A DNA stretch of 64,000 nt. Origin: Octopus vulgaris. Its lineage: Eukaryota. The stretch is from contig OX597830.1 of NCBI GenBank assembly GCA_951406725.2, positions 37,882,001 to 37,946,000 on the forward strand. The letters run 5' to 3'. This document shows positions 1 to 64,000 of this stretch, piece after piece. The position numbers and the translations under genes were made by a program. A model generated the notes under the pieces. It had not been told where the DNA came from. It searched no databases and worked only from the letters and a program-made list of their open reading frames with translations. Position 1 is the stretch's first letter. The number at the start of each line of letters is the position of its first letter.

Positions 1-143
1 TCTTATGATACGTATATATGTACACACATGCATGTGGTGTAGTTATGAATATGTATACACACACACACACATATATATATATATAGGTATATATACATGC
101 AAACATGAACATATACGTCGAGGCACACACATACCCAGAAGCG

Positions 144-187
<44 letters not shown>

Positions 188-2026
188 AGTACGTGTATGT
201 AGAAGTATGTACTGTGTTAGAGTGCAGGCAAATATATTGTACAAGTCGATAAATCTCCAATATGCCTGAATAGGCACCCAGAGGAAGCATCAGAGCATCG
301 ATTATATGTCAAATATTTTATAAACGGATTCCATGTGATTTCAAATTTATGAGATAACCTTCGATTGTCCCTAATGTATAGAAACACAGAACTCAAATAT
401 ATGTGATTATAGACAATTGCTATTCGCTTCAATTCTAGATTAAAATCTATTTAATTTCCAACCATTCTTTACATTTGATCTAGTACATTTTTCGTGTTTA
501 CTTTTTTAAGCAGGCCGTAAACTGTTATATTGACTTCAAGTGGATATAAAGATTCGATTAGTTTGCTTATGTTGCCGGCACATATTTTCTGACACCGTGA
601 GCTGGGGATTTGAAATATATATAATATGTGAATAGCAATACAAGTAATTTAATCCGACGTATACCATATCTTGTAACTTGCTTCCATCAAATGCTATATC
701 GTTACGAAGTATAGAATTGCATTAACCCATTAGGATATTGTGTTCAACTTTCAAGACAAGGTCTATAACTTCTTTTTTCTTATTTTACAACTATCTACAA
801 GATAATTATCTCTTAATAAGATCAGATTATATAAGTTCTGTTTATCATGAAAAATGAATCTCCCATTCCATCTTCATTATGACAGACTATAACTTCTGGT
901 TCATTCAATGGTTATTTGGAAGTCCTTTTTATATATATAGAAATGTAGGGGAATTACATCTCGTCGCTGATATTCCCTTGAAAATGAATGACTGGAGTCA
1001 ATAGTGGTCTTATTGGTATGCATTGAAAAGATGAAACTTGAAATATCTCCAATTATTAACTGTACTTATCGATCTTTAGCGGTAATTGCAACGTTTGTTG
1101 TATAATCGACAGATATTCCTAGTTATTTCCCGTGAATGACAGATCAGTTTTGGCGCGAGTCAGGTTTGCGTTCACGCCATACCTTGTATGATACTATGAA
1201 ACAACCAATGGTCAATTATGTTTTTTTTTTTATCAACCCAATTTCCATATGTACACTGACATAGAGAAGGACCATAAGCTTTGACGATTGCCGATCGTTT
1301 GTTTTTGTGAACAATTTTGTACCCGAACCATACTTCATTATCCATTTGCTAGCATATCTTCTTTTTTGTCTCGTATATGCTAGCAGATTGTTGTCACATT
1401 CAATGGAACGAGTTCCTAACATTTATAACCTTGTTTGAAATTATATAGTTCCCATGTGGAAACTTATAAAAACAGAAATCTTTTCCATTAAATAGTATTT
1501 AAAGTGCCCTGCATCGAGACTAGCAGAAATAGTTCGCAGTATATTCTATTCCATTCAGATGCAAACATTGCTATGAGGAGAACATAGTGCAACTATTATG
1601 ATGCCTTGGAGGTAATTTCTGCGATATTACAATGAAACTAGAAATAGTTATAATGTAACCTGACCTCAATGGTAATGTTTCTTTCCTTGCTATCAATATT
1701 GAAATTAAACCCGTAAAGCATTTATGCATGTATGTCAAACAGATATAAACGTATTACATCATGTAAAAGAGAAACAAAAATCTAAGCATTTTAAGCTGGT
1801 AGTCAAAATTCATAAAAACATTGCCAGGGTATTTTCAACTAAGAACATTTTCCTGACAGCAACATAATGCAGACACTTCCACACTACTGCTTTTTCTTTT
1901 TGTATTTGCTGAGTAACGCGCATATAGAAATGTATTTTTCAACAATTATAAGACGGAAAATAATGCTGAACAAATTAGGCATTACTTTGTACATCATAAT
2001 ATTCTAAAATTCCTATTCTCTTTGTT

Positions 2027-2200
2027 TTTACACGTTTCAGTCATTGACCTCTGACCACGTTGGGACACAGTCTTGAAGAATTTAATGAAAGATATCGCCT
2101 CCGTACTTGTTATTTTAAGTCTAGTGTTATTCTATCGCTCTCTTGTCGATTCTCTAAGATACAGCAACGTAAACAAACTAATGGTTGTGAAACTGTGAAG
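2027..2200 (-). mobile_element. SINE family A, old 3' fragment
   Basis: Degenerate match to tail and body (gtttcagtcattgac..., attctatcgctctcttgtcga). Confidence 0.55.
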
Positions 2201-2254
2201 AGAAACAAGCTCAAACCACATGCATACATGTGTGCATGTTTATATATGGAGTGA

Positions 2255-2581
2255 CGGGCCTGCCTGACACGAGTTCCGGGCTCAGCTGGCTCTGGCTGAC
2301 AGTACCCGGTATGGGCCCCTATCAAGGGTTACGGAAAGGATACAACCTTCAAAGAAATCCGGAGTGGAGCCCCGAGGCGGTTTAGTGTTCCACTCGACAC
2401 TCTTCCGGCAGCTCCTGCAACCAAGCTGGTGTCTAACGTAATGCTCTGCACTCCTTTGGACTACATCAGCAAGGTCGAGAGAGAAATCCTGACGATTGGG
2501 CTACCCAGGATTCTCTTATTTCTAGCCCAGGCCTGCATAGGAAAACTCCATTATCTCCCGAGACAAAAAGGATGCCGACAG

Positions 2582-2587
<6 letters not shown>
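2255..2587 (+). mobile_element. GC-richer interspersed repeat resembling the 5' region of RTE-type retroelements
   Basis: Sharp GC increase; aaatccggagtggagccccgaggcggtt...ccggcagctcctgcaaccaagctggtg recalled as RTE-like; single copy here, family not verified. Confidence 0.35.
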
Positions 2588-2621
<34 letters not shown>

Positions 2622-2622
<1 letters not shown>

Positions 2623-2850
2623 CTATACTACCCACAAGGGGCTAAACACAGAGGGGACAAACAAGGACAGAAAAACGGATTAAGTCGATTATATCGACCC
2701 CAGTGCGTAACTGGTCCTTAATTTATCGACCCCGAAAGGATGAAAGGCAAAGTCGACCTCGGCGGAATTTGAACCCAGAACGTAGCAGCAGACGAAATAC
2801 GGCTACGCAATTCGCCCGGCGTGCTAACGATTCTGCCAGCTCACCGCCTT
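2622..2850 (-). mobile_element. tRNA-derived SINE family B, full copy
   Basis: A-box tggcagaatcgtt, B-box gggttcaaattcc, core gccgaggtcgactttgcctttcatcctttcggggtcgataaa; tail tttagccccttgtgggtag; multiple copies in the window. Confidence 0.88.
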
Positions 2851-2851
2851 G

Positions 2852-2902
<51 letters not shown>

Positions 2903-3015
2903 GTGTGTGCGTGCGCGCGCGCGCGTGTGTGTATGTATGTATACGTATAAATAAATAAATTTTTCCGCCGATTTAGACGTTAAAGAGATTATTGTATATA
3001 TACACACATACATAG

Positions 3016-3050
<35 letters not shown>

Positions 3051-3076
3051 TATATATATATAATTATATATATATA

Positions 3077-3128
<52 letters not shown>

Positions 3129-3631
3129 TTATATTTAAAAAAATATATATATGTTAATTTATATATCACAGACGAAGGGCTATCACACATTCCCCGTCGC
3201 CCAAACTGAATCACAAGACATAGTTCTTCTTACGCCCAGAGGTGTAGACATTTGCTCACTATGGCATGCACTGGGATTGAACTCCAAACAAAGTGACTGC
3301 AAAGTGAACTTCTTATCCGCGCAGTCATTGCCCTGCCTATATTGGTGTTAATATATTTCTCAGTGAATGAAAACAGTTATAGATTCGATAATGAGGGCAA
3401 TATACATGAATGATTCATATATTTATAAATCAATAGAATAAAATTCTTATAACTACGAAACCCTGTACGGAAACCCTAGATTGTATCTAAAACAAACACT
3501 ATACTGATTTTTTTATGCATATCGCAAAACATTGGCGCCTTACAAACACTGATTTCATGGAGAGTAAAGACTTAAACTGACTCGAACGAGGTCAAACAAA
3601 TATTGAATGAAATATGAACAGAAATCGACAA

Positions 3632-3641
3632 CCTACTACTG

Positions 3642-3723
<82 letters not shown>

Positions 3724-3740
3724 TACTACTGCAACTACTA
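3632..3740. repeat. (CTA)n microsatellite
   Basis: Direct reading. Confidence 0.97.
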
Positions 3741-4294
3741 CCCTGAGTCTCTCACAATATTTCCACATTCATCTGCCAAATGCAATTGAGATACTTGCAA
3801 ATTATGCTTGCTTGCGTAAATCTAAAATGCATGAAAGGTCACAAAAATAAATAAACAGAGGTCATATAATGATCTCTACATATACAGGGTTATAAATTCA
3901 TGTAAGCCAAGTTACATGTACAAATCTATATGGATATGAATATATATATATGTATGTATATCTGTATGTATGTACTTATGTATGTATGTATGTTTATATG
4001 TATGTATGTATGTATGTGTATATGTAGGTATGTATGTATACCTATATATCATAAGCCACATACACACACAGACATATATATGATATATGCCAGTGGGAGG
4101 GTGCATGTTGATATACGTATGGAGTACGCATCCAGCGTAATGAGAATCATTTGAATATAGAATCCATACATTCATGCATACATACATACTTTCATGCATA
4201 CCTAGTTACATGCGTGCAAGCACACGCGCACACACACACGCACACATATAACTATATATGTGTATGTATATATATATATATATATATATATGCA

Positions 4295-4333
<39 letters not shown>

Positions 4334-4667
4334 AGTTTAAATTCATAGAAAACAAAACATGAAGACAGGTGATATACATCCCTCATATATCTCAATCTTC
4401 TAATTTCTTTCTCTCTCGCTTTCTCTTAATTACTTCTTAACACTTACTCAACATACACTCCAAACATATTAATCGCGATACGTCCTTCGTTTCTTCTACA
4501 TCTGAATAGCGCATTTTTCTCTTTCAGCCTCTCCTCTTTGCTACATAGTAGCGAGATGTCTTCCTCAATACATTCCTATATACCTCGGTAGCATACTGAC
4601 TTATAAATTATATATTGTAATTTACTTCCTTCTCTTCCCGTTGCCATTTCATTAATATCTCAAATAT

Positions 4668-4755
<88 letters not shown>

Positions 4756-4834
4756 ATGTACTGTAAGTTTCGAGGGAATAATTGATAAGTTTAAGCACCT
4801 GTATATGCCAGATAGTGACAAAAGTGAGAGAATT

Positions 4835-5170
4835 TATCAAACATAAATTGAAAACAGAACACAAAGGATATCGCGGAATAGTGGCTGAATAGTGGTACAG
4901 TATGGGCAGATTTTTGAAATCTAATGAACTTTTATACAAATATACCTTTTCAAAGAGATACGATAAACCTATTATAATGGGTAATACTACGTGTACTTTT
5001 TTTGTTTTGTGATGTAATCTTTGGACTAACAATTTTTGCGGCTGAAGATGAGCTTTAAACCATTTTTTATATGAATAATATACGTATGCTGATGTAATAA
5101 CAAGGTTGTTTATAAAGCTTGAAACACGTGTACTGCGATATCCTTTGTGTTCTGTTTTTCAATTTATGTT

Positions 5171-5175
<5 letters not shown>
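4835..5175. repeat. 340-bp unit bounded by ~41-bp inverted repeats
   Basis: tatcaaacataaattgaaaacagaacacaaaggatatcgc (4835-4874) is the reverse complement of 5135-5175 apart from one indel. Confidence 0.9.
5038..5136 (+). ncRNA. Minimal type-I hammerhead ribozyme motif
   Basis: Stem I GCGG/CUGC; core CUGAAGA (5042-5048); stem II GAGCUUUA/UAAAGCUU; GAAA (5121-5124); palindromic stem III ACACGUGU; GUA cleavage triplet ending at 5132. Confidence 0.7.
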
Positions 5176-5216
<41 letters not shown>

Positions 5217-5257
5217 TTAAGTAAATAAATATATATTACGAAGTGGCAGAGTATTTA

Positions 5258-5325
<68 letters not shown>

Positions 5326-5751
5326 CATACACCTTTACATAGACCTACACGTATTTCAACTGCACCGATTAGTAACCGTTATGAAAACAATCCCATTACT
5401 ATGCGGTTTCTTCACCGTATTTACTTAATTTGCAGGTATGTGTATTTTTGTGTGCATGTGTTGACCTTCAAACACATGTACAAATGTATGAATGTCTGTA
5501 TGTATAAGCGGTTTTAAGTGCTTAATGGCCATATCGTTTCAAACGACCACTAATTCCTTCCTAATGAATGGGTTTCAGAGATTGTTATTCGGGTTGCCCA
5601 ACCGTTTATTACTATAATTTCTGTTAAATGCTTTAATCAATCCATTTTGGGAACATCCAATTACGACGGAAGTATGTCCGCTTGTGCAAGTTGAAGCAGT
5701 TGGAATTTCCTAGCAAATTACACCTTTCGTCTGTTTCCTGTATATACATAC

Positions 5752-5808
<57 letters not shown>

Positions 5809-5821
5809 TACACACACACAT

Positions 5822-6217
5822 GAGTGGCTGTGTGGTAAGTAGCTTGCTAACCAACCACATGGTCCCGGGTTCAGTCCCACTGCGTGGCATCTTGGGCAAG
5901 TGTCTTCTGCTATAGCCCCGGGCCGACCAATGCCTTGTGAGTGGATTTGGTAGACGGAAACTGAAAGAAGCTTGTCGTATATATGTATATATATATGTAT
6001 GTATGTATGTGTGTGTTTGTGTGTCTGCTGTGTTTGTCCCCCTAGCATTGCTTGACAACCGATGCTGGTGTGTTTACGTCCCCGTAACTTAGCGGTTCGG
6101 CAAAAGAGACCGATAGATTAAGTACTGGGCTTACAAAGAATAAGTCCCGGGGTCGAGTTGCTCGACTAAAGGCGGTGCTCCAGCATGGCCGCAGTCAAAA
6201 TGACTGAAACAAGTAAA
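5822..6217 (+). mobile_element. tRNA-derived SINE family A (internal microsatellite, CR1-like tail), near-complete copy
   Basis: A-box-like tggctgtgtggtaag, B-box-like gggttcagtccc, central (TA/TG)n, tail ggcggtgctccagcatggccgcagtcaaaatgactgaaac; about 10 copies in the window. Confidence 0.88.
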
Positions 6218-6320
6218 TGAAAATAAAGAAAGAAATATATCAAAATAGAGAGAGAAGGAGAGAGACAGAGACAGAAAATAAGATACATGCCTATATACAA
6301 ATATATGTATATATATATGC

Positions 6321-6421
<101 letters not shown>

Positions 6422-6638
6422 TAATCATTAGTATTATTATTAGTAGAAGTGATAGTTGCATTAGTAGTAGCAATATTAGTAGTAGTGGTAGTAGCAGCAG
6501 CAGTGGCAGCAATGGAAAGGACGAGAATTCTGTGCTGTGGCATTTAACGCTCACAATTCTCCGGTCTTGAGTCAATCTCTAACTTTTACAGATTATTTAA
6601 TATGTACATATACATGTGCGTGTATGAGCATGTGTGCG

Positions 6639-6709
<71 letters not shown>

Positions 6710-8048
6710 TATATCATGAGAGACAATGCGTTAGAAATATGAGAAACTATTTAAGGCAAATTGGCGTAAGTACGAAGATACATTATGTCGCATGTATTCA
6801 GAGATATAATCGTTACCATCTTCGGCCTCATTGAACTCACAACTAGAATCGGATTTAATAAAATTAATAATTGACATGACATACATTCCTAAATAATCAA
6901 ATATTTCGAACTGTAGCAATCTTTCCTAATTTTTATCGAGCGTTATGCAGACTTAGAACTGCAATTTCTAATAGAAAAAAAAATTCACGTTTGCCTTGGA
7001 ACGCATGGAAATTCTAGTATAATGATTTTTGATTTCATCGTTTTGTAGGAACATTTATACATACAGATATGGTGTAGTGAACTCACAATAAGTATTTGGC
7101 TACATAATGTTTGATTTCAGATAACCCAATCTCGAGACTTGTGCATTTGTGTGCGCGTGTTTTTGTGTGTTTGTATAATATGTATTTATATGCACGCATA
7201 CATGGGTATTTTTTTAAGTATATATACTGATGTGCATCTAAGTATAGCAAGGAAGAAAGTGGGAAAGAGGAGGAGTGATCGGGCGAGAGAGTGTATGTAT
7301 ATAATCAATGTTGGCATACGACCATATCTGATTCAAAATGGCGCAATATATAGCCGATAAATCGTTCTTTGAAGATATTCACATGTATTCGCATGCTTCG
7401 TTATTGTAGATTTGGTATGTGGGATTTCCAGTCACTTTGCTAAATCTCTTGGAAGCGCGAACTTCTCTCGAGGCTGTGTCCCGTCGTATTCATAAACAAG
7501 TTAGTTAGACACATCTGAATTTTTTTAAATGCGGCCACTGACCCCAAAAGAAAAAGCAGTTAAATTCCCATCAAATAGCACTCTACTGTAGAAAGCTATA
7601 ATGGATAATGTTATAGTAAATGACCTATATACTGTCTCAATCAAACTTCACGACTGTAATTCATTTGGTTATAGCGTTTGCTAATCAGCTTTCACCAATT
7701 TACTATAAGAGTCTCCCATCGTCACCACGTCTGATACCGTCTACATCATGACTGATTAAGAATTAGGGACTGTCTGTGTCTGTTTTTCGTCCTTTTCTGT
7801 AATCAATATTCGTTTTACAGTTTTCCTGTGCATTCATCATACGTTGTCTATTTTTCGTTTGCACATCTACTATAAAAATGTTCAATTATGCATGTATGAG
7901 TGTATATGTGTATGTGTGTGGATACATACATACATACATACATACGTACATACATATATACATACATATACATATACATATATATATATATATATGAAAA
8001 AACAAGTCAAAAATAGAAAATGCTAAAATAATTTTATAGTGAACATTT

Positions 8049-8086
8049 CAGTACCGGTTTCGGTCATTTTGAGACCTTTTCAACTG
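8049..8086 (-). ncRNA. Minimal hammerhead motif, U3-A8 variant (copy 1)
   Basis: CAG-UUGAAAA-GGUC-ucaaaau-GACC-GAAA-CCGGUA-CUG; ACCGGU palindrome in stem III. Confidence 0.62.
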
Positions 8087-8095
8087 TATATATTA

Positions 8096-8720
8096 CTCTT
8101 TTACACGTTTCAGTCATTTGACTGCGGCCATGTTGGAACATCGCCTTTATGCGACGAATTGGACCCCAAGATTCTTTCTTTATAAGCCTTGTACTTATTC
8201 TATCGCTAACTGTTGCCGAACCGCTAAGTTACACGGACATAGACACACCAGCATCGGTGGTTAAGCAATGATAGGGGGGACAAACATATACACAAAGGCA
8301 CAAACACACATAAATATATATACATACATATCTATGTGGCGGGCTTCTTACAGCTTCGGGCTACCAAAGCCACTCACAAGATTTTGTTTGTCCCGAGGCT
8401 ATAGTACAAGACACTTGGCCCCGGAACCATGGGATTGGTAAGCAAGCATCTTATTTACTCCTCACAAGGGGCTAAACATAGAGGGGACAAACAAGCTGAG
8501 ACAAATGGATTAAATTGATTACGTTGTCCCCAGCACGGAACTGGTACTTAATTTATCGTTCCCGAAAGGATGAAAGGCAAAAATCGACCTCGGCGGAATT
8601 TGAACTTAGAACGTAACGGCAGACGAAAGACCGCTAAGCATTTCGCCCGGCATGGTAACGTTCCTGCCAGCTCGCGCCTTGTGTGGTAAGCAAGTTTTTA
8701 CCACACAACCAGGCCTGTGC
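8096..8720 (-). mobile_element. SINE family A, interrupted by a SINE B insertion
   Basis: Reverse-complement match to 5822-6217; head split at 8447-8683. Confidence 0.85.
8453..8680 (-). mobile_element. SINE family B nested in SINE A
   Basis: Matches 2622-2850; flanked by duplicated tggtaagcaag (8436-8446 and 8684-8694). Confidence 0.88.
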
Positions 8721-9166
8721 TTATATATCTATATATATATATGAACGTCATTTATAGTCACCTCCCGACATTTTTTCTCTTTTTTTCTCTTCTACTATTT
8801 TCTTCTCTTCTATTTATTCTATATCCTTTCAAAATTTCTCCCAACATTACCCATTACAATTCGTCTTGGTCTAACGGTCCTTAATGTTTATCTTCATCGA
8901 TTGTTTACTCTGTACGTCCATCCTGTCGTTGTTTTTTCGTTCGAAGCTCTATCTCTCCAGAAATTTTATATTTTAGAACATTTCTATGTGCCGCTTATGA
9001 TGGTTTCGTATCTTGTCGTTGAAAGGTCGAAATAGGGAGCACTATCACAGTCGACATCTGAGGAGGGGTTAGACGTCTCTTGATATTTTGTCTTGTACTC
9101 TTCTTTAATTATGTGTTTACGTATCTTTCACTCGTTGGTGATGTCCTGTTCTTGATGTATTATATA

Positions 9167-10448
9167 TATTGTGTTGGCTATGTTACTCCGTTTTTTAAAA
9201 TTTGAAATTTATTGCGTTTTTAAATTTTGGACTCTATGTTTTGGAGAATTCTGTTTTTGAATCATTTTGAAATTCATTGTGTCTTTTTTTTTCTTGTTAA
9301 TTTTAGTTAATTTTTGTTTTATATCAGATCATTAAAATGTAATTTCAAGTTAAGAAGAACGAGCATTTTCGACACCTCGTTATAAGGTTATAAGGCCGCA
9401 AAAGCGGCTCGCGATATTTGTGCTGTGTATGGAGAGAGTTCCATAGCTGAAAGAACCGCTCATGATTGGTATGCCAAGTTCAAATATAGAAATTTGGGCC
9501 TCAAAGCCTCACCCCCATTCTGGCCGTCCAGTTGAGTTCAATCAAGAACGATTAAACTAAATGTTGCATGAAAATTCTCGTCAAACAACGAGGGAACTGG
9601 CAGAGAAAATGGAATGCTACCACACTGCTATAGTGAAGCATCTTCACTCGATGGGAAAGGTTCAGAAGTATGGAGCATGGGTTCCGCATGCTTTAAGTGA
9701 CAACAACAAAAATCAATGAGCCACAATATTCGTTTGTTTGCTTACTAGTTACCGCTCAACTCAGGGACACGAGCAACGAGTTATTTACAGAATCGGTACT
9801 AGCGACGAAAAATGGTGCCTGTACATCAATATGGAGCAACGTAAGGAATGGTTTAGTCTCTGTAAAGAAACCATACCGCACATGAAACAAGATCTTCAGC
9901 CGCGTAAAACAATGTTGTACGTATGGTGAGACTGGGAAGGGATTATCCATTACGAATTGCTTGAACGGAACCAAACGATCAACGCGGAACTCTATGTTCA
10001 ACAGATGGAACGACTCAACACGGCTATTCAAGAGAAAAGGCCTAAACAACAGTATGGAGATCTGCTGCACGACCACGCCCGCCCTCATATCGCCAATATG
10101 AGTAAGGAAGTCATTTAAACGTATGGCTGGGAAGTGCTGCCGCACCCGCCGTACTCTCATGATTTTGCACTAACGGATTTCCACCTCTTTCGATCTCTTT
10201 CAAATGCTAATCGCGGAGTTTCGTTCAATACTGATGCAGAATTGAGAGCTTGGTTGGATTAATTTTTCGAGTAGAAATCGGGTGATTTCTGCCAACGAGG
10301 TATTGAAATCTTGGGAAGAAAACATTAGGAAGAAGTTGTAAACAACAAGGGCGAATACATTATTGATTAATTATTTGTTATGTTTTATTAAACCTTTTAA
10401 AAAATTTAAATATACAAAAGCGGCGGGAACTTAGTTGCTAACCTAATA
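9167..10448 (+). mobile_element. Full-length but defective mariner DNA transposon (~1.28 kb)
   Basis: Degenerate TIRs (tattgtgttggcta... / ...ttagttgctaacctaata) flanked by TA; transposase remnant inside. Confidence 0.9.
9337..10370 (+). pseudogene. Mariner transposase pseudogene
   Basis: Reads AARDICAVYG..., SGRP, WVPHAL, TSDEKW, LLHDHARPH, HPPYSHDFALTDFHLF (WVPHEL, DD34D and YSPDLAP motifs) with several stops and frameshifts. Confidence 0.92.
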
Positions 10449-10727
10449 TAGATATATAAATATATGTGCATATTAGTTACGAGAGCCATTACAATCAAGG
10501 TATATCAACATATAAAACGCTATTTCAGATATGCGTTCATGGTTCATAAAAAAATATTTCCATAGTTTTCAGATGCAAGGGATAATATTCCTTTTGTATG
10601 AGATCCTGGTAGCAGTTAGCAGGTAGTAGTAGTAGTACTAATGATATGAATTGTTGGTTTTGATTTTTGAAGCAGTAGTAGTAGCTGACAAAGGAGGAGA
10701 CGAAGAAGTAGAATACTCTCTCTTTTT

Positions 10728-11008
10728 CTCTTTTACTTGTTTCAGTCATTTGACTGCGGCCATGCTGGAGCACCGCCTTTAATCGAGCAACTCGACCCCG
10801 GGACTTATTCTTTTGTAAGCCCAGTACTTATTCTATCGGTCTCTTTTGCCGAACCGCCAAGTAACGGGGAAATAAACACACCAGCATCGGCTGTCAAGCA
10901 ATGCTAGGGGGACAGACACACAAACATACACACATACATATATATATATATACATATATACGACAGGCTTCTTTCAGTTTCCGTCTACCAAAGCCACTCC
11001 TGCGCCTA
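10728..11008 (-). mobile_element. SINE family A with most of the tRNA head deleted
   Basis: Tail and body match 5822-6217; ctaccaaa joined directly to gccactcctgcgcct. Confidence 0.85.
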
Positions 11009-11015
11009 TTAATAA

Positions 11016-11354
11016 AGGACCCCCTTCGGTCATGAATGACCATGGGATTGCACCTAGAAAGTTACCCTCCTAGACACAAGTCTGGGCAAGGTTGTTTATG
11101 GAAGACCAGCAGTCGCCCATGCATACCGGCCTCCCCTCTCCACGCCACCAGTGTTATCCAAGGGAAAGACAAAGGTCGATACAGCTTGGCACCAGTGACG
11201 TCGCAACTCATTTCTACAGCTGAGTGAACTGGAGCAATGTGAAATAAAGTGTTTTGCTCAAGAACACAACACGCAGCCCGGTCCGGGATTCGAGCTCACA
11301 ACCTCACGATCGTAAGCTCGGCGCTCTAACCACTGAGCCATGCGCCTTCACACA
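11016..11354 (-). mobile_element. tRNA-derived SINE family C with a 15-bp target-site duplication
   Basis: Head tggctcagtggttagagcg...gctcgaatccc; TSD tgcgcctattaataa at 11001-11015 and 11355-11369. Confidence 0.88.
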
Positions 11355-11364
11355 TGCGCCTATT

Positions 11365-11600
<236 letters not shown>

Positions 11601-11649
11601 GGAAAGAAAGAATATTATGTTTTCCTACTAATGTCCTACCACACCAGCA

Positions 11650-12130
11650 TTGAAAGACTGAGGATAAAAGTCTGAGCAGTCGTGCTGACATTTGTTCTCC
11701 GTCACCTAACAGATCCCAGCTGTGTCCACTGCATTGTGTCCAAATTAACGGTGGAGTGTTAAGTTATTTAGCACCGCCACACAAATAAGATTGCCACTAT
11801 TCAGCATATGAATTACTGGGAGAGGCTAAAATGCAACGCCCTGACTTCTGCATCATGGGATGTAGGAAATCCACTACTTTGTATCTGGCGTACTTTTCAC
11901 TACATCTCATATATGGAGCAGGTACTGAAACATTTTAGATGTCAAAGGCCCAGAGCTCTTCTATATTCAGTCAAAATAATCACGAACATTACATAATGTG
12001 GACTGGGATGAAGTGAAACGGAACTGGATGTTCTCCTATCCAAGATATCAGGCGGTCTAACATTACGTCATGAAATACAGAGATGGTCAGCTGTATCGAA
12101 CGCCCTCGTGCAGCAAATGAGTCAACGGCC
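11650..12130 (+). pseudogene. Old 3' fragment of a CR1-group LINE related to the intact copy
   Basis: TNKIATIQHMNYWERLK matches TKKIASMQNVSYWERLK; KGPELFYI matches RGPQLFNI; ELDVLLSKI matches KLDLFLSGV, all in the same order. Confidence 0.7.
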
Positions 12131-12250
12131 ATGTGAAAGAAAACATATGGAAGAGAGTTGATATGAAATACCACCACCCAGAAGAAATCAACCACATGAG
12201 AGGGTTGTGAAAAGAAACGAATAAGATAATGTGTGTATACATACATATAC

Positions 12251-12321
<71 letters not shown>

Positions 12322-13138
12322 TATGCATATGAATATGTATGCGTTTTTTTTTTTTCGTATAGCGACGAACAATTTATATATATACAGTACTCTGCAAAAA
12401 CGGTATTTCCGTTACTGTTTGCACAACATTTAGCTTAACCGCAACTTCCACTCTCAATGTTAGGAGTGTGGTGAAATAATGATTGGTATTCTAAAATCTA
12501 TCAGTCACATACTGTGATACAGAGAGTATAAAAGTCAAGGGATGGAAAACAATAGACGTCAAGAACCAGAGATCACAAGTTGAAGAGACAAAGAGCGACT
12601 CACCCCCCATTAATCCTCCCCTGCGATAAATGGTCTCGACTCCTCTATTCCGCTTTTGGTTTGAGGCTCAATTACTAATTATTCACTACAAATTAAGTGT
12701 TCTGATACGTGTTGATGCCACTACCGCTGACAACTGTACTGAAAAAAAAAGTTTGCAATGTACATTTTTAAAATAAGCGCAAAATTCGACGCTCGCAGGC
12801 AATAACATCCGTTCGAGCGTATGTGTGTGTTTTTTGTGTGTAATCACATTGGTTCCGTTAGCTGATTAGGACTTATTTATCGATTGACTATACAAAACCT
12901 AATGTCAAATAGCATCGGGATTAAATATGGACAAGAAGAAAGGTGCAATCAAATATAAATACTGAAATAATAAACATGCTAGATATTTTCCGACTCTCAG
13001 TACCTATTGACTCGCCTATTGATATTGCACAATATCCTTTGAGCTGTTAACTTCAATTGATATAATATTTCTATATCAAACGCGAGAATATATATATATA
13101 TATGTGTGTGTGTGTATGTGTGTGTGTGTATACATATA

Positions 13139-13223
<85 letters not shown>

Positions 13224-13224
13224 C

Positions 13225-13260
<36 letters not shown>

Positions 13261-14066
13261 ACATATATATACACATATATATATACATATATATACACAC
13301 ACAGAGACTCAAACACCCACGCCACACACACACACGCGCGCGCGCTAACACATACATATATTGATTGAACGCTTCACCGATACACCGCCTAATACTTACA
13401 TTGTTATGTATGATTTCTAAGTAATTTTGTAAATGATTTTAGAGTTCTTAGCACTGCTGCTTTGTACTCGTATTAATGATGTCCAATTTTCTATCTAACT
13501 AGAATGAGACGCTATTTAGTTCCACCAAATTAAGTTCGAAGGAACGCTTAAGGTCAAGACCGTCGGCGATCAGTTGTAATACATTGGCACTAAATCGACA
13601 TTAGAAAATAAAAAACTCATTTAATTCTGTTTGTTTTCTTCCCAGCCTGCCAGTTTTTCTCCAATTTTCTATTATGTTTTGATGCTATTACTTCTAGGGA
13701 TTGGGCTTTATTTTGACAATACAATGTCGAGGAAATTATGACATTCTCTACTCATGCATATATGCCCCCATCCTATTTCTATCTCAGACGCCTTATCTCT
13801 GAAATAAAACTCACATTTCAATGAATTCTGCACATAATTGCCCGATTTATTATCAGCGTAATGATTCTGTATAGTTGATTTCATATCAACTATATGTCTT
13901 ATAGCCAATTATTTTATATCGCCCCTAAAATCATTAACTATAGTCATGAACATTCTCGTTTTCTACATTCCGTCAATTTTGCGCTATAGTTATTTTTATG
14001 CCAAATTATACTTTGATCAACTGAATAGAAAGCAAAAACGTCCTTTCTCTCTTCCTCTCAGAGTCA

Positions 14067-14196
14067 ACTCACTCACTCACTCACTCACTCACTCACTCAC
14101 TCACTCACACACTCACTCACTCACTCACTCACTCACTCACTCACTCATTCACCCACTCACTCACTAACTCACTCATTCACTCACTCACTCACTCAC
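14067..14196. repeat. (ACTC)n microsatellite
   Basis: Direct reading. Confidence 0.97.
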
Positions 14197-14549
14197 CACA
14201 TACTCTCTTTTACAGAGTGTACTCCTGAGGATTTATTTTTGAAATATACTTTTTAATTTATTTTTGCTACTTTATTTATCATATATACTCTTGCATATAA
14301 ATAGTTAAAATGGAGTATATTTTGTACTTTAAAAACGTATCATATTACTTCAGATATCATGCTGTATCAAGAAGTCGCATAGGTGTTTACAATGGCAAAT
14401 AATACATACTATTCTATAGGAAAATAGGAAAACATAGGAAAATATAATACAATATAATACAATAATAACGATAATAACTAATAATATTGACACATATATA
14501 CATAGCTATATAGATAAATAAATACAGACATTCACACACACGCACACAC

Positions 14550-14606
<57 letters not shown>

Positions 14607-14655
14607 TATATGCACACACCAACAAACACGGCACTTGAAAAACACGCATACGCAA

Positions 14656-14693
<38 letters not shown>

Positions 14694-15544
14694 TCTGTAT
14701 TGCTAACCTCGTAACAAAAGATAACACACTGAAATAGTAAAGAAACATTGAAAGCCAACGCCGTTCTTATATTTTCTCCTATATTAGAATATACTACGGA
14801 GAAATTTAATTAAACTGTAATAGGAACAATAACAAGAGATCTCCCAACACTTCAGTTCTAAAGAAAGGTTTTCACGGGAATCTAACTTCCTGTTTGGTCT
14901 GTCGCAGCTTACATTCAAAGTCAATATGTGTGTAGATAGTCGAGATACAAATGTGTCACGAGTGACATTGCAATAACGAAGCAACACTCTGAGGTAATTT
15001 TTGATTCAGTGTGTTGCTTCGGTAAAACAAATACGAGAAATCTGGAAATCACTCTTGAAAACATTTGTACGAATATACATAAATAACTACATACACATCG
15101 ATCCATGTATTTTCTTTTTCTTTTTCTTTCAAATAATCTGACAGTGAACGTAGAATTATATTTTATAGTTTACTGGGCATTTTGCTTTGCTTTGGTTACC
15201 CTGTATTTCTAATTTGTATTTTGATTATACTGTGATTATAGTCTCAGTTTTTATATATATGGGTTTAGCTTTGTTATCAAAATACTTTTGTAAGTACAAA
15301 TACCCATTGCTCTGGGTATTCATAATTGTATATAATGAAAAGACAGTTTGATCCTGCGAAGGAGTAATTCAAAATAATCACCAGAAGAAACGCATTTCAC
15401 ACATTTGATGAGTGGTCGTGTTTAGGCAATGTTAATTCTATTAACGCACCAATGTGCTACGAGTGGGACCATGTGTGGAGGCAATTGGAGTGAAATGAAA
15501 TAAGAACGACGTTCAATCCATTTTCACTTATTCATCTCTTTTAT

Positions 15545-15905
<361 letters not shown>

Positions 15906-16016
15906 TCTGTAGACACACATATACACACATATCTTATTCTTTTAGTCTCTTAGCAATATCATCTCTAGAGGTGTGGCTATGCTGGGACACCGACAGTACA
16001 CACATGCACATATACA

Positions 16017-16181
16017 TAGGTGTAGGAGTGGCTGTGTTGTAAGAAACTTGCTTCCCAACGGTATAGTCCCGTGTTCGGTCCCACTGCATGATACCTTGGG
16101 CAGGTGTCTTCTGCTATAATCTTGGGACGACCTAAGCCGAGTGAGTGAATTTGGTAGACGGAAACTGAAAGAAACCCGTCG

Positions 16182-16225
<44 letters not shown>

Positions 16226-16227
16226 CG

Positions 16228-16259
<32 letters not shown>

Positions 16260-16452
16260 CTTGTGTGTGTGTATGTGTGTGTATATTTGTGTGTGTGTGA
16301 TGGTGTGTTTACGTCCACGTAACTTAGCAGTTCGGCAAAAGAGACCGACACAATAAGTGGTAGACTCACAAAGAATAAGTCCTGGCGTTGATTTGTTCGA
16401 CTAAAGACAGTGCTCCAACATGGCCGCAGTCAAATGACTGAAGCAAGTAAAA
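16017..16452 (+). mobile_element. SINE family A
   Basis: Colinear match to 5822-6217. Confidence 0.85.
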
Positions 16453-17019
16453 AAGTAAGAAAGAATAGACATACAATCACACACAAACACACAAACACAC
16501 AAACACACACACACACACACACACACACGTATATATATGCTTCATGCTCACCACATATATAGAAACTAATACTTCTCATTGGTTTAGTCTTTTATTCTTT
16601 TATACGTTTCAGCCCTGAGCTTGTGGCTATAATCAGAGTAATGTTCGAAATATTTTGTATTCCATCTTAGTTGGCTACTTTTCTAATTTACTCATTTTTT
16701 GCATTGCTACTCGGTTAAATACAACTGGAAGCAATGCAGTTAATTCCAGGAAGCTCAGTACATTCATACCGCAAGTGTTAAGCATACCCAGGCGTATATT
16801 TAAGTAGGAGTGTATAAAAAGTTAACACCAACGACCTATTTTATCCTCGACTCTACCATTACCAAGATTTCTCCGCCTTCATCTGCGTAGATTGTTAATG
16901 AACAACCTTAAAAATAAGTAATTAATATCACGGCCTTTGATCGTTTCTTTTTTCTTGTGTCGCTCCTTCTCCTCATTCTTCTATTGTTTCCCCTGCTCTT
17001 CCTCTTTCACTTTCTCCTT

Positions 17020-17487
<468 letters not shown>

Positions 17488-18336
17488 GCATGTTCTCCAC
17501 GTATTCTTCCCTCCCTGAACCATGCTCAATGAATAGTATAATTCTTAATTTCGCAGAAATGCAGCTCTTGGTAACCGATTTATTTATTTAGTTATTTATT
17601 TATTTTTATTAGACTATTGACTATTATATTTTTATATAAATATTCTATCATTTATGAATGTCCCATTTTCATAATACTTAAACTGTGAAAAAATAACGAA
17701 CTCTGAATTTTTTTTATATCTCAAGAAATTCATAAGACCATTATACTACAATCAGGCACTTTATGAAAATATCTGTAAAAAATGCAAATAATATTAGAAG
17801 AGTTTGAACGCTTAATGGGGATAATATAAATGTACCAACCGTGTTATCGCATGAAATTGGTTATGGTTTGAGAAAGTGATATCGGCTCCTTAGCTATATA
17901 TATCCAAGCAGTATTTCGACGTAAGTTCATATAATTTGACGTTATCTGTGAAGTAAAACATAAATAAATCATAAGATATACAGCTTTCAACTATTATTAT
18001 CATTCATTGCTTTTAAGGCTAAAAGAAAAGCGTCACGATAAATGATAGGAAAACATTAAATTATAAATTTTTATGCGTTAAATCCAAATAATTCAGATAA
18101 AGGTTTATACTCTTATCTGAATTCTCGAGACCTGAATGTTGGAATCATGCATAGTATAAGTAAAGACTACACGTCATATGTTACACCTCTAGAATGATTG
18201 TGGTAATCCACCGACCCATGAGTTTTCAATTGTATTGAATTAATACTGGACCTTGTATTTATAGTATGTATGACCTAAAGAGTTGCGTGAACGATTGCAT
18301 TCACAGTAGAAACACATGCGTGCGCATAGTTGACAC

Positions 18337-18727
18337 ATACATACATACATACATACATACATACATACATACATACATACATACATACATACGTACGTAT
18401 ATACATACATACATACATACATACATACATACATACATACATACAGGAGAAAGCTAATTCGTAGACTACAGATCCGATGGATCACTGGAACTGTAAAAAT
18501 CTGTAAAACTTTCCAAAAGATAATCATCTAAATATTTATGCAACTATATACATGACAATACATACATAAAATATACAAATATGCACATACATACATCCAC
18601 ACATACATACATACATGCAGACATACATACATATATACATGCATACATACATACATACATACATACATACATACATACACACATATATACATACATACAT
18701 ACATACATACATACATACATACATACA
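18337..18727. repeat. (ACAT)n tracts (two blocks)
   Basis: Direct reading; reverse form at 29538-29682. Confidence 0.95.
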
Positions 18728-19127
18728 AAGTAAAATGCCCTGTTGACGTTGAAATTCTAATTAAGGGGCCGGTTCTTTCTCCATTGGTAAGAAATCTTGA
18801 AATATACTGAATAATCACACACACGCTCACACACACACAGATATGGTGAAGTAAACAGAAAAATTAGAACTCAAAATGTCGGGTTATGTATATTCTTATT
18901 AATATTTGGCAGAAACAACAAAGTGATTCAAGGTCCAAGCGTTTCGTGAGTTGTAATTTAGCGAACATATGCGTGTATGAATGTGTATGTGTGTACGTGC
19001 GTGTGTATGTGTGTGTATGTACATGTATGCACATACATGACAGAATTTTTTTTTTCTTTCTCTTTAGGATCTTTAGGATCGTAATGTACTTTCAGTTTAA
19101 ATTTAATTTTATGTGTGTCTTTGGCAG

Positions 19128-19190
19128 GTGAAGAATATGTTGAGTTTACTGAAATCCAGAAAGAAATACTTTTGATGTGAATCTTTGAAG
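19128..19190 (+). other. Candidate non-coding exon (63 bp)
   Basis: tctttggcag acceptor and AAG|gtatgt donor; all three frames contain stops. Confidence 0.25.
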
Positions 19191-20839
19191 GTATGTGTGA
19201 CACAATAGAAATGCGTAAGAGTAGCAGAAGTACACAACAGACATCAACACTAGTTGTTACTATGCACATTGTCATACATTTATTGTTATTGTTTTGTTGT
19301 TGTTACTGTGGATGTTAGGCGGAAGCTTGTCCTTATTAGTCAGAATCATTGTAAAATGTATTCCAATTATGACGACCCGCATGTTTTTAAATCTAGATCA
19401 AAATTATACAGTGCGTCTGGACTTTTTCTTAACATATCCGTATGTAATTAAGGAGCACAATTTATTCTAGTCACAGAAACAGAGATAACGAAAAGCATCA
19501 GCGCACGGAGATTGCAATTAGGAGAACATAATTTGGTCGATGTCTAAAGAAAAAGAAAACTCTCAAAGGCGAAATATTCCTCTTTATGCGTATATTAAGT
19601 GAGACATAACCTCGTAAATTGTTAGATTCTTCCTTGGGGATCAAATTAACAAGATAGCTGAATGTGCTTTCAATATCAATTTTACAGTAGGGAACATTCC
19701 GACTTTTAACCATTTATAACAGTCCATACTATGATAAATTAGTCAATATGATGAGCTTTTGATTGCGCCAATATTGAAGACATTATTAATCCCTGAGCGT
19801 GTAAACAAAACTCTTTTTATATAGTTTTTAACATTTAACATTTAAAACTTAGATTATGTCTGTGTTACCAACTGCCATAGAATTGTTTTTTAAAAAGTGT
19901 ATTTCTAATGTTTATTGGATTTATATGTTTTTGATTTGCAATAAGAAATTCTCAACAACAGTTTTACACAAAAACATAGAAATTATATACATAGAAATTA
20001 TTTCAAGATTAAAAAAAAAAAAGATGTGTAGCAAAATGCACATATTACATCACCATAGTAATAAATCTAATACAAGTGAAAATTAACTTGACTAGCTATA
20101 AACTATTAGGTTTTGTTCCAAATGTTTATTTATTAAGCTACATTAAAATTATAAATCACAATAACCAAATCAAACTTTTGATGTGAGTTATTTTAAATAG
20201 ACAAAACTAAAAAAAGAAAAATTAATTTAAATGCAATTTCCTAATTGATTTTAAATAAATTTGTGTCAGCGGAGTTAACAAAACAAACACGCAGCCAAGA
20301 TTGTGGAAAATTCAAATATGAGGCTCAAATCTGTTTGCTGATGGAAGAAAACTAATATTTATTAACATGCAATGAATTTTCAAATATAATAGCTAAATGT
20401 GCAAGGTCTCATTTATTTAATGAATTTAAAGAGTTCCAATTTACTACCTAAAAACGCATCATCCTTCTTTATGAGTGACGGAACTAGCAACTCTGACTCG
20501 GCCATACTTCTCTAGATGTTTTTCGAGATTATTCCTGAGATTCCATATATTGATAGGAAGAAGTCAAATTTCAATTTGTCCCAAATATTCTCTATGCACG
20601 ACTGGTTGCTTTAGCACATGATAAAGTATACGTTAGCCACCAAACAAAAGTTGATACGACAAATACGATGGTATATTTGAAATCAGTGTAACACATGTGG
20701 ACAAAAACTGAATAACTTTGAATTAAAACAATATAATATTTCTTTGTATTTGTAAGCGAGTTGCAACCGTATCAGCACATCTTTCACATGGGTAGACAGT
20801 TTCCTCTGAAAACACAGCATATTTGCATAAAAGAGGAAG

Positions 20840-21010
20840 GAAGTGAGCTGCCAGAATAGTCAGGAGTGCGGCAAAATGCTTAGCGATTTTTCATTCGCGT
20901 ATTTCCGGTCTGCTTTCAAATTTTACCGAGGTCCATTGTTGCTTTCGGGGTCGATAAATATAAACCGACAGTAGAAAACTGCGATTGATGAAATTCACTA
21001 CCCACTCCCT
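20840..21010 (+). mobile_element. SINE family B, old copy
   Basis: gtgagctgccagaatag...caaaatgcttagcg...ccgaggtc...tttcggggtcgataaa. Confidence 0.6.
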
Positions 21011-21676
21011 TCAACCTTGTTGAAAATTAGGAATAATGTTTGTATAAAACATATCTTTTGTCACACAACAGTATTGATAAATGTATAGAATGTATATTTG
21101 ATAGTCGAAACCGATTAGAGAGTTATGACTCTTCATTACCGCTTTTATGTATAAATGTACTAAAGTAAATGATTTTTCAATGAAATCGTGGTGAAATTAA
21201 TGTAATTGACATTAGAACTAAAAAGGGAACCCATTGTGTATACTTAGAATATTTTACCAATACTTGTTCTCGATGGACTGCTTGTAAACCACAAAACAAT
21301 CTCCTCTCAGGTAGAATGGTAACGGAACTCTACATGTAGATTAAATGTGACCGCATAACCAACTATGATCTCAGTATATATTTTAATTCATGATCACATA
21401 CACATCACTATACATATTTTCTCTCACTACTTTAGCTTTACATCTTTGTAAACAATTACCTCCTCTAACCCCAATAATAACGATCACTAATTACTGCCCT
21501 TAGATTTTTCTACTTGTTGAATCATTCATACATGAAATTCTAAAGAAAATACGAATATACAATATTTTGAATGCCATTATTAGCGGAAGCGAGACTGGTC
21601 GACAAACACAATATAAGATATATTAAAAAATATACAAAAACTATATGAAGTTTCCGCATTTTTCTTCTTCTCTAAT

Positions 21677-21752
<76 letters not shown>

Positions 21753-21754
<2 letters not shown>

Positions 21755-21954
21755 TTAATCCAAACATAAAAACACAGAGAGAAAACACAACAACGCGAGG
21801 ACGTGGAACAAATATAGTATTATTGGACGCTCAGGAAGGAAGGGAAGAAGGAGGGTGTAACGTTTCGAGCGGAGCTCTTAGTCGGAAACATAAGAGAAGG
21901 AAAGATCCAGAAAAGGCTAGACAGGGGATAAAAAATCGCCAACGGTACACACGC

Positions 21955-21957
<3 letters not shown>
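21753..21957 (-). mobile_element. ~200-bp Penelope-like terminal repeat with a hammerhead-like motif, inserted in (TA)n
   Basis: Near-identical to 52272-52466; contains gtttccgactaagagctccgctcgaaacgttac. Confidence 0.65.
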
Positions 21958-21988
<31 letters not shown>

Positions 21989-22550
21989 TAGATAGATAGA
22001 TATGGGGGGAGGTTAAACAAAGATGGGTTAACAGTGGTTCACGACGTACGCTTCTGTGCATCGCATCAGCTTTAAATTGTCGAGTTCATATTCATATAGC
22101 ATTATGTATCACTACTCTTAATAATTACCACGTATTGGGATAGCGCTCAATCACGTAGAATTTCTGTGTATATTCACCGGAATTTTGCGAGTTTCCCCAA
22201 CTACCTAATGCAACGCTGATTCGCCTAGAGATTATTATTTTCGTCAGATGAGTGAATGAGGCGACATGAAATGAATTGGTTTGCTCAAAAACACAAAAAA
22301 TCACAACAGAAACACAAAAGCACAACAAAAATATAACAGGAATCTAAAACAGAATCTTCTGACAGCAAATTCAAGCACTAACTATTAGGCTACACTCCTC
22401 CACAGGCGCACTTACTTATATAGATAAGTAGATACACACACATATACACACACGCCTATGTATACATATGTAGATATCTATACATACATATATATATATA
22501 AATATATACATATATATATACAAATATACATATGTATATATATATACACA

Positions 22551-22649
<99 letters not shown>

Positions 22650-22842
22650 TTAAACATATGTGAGTATGTAGGTATACATAACTTAACTTCATCGATAAAA
22701 TGAACCCAGTGGGAAAAATGAAATGATTTATTTCCTGTAATGTTACTATTTGCAAGTAGAATATTGGAATTCATACACGTGCATACACACTCACGCACTC
22801 TCACACGCATATATATATATATATATACATACATATATATAC

Positions 22843-22895
<53 letters not shown>

Positions 22896-22992
22896 TATAG
22901 AGAGAGAGTGTGAAATAGATACATAGATAGAAAGATAAATAGATAAATACATAGGCAGATGGATTGATACATAAATAGATAGTTAGTTAGAC

Positions 22993-23037
<45 letters not shown>

Positions 23038-23091
23038 TATAGATAGATAGATAAATAGATAGATAGATCAATAGATAGATAGTTAGATAGT

Positions 23092-23182
<91 letters not shown>

Positions 23183-23226
23183 ATATGTAGATAGATATCT
23201 AGACAGATAGATAGATTGATAGACAT

Positions 23227-23274
<48 letters not shown>

Positions 23275-23855
23275 ATAGATGTATAGATAAATAGGTAGAT
23301 AGATAGACGGATAGATAGATAGATAGAAATATACTGAAGACGGATATGAGTGAGAAATGTATAGATTATATAGTTGGTCTGGTACACTTATACGCATACA
23401 CATATGTGTGTGGGAGTAAGGAGGTGTTGTGGATTCGTCTGTGTGTGTTCGTGCATATTCTTGTGAGCGTGTGCCCATGAAATAGAGAGAGAGAGAGAGA
23501 TAGAGAGAAAAACGTTTTTGTGTGTATCAATAAACGAATCCCATTTTCTTAATGTCACATGAAATTGTGTTGTATTAAGTGTGATTGATAAAAGAGGAGC
23601 CTGGTCTTTATAAACATCATTGAAGTTTAGAATTATTCCTCAAGGATATATTGAATGGACGTGTCCAAGAAATGCGTCGTGAAGAAAAGGATTTGTATAA
23701 ATACGAAACAGAGGACCTATGCAAAATGAAGATAGTGAAAAAGGAAAACCCAAACTAATAACTAGAAAGGGAATAAAAATTCTATGGACATGGAAATGAT
23801 ATGGAAATGCGTTATAACCATTATGCAAACGAATATTTTCTTCTAAAATTGCGTG

Positions 23856-23890
<35 letters not shown>

Positions 23891-24142
23891 TGTGTGTGTG
23901 TATGTATGTATGTATATATATATATATATATGTGTTTCTGTAACCATGCATTGGAAATATGCATATGTACTTATTCACAGGCGTATACATTGACACACGC
24001 ATACATCCATTGACAGAATGAATATGAATATGAACATGCTTTTAGATGCAGAATATATCCGTATTTTACTCTATAGTTTTGCAGTATTAACAAGGATAGC
24101 TATTTATATTTGGAGCCCATTCAAAACACACACACATATATG

Positions 24143-24209
<67 letters not shown>

Positions 24210-24857
24210 AATTGCAAATGTATGCATCGGCAGATATGTATAATTTTATACTTGTGATTTGTGTCAACTCATGTGTGTGCATGTGTGGAGATGCAAAGAA
24301 CTTGCAGAATGTGCATGCCTGAATATAAATAATATCAGGCGAAGGAAAGAAAAAACAAGAAGGCTTAGTTGAAACTAAACGGAGATATTTATAGTTCTTA
24401 TAAAGAGGTATTAAATAAAGATCGACGCTGATTATGGGAAACAAATATTTGAGTGGCTTTGGCATTCAATAGCTCCCTATCTCTATCAAAATAGTTTTTA
24501 AAACTATCTTTCCAAAAACTAATGTCACTATTGCACAATACCCATCTTTATTTATTTACTTATAGAAATACATCTGTTCTTTCGCGAAGAGATGCATATC
24601 TAATATTTTTGCATCAATAATTGTCTATCCTTTATGATATATATATATATATATATATATACATACACACACATACATATTTATAAATACATATATGAAT
24701 ATATACATATATATATAATGTATATATACACACATATATACCTATATATATGTGTGTATGTACATGTATATCTACATACGGATATATATAAATAGATAGA
24801 TATAGACATTTATATATATATACATATGTATGTGTATGTATATATATATATATGCGT

Positions 24858-24893
<36 letters not shown>

Positions 24894-24894
24894 T

Positions 24895-24925
<31 letters not shown>

Positions 24926-26158
24926 TTGTGCGTGTGTGTGTGTGTAATACCTTTTCTTTTCCCCATCCACTTATTTCTCTCCTTAACTTTCACTCCTCTG
25001 CTGTTTAAATATATGTCCACATCAGCATGCCAATACATGAAGCGCTCACATTTTTACATATCTACATATCTATATGTGCATGCGTATATATGCATGCATT
25101 CTGTAGTTATGATATACGTGTTTGTATATGTGCATGTCTTTGTAAATGTATATATGTGTGTGTGTTTCATGGATTAGCTATCTTTATATATTGGCATATT
25201 AAAACACTCATATATTTAATTCGACGATGGTAATTCCTTTCACTGTGAAATACTTTTACGCAAATCTCCCTCTCGTATCCATCCATCCATACACCACAAC
25301 CAGTGTATAACATATTTCAAGAGAGAACACTGACAAAACAGCAACTCTAAAATCAACGTTCGGCTCATTACAAATCGTTGAAAATGCAGTATCGATTTCT
25401 TGCGACCGCTTACAAAAGCTGTGAGGAGTCAATAACAAGTGATACTGAATACAATATTCGATTCCTAATAGCAACAACAACAAATATACCATCAATAATA
25501 ACTTTCCTTCTCGGCACCATCCTGCGTTCCACCACCGCATAAGCAGTAACTTCACCAATTCTAAACGCAAGAACAACAATAGTAACAAAAATTGTCTGCA
25601 CCAGCAATTATTACGAAATATACATATAGAAAACAAATGCGCCAAACGCAATTGTGCACAATGGCTTAGAAGACGTAAATGATATTAATAATTGAAAAAG
25701 GAAGCTCGGGAAAGTTGGTGGCGGATTTGATGAAAGTTATAGGTGTGAATATTCTAGGAAAGACAACGAAAGCTGACGAAAGTAGTGCAAGATGGAATGA
25801 AAAAGTAATAATATGATAATCCAACGCCAATCCGCTCTATGTATGATAAGAATCTATTGTGAATGTTACAACCGAGACAACAGGAACAGAATAATTTATC
25901 TCAGGAGTGGCATACTTTCTGTGTGAATAGAATCTTTTAGGAACATCGAACTAGGTATTATCTGTAATAATATGCAGTTACTACGTAGTCTAACTGATTT
26001 AACATATTTCAATACTTTGCAATGTCTCACATATTTTTCTTTTTAGGTGTCTTTTGCAGATTTCATGCGTCTCTGAAGAAGTTCATTATTTTCATTAACA
26101 AACATTTCTATTGACTGTTGAGAAGTTTCAGTTAAACATGTATGTGGTTTCATCAGCG

Positions 26159-26270
<112 letters not shown>

Positions 26271-26322
26271 ATATGTATCTATCTATCTATCTATCTATCT
26301 ATCTAACTATCTATCTATATAG

Positions 26323-26454
<132 letters not shown>

Positions 26455-26746
26455 GTCTGTCTATTTATCGATGGATCTAAGACAAAGTGTTCGGTCTGCA
26501 CGTTGTAACTGTTTTCCTACTCCAGTTTCTCCTTAACTTCCGTGCATTTTTTTTCCTTCTACACACATATCTAATGACAGATTATTTGCGACGATTATGT
26601 CGTTATAATGATTAACATTTACCCTTTCTCTGAAGGTCAAAATAATAACGCTAATTGAGATCCTACATCCCTTTCACTTTTAATCTCTTCAGTTTTCTTC
26701 TCCTTATGTATCCACATACACAAGTATATACCCTTACACGCACTCG

Positions 26747-26786
<40 letters not shown>

Positions 26787-27038
26787 ATGTATATTAGTTT
26801 TGACCCTGTACCTGTGCGCGTGTGTTTGTTATCTTCCCGCTTAGCTTTAACGGTACCATTAACGAGTTTTAAGAAGTCAATACACTTATATATACATATA
26901 AGTATATATGTATATATATATATATATGTATATATATAGGTATATACAGGCATACATATAATATATATATTATATATATATATATTCATATATATTATAT
27001 ATATACATATATGTCTACATACATAAATACATACATAT

Positions 27039-27111
<73 letters not shown>

Positions 27112-27157
27112 TGCGAAAATCGATGAAAACAACAAGAGAATTGTCGGAAACTTTAAA

Positions 27158-27360
27158 GAAAAATTAAAGAGAAAATAACAGGTGTAAAATCACATTGAAA
27201 TGTATTAAATTGCATTACTTTAAATGTATTAAATGGTTTTAACCTACATTACATCACTGGTCTCATCTGTCTAGCAAATTTGTTTCTCTCATGCACTGTG
27301 AGTTAAAGATATTTCATGCATTTAAATGAAGTATTACACCTGTTTTTATCTCGATTTTTC
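27158..27360. repeat. Degenerate inverted-repeat element
   Basis: gagaaaataacaggtgtaaaatcacattgaaatgtattaaat versus atttcatgcatttaaatgaagtattacacctgtttttatctc. Confidence 0.6.
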
Positions 27361-27414
27361 TTTCTTGTTCTGAAGAGATTACTATAATTCTTTTAACAGT
27401 TTTGTGCAACTTGA

Positions 27415-27610
27415 AGGTGGCGTCATAGCAGAAATGTTAGCACGCCGGGCAAAATGCTTAGCGGCCTTTCGTCTGCCATTACGTTCTGAGTTCAAATTCC
27501 TCCGAGGTCGACTTTGCTTTTCATCCTTTCAGGGTTGATAAATTAAGTACCAGTTGCGTACTGGAGTCCATCTAATCGACGGACACCCTCCCCAAAAGTT
27601 TCGGACCTAG
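27415..27610 (+). mobile_element. SINE family B (variant tail)
   Basis: Head and core match 2622-2850; tail diverges after aatcgac. Confidence 0.8.
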
Positions 27611-27999
27611 AGTACAAAGAAATATGTTTGTGCTTTTTCACCTATCCTTTGCATAAATTTTTTTTATGTTCAGTTATAGTAAGAACCATTTTATACTAAT
27701 CTGACCTGTACTGATCAGTACATTTTTGAGGTACAAATTCCTTTTCATTCTTAAACAAGAATGTTCTTTCAATTCAAGTCTATATTTCGGACAGTTAAAC
27801 CATCGTCGGACTGCGGTGCATTAAAGTTGTACTTGCTGTGGGTGGGCTGAAAAAAATGATAGGCTGACTACGAAGGAATGACGCCAGAGCTATGACGTAG
27901 CATTACCGTTTCATAGCCTATGAACATACATACATATATACATACATACACACACACATACTTAGATACATGCATACACACATACACATATACATGTAT

Positions 28000-28325
28000 T
28001 TGGCTATGTTGTAAGAAACTCGTTTACCAACCACATGGTTTGGGGTTCAGTCCCTCTGCGTGTCACTTTGTCCAAATGACTTCTGCTATAGCCTCGGACC
28101 GGCCAATATATAAATGTGTGTATATGTTTTTATGTTTGTTTCTCCGCCCATCCCATCGCTTAACAACTGATGGTAGTGTATTTACGACCCCGTAAACTTA
28201 GCAGTTCGGCAAAAAGGACTGATAGTGTAAGTACTTGGATTGCAAATAGTAAGCCCCGGGATCGATTTGTTCGACTAAAAGCGGTGCGCTAGCATGGCCG
28301 CAGTCAAATCACTGAAACAAATAAA
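28000..28325 (+). mobile_element. SINE family A, diverged
   Basis: Head tggctatgttgtaag...ggttcagtccc and tail gcggtgcgctagcatggccgcagtcaaatcactgaaac. Confidence 0.8.
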
Positions 28326-28381
28326 CGAAAAAAATATATGCATATAGAGAGAGTGGGGTATATAGCTAGATAGACAGACAA

Positions 28382-28454
<73 letters not shown>

Positions 28455-29028
28455 CAGATAGATAGATAGAAAGATAGATAAATAGATAGATAGATAGATG
28501 GATGGATAAATAGATGGATAGATGGATTGATTGATTAATTGATTGAATTGATTGTTAGATCGTTGGTAAAAGAAACGGAGATAAGTCAATAAATAAATCA
28601 TCATGCATCCATGTCATATTCGATTATGACAACCAAGAAGAAATGAACTCATCTATTGCAATGTTCCAAAATAATTCTATTCCGTAGTTTCGTCAAAATA
28701 TAGCACAATTTCAGAATGTTCTTCCTTTTCTTTCCGATTTTCTCTGTCACACACACGCACACAAGCACTCATGTACACAGGCACACATGCATAGAAACAC
28801 GCACAGACTGCTTTCCCTTTTGTTATCTTTTGGAGATGCTGCTGTACAATTTACAAACACATTCAAACTTTTTACCTTGTTTTGGTCCATATCCAATGTG
28901 TACAAACACACTCAATATGATTATCTTGTTTTGGTAAACTTCTAATGAAAACGAAGCGGACCAGAATCTGGAGAAGACGAAAGGAAAAATAGCTACCCAA
29001 ATCGATGAAGAGCAGTTCTCCTCATCAT

Positions 29029-29073
<45 letters not shown>

Positions 29074-29249
29074 CACAAGGGAGCGCTGAAAGGTTCTTTG
29101 CTTTAAGGGTATCACGATGTTAGAGTGCTTTTACAGGGCTTAGAAAACTCGAAAGACTGCTACATATGTTGAATAAAATCAGTTAACTCATCCTCCTCTA
29201 TTTTCTCTTACCCAAACCCAGGAACTTTTCTATACCTCACCCCCGATAT
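29074..29249. mobile_element. Degenerate mariner-type MITE
   Basis: Imperfect TIRs gctgaaaggttctttgcttt / aaacccaggaacttttc in a TA-rich context, ~175 bp. Confidence 0.45.
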
Positions 29250-29283
29250 ATGTGTGTATGTATATATATATTTCTCTCTCTAG

Positions 29284-29337
<54 letters not shown>

Positions 29338-29371
29338 ATGTGTGTATGTGTGTGTGTATGAATATATATCC

Positions 29372-29495
29372 TTTAATTGTTTTAGTCATTTGACTTCAGC
29401 TATGCTGGAGCATCGCCTTTAGTCGAAGATATCGAACCCATCACTTATTCTTTGTAAGCCTAGTACTTATTCAACCGGTCTCTTTTGCTGAGCCT
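29372..29495 (-). mobile_element. SINE family A, 3' fragment
   Basis: Tail ttttagtcatttgacttcagctatgctggagcatcgcc plus adjacent body. Confidence 0.75.
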
Positions 29496-31164
29496 CTATC
29501 TATATCTCTCTCTATATATACGCACGTTTATTTATAAGTATGTATGTATGTATGTATGTATGTATGTATGTATGTATGTATGTATGTATGTATGTATGTA
29601 TGTATGTATGTATGTACGTACGTACGTATGTACGAATGTATGTATGTATGTATTTATGTATGTATGTATGTATGTATGTATGAAATAGCAGTAATCTCTA
29701 CTCATATATTACTTGAATTTCTGGGTAACTTGCGTTTCGGGAGTGGTTGCTACACAGAACTTTTTGGTGCATACCATTTGTCATAAAACGCATAATTTGC
29801 GGTAACCATATCAGTATTATAAAATTGAGACAATCGCATGCTCATTTCTAGATAAAGTTTGCACAACGATTTAAGTACGGATATAAATCGTAGAAATCGT
29901 CTTTATATTGCGTTATATAAAATATATCGCTTACTGGAAATACATCTAAAGATGATGGCTAGTAAAATTATACTTAATTACTATTCTCGTTAGTGAATTG
30001 CATCGCTTTCAAATATCTCTTTAATTATGTAGTTATATGAATGACCTGAATGGCTACTGTTGCCCACAAGTATACAGTAGCAACCTTCTCTTTTCCCATG
30101 ACTTTTAGCTGCCACGATAGTAGTTTGATCTTTTTAAGTATTATACTAATGTGAATTGTGAGCGTAATGAATGTAATAAGCGGAATATAAAAATTCTCTT
30201 TGAGTTTTTGACATGAAAATTCGTGCTGTATTGCTTTCTTGATTTTATAATATGGAGCATTTCCTGTCTATATGAAATATGAAATATCTCATGGCGTGCG
30301 CTTTTGTGAGGAAAAGTAACAAATAAAAGATACTATTTCATTTATATGACAACACCGTTTTATGTTTCGAGCGATGTAAATTATGTCTATTATAATATGT
30401 GAACTATATACTACTATCATGCAGTTCATAAAAATGTTTGGATACTGAACCAGTCTGCGTTTCATGTTTTACTTTATAGACTCGATGTCTTGCGCGAACA
30501 TTTTCTAGTTGTTATGTTCGGATTAATGCATTTCATTTTTTCACTCTAAAAAGCAAAAGTAGATAATTTTACCCATATCTAGTTTGTAACGAGCTTGACA
30601 GTTGCTTGGATATATATCTAATTCTTTACCTATTTATGCCATACAAATGCAGAATGATTTATCCTGAAGTCTGTAAACTTCGCCAATAGTTTAGAGAAAA
30701 ATCGGACAATAGATAAAAAAAAATTGATACAATAGCGAAAAAGGCAAACAGTAGATAGAAGCAAATCGGCAGACTGGCAAATTAACAAATATAAATACCC
30801 AGGAGTATTGATTAAACGAAATGTGCAAATATATGTTGCGTAATCCTAGCCAATGCAATCGAAGCATGTATTTTTTAGAATAACAATTGTACCTTCCTAC
30901 CCAGGTTGTGGAGCAGTGGGATCCTAAAAAGGTCTGCTAAGTTCCTCACAATAGTTCGCCACACTCAATCGTTATCTTCATCATTTCTGATTACGGCCTG
31001 TCTTTTATAGGTTGGAAGTTAGGAATATCCCTTTTTGGAGATTTCTTTAAATACAAGTATGCGTGCGAGAGAGAAAGAGAGATAGATAGTGAGGTGGAAA
31101 AGGAGAGAAAGAGAAAAATGTGCGTGTCTCCATGTCTGTTGAATGACTTCTTTCTCTGTTTCAG

Positions 31165-31355
31165 AATTATTTTGATACAAAAACAAGACAATTTCAAGTA
31201 CGCCGGTTGCTTATAGCCTCTGATTTGTGTTGCTTTGCTCTCACCATTCCTCAGTTCTTGTTGAAACTGCATTTCCGCTTTTCAATTCACTAGTAATCCC
31301 ACCCTATCAACAAAATCAGTCTGAATAAACACATGCATAAACAAAAATGGACTTG
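31165..31355 (+). other. Candidate host-gene exon (5' UTR plus ATG GAC TTG)
   Basis: tgac-ttctttctctgtttcag acceptor; ends aaaaATGGACTTG|gtgagg; lies in a repeat-poor stretch. Splice signals only. Confidence 0.3.
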
Positions 31356-32889
31356 GTGAGGCCTTGACTTATAATTGGTAAACAGAGCAGATTTATTCTG
31401 CTTGCCAAAGCCTTTTGTTTGGGTTTTAACTATTTGCATGCTACAGCTCATTCGAACTTGAAGTGAGAGATGGATTTGAACCTATACAGCATCTCCACAT
31501 CCCTTACTCACTGCGAGTACCTACTCCACATACAGTCTCTAAATTTTAAACAATTCACTAATTTCTTCTTCATTAGTTTTCTAAAGTATCAAAACCCTTC
31601 AAACATTTAGAATGCCGATTGCTTAAGACACCCAAACATATCAATGTATACTGAAGTCTTGTTTCCTCTTAACACTTTTGCAGTACTTCAATGTATACAT
31701 TTATTTGAACTGTCTTTTTTGCGATTGAATTGAGATTGAATCCATTATAGTTGCATTAATGAATGAGACAGATCCATTTATTCTAAGACTTCAGTAGATT
31801 TATAGAAAGAGAAACAAAGAATTACCAAACATAATCTATTAACATCAGTCTTTCAATCAATTCATACTCAATATAAATATGACGTTTAACAGCAAAATTT
31901 CATTACTTTTGACGTGAATATGATATTTCCATTTCAAGCCTCCTCAATCATATATTGTCCTTTCTTACGTATCGAACATTGTTTTATATTAATTTATATC
32001 AGTTAATTCTGGATAAATTTGAAACAAAAAGATGAAAAAAAAGAAATATAAAATGATAAAGCTAGACATTTTGAGGCTATTTTTAGCGAGCGGATAAAAT
32101 TTTCCGCTCAAATTTCTTATGTTTACTTTATATTAGGGAAACAGGCAATTGACATTTGCTTCAAAATTGATTTGATAGTGATCCTACCTCTTTTAACATT
32201 CTAGAGAACGATCCGAAGGTTTAAATGTAATTTTCTTACACATTTATTATAAGTACAGATCGAAAGTTAATCCCCGCTCTTCAACTTTGGCCCGTACACA
32301 AGTTGGCAATAAAATTCAAAAGTTTGGCATTAATTGCGCAGCAGTAAGTGAGGAAAAATAGCTGAAGTAAGAAGTAAATGTAATAATTTTAAAAGATTAA
32401 GCAAAATATCTGCATATGAAAAGAAAGAAGAAAAGGCTTCAATTAGCTCGGCAGATCCTACGGCTTGGATCAATGAAATACGTGAATATCTGAATTTTAA
32501 CTGACGCAACTAAGATAAAGGATACGTAGCTAGTTGTCTCTCGTATATCAAAAACATCATGGTGTTGGGAACCAAAAGGAAAGGTAAGACCAGCACACCA
32601 TGCGCATTTGCAACAGTCTTGCATTGCAACCAAGTTTAAGCCAATCTGAACACCAAAGGTTACAGAACTTAAATGTCGACGATAATTTCATACCAAGAAA
32701 TAGAATATCCAGTCAGATGGGAATAAGGATCTGCTGTACTGGAAGTGTGGCAAATAATGCCAATGTGGAACTCTTTGAAAGAGCTGAATATAAGCTCTAG
32801 ATATCCTAAGCCTGGTACAGTTTATTAGCTTATTTCGGCCTTCACTGTAGCGATTTGTCGATGAACAGATGCACTAAAACCACAAGGCA

Positions 32890-32975
32890 ACGAACTGGTA
32901 GAATTGTTAGTAAGTCGGACAAAATGCTTAGCGGTAGTTCGTCCGTCTTTACGATTCGGATTCAAATTCCGCTAT
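32890..32975 (+). mobile_element. SINE family B head fragment
   Basis: gaactggtagaattgttag...caaaatgcttagcggt...ggattcaaattccgc. Confidence 0.6.
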
Positions 32976-33410
32976 CAGGTATTAGATGTAAGTCTTTGAT
33001 ATATGTTCCAAACTTATACAGAATAGAAATGAGGACAGCAGTTAATATTTCTAAAAGTTTACATAATGTATTCTTCATTCTTTAGAGTTGCAAAAGACCC
33101 AAGAAAATATTATCAATTGTCTTATGCTTATTGCTAGCTTTATTAAGGGAATGTTACATCCATAAAGCAATCATTTCGTATCTATTTCTTCGCCACAATA
33201 ATATCTTTCTATAGGGCCGATGGTTCTGCATATCCATTTTAAAGTGTGGTGTCCATAATAATCCGTACCTTCTCTCGTGTACGTACTAGCCAAAGTTTTT
33301 GTTTCTAAGCACGTGTTCGCATGTAAACACACTTCAAATGTCGCCATGACCGATTCTGCATTTCGCCATCTCCGGGACGGTAAAATATATATAAGTTATC
33401 GTGTATATAA

Positions 33411-33462
<52 letters not shown>

Positions 33463-33653
33463 ATGTTTGTGTATGTATGTATGTATATATATATATATAT
33501 ATTTATATATATAAATACATATAAATATATATATATGATGACCCAAAATACAGGTAAGGCTATGTAAGTGGTATGGAAGGAACGCTATTAGACACCCAGT
33601 TCGATAATATCATGAGTGACGAAGGTAATGCGGTCGTGTGTGATCGTATATAT

Positions 33654-33853
33654 GTGAAATAAAATGAGACAACAGAGCCAAGGCACCGTGAATTTTCTAG
33701 GACATTTATAAAGAGAAAGGTAGTCTTACAGCTGTTTCAATGACTACTTAGAGAAAGGTATTCATTGAAACAGATGTAAGACTACCTTTCTCTTTATAAA
33801 TGACCTGGGAATTTCACATTGCGTTGGCTTTGTTGCCTCATCTTATTTAACAC
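33654..33853. repeat. ~200-bp fold-back (about 90-bp inverted arms)
   Basis: catttataaagagaaaggtagtcttacagctgtttcaatga / tcattgaaacagatgtaagactacctttctctttataaatg, extending outward with mismatches. Confidence 0.92.
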
Positions 33854-36289
33854 ACACATACACACACACATTTAGATATCAATACATATACACACATATC
33901 AACATTAGAGAGTTCTTCTGAAGGATTTCCTTATCTGCTCTAGTATTGGGCTTTCAATATTTTCTTTCAAGTCTCTTCTATGTTCTATGGGTAGTTTGAT
34001 GGTTTCGAAATTTGTAAAATTTGTATCTCTTTCAAAGTGGTCATATGGTGGCACATTTGTATATGTTTTGTTCTTCTGCCACATATCTCACATTGCAGAC
34101 TTAATATACTAAATGCTCTCATTAAGTACTTCGGGTTTTTCTTCAATATATTATAAGATCATTTCTCCGTGACAAATATTAATCTACCATTGCACTTTCA
34201 TCGGCTATACATTTCTCTTCTCGTCTATTTTTCTGTTGTGGTTGAAAGCTGAACATGTTTGCTCGTGAATGCATTACTTCATACTCTGCAAGCAACGGCC
34301 GAGTATATAATTTACAATCAATGCTAGTCCACTGCATTGAATCGAAAAGATTCGCAAGCGCGCTATTTGATTAGGAAAAGCAAATTTATTTCACCTTTTT
34401 TCTCGCCATTTCCTATGCATTTCTTTTTCTAGAATCAAATCTCCTGTTTCTAGCATTTGCAGCATCAGGTAGACTGTTTTTATTTTTACTTATATCAGCG
34501 AGTTATAAGCAGAGAAAGAAAAACTTTAAAAACTGCTATAAACAAAAATTGTGTTGTATAGAGATTATCACTTGTAAGAAACGAATGAATAAAAAATAGC
34601 GAGTTCACTGATATTTTGTTAGCAACGTTTTTTTTTTAATTTGCGATAGAAGACTTATAACTGAAGTTTGCATAAAAGCAATAAAATCAAGATAAAAAAT
34701 AAGCATTATAAATATTTTAGAAACCTAAGGAAAATAGTTTAATGGCGTTATCGTAGCTATGTAATATATTTTACACTTAAAATACTTTTTATTTGCATCT
34801 AATATAGAGCAATTGGCATACGCTTTATTTTTAACGCAATTTCACCAAAAGTATTTGTTTATACATAAATTTAATTTTTCTGATAGTGCAAAGAAAATAT
34901 TCAGCAATGCTGCTAATTTTTATACCAGGGTTTCAAATATCAAATACCCGCAAATTTAAAGAACATCAATTCTTAAAACACAACATATTCTTATAAAAAC
35001 TTATATAAATTCCAACATATGTATAAGCAGTTACAAAAATGTTTGTCATTTACAAACATTTATGTAATTGCAATGAACAATAAATTCTATTCTTTTGTTT
35101 GGAGACAAATGTCTACAATTAACCAATGTAGATTCTACAAAACTTATACTGCCAAGTCTTTGTTTTTGAAAACTAAAATGATAGAAATAATTATATTCAA
35201 ATCATCCATTATAGTGTCCGCAAATTTAGTCTTCTTTCCTCTTGTAAATTATTATATAGCTATTCTGCAATTAAAATACTCTATTCAAAAGCAAAACATA
35301 ATACGTATGTTTATCAAATGGACAAATTGAGATATTAACCGCTGACAGATACTAAAACCTGGTTTGTGTCGTGATCCGAGTCATTCGATTTCAATAGATG
35401 CTATTAGGCAATTATATCCGATAAACGCAATTGCCTTATTCGTGTATCTTTCGGATTTAACATCAAATAAAATATCTATTGCACTTTTCAACTCTATTAA
35501 CTTCATATCGATAGCAATATATAATTACTTTGGTTTATAAATATCATTGATATATAATTGACAAGTATTTCTAGGAATTTTATTCTATACGTTATTTTAA
35601 CAATTTCTTTCGATATACCGGTATATAATAGTCGCAAATGGGAGATAAACACGACATGGTACGGAATTAATTTAATCACGGATTTTACTCTTATCTTTCT
35701 TAGTTGTTAGCTCATATATTGAATATGCCATATCATTATGCGGTCAATAACATAATGATCAAGTCTAGAGTGGATTGCTAAATTCATTTGTTACCTTTCT
35801 TACAAATTTTAGGCTTTAAGCCAAAGTATAAAATCGATTACAGGACCTTTTATCTTGCATTAATAAAGCAATATAAATTAATTTATTCTGAGTGAATGCC
35901 AATACCTTCCATTCTTAATTAAGGTATTGTAATTGAAGATATTTTGTGAGGAGCAGCTGACATTGGATTTTAGTTTCCTACACCTATAATGCGAAGGTCT
36001 CATTTCACCTTCAAAACTTGTGAAATTAACAACAGGCGAATATCAAAAATCAATTTTAGTGATTTTTGTGTCCTCTACAAAAATTAATGTGTTGATGAAG
36101 CATCGGGTTTCATATTCTTCACAGGATTCCAAACATCACAAACAGGACTGTTTCCCCCCTGAATAGTGTATCTGCGAGGCCATTACACGATGTGGCTTCC
36201 AATTGTTTTTTTAATAATAGTGGATATTTGGCTACAATCGCTAACTTATTGACAGAGAGTTCAGAACCTGGTGTAGAAACTAAAAGAAA

Positions 36290-37450
36290 AATCCCAAATA
36301 ATGAACTACCCTCTCTTCATGGATGATTTGAAACTGTATGAAAAAGATGAGATAAAAGTGAGTTCCGTGGTGAGCACGGTCCACTATTTTAGTACTGATA
36401 TTAGAATAGAATTTGGACTTAAGAATTGCGGAATAATCTACCTAAAAAGAGGCGAGGTAAATTCCTAGAAGGGATAGAATTTCCGAGCAGAGACTTGAAT
36501 AAAAATACCTTGACGTACTAGAGTTCAACGGGATTATGGTAAAAGAAATGAAAGAGTAACTGGGGATGGAGTATTTCCGAAGACTGAGGTTGCAGTTGCG
36601 CTCAAAATTGATTGGTGGAAATAAAATTGCAGCAGTTAATACGTGGGCGATATCATCACTTCGATATGGTGCGGGAATTATAAAATGGCAAAAGAGATAA
36701 ATCAAAAAAATGAATACCAAAAACAGAAAAATGTTGGCAGAAGACGGATCCTGCTAACCTAAGAATGACACAGATAGCTATACTTGTCCAGGGGAAAGGG
36801 TGGGAGAGGTTTAAACAGTTGCCAGGATTGTATCGAAGCAGAAGAAAACAGCCTAGGTAGTAAATAAAAATGGCGTGGAACCACTGTTGAAACTCACGAA
36901 GAAGGCCGGTGTCATCAGCACTGAAAAGTTTTCCACGCCAAGACAGATACCGAAAACTGGTGGCTAGGGATGAGGAGGAATGATCTAGAAATAGAGACAG
37001 ATGCACTCATATGCGCAGTTCTGGAATAAGCATTAAGGACCAACTATATGAAGTGCAGAGTAGACAACACTACCGATAGCGACAAATGCAGAATGTGTGA
37101 TGAACTGGGTGAAACGGTATGGCACATCGTTAGGGAAATCCCGAAATTGGCACAGCGCTAATACAAAAGACGCCATGCCAAGAATGAGTGATTGGGAGCT
37201 CTGTGAAAATCACGGCCTACAAAGAGCAAAGACGTGGTACGAGCGAACTTAAGAAGGAGTCTCCGAAAATGAGAATTGTGGCATCCTGTGGGATGTAATG
37301 ATTCAGTGCGATCGTCCGACCAGACGTCGGAAACTGGGCATTGTTGTGGTGAATAAAAAAGAAAGAACATGTATGATAATCGACATAGCGTATCCCAGTG
37401 ACATCAGGATCAACGTGAAAGAAGAACAAATAAACAAATATGACGATTTT
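36290..37450 (+). pseudogene. Decayed R4/Dong-like non-LTR retrotransposon (RT C-terminus, zinc knuckle, REL endonuclease)
   Basis: Fragments LFMDDLKLY, FSTDIRIEFGLKNCG, GGNKIAAVNTWAISSLRYGAGII, SRGKGGRGL, KCRMCDELGETVWHIV, YKRRH, ILWDVMIQCD, IVVVNKKERTCMIIDIAYP; many stops and frameshifts. Confidence 0.85.
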
Positions 37451-37499
37451 AAGTTTGATTTCTTTATCCATTAGAATCTACTAAGATAGAGACGCGAAT

Positions 37500-37770
37500 A
37501 AAATTAATTATAGGGAAACGAAATAAAAATTCGGAAACAGCCTAAACATAAATAATTGAGACGTCAACGTAAGATCTAAATCATGTAAAGTAAATATAAC
37601 ATATAATCCAGAATCCATGTCCCTTACGGGATCGATCCTAAAATCTAACTAGTTCGTGGCAGTTAGAAGGCTAAAGCTCCCTGAAAGTTTCATTCGAAAC
37701 CATTGAGCGGTTCCCGAGATATCCTGTCCACCCCTGAAAACAATACCGTCACCTTCGCTAAGGCGGGGGC

Positions 37771-37772
<2 letters not shown>
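37500..37772 (+). mobile_element. Possible Helentron-associated (HINE/DINE-like) non-autonomous element
   Basis: aagtttcat...agcggttcccgagatatc then gaaaacaatacc and a 3' GC hairpin (ccttcgctaagg) ending at a (TAA)n tract; recognition by recall only. Confidence 0.35.
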
Positions 37773-37813
<41 letters not shown>

Positions 37814-37831
37814 CTAATAATAATAATAATG

Positions 37832-37900
<69 letters not shown>

Positions 37901-37926
37901 GTGATAATAATAATAATATTTTAATG

Positions 37927-37958
<32 letters not shown>

Positions 37959-37992
37959 CATCATAATAATAATGATAATAATAATAATAATT
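37771..37992. repeat. (AAT)n microsatellite
   Basis: Direct reading; another at 63065-63130. Confidence 0.97.
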
Positions 37993-38175
37993 ATAAATGC
38001 CCTGATGCAGTAGCAGGTAGTGGCCCTCGTGGCTTCTGATCTTAACTGATTAGAAGTGTTATCATGTACACTGTTTTGTCTTGGTATAAAAGATGGGCTA
38101 CAGCAAATATTCTACTCAATACCACAGATCTGCTTGTCAGCTGTTTGACCTTAACCAATTGACCTTGTCCCTTAG

Positions 38176-38306
38176 TGTAACTGGTACTTAATTTATGGAC
38201 CCCAAAAAGCAAAGTCGACCTCGACGGAATTTGAACTCTGAACGTAAAAACAGCCGAAATGCCGCTAAGCTTTTATTCCCGCCGTGCTAACGATTAAGCC
38301 AGCCCA
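38176..38306 (-). mobile_element. SINE family B, 5' part
   Basis: aactggtacttaatttat...gtcgacctcgacggaatttgaactc...gtgctaacgatt. Confidence 0.75.
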
Positions 38307-38353
38307 ACGCATAAGAAGGAGGAGAACAACAACAACAACAATAATAATAATAC

Positions 38354-38417
<64 letters not shown>

Positions 38418-39928
38418 ATTGCGATGGACACAACCTTACTGAATATATGAATGTTACATGCTTTTTTATGTTCTAGACTGAATTCGTTATTACGAATTCT
38501 CTATGGTTAGCAGGAAAACTAGGGCACTTTAATCTTTCCATAGCCAATTTTATTTCCTGACCTGGTACTGCTTTGCTTCTTTATTCATACGCCTAAGTAT
38601 TCGTAGAGGGATTTTCTGTTTTGTGATATAGCCGATAATAGAAGACGCATCATGAAATTGATTGCCATTGCATAATTTGTTAGGAATTTACTTTCTTAAA
38701 TTACATATTATGCAGGCGTTGGGTAGCCCAAATCTTTAGGGTTTTCAACATGCGGTTTCTGTAACGTACCGCTACTATTTACAGTAGATCTGAAGCCGAG
38801 TTAAAATTTGATTACCGTCCATTTTTATAATTAAATCCAAGCCGGAAAATCAGTAGATTTCATTAAATAGAGTCAGATGTTGCAAGTAACCATATATAGT
38901 TTCAGTCGCGAAGACACATTCTGATTGCTGCTTTTCAATTTGAATGCGAGTGATTGAAATTAAACTAGAACGGCAACTGTATTGTGTGAGGAGCAATGAC
39001 CGCAAGTAATTTTAGTTTCGACCGACATACTAATGGGAAGTAAAACACAGATTCTCTTGTACCGTAGCGGAGAGAATATCATCACTTCTCCAAACACATG
39101 CTATTAGTAGTCGATAAATGTAGAAGATCAATCCTTCATAAAAAAAAAAACCTAATGAATATTTATGGTACTTATAATGCGAGTTTGTTTCGCGTTTGTA
39201 TTGTTGGCTCGGGTTTAGAGCTTCTAAACAACAAAACAAATTAATCAACAAGACTAAATAGCATGTTATTTTCTGCACGCGCTGTTTACTGATTTTCATA
39301 TCAGTTCTGAAGTCGAGGAAAATCATTATAGAGAATCGTATTCCAGTTCATTTAATTTTATTGGAAAGTATTTCCAAATAATTAGAACAAACGTTTAGAC
39401 ATTCTTAGCTATATTTCTTCATCTACACTCCTAGTTACTTTTTACACTAATTACGCGTCTCGTCGTAGCATGGAGATCTGCAGAAATTTCCGGAGTAGAA
39501 TTAGAATGTTTATGTTGAGAAATAAAATGTGCATAATTGCTTCCTTTTTTTATCTTTTGTAAAGATGTTTTTCTATACTTAGGTGTAATTTTGAATGATA
39601 TATTTAACATCACACCAGTGTGCACACGTATGTGAATATATATATATATATCTGTGTGTGTGTGTGTGTGTGTCTCTGTGTGTATGTACGTATATACATA
39701 TATATATTATATATATATACACACATGTATGTGCTTACGTGAATATCAAAAAATTATAGAAATAAATACACAAACTTACACACAAACATACACATAAATA
39801 CAGGCACAAATATGTATTAAATAAATAAACGTATCCACTCGAATATTCATATTCATGTGCATATAGTTGTAAGTATAAAGTGCTGTCTCATTTTCTCTCT
39901 CTATATATATGGAGTCACAAACACACAG

Positions 39929-40004
<76 letters not shown>

Positions 40005-40637
40005 ATAATTCATACACAATACATATACACACATACACACGCACGCATATATGATATGCATATATGGACGTGAGCTTATAGCGCGCGCGTATTTGTGTTT
40101 AAATGCGTTACTCAGATATCAGATAACATCGAACCGTCCGCCCTAAATAAAAAAAAAATATTCTTGATCTCTAATTTAATAAATCTAACCAATTTTAGCA
40201 AAGCGTTATACTTTGCCAGTAAAATAACATCGATTTTTCTTTATATTTCTTTATTTTATATATTTTGATTTATTGAAACTGCTCTGAATTCTCTTAAGTG
40301 ATCCAAGAGATATGACGTGTACTTCTTTTCTGTACACATAGCATCCATGTGTATGCTGTAAATAACAGGGACATATTATGAGTGATATATAAGCATTCTT
40401 GTGTGGCTGTATTGGCACTGCATATATAAGTGTTGTTTCAAAATATGGAAATGGAATATTTTAATATATATATGTATCCACAAATCAATGCATCGCTTAT
40501 GTACAACGCCAAAGAGAAAACTCACATATATTTGAACAGAAAGGCACACACATGTATGTATATATATATATACATATATATATAAGGATAAGAGAGTATT
40601 GTGAACTCGGCCTAGCCCATATATGAATGTATATATA

Positions 40638-40674
<37 letters not shown>

Positions 40675-40683
40675 ATATATATA

Positions 40684-40721
<38 letters not shown>

Positions 40722-40967
40722 TATATATATACACATATGTATTTTATATATTTGTGTGTAGAAACGAGATTCATTCAAAGATTCTGAATAAACAAGAAAT
40801 TCTATCCACAAGACATTGGTCATTAATGCGCTATAATGGAATATTTATGCCCGAGGTGACGCTTAATGTGAATGCATCCGAAACTGAGACGCCACATCGG
40901 ACTTTTAACGATATATGCATGTCTGTTTATAGATACATACATACACTTATAGATAAGTACGTATATA

Positions 40968-41701
40968 CAAGGGTTGGACGTAATAATGGAAATACCTTAT
41001 AATTTTTAAAACAAATTTATTTTAATATGGGGTAGGAACGCCTTTGGCAGTAATTACAGCTTGAATTCTATGAGCTATGGACTCGTACAAAGTTTTGAAT
41101 TGTTTCTAAAGGAATCTTTGTAAATCCTTCAGGTAAAAGAGTCTCCAGTTTTGAAGGTTGGTTTTCGGATTGCAGCCCTCCCGTGAAATCCGGCTATGTG
41201 CAGCTGTCGGCAAACGGTTTTTGTGGAAACTAGGTTCTCGAAGTAGTCATTAAGCTCTGCAGTAATTTTTGGAGCTGTACTTTTGTGATCCCTTCTAACA
41301 ATTCGCGTAATAGCGCGACGGTCTCTATTTGAAAGTAGTGGTTTTCTTGCGGAGTTTGTTTCGGCGACGAGGTTCTTCCCTCAGTTTCAAAGGCTGTCGT
41401 TACTTTCGAGGCTAATATTTGATACACCAATCATTTTAGGTGAATTCGTTACGCTAGCCCCTACACTACGAACACCTATAATTTGACCGCTTTGAAAGTC
41501 CGATAAATCTGTCGTTTTAATGAACTTTAATTAACTTTTATTGATGATATTTGAAACGAAACAACAATTTTAGCAAAGCATAATGCAATATTAATAATAA
41601 ACCAAACAACATAAAAATAAAGAAACTTTTGGTGGTTTTATAGATATTATAAAATTATGAAGCTAAGATGAAGCTGTTTCCATTATTTTGTCCAACCTCT
41701 G
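40968..41701. mobile_element. Internally deleted Tc1-like DNA transposon
   Basis: TIRs caagggttggacgtaataatggaaata / tgtttccattattttgtccaacctctg, each flanked by TA; no intact transposase. Confidence 0.8.
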
Positions 41702-41729
41702 TATACACACACACAATATTTATGTATAT

Positions 41730-41787
<58 letters not shown>

Positions 41788-42187
41788 TATAGCTATATGT
41801 ATATATATTCATATACATATATACATACGTATATATATGTACACATATATACACACATACATATAAATGCATAAATTCATACACATACATATATACATAC
41901 ATATATACTTATACATATATATATATATATATATCGTGACGTATTTTTGCCAGTTCAATATGGCTAACCCCTAAGGGTGGATGCTACTGTAGTTTTTAGC
42001 CCCAGGAGGACACACTCCTCCAGCTGGCCATAGACACACTTTCTGTGTCCTGTCAGTATTTGCAAAGGGAAGTCATCCTTCCCGTCTTCAACATATATAT
42101 ATATATGCACATGCATATAGACTATTGCATACCAATAGAAACATGTACGTATTTACAAATGCATATATATTCATATATATATCGTCC

Positions 42188-42222
<35 letters not shown>

Positions 42223-42567
42223 AACATACATATATATATATATTTGTATGTATGCTTTTAAATATGTATTTATATAACTATATATATGTATATGTGTGTG
42301 TGTTGCGTGTGTGTGTGTATGAGTAAGAAAGTTTTGTATCATAATCGTATTTCCGATAGGGTTGAAGACTAGCGTAAATCAATGCAATCCATTAATCAAA
42401 CCATAAAATAAAAGTACTTGAGCTTCAGGGCATTAGAAACCCACATTTACAACGCTTGTTTACATAAACAGGAAATCGGGGAATTATAGACTTTTTTCTG
42501 ATAGCAGATCCACACTATACACTTTCACATACACATAGGCATACATAAACGACGCACAACCACATAC

Positions 42568-42638
<71 letters not shown>

Positions 42639-43205
42639 ATGTATGTATATATATATTCATTAGAAAACGTTTTCTTTAATTTGGCGGAAAATATTTGTAT
42701 TGTTTTAACAACTAACCAGGGCCATTTAATTCTGTATGCATTTATGTATGCATTATATTATTCATGTTTCTTTTCACACGAATCTTTGGGTGTGCTTGTA
42801 AATATAAACTTTCGTTCCATAATTCAATTATCCTTTCACTTAAACGTTGGTGTAAATCAATGAAATACAATAAACGTTTATATATTTTCATTGGATTAGT
42901 TCATAAATTATGGCATAAATGAAAAGGGCATTAGCTTAAGGGCGCCAAGGAATCATACATTCACTATCGTGTTTCACAGCAAAAAGCAAAGGAACCAAAA
43001 AAAGAACCAAAAAAAAACGGTGCATCATGTTATTATAAGGAAATGTTATGCCTTCTCTGTAGTACAAAACTACATATTTCTATTTATTGACGTACATATA
43101 TAGAGGTTGTATGTCATACATTTATGCGTTTTGTGTGAAATAAACAACTGCATGAATCATAATCGTGGAAGTGAGTGCAATTACATAAAAAGAATAATAT
43201 ATGTA

Positions 43206-43271
<66 letters not shown>

Positions 43272-43589
43272 TTTTTAGTAAAACACCTACGCAAATTCCA
43301 TAAACAAACCTTTCAATAGAAATATTCTCCTGAATTGAACCGCAACTGCTAGCCGTCACTGACCATTCAAAATACGACAATCAAGGCACTCCCAAATTTT
43401 TCCACCCCCTCTCCTCATCAACCTTCTTCTTCTTCTACCCTACCAAGAATTCACAACGACCTCGAAAACACAAGTGCAAACAAGGGAGACAGAGAAAGGC
43501 AGAATGCCACTTATATTTGAACACTATACAAATATTCCTTTAAAAAAACTTTTCTTTTAATTTCTCTAAATTTAATTATTTAATCGTTA

Positions 43590-43627
43590 CAGTTGAAAAG
43601 GTCTCAAAATGACCGAAACTGGTACTG
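43590..43627 (+). ncRNA. Minimal hammerhead motif, U3-A8 variant (copy 2)
   Basis: Identical to 8049-8086 except one base in stem III; the downstream ~55 bp is also shared. Confidence 0.6.
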
Positions 43628-43717
43628 AAATGTTCTATATACAATTATTTTAGCATTTTCTATCTTGACTTGTCTTTTCATATGTATCAACCCGTGTGTT
43701 CCTTTTCACCCTTATAC

Positions 43718-43782
<65 letters not shown>

Positions 43783-43783
<1 letters not shown>

Positions 43784-43945
43784 TCTTGCATTTCTCTCTG
43801 TCACCTTGAGTGTGGCCAAGCTGGAACACCGCCTCTAGTCGAACAAATCGACACCAGGACTTGTTATTTTTAAGCCTGGTACTTAATCTATCGGTCACTT
43901 TAGCCGAACCGCTTAGTTACGGGGACGTAAACACACCAACATCTG
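43783..43945 (-). mobile_element. SINE family A, 3' fragment
   Basis: ggccaagctggaacaccgcc...gccgaaccgcttagttacggggacgtaaacacacca. Confidence 0.75.
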
Positions 43946-43993
43946 TATATGTATATGTATAAGTATATATACATATATATATAAATATACATT

Positions 43994-44032
<39 letters not shown>

Positions 44033-44337
44033 GTATGTATGTATGTATGTATACACAGAGTGAGAAGGGGAGAGATAACCGACTTTTGTTAATCATTGCT
44101 AAAATGCGTACTCAGTACCAGAGTGGCAAGTTTATTTGTGTTGAGTCAGAATTTCCCCTGAGTGTCGTGTACGAAATAATCCTGTGTACTTACAGCTGGA
44201 ACTAAAGTAGCAACATACGCCCACTTACTCACACACACGCATGCACCCACACACGCATATATACATTTAGACACATACATTTATATACACAATGAGTCGG
44301 AGATAATGAGAAACAGATACACACAAAGGCGCAAACA

Positions 44338-44381
<44 letters not shown>

Positions 44382-44431
44382 CATAATTTCACATACCCGC
44401 ACACAAGCGCTGTATATATATATATATATAT

Positions 44432-44754
<323 letters not shown>

Positions 44755-46507
44755 GGGGGATTTTCCTTGTGTTATTTGACCTGTACTCTATTTTTTCGTT
44801 GTTTAAGAAAAATGTCCAGTTCCTTGGTTTGTGTTCATGTTTTCAATTCTCATTGTGTTCGACGTTCTTTTGGTGTCCTGTACCCATATATGCATGTATA
44901 TATACATGTAGAGGTAAGTACGTACATATATGTATGTATATATGCATATTTTTTATTTATCAATTTATTATATATATATATATATGTATACATACATATA
45001 TATATCATCTAAGCAAGCATCGTTATAATAAAACCCTCAGCTACTGAACAGTGAAAGTAATCTTCTTGAGTGCCCTAATTATGAAATGCTCAATGGTCTA
45101 AAAGCCCATGACAATTGCTGAACTTATGACAATGTGGTAGAAAGATACGTGTATGTCCTTTATCCTAACCATGCAAAAGTATCGTCAAATGGTTTCGAAA
45201 TGTAAGTCAACACATTCTCAGTTGAATGCAAAGGTAACGAAAAGCATGGCTCCTTTAAACATCCGTTTTACAGCCATTTATCATTGTTACATGACATTTA
45301 CTTCGACAAAAAAATTCAGTGCAGCTAAATCACACATGGTCTACGAAATAGCATCAAACTATCAATTCAAATGAGGTCTGTTGCGAAATCCGCAGTCATA
45401 TTAATGAAACCAAGATCTACAAGCTTCATGTTTGCACACATTATAAGAAGCTCAAAAACCGTAATCTCTGTATGAACTCGAGATACGAAGTAATCACAAG
45501 TAACACATGTGCACGTATATGCTCCCTTAATTGGAAACACGAAGCTCCAACCCATAAAACACCCTGGAGTATCCTTCTCTTTGTTTTTGCTTTCATTTTT
45601 CACTCAGTCTTTTCTTCTTCTTCTTCTTCTTCTTCTTCTTCTTCTTCTTCTTCTTCTTCTTCTTCTTCTTCATCATCTTCTTCTCTTTCTGTTTTCCTTG
45701 TTTTTCTGCCTTTTTCCCCTTGTTATTTCCAATTTCACTGTTTTCCCCCTCCTTTCTTCCCTATTTAATACCTCGTATACTTCGTCTTACCTTCTTTTTC
45801 TTCCATCATGTTTTCGTTTTCCAACCTTCCTCTTCCTTATTTTTATTACTGTTTTATTTTCTAGCTGATTTGCTTCAACATCCTTTACGTTTTATGATGC
45901 AATACGATTTATTCAGACTTTATCAATACCTACATTTTCACTATATTCATTCCACTCTTTTCCCTTCCTTCATCCTGCTTCTCACATAAACACGCACACA
46001 TTCACGTATACTTCATTCCACCTCTTACAATCTATAACTTTTCTACACAAGAGTACGTGTTTACCTATGGTTGTGTGTTAAGTGCGATGGAGTATGTGTC
46101 TGCATGTATGAATATGCACACGTTTCTGTTTTCCTCCCAGCTAATGTTCTATAAATCTGTTTACTTTTCTGCGGTCATCTCTTAACGTTTAACCACTTTC
46201 AGTGACAGCACTACCACTCTTGCCCTCGTCTCTCGTCTTTCAGCCATTATCATCACATCTACTTCTTCCTCGTTTTCTCGCACAGGCTCAAAGATTAAAT
46301 AAGCCACACCCGTCTTTAACAACAATTTTATTGACTGTAACACACTTTCCAGCAGACCATCATTACCGCTGCCACCTATAAATACTTCCTACACATCTAG
46401 CATCTATGCGCAATTACACCGCTTTTCACAAACCACACCCAGTACTTGGTGTACCTATCCGCTCTTTACTATTTATTCATATATATATACATGTATATAT
46501 ATATATT

Positions 46508-46539
<32 letters not shown>

Positions 46540-46999
46540 CGTGTGTGTGTGTGTGTGTGTGTGAGTGTATGTGCTAAGCTGTTATATTTTTTTCAATATT
46601 ATGGTTTTCTCTCTGTTTTTTTATTGATGATAATGTACAAACCTGTCCTAACTCATAACTTTTCGAATAATTCTTTTATTTAATAACGCTGCTAATTGTT
46701 TTCTGAAGTTTATTTAATCAGTTGTCAACTCATTGTATTAGATTTTAGATAATATTCTTTAAAAAAATTAAATATCAAATACGATTTACTAAAATACTTT
46801 ATTTAATACTATTGCTACGGGTAATTAACCTCCCCCAAAGCCGCTCGGTACCTGCACACGCTAATGTGCACACATGCGTACACAACATATACAAACACAC
46901 ACAAAAAACACTCCACAACAGACACCCGTATATTCATGCCCGAAGCATATGTACCGCTGGATCCTTGGCATCATGTTTTTATTTGATTATTTTTGATTA

Positions 47000-47057
<58 letters not shown>

Positions 47058-49819
47058 TTATTTATATATACAAACATATATTCACTAAAATTTATCAACA
47101 TTACTCCCAATGTTCAAACGGCTTTTATTGCTTATAGTGTAATATATTGCATTTCATTACATGTGAATTGTTGAATTTTTAAATAATCATCTAGCCTCAT
47201 TTTTTTGCGTTTGATTTGTCACAGGTGACGTAGCAAGCTACAATCATTTGCCGTGAAATATCTACTTCATGTGAACCACGTTTTACAAAGCTTATGAATA
47301 TAATAATAACAATATTAAAAATAACAATATTAAAAATAAGCTTATGAATATAAGAAAAAATTATAATATAACAATATGAATATAATAATCCTACAGCAGT
47401 TGTAGTATTCCCTTTCAAACCAAAGTAAATTTATACATTTTGATTATTGACGTATCCGCTAGTTTATGGAATTGACCAACATGTAGGAAAGAACTGTACA
47501 GTACACGTATATAGAAATGAACTTGGGCTCCAAAACTATTGCCATTTCCATCTATGGTGAAATGATAAAAACATGCTTTCAGGATTTATGTAATGAATTG
47601 CATAACACTTACTGAAACTATATTTCACGTATTTAGTTGCAAAACGAAATGATTTAGAAATATAATTGTGATTTATTACATAGATGTCTCGGGGAATTCC
47701 TAGGAACTGCTATATGCTGTACATTCATTACTTATTTTGAGTGTCATGGTGATATAAACGTTAACTGAATATTCACAGAAAATTTGTTTGATTTTAGCAG
47801 GAAAAAGAAATATGTTGCACTCCTATCTACGTTCAACACAATTTACTTGTAACATTATTGATTAATGCTTAGAGAAAAGCTTCACTTCTTTGTCTTCAAT
47901 TTTCGAAGAAATATCTAGTGAATAAAAATTATAGATGATTATGTGAAAATCAGGGAAATGAATTATTACATTAATTTTACCTGATAATGGACATAACATA
48001 AATTATTTGTTAAACAGATTATGTTGTGTTCTATTACATATATTTGAATTATGTCAAATTATTTTGTCAGAAAGAAATTGTTTATGATTCGGAATATTAT
48101 TTTTGGGCAACATCTAAAGCGAGAAAGTCCATTCATAGGTAGGACATCTAATTGGGTATGATACTTTCTACTCTTATCGGATCAGCCATACTTGCACCAA
48201 TGACACCCTGACGCTGATAAAACTGACATATTAGACAGAGAGAAACGCTAGATAAACAAAAATGTAAATGTGACCGGGTATGAACATTCTCCATTTGGCG
48301 CTAAATTACAGTACATGCAATACGATGATAAATGTAAGAATTTAGGTAGGACACAACAGCTCCCGAGACAATACTATGTTTATTAAGCGGACGTATAATG
48401 GTGTACGAGTTCATTCACCTATGTTTTCTATATAAATATCACGTATTCTGAGATAAATGATGAAGGTATAGGTATAACGTTTTTATATTTATACAGAAAA
48501 TATATCGTACAAAATAAGCAATAAATGACATTCGCTGTATATTCATTATAATTAAGGTGAATCTAACGCTATAAATAACTTATAAAACACACAATTTATT
48601 TTGTATAATGGAAAAGTATGCTGGATAGTATAGTCTTAAATCAACTTTGCTTATAGAAAGAAACCTAATAGAAACTGATCAAATATGCATTGTTTTCCAT
48701 CATGTCTCCATGTCAGAGCTTCCATGGGGTAAAATAACAGACACAGCAATGTTAACTGAATTTAGGCCTTTAGCTTTATTAATATATCTCAATAGTGAAA
48801 CTTAGTTTATCTATTATAGTGCAAATCATGTATGTATATTTAATTGACAAATCATAAAATTTAGAGTTAAACTATTTCTATACTAACGCCATGGCCATAC
48901 AGAGTGTTCCAAGCATTCATACATGAAGAAGTTTTATAAAAGTTATGCATCTAAAACTTCGTATACGTGGTGAATGAAACTTTGTAATCTGTCATAATTT
49001 CAAGGGACGAATGTTTCTCAATGACAGCGACATTCAAATCAGATAATGGTTATTATCATATTTTAGCCTGTGAAGTTGTCAAACTTATGAAAATATCTGC
49101 TCAGACAGTTGTTTAGAATATGATTGATTTGGAAATTGTTACTGAATGTCTTATATTCATGAATATATTTTGTTTCTCAACAATGACAAATTTGATTGAA
49201 TATATGTAAAGGCATATTATAAAGGGTAAAAAAATTCCCAACCACTACAGAGACCACCACAATCGACATCTTCAAAATACATTCTCCTCGTCCAAATTCT
49301 CTCCTCCTTCTCCTTCTCCTCTTCCTTCTCCTCCTCCTTCTCATCATCATCACCACTCTCACCACCATCGTCATTTTCATCATCATGGCCATACAATCAT
49401 CACTACCAACACAGGCGGTATGTTGACGACAATCATCATAATCTACATCATCACTCCCACATCCGTCGCCAATATCATTAACATCATTATCAGCAGCAGT
49501 AGCGGAAGCAACAGCAGCTGCATCATCATTATCGACGCTGAAGTCGTCGTCATCATCTTCGTTATTACCACAACCACCATCAGCATCCGCAACCGACTTC
49601 AGAGAGCACCATTATCATTATTATAATGAATGTAAAGAGTACACTCCTGAATATGACAGTTTCTTTAACATCTTCGATGATGAGAATTCATGAAACATTT
49701 TCAAAGATATTGATTCTATCTTCACACCAAACATATGTATAATTACGATAGACTTGTAGGTAGATATGATACAGGGTAACTGATACAAACCCATAGCATA
49801 TGCGTGTGCGTGTGTATTA

Positions 49820-49945
49820 AAGGCAAGACGATAGTCTGAATACCAGGTTTTATTAATAGTAAGAACTGGTGGTCAATTGTTTTGACTAAAGCCTTTAAGG
49901 GGATGCCCAAACAAGCCTGCAGACGAATGAAAGAATCAAGTAAAA
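49820..49945 (+). mobile_element. SINE family A, old 3' fragment
   Basis: Degenerate match (gacgatag...taccagg...ttgactaaa...gcag..aatga..gaatcaagtaaaa). Confidence 0.45.
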
Positions 49946-50069
49946 AATGGAATAATATGCATATATATAATATGTGACAATTATTCCGTAGCCATGATAA
50001 AACTCCGTGTTTTATCATGGCTACCGAAAAATTGTCACATTATATTTACAAATAAATTCCTCTATTTAC
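49940..50069. repeat. ~130-bp fold-back, 5-nt loop
   Basis: atgtgacaattattccgtagccatgataaaac-tccgt-gttttatcatggctaccgaaaaattgtcacat, extending outward imperfectly. Confidence 0.9.
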
Positions 50070-50114
50070 ATAATACCGAGGTCTCTTTCATTCTTTTCTT
50101 GTCTTGCCATTTCT

Positions 50115-50177
<63 letters not shown>

Positions 50178-50240
50178 GTGTGTATGTGCGTATGTGCATG
50201 TGTGTGCGTGTGAGCGTGTGTATGTGTCTCTGTATATCTA

Positions 50241-50271
<31 letters not shown>

Positions 50272-50272
50272 G

Positions 50273-50337
<65 letters not shown>

Positions 50338-50651
50338 GTTTCTGTGTGTGTGTCTGTGTTTATATAAAGCATTTCCCCCTCCGCAAGCCCATCATAATAT
50401 AGCTTATTGGCTGTGCCTTCATCCATCATTCCAACAGTATGGCCACACCATCTCATTTGGTTTTTCACAATAATGTTGCAAGAATCTCATATTTTTACTA
50501 ATGAAATTTCACAACGAATCAAAATCAATTGTTTACAAAAGAATATAGAACAGTCGGTTTTATGAATCAGTCTGTGTGTGTGTCTGTGTGTGTATATGCA
50601 TATATATGTATATATATATATATATGTGTGTGTGTGAGTGTGTGAGTGTGA

Positions 50652-50805
50652 GTGTGTGTGATAAGTAGCTTGCTTACCAATCACATGGTTCCGGGTTCAG
50701 TCTCACTGCGTGGTACCTTGGGCAAGTGTCTTCTACTATAGCCTCGGGCCGACCAAGGCCTTGTGAGTGGATTTGGTAGAGGGAAACTGAAACAAGCACG
50801 TCGTA
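50652..50805 (+). mobile_element. SINE family A, 5' half
   Basis: Matches 5825-5980. Confidence 0.8.
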
Positions 50806-51649
50806 TATATGTATAAATGTGTGCGTGTGTGTGTGTGTATGTTTTTCTGTCTGTGTTTGTATATGTATATGCACACCCATATATGTGTATATATATATAT
50901 GTACATGTGTGTGTGTGTGTATGTGTGTGTGTATACCTCGCTCTGAAATTTATTATGTATATAGAATTTAAATTAACAAAGCCTAAGAGATAAACGAAAT
51001 TGTTCTGAACATGATATGAAAGCGAAAGAAATATGAGCAAGCTGAAACTAGATCAGTGATGTAAACAAAACACTAATATGTTGTCTATAGATTTATGTTA
51101 TAATGATATTAATGATTTGCTGCTTACAGGAAGAGAAGGTGGATATAGATACAATCTGTAGTGGAAGAGAAGTGTAATGCAATATTTGAGACGTAGTTAC
51201 ACACCTTTGTAAGACAATCAATGCATCGATTAGTATCGAAGCCGGCGGGAGGAAATAAAGACTAAGAAATATAACTGCTGATATTGAAATTAAATGGCTA
51301 AAATTGCATACCCTGGGGGTGTATTAAGTAATACGCACATGCTCGCAAGCGCACGCTCTCGCTCGAGCAAGTGCAAACACATTCTTACAAATCTCTCTCC
51401 TCCCTCTGCCTCTGTATTTCTTTCTTTCTTTCTTTCTTTTTTTCTTTCTTTCTTTCTTTCTATGTATTTATTTATGTATATATATATATATATATATTTC
51501 TTTACTACCCACAAGGGGCTAAACACATGCGTGTGTGTGTGTGTTTGTACGTTTTTATGTGTGTACACATATATGTATAAAATTATGTTTGCATGCATAT
51601 ATATATATATATATGTATGTATGTATGTGTGTGTGTGTGTGAATCTACA

Positions 51650-52190
51650 TACGTAATCTGATCAATAAGTATCCGGACTGTTGCTATAGTAACGAATATG
51701 CAAAGTGAAGCCAATTGGCACAGATTGACCTTAAACTCTTTAGTGCATACACACTCAATTTAAAAAATCTAGATCACTTCTGATGTTTACAGCAGTGCTT
51801 GGATAGTGTGTAGCCTGCGATCGTCGCATTGAATGTGACAGAGTAAGTTGAGCGAACAATCTGCCTCAAATTTTGGGAAAAGGTTGGAGATAATTGTTCA
51901 GGGTCCACGCGGAGTTTTCAAAAAGTTTTCATCGTTCTCGACATAGTCAAAGAGTTCTTGTGCAACTGAAATCCGAGTGTCTTTTTGGTCTGGTGAAAGC
52001 AGTTTGGCAGACACGTGTCTCATACCCAAATATTCAGTGATAATGGACTGAACTGAACCGTAACTAATCCGCACATCCTTTGGTAACTCACGATTTCCCC
52101 TTACAGCTACACGCACAACTGCGATGTTTTCCTCAGTTCCGCCGGTTGCGGGCCTGTCAGAATGTTCGTCAATATCGACATTTTGTCGGC

Positions 52191-52192
<2 letters not shown>
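51650..52192. mobile_element. Rearranged mariner-family remnant (TIR + N-terminus on +, internal transposase segment on -)
   Basis: Mariner-like terminus tacgtaatctgatcaataagtatccggact; + strand VERTICLKF...KVGDNCS; - strand DEHSDRPA...RELPKDVRISYGSVQSIITEYLGMRHVSAKLLS...DENFLKT. Confidence 0.75.
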
Positions 52193-52270
<78 letters not shown>

Positions 52271-52271
52271 A

Positions 52272-52461
52272 TACCGTTGGCTATTTTTTTCCCTCTGTCT
52301 TCCCTTCTCGAAATCTATCCTTCTCCTATGTTTCCGACGAAGAGCTCCGCTCGAAGCGTTCAACCCTCCTTCTTCCCTTGTTTCCTGAGCGTCCAATAAT
52401 ACTATATTTGTTCCACGTCCTCGCGTTGATGTGTTTTTTTTGTGTTTTCTTGTTTGGATTA

Positions 52462-52466
<5 letters not shown>
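52272..52466 (+). mobile_element. Second copy of the ~200-bp Penelope-like terminal repeat
   Basis: gtttccgacgaagagctccgctcgaagcgttcaac at 52330-52364; (TA)n/(TG)n flanks. Confidence 0.65.
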
Positions 52467-52524
<58 letters not shown>

Positions 52525-52992
52525 ATATTTCGGAATGGTCATTTTGCCAGTTTAGCAATAAAAACACACGCACTATATATTTGGTGTTATTTTGCTTCAG
52601 TGATATTTATTTTTACATTAATCTTAATCTTATTTCGGCCAAAGTTATTTCGTCACACTCCTGTGACCGCATCAGTGGTCCTTTGTTTTCTTCTCACTTA
52701 CTTGTGTCTCTCCTTACTAACCGTCAGCCATTTTGTATTTCTATTGTATGTCTTCATTTGCGCATGCTTATATCTCTATGTGCGTCTATGTTTATTTAGT
52801 GTGTGTGGGGGGATGCCTGTAATATTTGTATCTTCTGGTTATATGCATTCTTGTAATTTGTATTTTGTTTTTGTTGTTGTTGCTTTTGTTCTAATTTTGT
52901 TCATGTGTTTACATCCACCCATTATTATCATTACATATGCTTGTATGTATGTATAACAACAATATTAGTAATAATAATAATAAATCTAATCG

Positions 52993-53029
<37 letters not shown>

Positions 53030-53030
53030 T

Positions 53031-53145
53031 AACGGGAAGCTTTATGAAAATAGACAAAAGACGAAGGCAGGTGGAAAACAGACAAACAATTGTATTAGTA
53101 TGGCGCTCAGGAAATATAAATAAAACAAGTCTTTAACGTTTCGAG

Positions 53146-53148
<3 letters not shown>
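53031..53148 (-). mobile_element. Related Penelope-like terminal fragment (3' half of hammerhead only)
   Basis: gctcgaaacgttaaag...ttcctgagcgc...aatac...tttgtt..ccac shared with the 21753/52272 family; between (TA)n tracts. Confidence 0.55.
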
Positions 53149-53224
<76 letters not shown>

Positions 53225-55002
53225 GTATGTATATATATATGTATGTATACATATATATATATAAATATATAGGTATGTAATATTATATATATTTTTACAT
53301 ACATGTGTAAGATTACGTTTTGATAGCATGTTAAAGAAAAATGTTGGTCATATCTAGAAAAGAAAACTGCATTGAGAGGCTCTTGGTCCACTGGGATGGT
53401 ATGCATTCCTTCCCGTATAAATTCTACATATGTACACACATAAATACATACATATATTACATACATGCATACATGCAAACATATATGACATGTTTGCATA
53501 CATACATGCATGTATACATACATATATGCATACATATTTTACATACATGTACATATTACATACATGCATATAGTACATACACACATATACACATATATAT
53601 TTTGTGATGATATAGAATACAACGCTAGGCATCGCGTCTTTAATATACATTGCAGAAAATCGCTCCCTATTCTATGTAATTACAATACCGCTTTATTGAA
53701 TACCCACCTGACGTAATGTCCTCATGTAAACTTACGTTTTATTCCACATTTGTTTATCATGTAAATTCTTTAAAATTCCCCTTAATTGTAAGTCCTAACT
53801 GTAGCTGGATCTCTATTTTCTGTCAACGTATGATCAACTTTATTCTCTTTTCCTCCTCCGCTACTCTACCCGTTCCCCTTTACCCCGAGGCACCCTTTTT
53901 ATCTCAGGGGTTGCCCTTTACATTCCTGCCCCATTGCCTGGTAACTCGAGATTCCTAATTGACGAGGGAAATACTAATATTGCGATGGTGCAAATGTTAA
54001 GTTTAGTAGAACGGAGCAACGTGAAATAAAGTGCTTTTGTGATTGAGATAAAGTTCCACTCAATTCAAAACTCGAAACTATGTTCTCGTGATTGTGAGCA
54101 CAACAATGTCTTATACAATTCTATATTCCCGCTTCAAATAAATTAGATAGCATCTCGAGAATTTACTTACATGTCTCTCATAATATTTCTGCTATATATT
54201 AAAATACTGTATAAAGAGAAGATGGTGATAGAGATTAAAACGATTGTATTGGAATGTTGTATCGGTGGCAGAGAAAAACAGATAATATTGATCGTAATAT
54301 TAATTGCTAATGTTCAATAATGACCGCGATTAATATGATAATGGCTGCGTGGTGCGAGTTGTAAGCGAAGGATATAATGATGATGATGATCATGATTGTG
54401 ATGATCAGGAGCAGGATGACGACAAGAACGTTGATATTGCTAGTAATGAAGACTGAAGATATAATAAATGAATTAGCTAAATAGTTAGACGGCTATTTAT
54501 TCCTCCCTGGTCCACTTAAGGAGCAAAATATTTGAAAGTGATAAAATTATTGCTACATCAGCAAGGGTTCCTATAACATACACGATGGACTAACTTTAAA
54601 TACGATGCACAAAAAATTGGCCTAACTTTAAATGTGATGCACAAAACTTATTAATTGGTTTCGATTATTATTAGAATATATTAATCCTTTATCTTATCAC
54701 TGTTTGTTTTCCGTATGAGTACGTGGGAGATTGTGTATATGCATGTGTGTGCACGCATATTTTGGTATACGACTGTGTTGGACGGCCATGTGTGTGCTCA
54801 CATTAATCACATAACCGCTTCTGAAACATTTCGGTTTAGTTTAATCTATACCGATATTCTGAATTAGAAAAATTAATATGTAGATTAAATCAATTCAACT
54901 ACATTATGCTTCAAGTGGAGAGGTGGTAGCATCACTTCTACTTTCTCCTCTAAGTTACAACTTGGAGTACAAATATATTTGATTTATTACATACACATAC
55001 GG

Positions 55003-55071
<69 letters not shown>

Positions 55072-55150
55072 TATATTTACATATATGTACATGTGTGTGT
55101 ATATACATACATATGTATGTAAATAACATGTGTATGTACGAATATGCGTT

Positions 55151-55192
<42 letters not shown>

Positions 55193-58100
55193 AGGTGTAT
55201 ATATATATATATGTATATACGTATGTATGTATATATATATATATATGTATGTGTGTGTGGACATAACGAGTACAGAACAACACGATAGGATAAGATCTCA
55301 AATAAATTTTCTATGTTGACGCACAGACAAATGGAAATGTTTGTCAAAACACTTGGAACATAGTCCAGCTTCTGAGAGGATGTAGAGTGGAAATAGTAGA
55401 AGAAAGACGATGAGAAATTTGAAAAAAAATAACTATCCCACAAAACACCGAGTGGCATTGGTCAACATGTTAACCTTCGAGTGACCGGTAGTTGGATGTC
55501 GGTGTTGACGACTTTGATATTTAGAAGGCTCAATAGACCCAAAGACTGTATGATAAAACGATATATTCAACCACATTCCAATAACATTTGTATATTTTGA
55601 TGTAACACACATCGTTCAATCTATAAACTGTCAGGAACTGATAATGGGCCCAGCATTTCTCAACTGTATACTTCATAGTCTTTCTGTTTGAAATCTTATG
55701 CATTCAGGTATGAAATTCAGCAGATTGTATTTATATTTTAAATATTGTGGTTTTTAATTATACGTCATTTTATACAAATAACTGTATATTTTAAATCATC
55801 CACTTGACTAAATATATAAATATTTCTCTTATAACTGGAACATTAATGATTACATTTGTATTAAATTTGAATCATACATATGTTACCTCAGGGTACTGCC
55901 TCCTACTGTAGTCTCTCTCTCTGTGTTTCGTCAAATTACTTGACTACCGTTGGATCAGGGCAATATATACCATAGACGTGTTGGTATAAGTTTCCCAAAC
56001 ACTTTATATAAGTAACTGTTTTGTCATAGTTGTTGATCCGTATATACCCGATGACCTGTTTAAATCAACAAGGCATAAATAATCAATTATTTAATCGTTG
56101 ATTTATTGTAGCATCAATGTCATGATTCGTTGTCCATAAACCACCACCATGTTGAAATTTGATCTACACATAATAAATTATGAACGTTACAATTCTGCCA
56201 TATTAAAATATTTATTCACATATATCCATTAATAGGTTATATTTAGAGCTTTAAGTGAGGACATTTTATTGTAAAATCGATTTTTCAATGTAAAAGCCCA
56301 ATAAAAAGGAAACAAATCGATCAGTTGCAATTCAAGTCTCAATTTTACATTATATCTTTAGGATATTTAGTTTATCTGAAATATCTAGTTTTGACACCTT
56401 GTTGGAATTGTGGACATAAAACATTTTAGAATCTTACTTTTGGTAGTTTCTCTTTCGTTGAAATGAACTAAATCTGAAGTTAAACATCAATGATTATAAA
56501 CTTGATTATAGCATGATTATATGTTGTCATATTTACATAACACAAATCAAATGATAATTTAGAAACCTCTTTCATATTGCATACACGTATACACACATAA
56601 GGTCATACATCGAAATATGAGAGAACATTGCATATCTAGTTCTGCAAAAGTAACAATTTTTTATATAATTTTATTATCGAAAGTTTTAGATTTTATATTT
56701 TTATATAATTTCATAGTTTTAGATTTTTATATTTCCTTGTTGGTGAACGTAGCCAGGGTCTGCAACAATGCTGGGAATTCGCCAACACACACACGCACTC
56801 ACACACAAACACACATACACACACATATATACCTGTTAATGTAATAACAAAGGAATAAACGAACACCATTCGCTTAAAGTTGTTTCTGTTACAATATATA
56901 GTTAACTCATAGTTGATAGTTGCTTTCCACTGCGTCCACAACTGTATGCAAATGGAGCTTACGAGGTAATCGTTTATGATTCTGTCATCTCATTTTCTTA
57001 TTACCGCTCGTTACTTGACTATTGTTTCGTTCTGATGCCGATATATACTGAGTTTTACACTAGGTTATGTCTCACAATGTCTATAAGTATATATGGTAAG
57101 GGTCTGCGCTTCAACTCTTTATGGCGAGAAACCCATGGTGACCCTATAAACTGGCCTTATATAGACTGCTTTACTCCTTAGAATATGTTTCTTCTCTGGA
57201 CTTAAGTTCTTCTACAAAAATAATATATATATACATGTTTGTGTGTGTGTGTGCGAGTGTATAAGCGTATTCATATAATATTACCATTTTAATATGTTGG
57301 TGAGTGTATTTGCTGACTGTTAGGATATTACGTATAAATTTTGAAACATTTTCCACAAATATAAGTGAACCGGGAAATTGTTCGTATTGAAAGCAATATA
57401 GAATTGACCTAGTAACTCTTAAACGTTAGAGACTTTCAAATGAATTACTGCAACATAATTTCTATGGAATCGATATACTGCAGGGAATTACTTCAAAACT
57501 TATTCATTTTTCCAATTCAGTTATAGGATATAAGCGTATATATTTGATTTTAGCTTCCATTTGTTAATAATTTTCGATTTTATAACCTGATGATTGATTA
57601 CCTAAACTTCGCGGTGCATTTAAAATACGATAAATACATAACTTCGAGAACTGGCATTTGTTCAAAATACTTCAGTAATGGCGTAAATCATTCATCATAA
57701 ATTTAATTATAATTCGTTGATTATTCAAGTAATTATAACCCTAACGTTTCAAGTTGTCCCATGTTTAATGTATTTCTATCTACTGTAGTGGATTGTTTTC
57801 CTTCCAATAGTTCGAAGAAAATAGTAATCGACCCGAACTCATCCAATTATTTATTCCTTTGGCTTATTTCAAAATTCATTCGAATTTATATATACTTCTT
57901 TTCTTGAATTTAATATTAGTGTATCGCGTGATTTTCTAAATCATGAATTTCAATGAAATCACACGCTGTGTTCGGTAAAATATGCACTGTAAGCAAAACT
58001 CTTTTATGAAATACATAGTGTCTCACAACAAAATTTATTTCAAGCTATGTTAATAGCGCAAGACGACGCATACGGGTTACAGATCAAAATGGATGACAGG

Positions 58101-59169
58101 AGCTGCCGCTGCTCATAGAAAGAGTGTTGAGTTTCATAACTTCTGATTTAAATTTGTTTCTAAGACTGATAAAAGCTTACATCAAAGAACATATGCAGTT
58201 GCAAATTACTCAGTGCACATGTAATATATTTTGCATTTTTACGCTATGTTCAACATGGTGGCCACATCATCGATTCAGAATGGCTATTCTTCAAATATTA
58301 AACAGTTGCCACGCAATTCAATTCATAAATGTGTTATACATTAAATATAACACCTGCTTTACAGTACGATATCTTTCAGTGGATACAGTATCATATTTAC
58401 GCATTAATCAATGAAATTAACTGAAAAGGAAAAAGACACATATGTAGATTGTGCAATGATATTTCATTATCTGAAGAATTTATTTGTATATGAGCAACAT
58501 GCTTGGCTGCATTTATTCAAATCCTGCAGAGATAACCAAGAAGAATTCAATTTTATCCGATCATCATTATAGATATGAAATAAACTAAGTTCGAATTATC
58601 CATAATAACCTCAAGCACCTGCAAGACATATGCTATTCAGTCCTATCCAATACAGAAAAGGATTTCAAGAAACCTTTCATGAAACAAAGGCAGGAATCCA
58701 TCACATGAAAGAGAATTTAACAAGAACAGATATTTCTCTTCCAGTCAGATCTTTCTCTCTCGCATGGAATGTTCCTTAACTATTAATTCTTCAAATGCGG
58801 TACATTATGACTCCTACGTTTATTGAACATTTTTTTTAGAACGATGCGTGTATATTTGCTTCTATTTATGTATAATATTTTCAGAAATATATATTTAAGA
58901 GTTCACTTTGTCTTCAGAATAAGTGCATTATATTAAGTATACAGCATCGTTTCATATCGACTAGTTCGTATCAGAAAAATTGAAGGAGAAATTATATGAC
59001 TATTTCACATTCTGTAAATTAAGATGTGGCAAGATTATGAATACCGAAGACGTAGGGATGCAAGTCTGTTTGCCTGTCAGTCTATTTGTCTGTCTGTCAT
59101 TGTCTTTCTCTCTCTCTGTATGTATATGTGTGCTTGTGCGAGTGCGTTTCTATATATCTGTATATATAT

Positions 59170-62100
59170 GATTGATTGATTGATTGATTCTAGTTTCAGC
59201 TTATGAGCTGTGGCCATGCTGGGGCACCGCCATTTGGTGTTGCTACTTGGTTTCACTTCATGGAGGCTTTCTAGCAACTGCTATTTGGTGCATGAGAGAG
59301 TTCGATGCAGCTGCCCTCATCTGCCCCTCCTGCTGTGAAGTTGGTTCATCTGGGACACCTGACAGGAAGAGATCCAGCTTCATTTTAAAGACATCTGTAT
59401 CCACCCCATGCAGGTCTCTCAGGTTCTTCGGGAGGATATTGAAGAGCTGTGGGCCTCGGAAGCCCAGGCTATCACAGAATCTTGTCCTACATCTTGATGG
59501 CAGGTTTGGAGTCCTAGGCACCACGCAGTGGCGCCCAGTTCTGGCATTTGCGTAACTCTCGATGCCAAAGTTCAGGACACTTCCCTCCAGGATCTTCCAG
59601 ATGTATATTATGGCATATCTTTCCCGCCTACGCTCCAGGGAATATAATTTTAATCTCTTGAGTCTTTCCCAGTAGCTTACATTCTGCATAGAGGCTATCT
59701 TCTTTGTGTAGCTTCGTTGGATCGCCTCAAGTTCTGTGATCAACTTGACACTGGATGGTGACCATAGCTGAGAGCAATAGTCAAAGTGGCTTAGGACAAG
59801 TGTCTTCCAGAGGACCATCATGGTTTCTTGTTCTCTTGTTCTAAAGGTTCTAAGAATCCATCCAGCCAGCCGTCTACATTTCATTGTCAGTTTAGCAACA
59901 TGTACATGAAAGGTCGCGTCATCACTCATGTGAATACCCAGGTCACGCACTGATTGTGCCTCTGGGATTGCAATCCCTCCGGGTCCAGTGTATTCATTGG
60001 GTATTGCATTCAGTTTTGCATGCTGATAGTATAAAGCTTGAAACTTTCCAGCATTGAACTGCATGCTATTCTTTTCAGCCCACTTGTATATTTCGTCCAG
60101 CTCACATTGCAGGTGTTTAGTGTCCTCAGGGTTCTGTATTGCTTGTGAAACTTTTGTATCATCTGCATAACTTGTGATCGTGGCTCTCTGCGTGGCTGAG
60201 GGCATGTCTGAGAGGGCCATTATGAACAGTAGTGGTCCCAGAACAGTGCCCTGCGGAACACCGCTCACTATTTGTGTGTTAATGGAGGTGGCCCCATTGG
60301 CTACTACCACCTGACTTCTATCCTTCAGAAAGTCATGAAGCCATTCTCCCAGTTTTCCAACTATGTTGAGATCACGCAGTTTGTGACATATCATTCCATG
60401 ATCGACTTTATCAAAGGCCTTTGCAAAGTCGAGATATATCACTTCCACATTTGAGTGGTTGAGCAGCCGTTTCAGCACCCAGTCATAGTGTTGTAGGAGC
60501 TGAGTTAAACAGCTTCTCCCTGGTCGGAAACCATGTTGGGTGTCGGGCAGCAAGTCATTCTCTTCAAGGAAGGTGATCAGCTTCCTTCTGACTATTCGTT
60601 CCATGACCTTGCTGATGTGTGAGGTCAGAGAGATAGGTCTATAGTTCTTGGCTTCCGCTCTGCTACCTCCTTTATGAATGGGGCATATTTTACCTTCCTT
60701 CAGTTTTCCTGGAAGTTTGCCAGCTGCAAGGAAGCTCTGAAAGAGGAACTGCAGTGGTCTTGCTAGGACTCTCTTACATGCTTTTAGGAGGATTGCCGGG
60801 AATCCATCGGGGCCAGTAGCTGAGTCTGTTTTCATTTCATCTATAGCCTTGGTTACATCGTCTTCCTTTATATCGATGTAATCTATCGTCGCCGCCTCTG
60901 ATTTTATATCTGCAGTGGTAAAAAAGTCAGTTGGATTGGTGATTTGGAGATGCCCAAGGGGTGGAGTGAAAACACTCTTGAATTGCTCATTCAGTATTTC
61001 ACTTACCCTCATTGGTTTTCCTGTAAGTGTGCCATCCTTTTCAAGGAGTGGCCCTATTCTACAGTGCACTGTAGCTGTTTCTTTGGCATACCTGTAGAAA
61101 GCTCTGGGGTTAGATTTTATGTTTTCTATAGCCCAGGCTTCTTTGTCTGCTCTTTCTTTTTCATGGGAGAGTTGCAGACATTTTTCGATTTCCAACAGTT
61201 TTATTTTTAGGCGGGACTTTTCACTGCTTTCAATCTGTTTGTTTAGGCGATTTGAAAATTTCGTACGCCGTCTCATTAAAATTTTCCTCTCTCTGGGGAT
61301 TTTGTTCTTGTGTACAGTGGCCTTTCTCTCTGGGACACATTTGTAGCATATGGCTTGCATTACAGACATGAATTGTTGAAGTTTCACGTCGATGTCTGGC
61401 GAGGAGAGACATTCAGGCCAGTTTTGTTTGAGGATCTCTTTCTCAATTTGTTTCCAGTTTGCCTTATGGTAGTTCAAGCTGGAAAGATTTTGAGGGTTTC
61501 TTGTAGGCTGCATGTCCGTGCTCTCTTTTGGCCCGTACATGGTCAGCTCTATCATGTTGTGATCCGAGAGTAGTGTCGGTGTCACTTTCACATTATGGAT
61601 GAGATCCATGTCATTTGTGAAGCAGAGATCCAGTGTGTTACCTGCCCTGGTTGGTTGGAGTATTACCTGCTCCATGTACAGGGTGTTGATGAGGTTCAGG
61701 AGGGACCTCGCCTGTCCTCGTTCACATCTTGTCATTCCTGGGAGAGAAAGGCCCTCGGGCCATCTGACATTGGGCAGATTGAAGTCTCCCATAAGAAGCA
61801 CACCTATGTGTTGTTCTAATGTGGTTAGAATTTCTTCTATTTTTATAAGGCAGTCTTCGAACTTGCCCACATGGCTTGGGGCATCTGGAGGGCGATATGT
61901 AGCACACACAACTACATCAAGTTGCCTAATATGTACAATTAGTGTGTCACACACCGAGTTTGAGTATGACAAGAGGACCTGGGGTGTGAGGTCCTCACGG
62001 ATGTACATAGCAACACCTCCATGACTCCTTTCTTTCCTGTCGGTCCGTAGTACAGCATACTGTGGTATGTGTAACTCCGCATCTGCTATGTCCGGTTTCA

Positions 62101-62274
62101 GGTGCGTTTCTGTAAGTGCTATGCATAAGGCTTGATTGCATGCAACAAAGTCTCTCAGGAACGGGATCTTTGTCCTGTTACTGAGTGTTTGCAGTCCTCT
62201 GATGTTCAGTAGGAGTATCGAGGTGAGGTGTACGTTGTTGCCGGCGGTGTCCATCCTGTGGACACCGCCGGCAA
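59170..62274 (-). mobile_element. 5'-truncated CR1-group LINE copy (ORF2, short 3' UTR, (AATC)n tail)
   Basis: ORF2 as above; short 3' UTR with a CAGCT-CATA-AGCTG stem-loop, ending in (AATC)5 at 59170-59189; no ORF1 upstream; GC content clearly above the flanks. Confidence 0.93.
59258..62254 (-). CDS. LINE ORF2 (apurinic endonuclease + reverse transcriptase), CR1-group non-LTR retrotransposon, uninterrupted 998 aa
   Basis: APE motifs LLLNIRGL, IALTETHL, GGVAMY, GDFNLP, PTRAGNTLDL, SDHNMI; RT motifs NYRPISLTS, QHGFRPGRSC, YLDFAKAFDKV, GVPQGTVLGPLLF, YADD, RDLGI; CR1-type C-terminus SYWERLKRLKLYSLERRRER. No stops or frameshifts. Confidence 0.97.
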   Translation of the reverse strand: MDTAGNNVHLTSILLLNIRGLQTLSNRTKIPFLRDFVACNQALCIALTETHLKPDIADAELHIPQYAVLRTDRKERSHGGVAMYIREDLTPQVLLSYSNSVCDTLIVHIRQLDVVVCATYRPPDAPSHVGKFEDCLIKIEEILTTLEQHIGVLLMGDFNLPNVRWPEGLSLPGMTRCERGQARSLLNLINTLYMEQVILQPTRAGNTLDLCFTNDMDLIHNVKVTPTLLSDHNMIELTMYGPKESTDMQPTRNPQNLSSLNYHKANWKQIEKEILKQNWPECLSSPDIDVKLQQFMSVMQAICYKCVPERKATVHKNKIPRERKILMRRRTKFSNRLNKQIESSEKSRLKIKLLEIEKCLQLSHEKERADKEAWAIENIKSNPRAFYRYAKETATVHCRIGPLLEKDGTLTGKPMRVSEILNEQFKSVFTPPLGHLQITNPTDFFTTADIKSEAATIDYIDIKEDDVTKAIDEMKTDSATGPDGFPAILLKACKRVLARPLQFLFQSFLAAGKLPGKLKEGKICPIHKGGSRAEAKNYRPISLTSHISKVMERIVRRKLITFLEENDLLPDTQHGFRPGRSCLTQLLQHYDWVLKRLLNHSNVEVIYLDFAKAFDKVDHGMICHKLRDLNIVGKLGEWLHDFLKDRSQVVVANGATSINTQIVSGVPQGTVLGPLLFIMALSDMPSATQRATITSYADDTKVSQAIQNPEDTKHLQCELDEIYKWAEKNSMQFNAGKFQALYYQHAKLNAIPNEYTGPGGIAIPEAQSVRDLGIHMSDDATFHVHVAKLTMKCRRLAGWILRTFRTREQETMMVLWKTLVLSHFDYCSQLWSPSSVKLITELEAIQRSYTKKIASMQNVSYWERLKRLKLYSLERRRERYAIIYIWKILEGSVLNFGIESYANARTGRHCVVPRTPNLPSRCRTRFCDSLGFRGPQLFNILPKNLRDLHGVDTDVFKMKLDLFLSGVPDEPTSQQEGQMRAAASNSLMHQIAVARKPP

Positions 62275-62276
62275 TA

Positions 62277-62530
62277 TAATAAACGCGCTCTTTGAAAGCC
62301 TAGCCAGGCTCATGGGCCCGGTTTCCCGGTTTCAATGGCGTATGTCTTCCCCAGCTCGACGGGATTCCAGTCCATCGCAGCGTTACTCATTTTTGCCAGC
62401 TGAGTGGACTGGAGCATCGTGTAATGAAGTGTTTTGCTCAAGAACACAACGCGTCGCCCGGTCCAGAAATCGAAACCACAATCTTACGATCATGATGCTG
62501 ACATCCTAACTACTAAACCACGCGCCTCCA

Positions 62531-62531
<1 letters not shown>
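62277..62531 (-). mobile_element. tRNA-derived SINE family D (head and core shared with family C, different tail)
   Basis: Head tggtttagtagttagg...gtttcgatttc; core gttgtgttcttgagcaaaacactt...gctccagtccactcagctg as in family C; tail gcgatggactgg...gaaaccgggaaaccgggccc. Confidence 0.85.
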
Positions 62532-62605
<74 letters not shown>

Positions 62606-62619
62606 CCATGTAATATGCG

Positions 62620-62668
<49 letters not shown>

Positions 62669-63062
62669 CATTATGTTATTTAATATCATAAAGGGAAAAT
62701 TTTAAAATAGCTCGTACGTTTTCATAATACAATGCAACGTTTTTAGAAGGAACGAAAAAGGGGAGCTTGTTTCAGTACGTAAGCAATAGTCAATAAGTAA
62801 CCATTTCTAATCGAGAAACAATGCTAATTACTAATATAGAAACTATATCTTACAATAGTATTTTTGAGGTTATTTGTTCTTTACTATACAAAATGAAATG
62901 AACAGAAAACAACAGAAAGCCCACGAATTAGGAAATCGGCGTTGAAATGTGATGTACGGAAGAGTAAAGCAGCAACTAATTAAATTTTTTACTGCCTGCA
63001 TGATCATTATCTCTATATACAAATTAATGATAATATCAATTATAATGGCAATAATAATATTT

Positions 63063-63132
<70 letters not shown>

Positions 63133-64000
63133 GATAGTGACTATAACAAATAATGGAGTTAACAATTAAACAAGAACAAAATTAATAATTGATTAAAATT
63201 TTTGTTTCCTTGTCATTTTTGTGATTTTTCGGTAAATTTGAATAATCAAATTTGAATGGGAATTAGAGACAAAATGTCCACATGAAATCGGATAGAAATT
63301 AAACATAATTAATTAATTATAATTCTAAATCTGAAATGACAAAGAAACTGACAGAGAAATCGATAATATATTATTGACTATCGTGTGGTGGAATTGGCTG
63401 ACCAACTAATATATCAGTGCATGGGGTTTTCTTTATTTACCATTGGAATAGTTTAGTCCCCTAGCTTCTAAATTGACCTTACATTGAGGTTTTCTTATTG
63501 CATCCATTCCTAGGACAATGAATATGTAATATGGTCCATTTGGCGAACGATATTATCCATTTCAAAATATTTCATAATCGCTCTTCTTTTGTATGTGAAC
63601 AACAAATAGTGCTAATTTAATAATTTCACAACAAATTCACCATCATTTATAAAAAAAAAAATTGATTTTTCTGGTAGAATAGCTCAAGCAAAATATATAG
63701 AGGAGACTAAGTCAGCAATGCGACACAATATCATAAAAATGACAACATATCAAAATATGCTAAAAACACAGTTAAATAAATGCATTTTCGACATCTATAG
63801 CAAATAATATAAAAGCAACATTTTATAAATACCATAACTGGAAGCACGAATGCTAGCTTGCAGTTTAATGCGTAATCGTATACAGAAAGTACTGGCTGGA
63901 GAAATGCAGATAAATACAATTTAATACGGCAAAGTATTAAGCTCGAAATTAGCGCCAAGACTTGCTGTCTTCTGCTTTTTGCCTTTTTACTTTGCTATTT

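What the first reader, a model, noticed from the sequence alone, without database searches (positions are those of the whole stretch)
4835..5175. Hammerhead cassette whose inverted terminal copy ends at the predicted self-cleavage site
Seen: a complete type-I hammerhead pattern at 5038-5136 (CUGAAGA core, 8-bp stem II, GAAA, palindromic ACACGUGU stem III, GUA site). The sequence 3' of the predicted cut (5133-5175) is duplicated in inverted form at 4835-4876, and the similarity stops at the base matching the cleavage position. Known: minimal hammerheads with palindromic stem III occur in the terminal repeats of Penelope-like elements and are proposed to act as dimers. Inference: a small non-coding ribozyme-processed retroelement whose end is defined by self-cleavage.
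Basis: partly seen in the sequence, partly recalled or inferred. Interest (0 to 1): 0.8.

Follow-up and report, generated by a model that had tools for sequence, protein, structure and literature searches.

The report
Penelope retroelement end-piece with inverted arm
This is likely a short, dead end-piece of a Penelope-like jumping gene sitting in an AT repeat, with a predicted self-cutting RNA motif and an inverted second copy that stops at the predicted cut site, which is true of this copy but of at most one of seven other inverted copies seen, so it is a mostly ordinary insertion of a known kind.

Summary
A minimal type I hammerhead lies at 5036-5138 (0 such hits in 100 shuffles), and an inverted copy of the sequence 3' of the predicted cut (5132|5133) ends at 4876, within 1 nt of the cut. 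The boundaries are wrong: contigs from four public runs show a multi-copy repeat whose inverted arm runs about 110 nt (4766-4876), not 42. The family has two 3' ends, about 43 and 110 nt past the cut, both at (TA)n. That spacing, the (TA)n target and the ribozyme form match Hydra-clade Penelope-like elements; inverted 5'-truncated arms and optional tails are textbook for these elements. Self-cleavage does not define the family's ends: of 14 inner ends at 7 other inverted junctions, 1 (geometry ambiguous) lies at the cut, 7 lie upstream of it and 6 downstream. Run-off on a cleaved RNA remains possible for this copy (about 0.35). No ORF partner was recovered, and cleavage was not tested. The scan noted the same coincidence before in another genome (e1-9850483). 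Verdict: new member of a known kind.

The parts
4672..4748 (.). Left (TA)n tract, likely one half of the target microsatellite
   Evidence: (TA)n is the listed target of nearly all Hydra-clade PLEs
4766..4876 (-). Inverted arm, about 110 nt: element sequence from the first base after the cut (4876) through the first 3' end (about 4835) and on through a roughly 65-nt tail; outer end between 4766 and 4776
   Evidence: 4832-4874 matches 5135-5178; deep contig cover of 4776-4834 in all four runs, five opposite-strand joints that read 5141-5159 on into 4830-4866, loose ends before 4776 in 22 (X1), 14 (X9) and 3 (X3) contigs, X4 pieces aligned from 4768
4877..4883 (+). 7-nt filler at the head-to-head junction, a copy of 4888-4894; likely templated during end joining
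   Evidence: 4876-4884 equals 4887-4895; table 7: the family has other letters upstream of 4884
4884..5175 (+). Forward body: non-coding 3' terminal repeat region of the element, ending about 43 nt after the cut in (TA)n
   Evidence: cover in all four runs; loose ends into (TA)n: X4 before 4835 in 9 contigs, X9 behind 5167 in 14; no Pfam match in two frames tried
5036..5138 (+). Minimal type I hammerhead motif; predicted cut between 5132 and 5133
5124..5131 (+). 8-nt palindrome, predicted intermolecular helix III of a dimer
   Evidence: self-duplex -10.3 kcal/mol
5173..5211 (.). Right (TA)n tract, likely the other half of the target microsatellite

Best explanation
The stretch 4766-5175 is likely a short insertion of a Penelope-like retroelement, probably of Hydra-clade type, made of two 5'-truncated copies of the element's hammerhead-bearing 3' end joined head to head inside a (TA)n tract. 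Inferred steps: the element's endonuclease nicks (TA)n on both strands; each nick primes a cDNA at one of two internal start sites (about 43 and about 110 nt past the ribozyme cut); one cDNA runs about 290 nt, to near the likely 5' end of the RNA, and the other stops after about 110 nt at the predicted cut; the two cDNA ends are joined with a 7-nt templated filler. The stop at the cut is read as a 5' truncation at a spot that is at most mildly favoured, not as a fixed end of the family. Shown: the anatomy, the multi-copy nature, the two 3' ends and the scatter of other junctions. Not shown: the protein partner, transcription, cleavage, and the order of events.
For: Anatomy. Repeat family: 684, 406, 855 and 34 contigs laid from four runs of three organisms; 20 of 24 listed runs hold part of the stretch, four organism labels. 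Two 3' ends next to (TA)n (table 7). In Craig 2021 File S2 many Hydra-clade hammerheads have T/T or G/T at the base of stem II and a 3-4 bp near-palindromic stem III; here nearly all depth in X1 and X9 lacks T5049, leaving G/T (16449 of 16496; 69688 of 70565), and 6 X4 contigs read T/T. The consensus 3' ends of 24 Hydra families lie 30-48 nt (10 of 24) or 97-153 nt (10 of 24) past the cut. Inverted 5'-truncated copies and a one-sided tail are the described PLE layout. Two internal start sites for reverse transcription explain the tail in vitro. Motifs in opposite orientation 100-700 bp apart and single truncated motifs are already reported. Of 14 inner ends at 7 other junctions, 7 are upstream of the cut and 6 downstream.
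Against: The 55-nt loop II is much longer than in the listed Hydra motifs (3-10 nt) and the tail (about 65 nt) is longer than the usual 30-40 nt. The end at the cut is exact to 1 nt, which chance gives for a single end with P about 0.01-0.04, and one other junction (X4 4833/4877) may start at the same place. Twin priming is my inference; Arkhipova 2013 proposes self-priming for such junctions.
Confidence: 0.72

Rival explanations
1. Same element and same insertion route, but the inverted arm ends at 4876 because its RNA template had been cleaved by the hammerhead and reverse transcriptase ran off the new 5' end; the forward copy came from an uncleaved RNA.
For: End within 1 nt of the predicted cut; single-end chance about 0.01-0.04. 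A possible second case in another organism (X4 joint 4833/4877). The family keeps a perfect stem I (C at 5134 in 190354 of 193512 depth in X1), and none of the 40 substitution rows shown falls in the core or stems II and III (77 rows hidden). The Anolis PLE hammerhead cleaves when the PLE protein is bound.
Against: This copy was picked because of the coincidence. 13 of 14 other inner ends are elsewhere, and P(at least 1 of 14 at the cut) is 0.16-0.44. No loose-end pile at 5133 or 4877 among the 24 rows shown (179 hidden; short overlaps may be missed). In vitro, uncleaved RNA is the dominant template and no RNA-seq reads ended at the cut in Anolis. A polymerase stall at the folded core would give a similar position.
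Confidence: 0.35
2. A non-autonomous, PLE-derived short element of about 300-370 nt (SINE-like or retrozyme-like) with its own promoter, mobilised in trans; the window holds one damaged copy with an inverted partner.
For: The family seems to have a 5' limit about 11 nt upstream of 4884 at an initiator-like TCACT (5 contigs in X4, 8 in X9; agreement only 0.68-0.71 further out; the same motif is noted in rotifer pLTRs). Three other junctions also start their forward side at 4884. No coding signal in the body (variant positions not biased to one codon position, counted by hand). Animal retrozymes are proposed to derive from pLTRs.
Against: No tandem array or head-to-tail joint through the cut among the 13 joints listed. 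An autonomous PLE is transcribed from an internal promoter in its upstream repeat, so copies running from an internal start site to that RNA 5' end would look the same. The reference ends at 4884, which can pull nearby joints onto that position.
Confidence: 0.25
3. The inverted arm is a later rearrangement (fold-back or template switch during DNA repair at a (TA)n break) or an assembly artefact, unrelated to retrotransposition.
For: (TA)n tracts are fragile and self-complementary (general knowledge); the junction holds a templated filler typical of repair.
Against: The arm carries about 65 nt of family sequence absent from the forward copy and keeps C at the 5134-equivalent base, so it was not simply copied from the present forward copy. 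Its outer end matches the family's second 3' end. A contig in X1 covers 4776-4886 with 4 differences, though only 10 letters lie right of the junction and X1 may be the window's own source.
Confidence: 0.05

Closest known systems
Hydra-clade Penelope-like elements (Craig et al. 2021, PMC8557442)
   Same: (TA)n target; hammerhead near the 3' end with T/T or G/T at the base of stem II and a short near-palindromic stem III; 3' ends about 40 or about 115 nt past the cut.
   Different: No ORF recovered, so the RWK, DKT and CxCX5C protein features are untested; loop II is 55 nt against 3-10 nt; sequence differs from Hydra-1_Obim and from the Naiad consensus sequences as held.
Minimal hammerheads in metazoan PLE pseudo-LTRs (Cervera and De la Pena 2014, PMC4209133)
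   Same: Type I, long helix II (8 bp), short helix I, extra base between A9 and 10.1 in this copy, palindromic helix III, weak monomer fold.
   Different: G-U rather than the conserved G10.1-C11.1 pair; long AT-rich loop II; the extra base is absent from most family copies in two of the three organisms.
Canonical PLE insertion layout with inverted 5'-truncated copy and optional tail (Arkhipova 2013, PMC3846280; Craig 2021; Frangieh 2024, PMC11167929)
   Same: Head-to-head inverted copy, tail on one end only, two 3' ends, initiator-like motif near the 5' limit.
   Different: No ORF in the insert; tail about 65 nt; inner end of the arm at the ribozyme cut, which I did not find described.
Animal non-LTR retrozymes (Cervera and De la Pena 2020, PMC7229834; Li et al. 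2026, bioRxiv 10.64898/2026.07.22.740005)
   Same: Non-coding, about 300 nt, type I hammerhead, AT-rich, PLE-related.
   Different: Retrozymes are head-to-tail tandem repeats; here one hammerhead, an inverted arm, and no tandem joint among the 13 joints listed.

Membership tests
Type I hammerhead ribozyme (minimal, PLE type) | Core CUGANGA ... GAA ... UH with helices I and II | tested here: met
   0 hits in 100 shuffles
Type I hammerhead ribozyme (minimal, PLE type) | Palindromic helix III able to pair between two copies | tested here: met
   8-nt palindrome, duplex -10.3 kcal/mol
Type I hammerhead ribozyme (minimal, PLE type) | G10.1-C11.1 pair at the base of helix II | tested here: not met
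   G-U here and U-U in 6 X4 contigs; the same variants are listed among Hydra-clade motifs
Type I hammerhead ribozyme (minimal, PLE type) | Covariation in helices I and II across copies | tested here: inconclusive
   Only per-site variant tables: 5134 C restores a G-C pair; no paired changes among the 40 rows shown, 77 hidden; no alignment of copies available
Type I hammerhead ribozyme (minimal, PLE type) | Self-cleavage at the UH site | not testable with these tools
   needs a bench assay
Penelope-like element (EN+) | Hammerhead near the 3' end of a dispersed multi-copy repeat | tested here: met
Penelope-like element (EN+) | Inverted 5'-truncated copy and optional one-sided tail | tested here: met
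   this copy plus 7 other inverted junctions; two 3' ends
Penelope-like element (EN+) | ORF with telomerase-like RT and GIY-YIG endonuclease | not testable with these tools
   No genome held; no such ORF in the insert; collection scans gave no family loci
Hydra clade of PLEs | (TA)n insertion target | tested here: met
   both flanks and loose ends of other copies
Hydra clade of PLEs | Protein features (RWK, DKT, CxCX5C linker, no CCHH) and phylogenetic placement | not testable with these tools
   no protein recovered; (TA)n targeting is shared with Naiad, so the clade is a best guess
Non-LTR retrozyme | Head-to-tail tandem repeats with a hammerhead in each unit | tested here: not met
   one motif in the window; no tandem joint among 13 joints, though contigs drop and break repeats
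Non-LTR retrozyme | Abundant monomer circular RNA | not testable with these tools
   no run on record as RNA among holders; contigs cannot show ends or circles

The most novel reading that the evidence does not exclude
The inner end of the inverted arm is a genomic footprint of hammerhead cleavage in vivo: in the PLE ribonucleoprotein one RNA is cleaved and one is not, twin-primed cDNAs run off at the cut and at the transcript start, and a single-base peak of junctions at the cut across the genome would give the first in vivo read-out of PLE ribozyme activity.
Probability: 0.27. Interest if true: 0.68.

Novelty: new member of a known kind. Interest (0 to 1): 0.3.

Why it matters
The role of the hammerhead in Penelope-like elements is open: it cleaves poorly, is dispensable for insertion in vitro, and no RNA reads ended at the cut in Anolis. 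If junctions in a high-copy family peaked at the cut, genomic copies would record cleavage inside the cell and the question could be tested from assemblies alone. The present data do not show such a peak. What is new is modest: a family not found in the one PLE sequence set I could search, with Hydra-type ribozyme and end spacing and an unusually long loop II.

Tried and rejected
Whole-genome copy collection: no genome held. Rfam: no match at gathering threshold in the window and no hammerhead at E up to 10 in 4700-5300. Free folding of 5030-5145: not the ribozyme fold, z 0.70; stem II pairs have probability about 0.2, and the fold with ribozyme helices enforced is -13.8 against -16.0 kcal/mol. 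17-nt pattern scans: 0 hits in viral contigs; 29 hits in metagenomes, all rejected as chance because none extends beyond 27 nt or has matching stems. Other copies in the window: none; a weak match near 13023-13061 has no ribozyme upstream. Coding potential: no Pfam match for the 168-aa minus-strand frame or the 39-aa plus-strand frame. Identity with published octopus PLE consensus sequences: 0 hits for 8 short motifs in the Craig 2021 supplement; motifs can be split by line breaks and long runs are cut, so this is not proof. Expression: no RNA holder listed; X3 is only guessed to be RNA and no listed piece has 31 letters on both sides of the cut. Depth steps across the cut (table 2) were not used, because contig depth is not copy number. 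Joints dropped before the count: 5 opposite-strand joints read as ordinary colinear copies and 1 internal deletion (4941/5020), leaving 7 of 13. Lunse et al. 2017 could not be read. Earlier-findings look-ups by sequence and by place returned nothing.

Full report
1. What is in the sequence. The window is AT-rich (GC 0.29-0.45) and dense in microsatellites, as in an animal genome; my impression that it is a cephalopod is recalled and was not tested. At 5036-5138 on the plus strand lies a complete type I hammerhead pattern: stem I 5036-5041/5133-5138, core 5042-5048, one extra T at 5049, stem II 5050-5057/5113-5120, a 55-nt loop II, GAA 5121-5123, the palindrome ACACGTGT 5124-5131 and A5132, with the predicted cut at 5132|5133. 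It is the only hit of my descriptor in the window, and 100 dinucleotide shuffles gave none. Rfam does not recognise it. As a monomer it folds poorly (stem II probability about 0.2; -13.8 kcal/mol with the ribozyme helices enforced against -16.0 free), while the palindrome pairs with itself at -10.3 kcal/mol. This fits the dimer model but does not prove activity.

The sequence 3' of the cut is repeated in inverted form: 44 columns, 95.5% identity, E 1e-13. On the inner side the match ends at G4876, the complement of C5133. A 7-nt filler follows (4877-4883); 4876-4884 is a direct repeat of 4887-4895, so the filler was likely copied from just ahead during end joining, and the arm's end is fixed to within 1 nt.

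2. The family. Of 24 listed runs, 20 hold part of the stretch, under four organism labels. I laid four of them on 4765-5180: X1 (organism A, 684 contigs), X4 (B, 406), X9 (D, 855) and X3 (A, guessed RNA, 34). Three things follow. First, 4776-4834 is not flank. It is deeply covered in all four runs, and five opposite-strand joints read from 5141-5159 on into 4830-4866, so it is the element's continuation beyond the point where the right copy stops. The inverted arm is about 110 nt (outer end 4766-4776). Second, the family has two 3' ends: about 43 nt past the cut, running into (TA)n (9 contigs in X4, 14 in X9), and about 110-115 nt past it (22, 14 and 3 contigs in X1, X9 and X3 continue about 12 shared letters and then become TA-rich). 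The insert sits between (TA)n tracts at 4672-4748 and 5173-5211. Third, the forward body matches the family from 4884; other copies go on for about 11 shared letters containing TCACT and then disagree (5 contigs in X4, 8 in X9, agreement 0.68-0.71), which may mark the RNA's 5' end. The window copy is slightly decayed: 5134 is C in 190354 of 193512 depth in X1, which gives a full G-C stem I, and T5049 is absent in 16449 of 16496 (X1) and 69688 of 70565 (X9). None of the 40 substitution rows shown falls in the core or in stems II and III; 77 rows are hidden. No coding signal was found.

3. Do arms end at the cut? Table 5 lists 13 joints. I set aside five colinear ones and one internal deletion, leaving 7 head-to-head junctions with 14 inner ends. 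Counting the first base after the cut as +1, they lie at -249, -249, -249, -123, -80, -27, -23, 0, +8, +9, +14, +19, +45 and +49. One end is at the cut (X4 4833/4877); the tool does not give its geometry, and I chose the more plausible of two readings. Seven ends lie upstream, so those copies were made from uncleaved RNA, and six lie downstream. Four of these (+8 to +19) sit in or near the GATATC palindrome at +5 to +10, which could favour joining by microhomology. Under a uniform null the chance of at least one of 14 at the cut is 0.16-0.44, and the chance for one given end is 0.01-0.04; the window copy itself was selected for the coincidence and cannot be counted. None of the 24 loose-end rows shown is at 5133 or 4877, but 179 rows are hidden and junction contigs with short overlaps may be missed. 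The sample is small and biased toward junctions with both sides on the reference. It excludes the cut as the fixed end of the family, but not a minor peak there. Unchecked notes from this scan on other genomes point the same way (e1-9850483, mildly favoured; e1-9958889, ends at the outer edge of the motif, not the cut); I treat them as leads only.

4. Mechanism. Most likely (0.72) the insert is a product of a Penelope-like element (PLE). Inferred: nicks on both strands of (TA)n prime two cDNAs at the two internal start sites; one runs about 290 nt to near the RNA's 5' end, the other about 110 nt to the cut position; their ends are joined head to head with a templated filler. Frangieh 2024 shows cleavage and extension of both strands and two internal start sites that explain the tail; twin priming for this insert is my extension, and Arkhipova 2013 offers self-priming instead. 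For the stop at the cut I favour ordinary truncation at a spot at most mildly favoured, with run-off on a cleaved RNA at about 0.35 for this copy. A stall at the folded core would look alike. A non-autonomous derivative (0.25) overlaps with this reading and cannot be separated without the genome. A later rearrangement or artefact is unlikely (0.05), since the arm holds family sequence that the forward copy lacks.

5. Comparison with what is known. Minimal hammerheads with long helix II and palindromic helix III are standard in metazoan PLE terminal repeats, mostly as single motifs from truncated copies and sometimes as opposite-strand pairs 100-700 bp apart (Cervera and De la Pena 2014). Inverted 5'-truncated copies and a one-sided tail are the typical PLE layout. 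The closest clade is Hydra: (TA)n targets, T/T or G/T at the base of stem II, short near-palindromic stem III, and 3' ends 30-48 nt (10 of 24 families) or 97-153 nt (10 of 24) past the cut, with the other four at 63, 70, 88 and 355. Differences are the 55-nt loop II, the roughly 65-nt tail and the missing ORF, so membership of the clade is not established. It is not Hydra-1_Obim, whose motif differs, and 8 short motifs were absent from that supplement as held. It is not a retrozyme array. I found no paper describing inverted arms that end at the cut (searches; open-access library only), and Frangieh found no RNA reads ending there and that uncleaved RNA is the main template in vitro.

6. What I read. 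Frangieh 2024 (PMC11167929): parts 1-2 of 4. Cervera 2014 (PMC4209133): outline and parts 1-2 of 4. Craig 2021 (PMC8557442): passages, section 11, three supplement searches and supplement part 2 of 59. Li 2026 (bioRxiv): parts 1-3 of 5, supplements not seen. Arkhipova 2013 (PMC3846280), Goubert 2022 (PMC8969392), Cervera 2020 (PMC7229834), the 2019 ribozyme review (PMC6765202) and the giant squid genome paper (PMC6962438): passages only. Schostak 2008 (PMC2377424): passages and section 15. Lunse 2017: not held, known only through the review. Figures and unseen supplements, notably Fig. S2 of Frangieh and Repbase or Dfam libraries, could already hold this family or this junction pattern.

7. 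Verdict. Observation confirmed, boundaries corrected, interpretation partly supported. New member of a known kind, interest 0.3. The bold reading, a genomic footprint of in vivo ribozyme cleavage, has probability about 0.27 and would deserve about 0.68; a single-base histogram of junctions in the host assembly would settle it.

Noticed in passing
window 59258-62299 (-): Open 1013-aa frame with AP endonuclease and RVT_1 domains: an apparently intact ORF2 of a LINE retrotransposon.
   Followed up: partly
window 4884 and about 11 nt upstream in the family: The forward side starts at 4884 in the window copy and in 3 of 7 other junctions; the family has an initiator-like TCACT just upstream. Possible transcript start, though the reference edge may cause part of the pile-up.
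   Followed up: partly
window 5049: Near-identical contigs in X1 (5019-5132) and X3 (4984-5142) are one base shorter than the window, and about 99% of depth in X1 and X9 lacks T5049, so this base may be a private allele or an assembly error.
   Followed up: partly
window 5137-5142 and 4867-4872: GATATC palindrome just 3' of the cut; two other junctions have one arm ending inside it (+8, +9) and the other at +14 and +19, a possible microhomology hot spot.
   Followed up: partly
window 4795-4830 (-) and 5024-5041 (+): A pyrimidine tract ending in ACAG|G in the tail resembles a splice acceptor, and ACTAAC upstream of stem I resembles a branch point; Penelope has a 5' UTR intron ending at helix I. 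Seen by eye only.
   Followed up: no
window 5794-6413, 7903-8420, 10717-10999, 15998-16465, 28106-28523, 43749-44053, 50649-50860: A dispersed repeat of about 250-300 nt with many copies in the window, SINE-like; a second family at 2602-2864, 8456-8682, 27428-27580, 44413-44659.
   Followed up: no
window 21689-22003 and 52205-52528: Two 85% identical copies, in opposite orientation, of a roughly 320-nt segment flanked by (TA)n; may be another microsatellite-targeting element.
   Followed up: no
window 9756-10169 (-) and 51898-52314 (-): Short frames that look by eye like mariner transposase remnants (recalled resemblance); no Pfam match at E 0.1.
   Followed up: partly

Follow-up and report, generated by a model that had tools for sequence, protein, structure and literature searches.

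The imperfect palindrome at positions 33654-33853 of the window, as we call the whole stretch of 64,000 nucleotides of Octopus vulgaris DNA analysed here, is real, and its arms are stubs of a high-copy repeat that is present in all three DNA sequencing runs compared, under three organism labels. We regard the locus as a head-to-head pair of stubs of this hammerhead-bearing repeat and consider it likely, with some reserve, that the pair is the dead product of one Penelope-like pLTR insertion that ended in fold-back.

Anatomy of the inverted pair

The two arms (33651-33739 and 33766-33854) match at 76 of 89 ungapped pairs, with a single mismatch among the inner 37, and the RNA of 33640-33870 folds at -125.1 kcal/mol (z = -20), a value equalled by none of 200 shuffles. 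The inverted arms of about 90 bp that the first-pass annotation had placed here are thus confirmed. Read outward, both arms give GAAAC-AG(C/A)T-GTA-AGAC, that is GAAAC, a palindromic stem III, GTA and AGAC, and the earlier reading of each arm as the 3' half of a minimal hammerhead with palindromic stem III is upheld by the arm sequence and by the relatives described below. The central hairpin reported at the same time (aatgactac...gtattcatt) is present at 33739-33766; alone it is weak, with a DNA fold of -1.9 kcal/mol that 24 of 200 shuffles equalled. The locus is made up as follows.

33404-33539, no strand: (TA)/(TG) microsatellite beside the long copy, judged from its sequence to be the likely insertion target
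33540-33739, minus strand: long copy of the hammerhead-bearing repeat, about 200 nt, 5'-truncated at the foot of stem II and comprising the left arm and an extension of about 110 nt
33540-33650, minus strand: one-sided, 'tail'-like 3' extension found in a minority of family copies, the tail reading being drawn from the available parts of PMC8557442 and PMC3846280
33727-33738, minus strand: hammerhead 3' half of the left copy (GAAAC, palindromic stem III, GTA triplet), with the would-be cut between 33727 and 33726
33740-33765, no strand: 26-nt junction composed of AT, a shortened 14-nt arm motif, its mirror (13/14) and AT
33766-33853, plus strand: short copy, which forms the right arm, 88 nt, with the same 5' truncation base as the left copy and ending at the commonest family end
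33767-33778, plus strand: hammerhead 3' half of the right copy, with one stem III change, at 33774
33851-33900, no strand: (CA)-rich flank past the short copy, recognised from its sequence

In the window copy a complete hammerhead core in cis is absent: there is no CTGANGA box near either arm, and a hammerhead descriptor scan gave 0 matches at the palindrome. Among the best 150 of 339 Rfam matches (E up to 5) none fell on the palindrome; these 150 were microsatellites matched to microRNA models and one match to a viral UTR model. The DNA of the window is rich in microsatellites and of animal type, its GC content being mostly 29-40%, and within its 64 kb there is no second copy of the palindrome.

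Part of the stretch was contained in 20 of the 24 sequencing runs listed, and none held half of it. Contigs of four of the 24 runs were compared with 33545-33994 at 80% likeness, the small-share runs X10 and X12-X20 being left out. Three of the four are guessed to be DNA, namely X1 (organism A), X8 (organism D) and X11 (organism F), and the fourth, X7 (organism A), is guessed to be RNA; as this is only a guess, X7 is not counted as evidence of expression. One contig of X1 is identical to 33829-33994, with 0 differences, and none of the contigs listed spans the entire palindrome. An artefact of assembly in which one arm was folded back is disfavoured, because the arms differ at 13 positions. 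Of the arm differences 3 in 42 are inner and 8 in 41 outer, a contrast that is not significant (Fisher p = 0.12), and homogenisation of the arms near the centre was rejected on this ground. In X8 one contig agrees with 33880-33994 save for 3 differences, and it starts 51 letters earlier, at offset 33829 where the X1 contig ends, which suggests that organism D may share the insertion; in X11 the unique flank is uncovered, which proves nothing.

The left copy extends well past the arm. Each of the four runs shows a drop in depth at 33650, of about 9- to 13-fold, yet cover persists to 33545, and single contigs of X1 and X8 cover 33551-33737, so that the left copy is about 200 nt long. In the three DNA runs the depth of the extension is 160-10,000, against 11,000-146,000 for the arm. 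Family loose ends before 33551 match the window sequence down to 33540, and their consensus in X1 (14 contigs, agreement 0.68) contains a short inverted pair at the point where the copy in the window breaks off, which hints weakly at a start site with a stem-loop. Family copies also finish in GT/CA repeats, as X7 shows with one contig whose loose end lies before 33650 and one before 33653. The two ends of the locus are not adjoined by a target duplication; its flanks share simple-repeat words only, and microsatellites can hide a duplication.

An abundant repeat family with a whole hammerhead

The comparison matched 1,040 contigs in X1, 783 in X8, 955 in X11 and 31 in X7. Summed depth over 33710-33724 reached 68,331 (X1), 145,610 (X8) and 53,916 (X11), whereas the unique right flank has a depth of 15-24 in X1 and X8; summed depth is not a copy number, and it is the contrast with the flank that marks a very abundant repeat. 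Most contigs align to the left arm, which is nearer to the family majority than the right arm. The main family end lies about 89 nt past GAAAC, so that the hammerhead sits close to the repeat's 3' end, and by arithmetic on contig ends most family copies end about 105-110 nt from where stem II starts.

Homology between the family and the window ends at 33738/33739, where the loose ends listed number at least 118 and 89 in X1, at least 78 and 70 in X8, at least 83 and 57 in X11 and at least 5 in X7, with an agreement of 0.74-0.79 in the three DNA runs and of 0.74-0.82 across all four. On the GAAAC strand their consensus reads TCT, CTGATGA, one base, GGGATAT, a 5-nt loop, ATATCCC, one base and then the GAAAC of the arm. 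Since the loose ends supply TCT-CTGATGA and stem II, the family has the whole minimal hammerhead: the CUGANGA box lies upstream of stem II in family copies from all four runs, and GAAA, palindromic stem III, the NUH triplet and stem I are found in family copies as well. The family TCT can pair with the AGA that follows the GTA triplet, giving 3 bp of stem I within the 30 loose letters. The search proposed earlier for non-palindromic relatives with GTCT-CTGANGA upstream was therefore positive, with TCT-CTGATGA read and the predicted G lying beyond the 30 letters shown. The bases that flank the 7-bp stem II are alike (A/A or T/T) in both consensus lines, which as column consensuses may blur such positions. 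Stem II of hammerheads is usually closed by a G10.1-C11.1 pair directly next to GAAA. Given the like bases at this place, the family may have an atypical or inactive ribozyme.

Contigs of all four runs carry recurrent deletions (of 7, 1 and 3 letters) at window positions 33716-33722, and these point to subfamilies that vary just past stem I.

The family is non-palindromic, and the centre of the locus (33740-33769) has a depth of 80-267, less than 0.5% of that of the arm core (54,000-146,000). As almost no family depth covers the centre, no MITE-like family shows, and there is no support for a spread, as a unit, of the MITE-like palindrome suggested in the first-pass annotation; the low depth is not proof against a MITE because assembled contigs handle palindromes badly. 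The count of palindromic copies that had been called for thus stands at one in the window, and is backed by the centre depth to the extent that contigs do not drop palindromes.

A pattern scan of metagenome contigs returned six loci that share only 20-25 nt with the pattern, which is the level of chance, and the same scan of viral and prokaryote genome contigs returned 0 matches. Several of the metagenome contigs hold imperfect palindromic repeats of about 190-200 bp, several per contig (L003 687-877, L004 1306-1514, L005 1318-1508 and L006 486-694); these are unrelated, MITE-like repeats in which the pattern matched at the end by chance. Neither the family nor palindromes broken at stem II are reported in the literature searched, which included few subscription papers, and the family's 16-nt core is absent from the papers searched. 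The repeat is apparently an as yet undescribed, very abundant, hammerhead-bearing family.

The junction and the origin of the pair

Both arms break at the identical base, which lies at the foot of stem II to within one base, and the window copy has neither the 5' box nor any of stem II. As CUGAUGA and stem II are gone, neither stub alone can form a hammerhead core. The first-pass annotation had placed the central hairpin where stem II would be; this did not hold, as stem II of the family is GGGATAT/ATATCCC and is absent from the window copy, and the hairpin was rejected as stem II. What lies between the arms is instead derived from them. The right half of the junction (33740-33765) mirrors the 14-nt motif that follows the cut site in the arm at 13 of 14 positions; the left half repeats this 14-nt motif with six bases missing, and AT flanks both halves. 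An exact junction-arm match of 11 nt was equalled by 26 of 20,000 shuffled junctions, and the local score of junction against arm by 2 of 3,000 random segments of the window. Adding six bases restores a perfect mirror, of which 22 of 28 nt are present, and the ancestral junction was probably such a perfect mirror whose tip was trimmed later. The 14-nt motif may have come from a short fold-back, or from a long family stem I that was joined after the 5' core had been skipped; for a short fold-back the priming homology is limited to one paired base, and shuffled sequences do as well as the hairpin at 33720-33747 (z = 0.05).

We propose that reverse transcription was primed at a nick in (TA)n and began in the extension, and that uncleaved RNA served as the template, as copying runs 12-13 nt beyond the cut site. 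The reverse transcriptase would have halted at the 7-bp stem II, and the strand would have gained 14 nt that mirror what it had just synthesised, through a short fold-back or a skip across the three-way junction. It would then have formed a hairpin at its tip and copied the arm back to the common 3' end of the family, six bases of the tip being lost later while the arms diverged by about 15%. The shared break base and the restorable mirror of the junction are what fold-back of a single strand predicts. The snap-back synthesis at stem II that was suggested from the first reading is a reasonable origin as regards the fold-back, whereas its pivot lies in the arm-copied junction and not in stem II. 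None of the 13 joints listed changes strand, so no second fold-back copy was seen, and a single junction cannot show a preferred stop.

An inverted, 5'-truncated copy that adjoins head to head and an extension at one end only are traits of Penelope-like insertions, and both are found here. No reverse-transcriptase or GIY-YIG gene is tied to the family, and the window has no ORF that combines the two. A 58-aa minus-strand frame that is open in both arms matched no retroelement protein among 1.84 billion proteins; the two matches to this frame, an RCC1/Cin1-repeat protein and a short repetitive protein, were rejected as unrelated and repeat-inflated. Membership among the Penelope-like elements rests therefore on anatomy.

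In a different course of events, two separately primed cDNAs, one from each nicked strand and each with an RNA of its own as template, would have grown toward one another and stalled at stem II, after which repair would have linked them and added a templated insertion. In the available part of the study of an Anolis element, the protein cleaves and extends both strands, with a predicted dimer and two start sites (PMC11167929), and in our locus the 3' ends of the two stubs differ and the arm differences lean outward, which speaks for two cDNAs. As noted, the lean is not significant, and the junction is mirror-symmetric about the axis of the arms, a symmetry that end joining need not yield; we consider this course unlikely.

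It is also conceivable, and in our judgement distinctly improbable, that a longer head-to-head insertion with two complete hammerheads later lost its centre through resolution of a cruciform or hairpin tip, the gap being filled from the arm. In unstable palindromes the loss is expected to be symmetric and the tip to be templated and trimmed unevenly, which counts in favour of such an event. The accessible text of PMC4209133 also reports minimal hammerheads that occur in twos, on opposite strands and 100-700 bp from each other. Loss of the centre nevertheless leaves unexplained why the cut falls within one base of the boundary between stem II and GAAA.

The parent might, with the fold-back otherwise alike, have been a non-coding hammerhead repeat, either a non-LTR retrozyme or a SINE-like unit, in place of a coding Penelope-like end. 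No coding sequence is linked to the family, one frame having been searched, and the part available to us of a recent preprint argues that retrozymes are non-autonomous pLTR derivatives (bioRxiv 10.64898/2026.07.22.740005). We give this parentage little credence, since the 7-bp stem II fits the Penelope-like minimal type and not the canonical 4-bp stem II (PMC4209133, in part), and the window contains no tandem unit, so that the retrozyme trait of tandem, complete type I hammerheads is lacking at the locus.

An ordinary MITE derived from terminal inverted repeats, or a MITE-like palindrome that spreads as a unit, would suit the size of about 200 nt and the near-complete self-complementarity, and palindromic repeats of DNA transposons do exist, such as the heavily edited frog Harbinger (PMC5625713, in part), but with a non-palindromic parent family, the low depth of the centre, a left copy that outruns the arm by 110 nt and ends that adjoin no target duplication, we regard it as very improbable. 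The likeness to frog Harbinger MITEs is that of a self-folding unit of about 200 nt that would be an ADAR substrate if transcribed; unlike them, the palindrome is apparently a single event.

Relation to known elements

Comparisons in this section refer to those parts of the cited papers that were available. Inverted pLTRs with a one-sided tail and head-to-head junction palindromes have been read as the result of self-priming (PMC3846280), an inverted 5'-truncated copy is typical of Penelope-like elements, hammerheads lie near their 3' ends, and microsatellite targets can hide the target duplications of their insertions (PMC8557442). The fold-back pair resembles the inverted pLTR copies described by Arkhipova et al. 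2013 (PMC3846280) and Craig et al. 2021 (PMC8557442) in its head-to-head copies, its junction palindrome and its extension at one end, and also in the likely microsatellite target, the lack of a clear target duplication and the hammerhead near the 3' end. It differs from them in that no ORF lies between or beside the copies, that the extension is about 110 nt as against published one-sided tails of 30-40 bp, and that the junction is a mirrored copy of a 14-nt arm motif. The arrangement as such is an already published Penelope-like insertion structure.

The ribozyme of the family can be set beside the minimal hammerheads of metazoan Penelope-like elements (Cervera and De la Pena 2014, PMC4209133), which have a helix II of 7-8 bp, an unpaired base 5' of helix II and a small palindromic helix III, and which are mostly single truncated motifs, some occurring as pairs on opposite strands. 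The family shares with them CUGAUGA, the base before stem II, the 7-bp stem II, GAAAC, the small palindromic stem III, GUA and a stem I of at least 3 bp; unlike them, its consensus has one more unpaired base, which separates stem II from GAAA, and the window copies are without the entire 5' half. Poseidon PAc, an element of Anolis (Frangieh et al. 2024, PMC11167929), has been described as initiating internally, 111-118 nt away from where stem II begins; its template RNA is uncleaved, the DNA is AT-rich and both strands are extended. Our family is similar in how far the main 3' end lies from stem II, in the likely AT-rich target and in the uncleaved template that we infer, whereas the ORF of PAc starts at stem II and no coding frame is confirmed here.

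The window contains other elements of related kinds. A second, unrelated minimal hammerhead occurs at 8052-8089 (minus strand) and 43579-43612 (plus strand), in copies that are 92% alike over 101 nt; it is a U3-A8 core variant with TTGAAAA, a 4-bp stem II and GAAAC-CG-GTA, and a U3-A8 core variant has been described (PMC4209133). It gave one descriptor match as compared with 0 in 40 shuffled windows, the other copy having missed the palindrome filter by one change. A shorter, second palindrome at 49962-50048 (DNA fold z = -11) has TA-rich flanks and a GAAA..GTC motif outside its centre, and may be another fold-back stub. SINE-like repeats are present in several copies (5794-6234, 10717-10999, 15998-16465 and others), some of which end in a small hairpin followed by GAAAC..GTA, resembling a hammerhead 3' half without the 5' box. 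A 1,013-aa uninterrupted frame at 59258-62299 (minus strand) with AP-endonuclease and reverse-transcriptase domains belongs to a LINE and is not Penelope-like.

For now, the locus is a single old insertion, of a type already in print, and its hammerhead repeat family is very abundant and apparently undescribed. If transcribed, it would form a hairpin of about 88 bp as a by-product, and the dsRNA suggested at the first reading would depend on such transcription. The role of the hammerhead in Penelope-like elements and the origin of their inverted ends are stated to be open questions in the available parts of PMC8557442 and PMC11167929. If many junctions of the family turned out to end at this boundary of stem II and to carry the same 14-nt insert in mirror image, they would amount to a directly countable record of fold-back; the one copy at hand only suggests where. 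As a tentative extension that we hold to be rather unlikely, the folded, uncut ribozyme itself might set the site of the inverted copy, by arresting the reverse transcriptase at the foot of stem II, with a skip or snap-back over the three-way junction and a hairpin to follow, so that the stubs would share one break and could supply ADAR substrates. If this is true, arrest set by the ribozyme would be a structural, non-catalytic role of the hammerhead in Penelope-like insertion.
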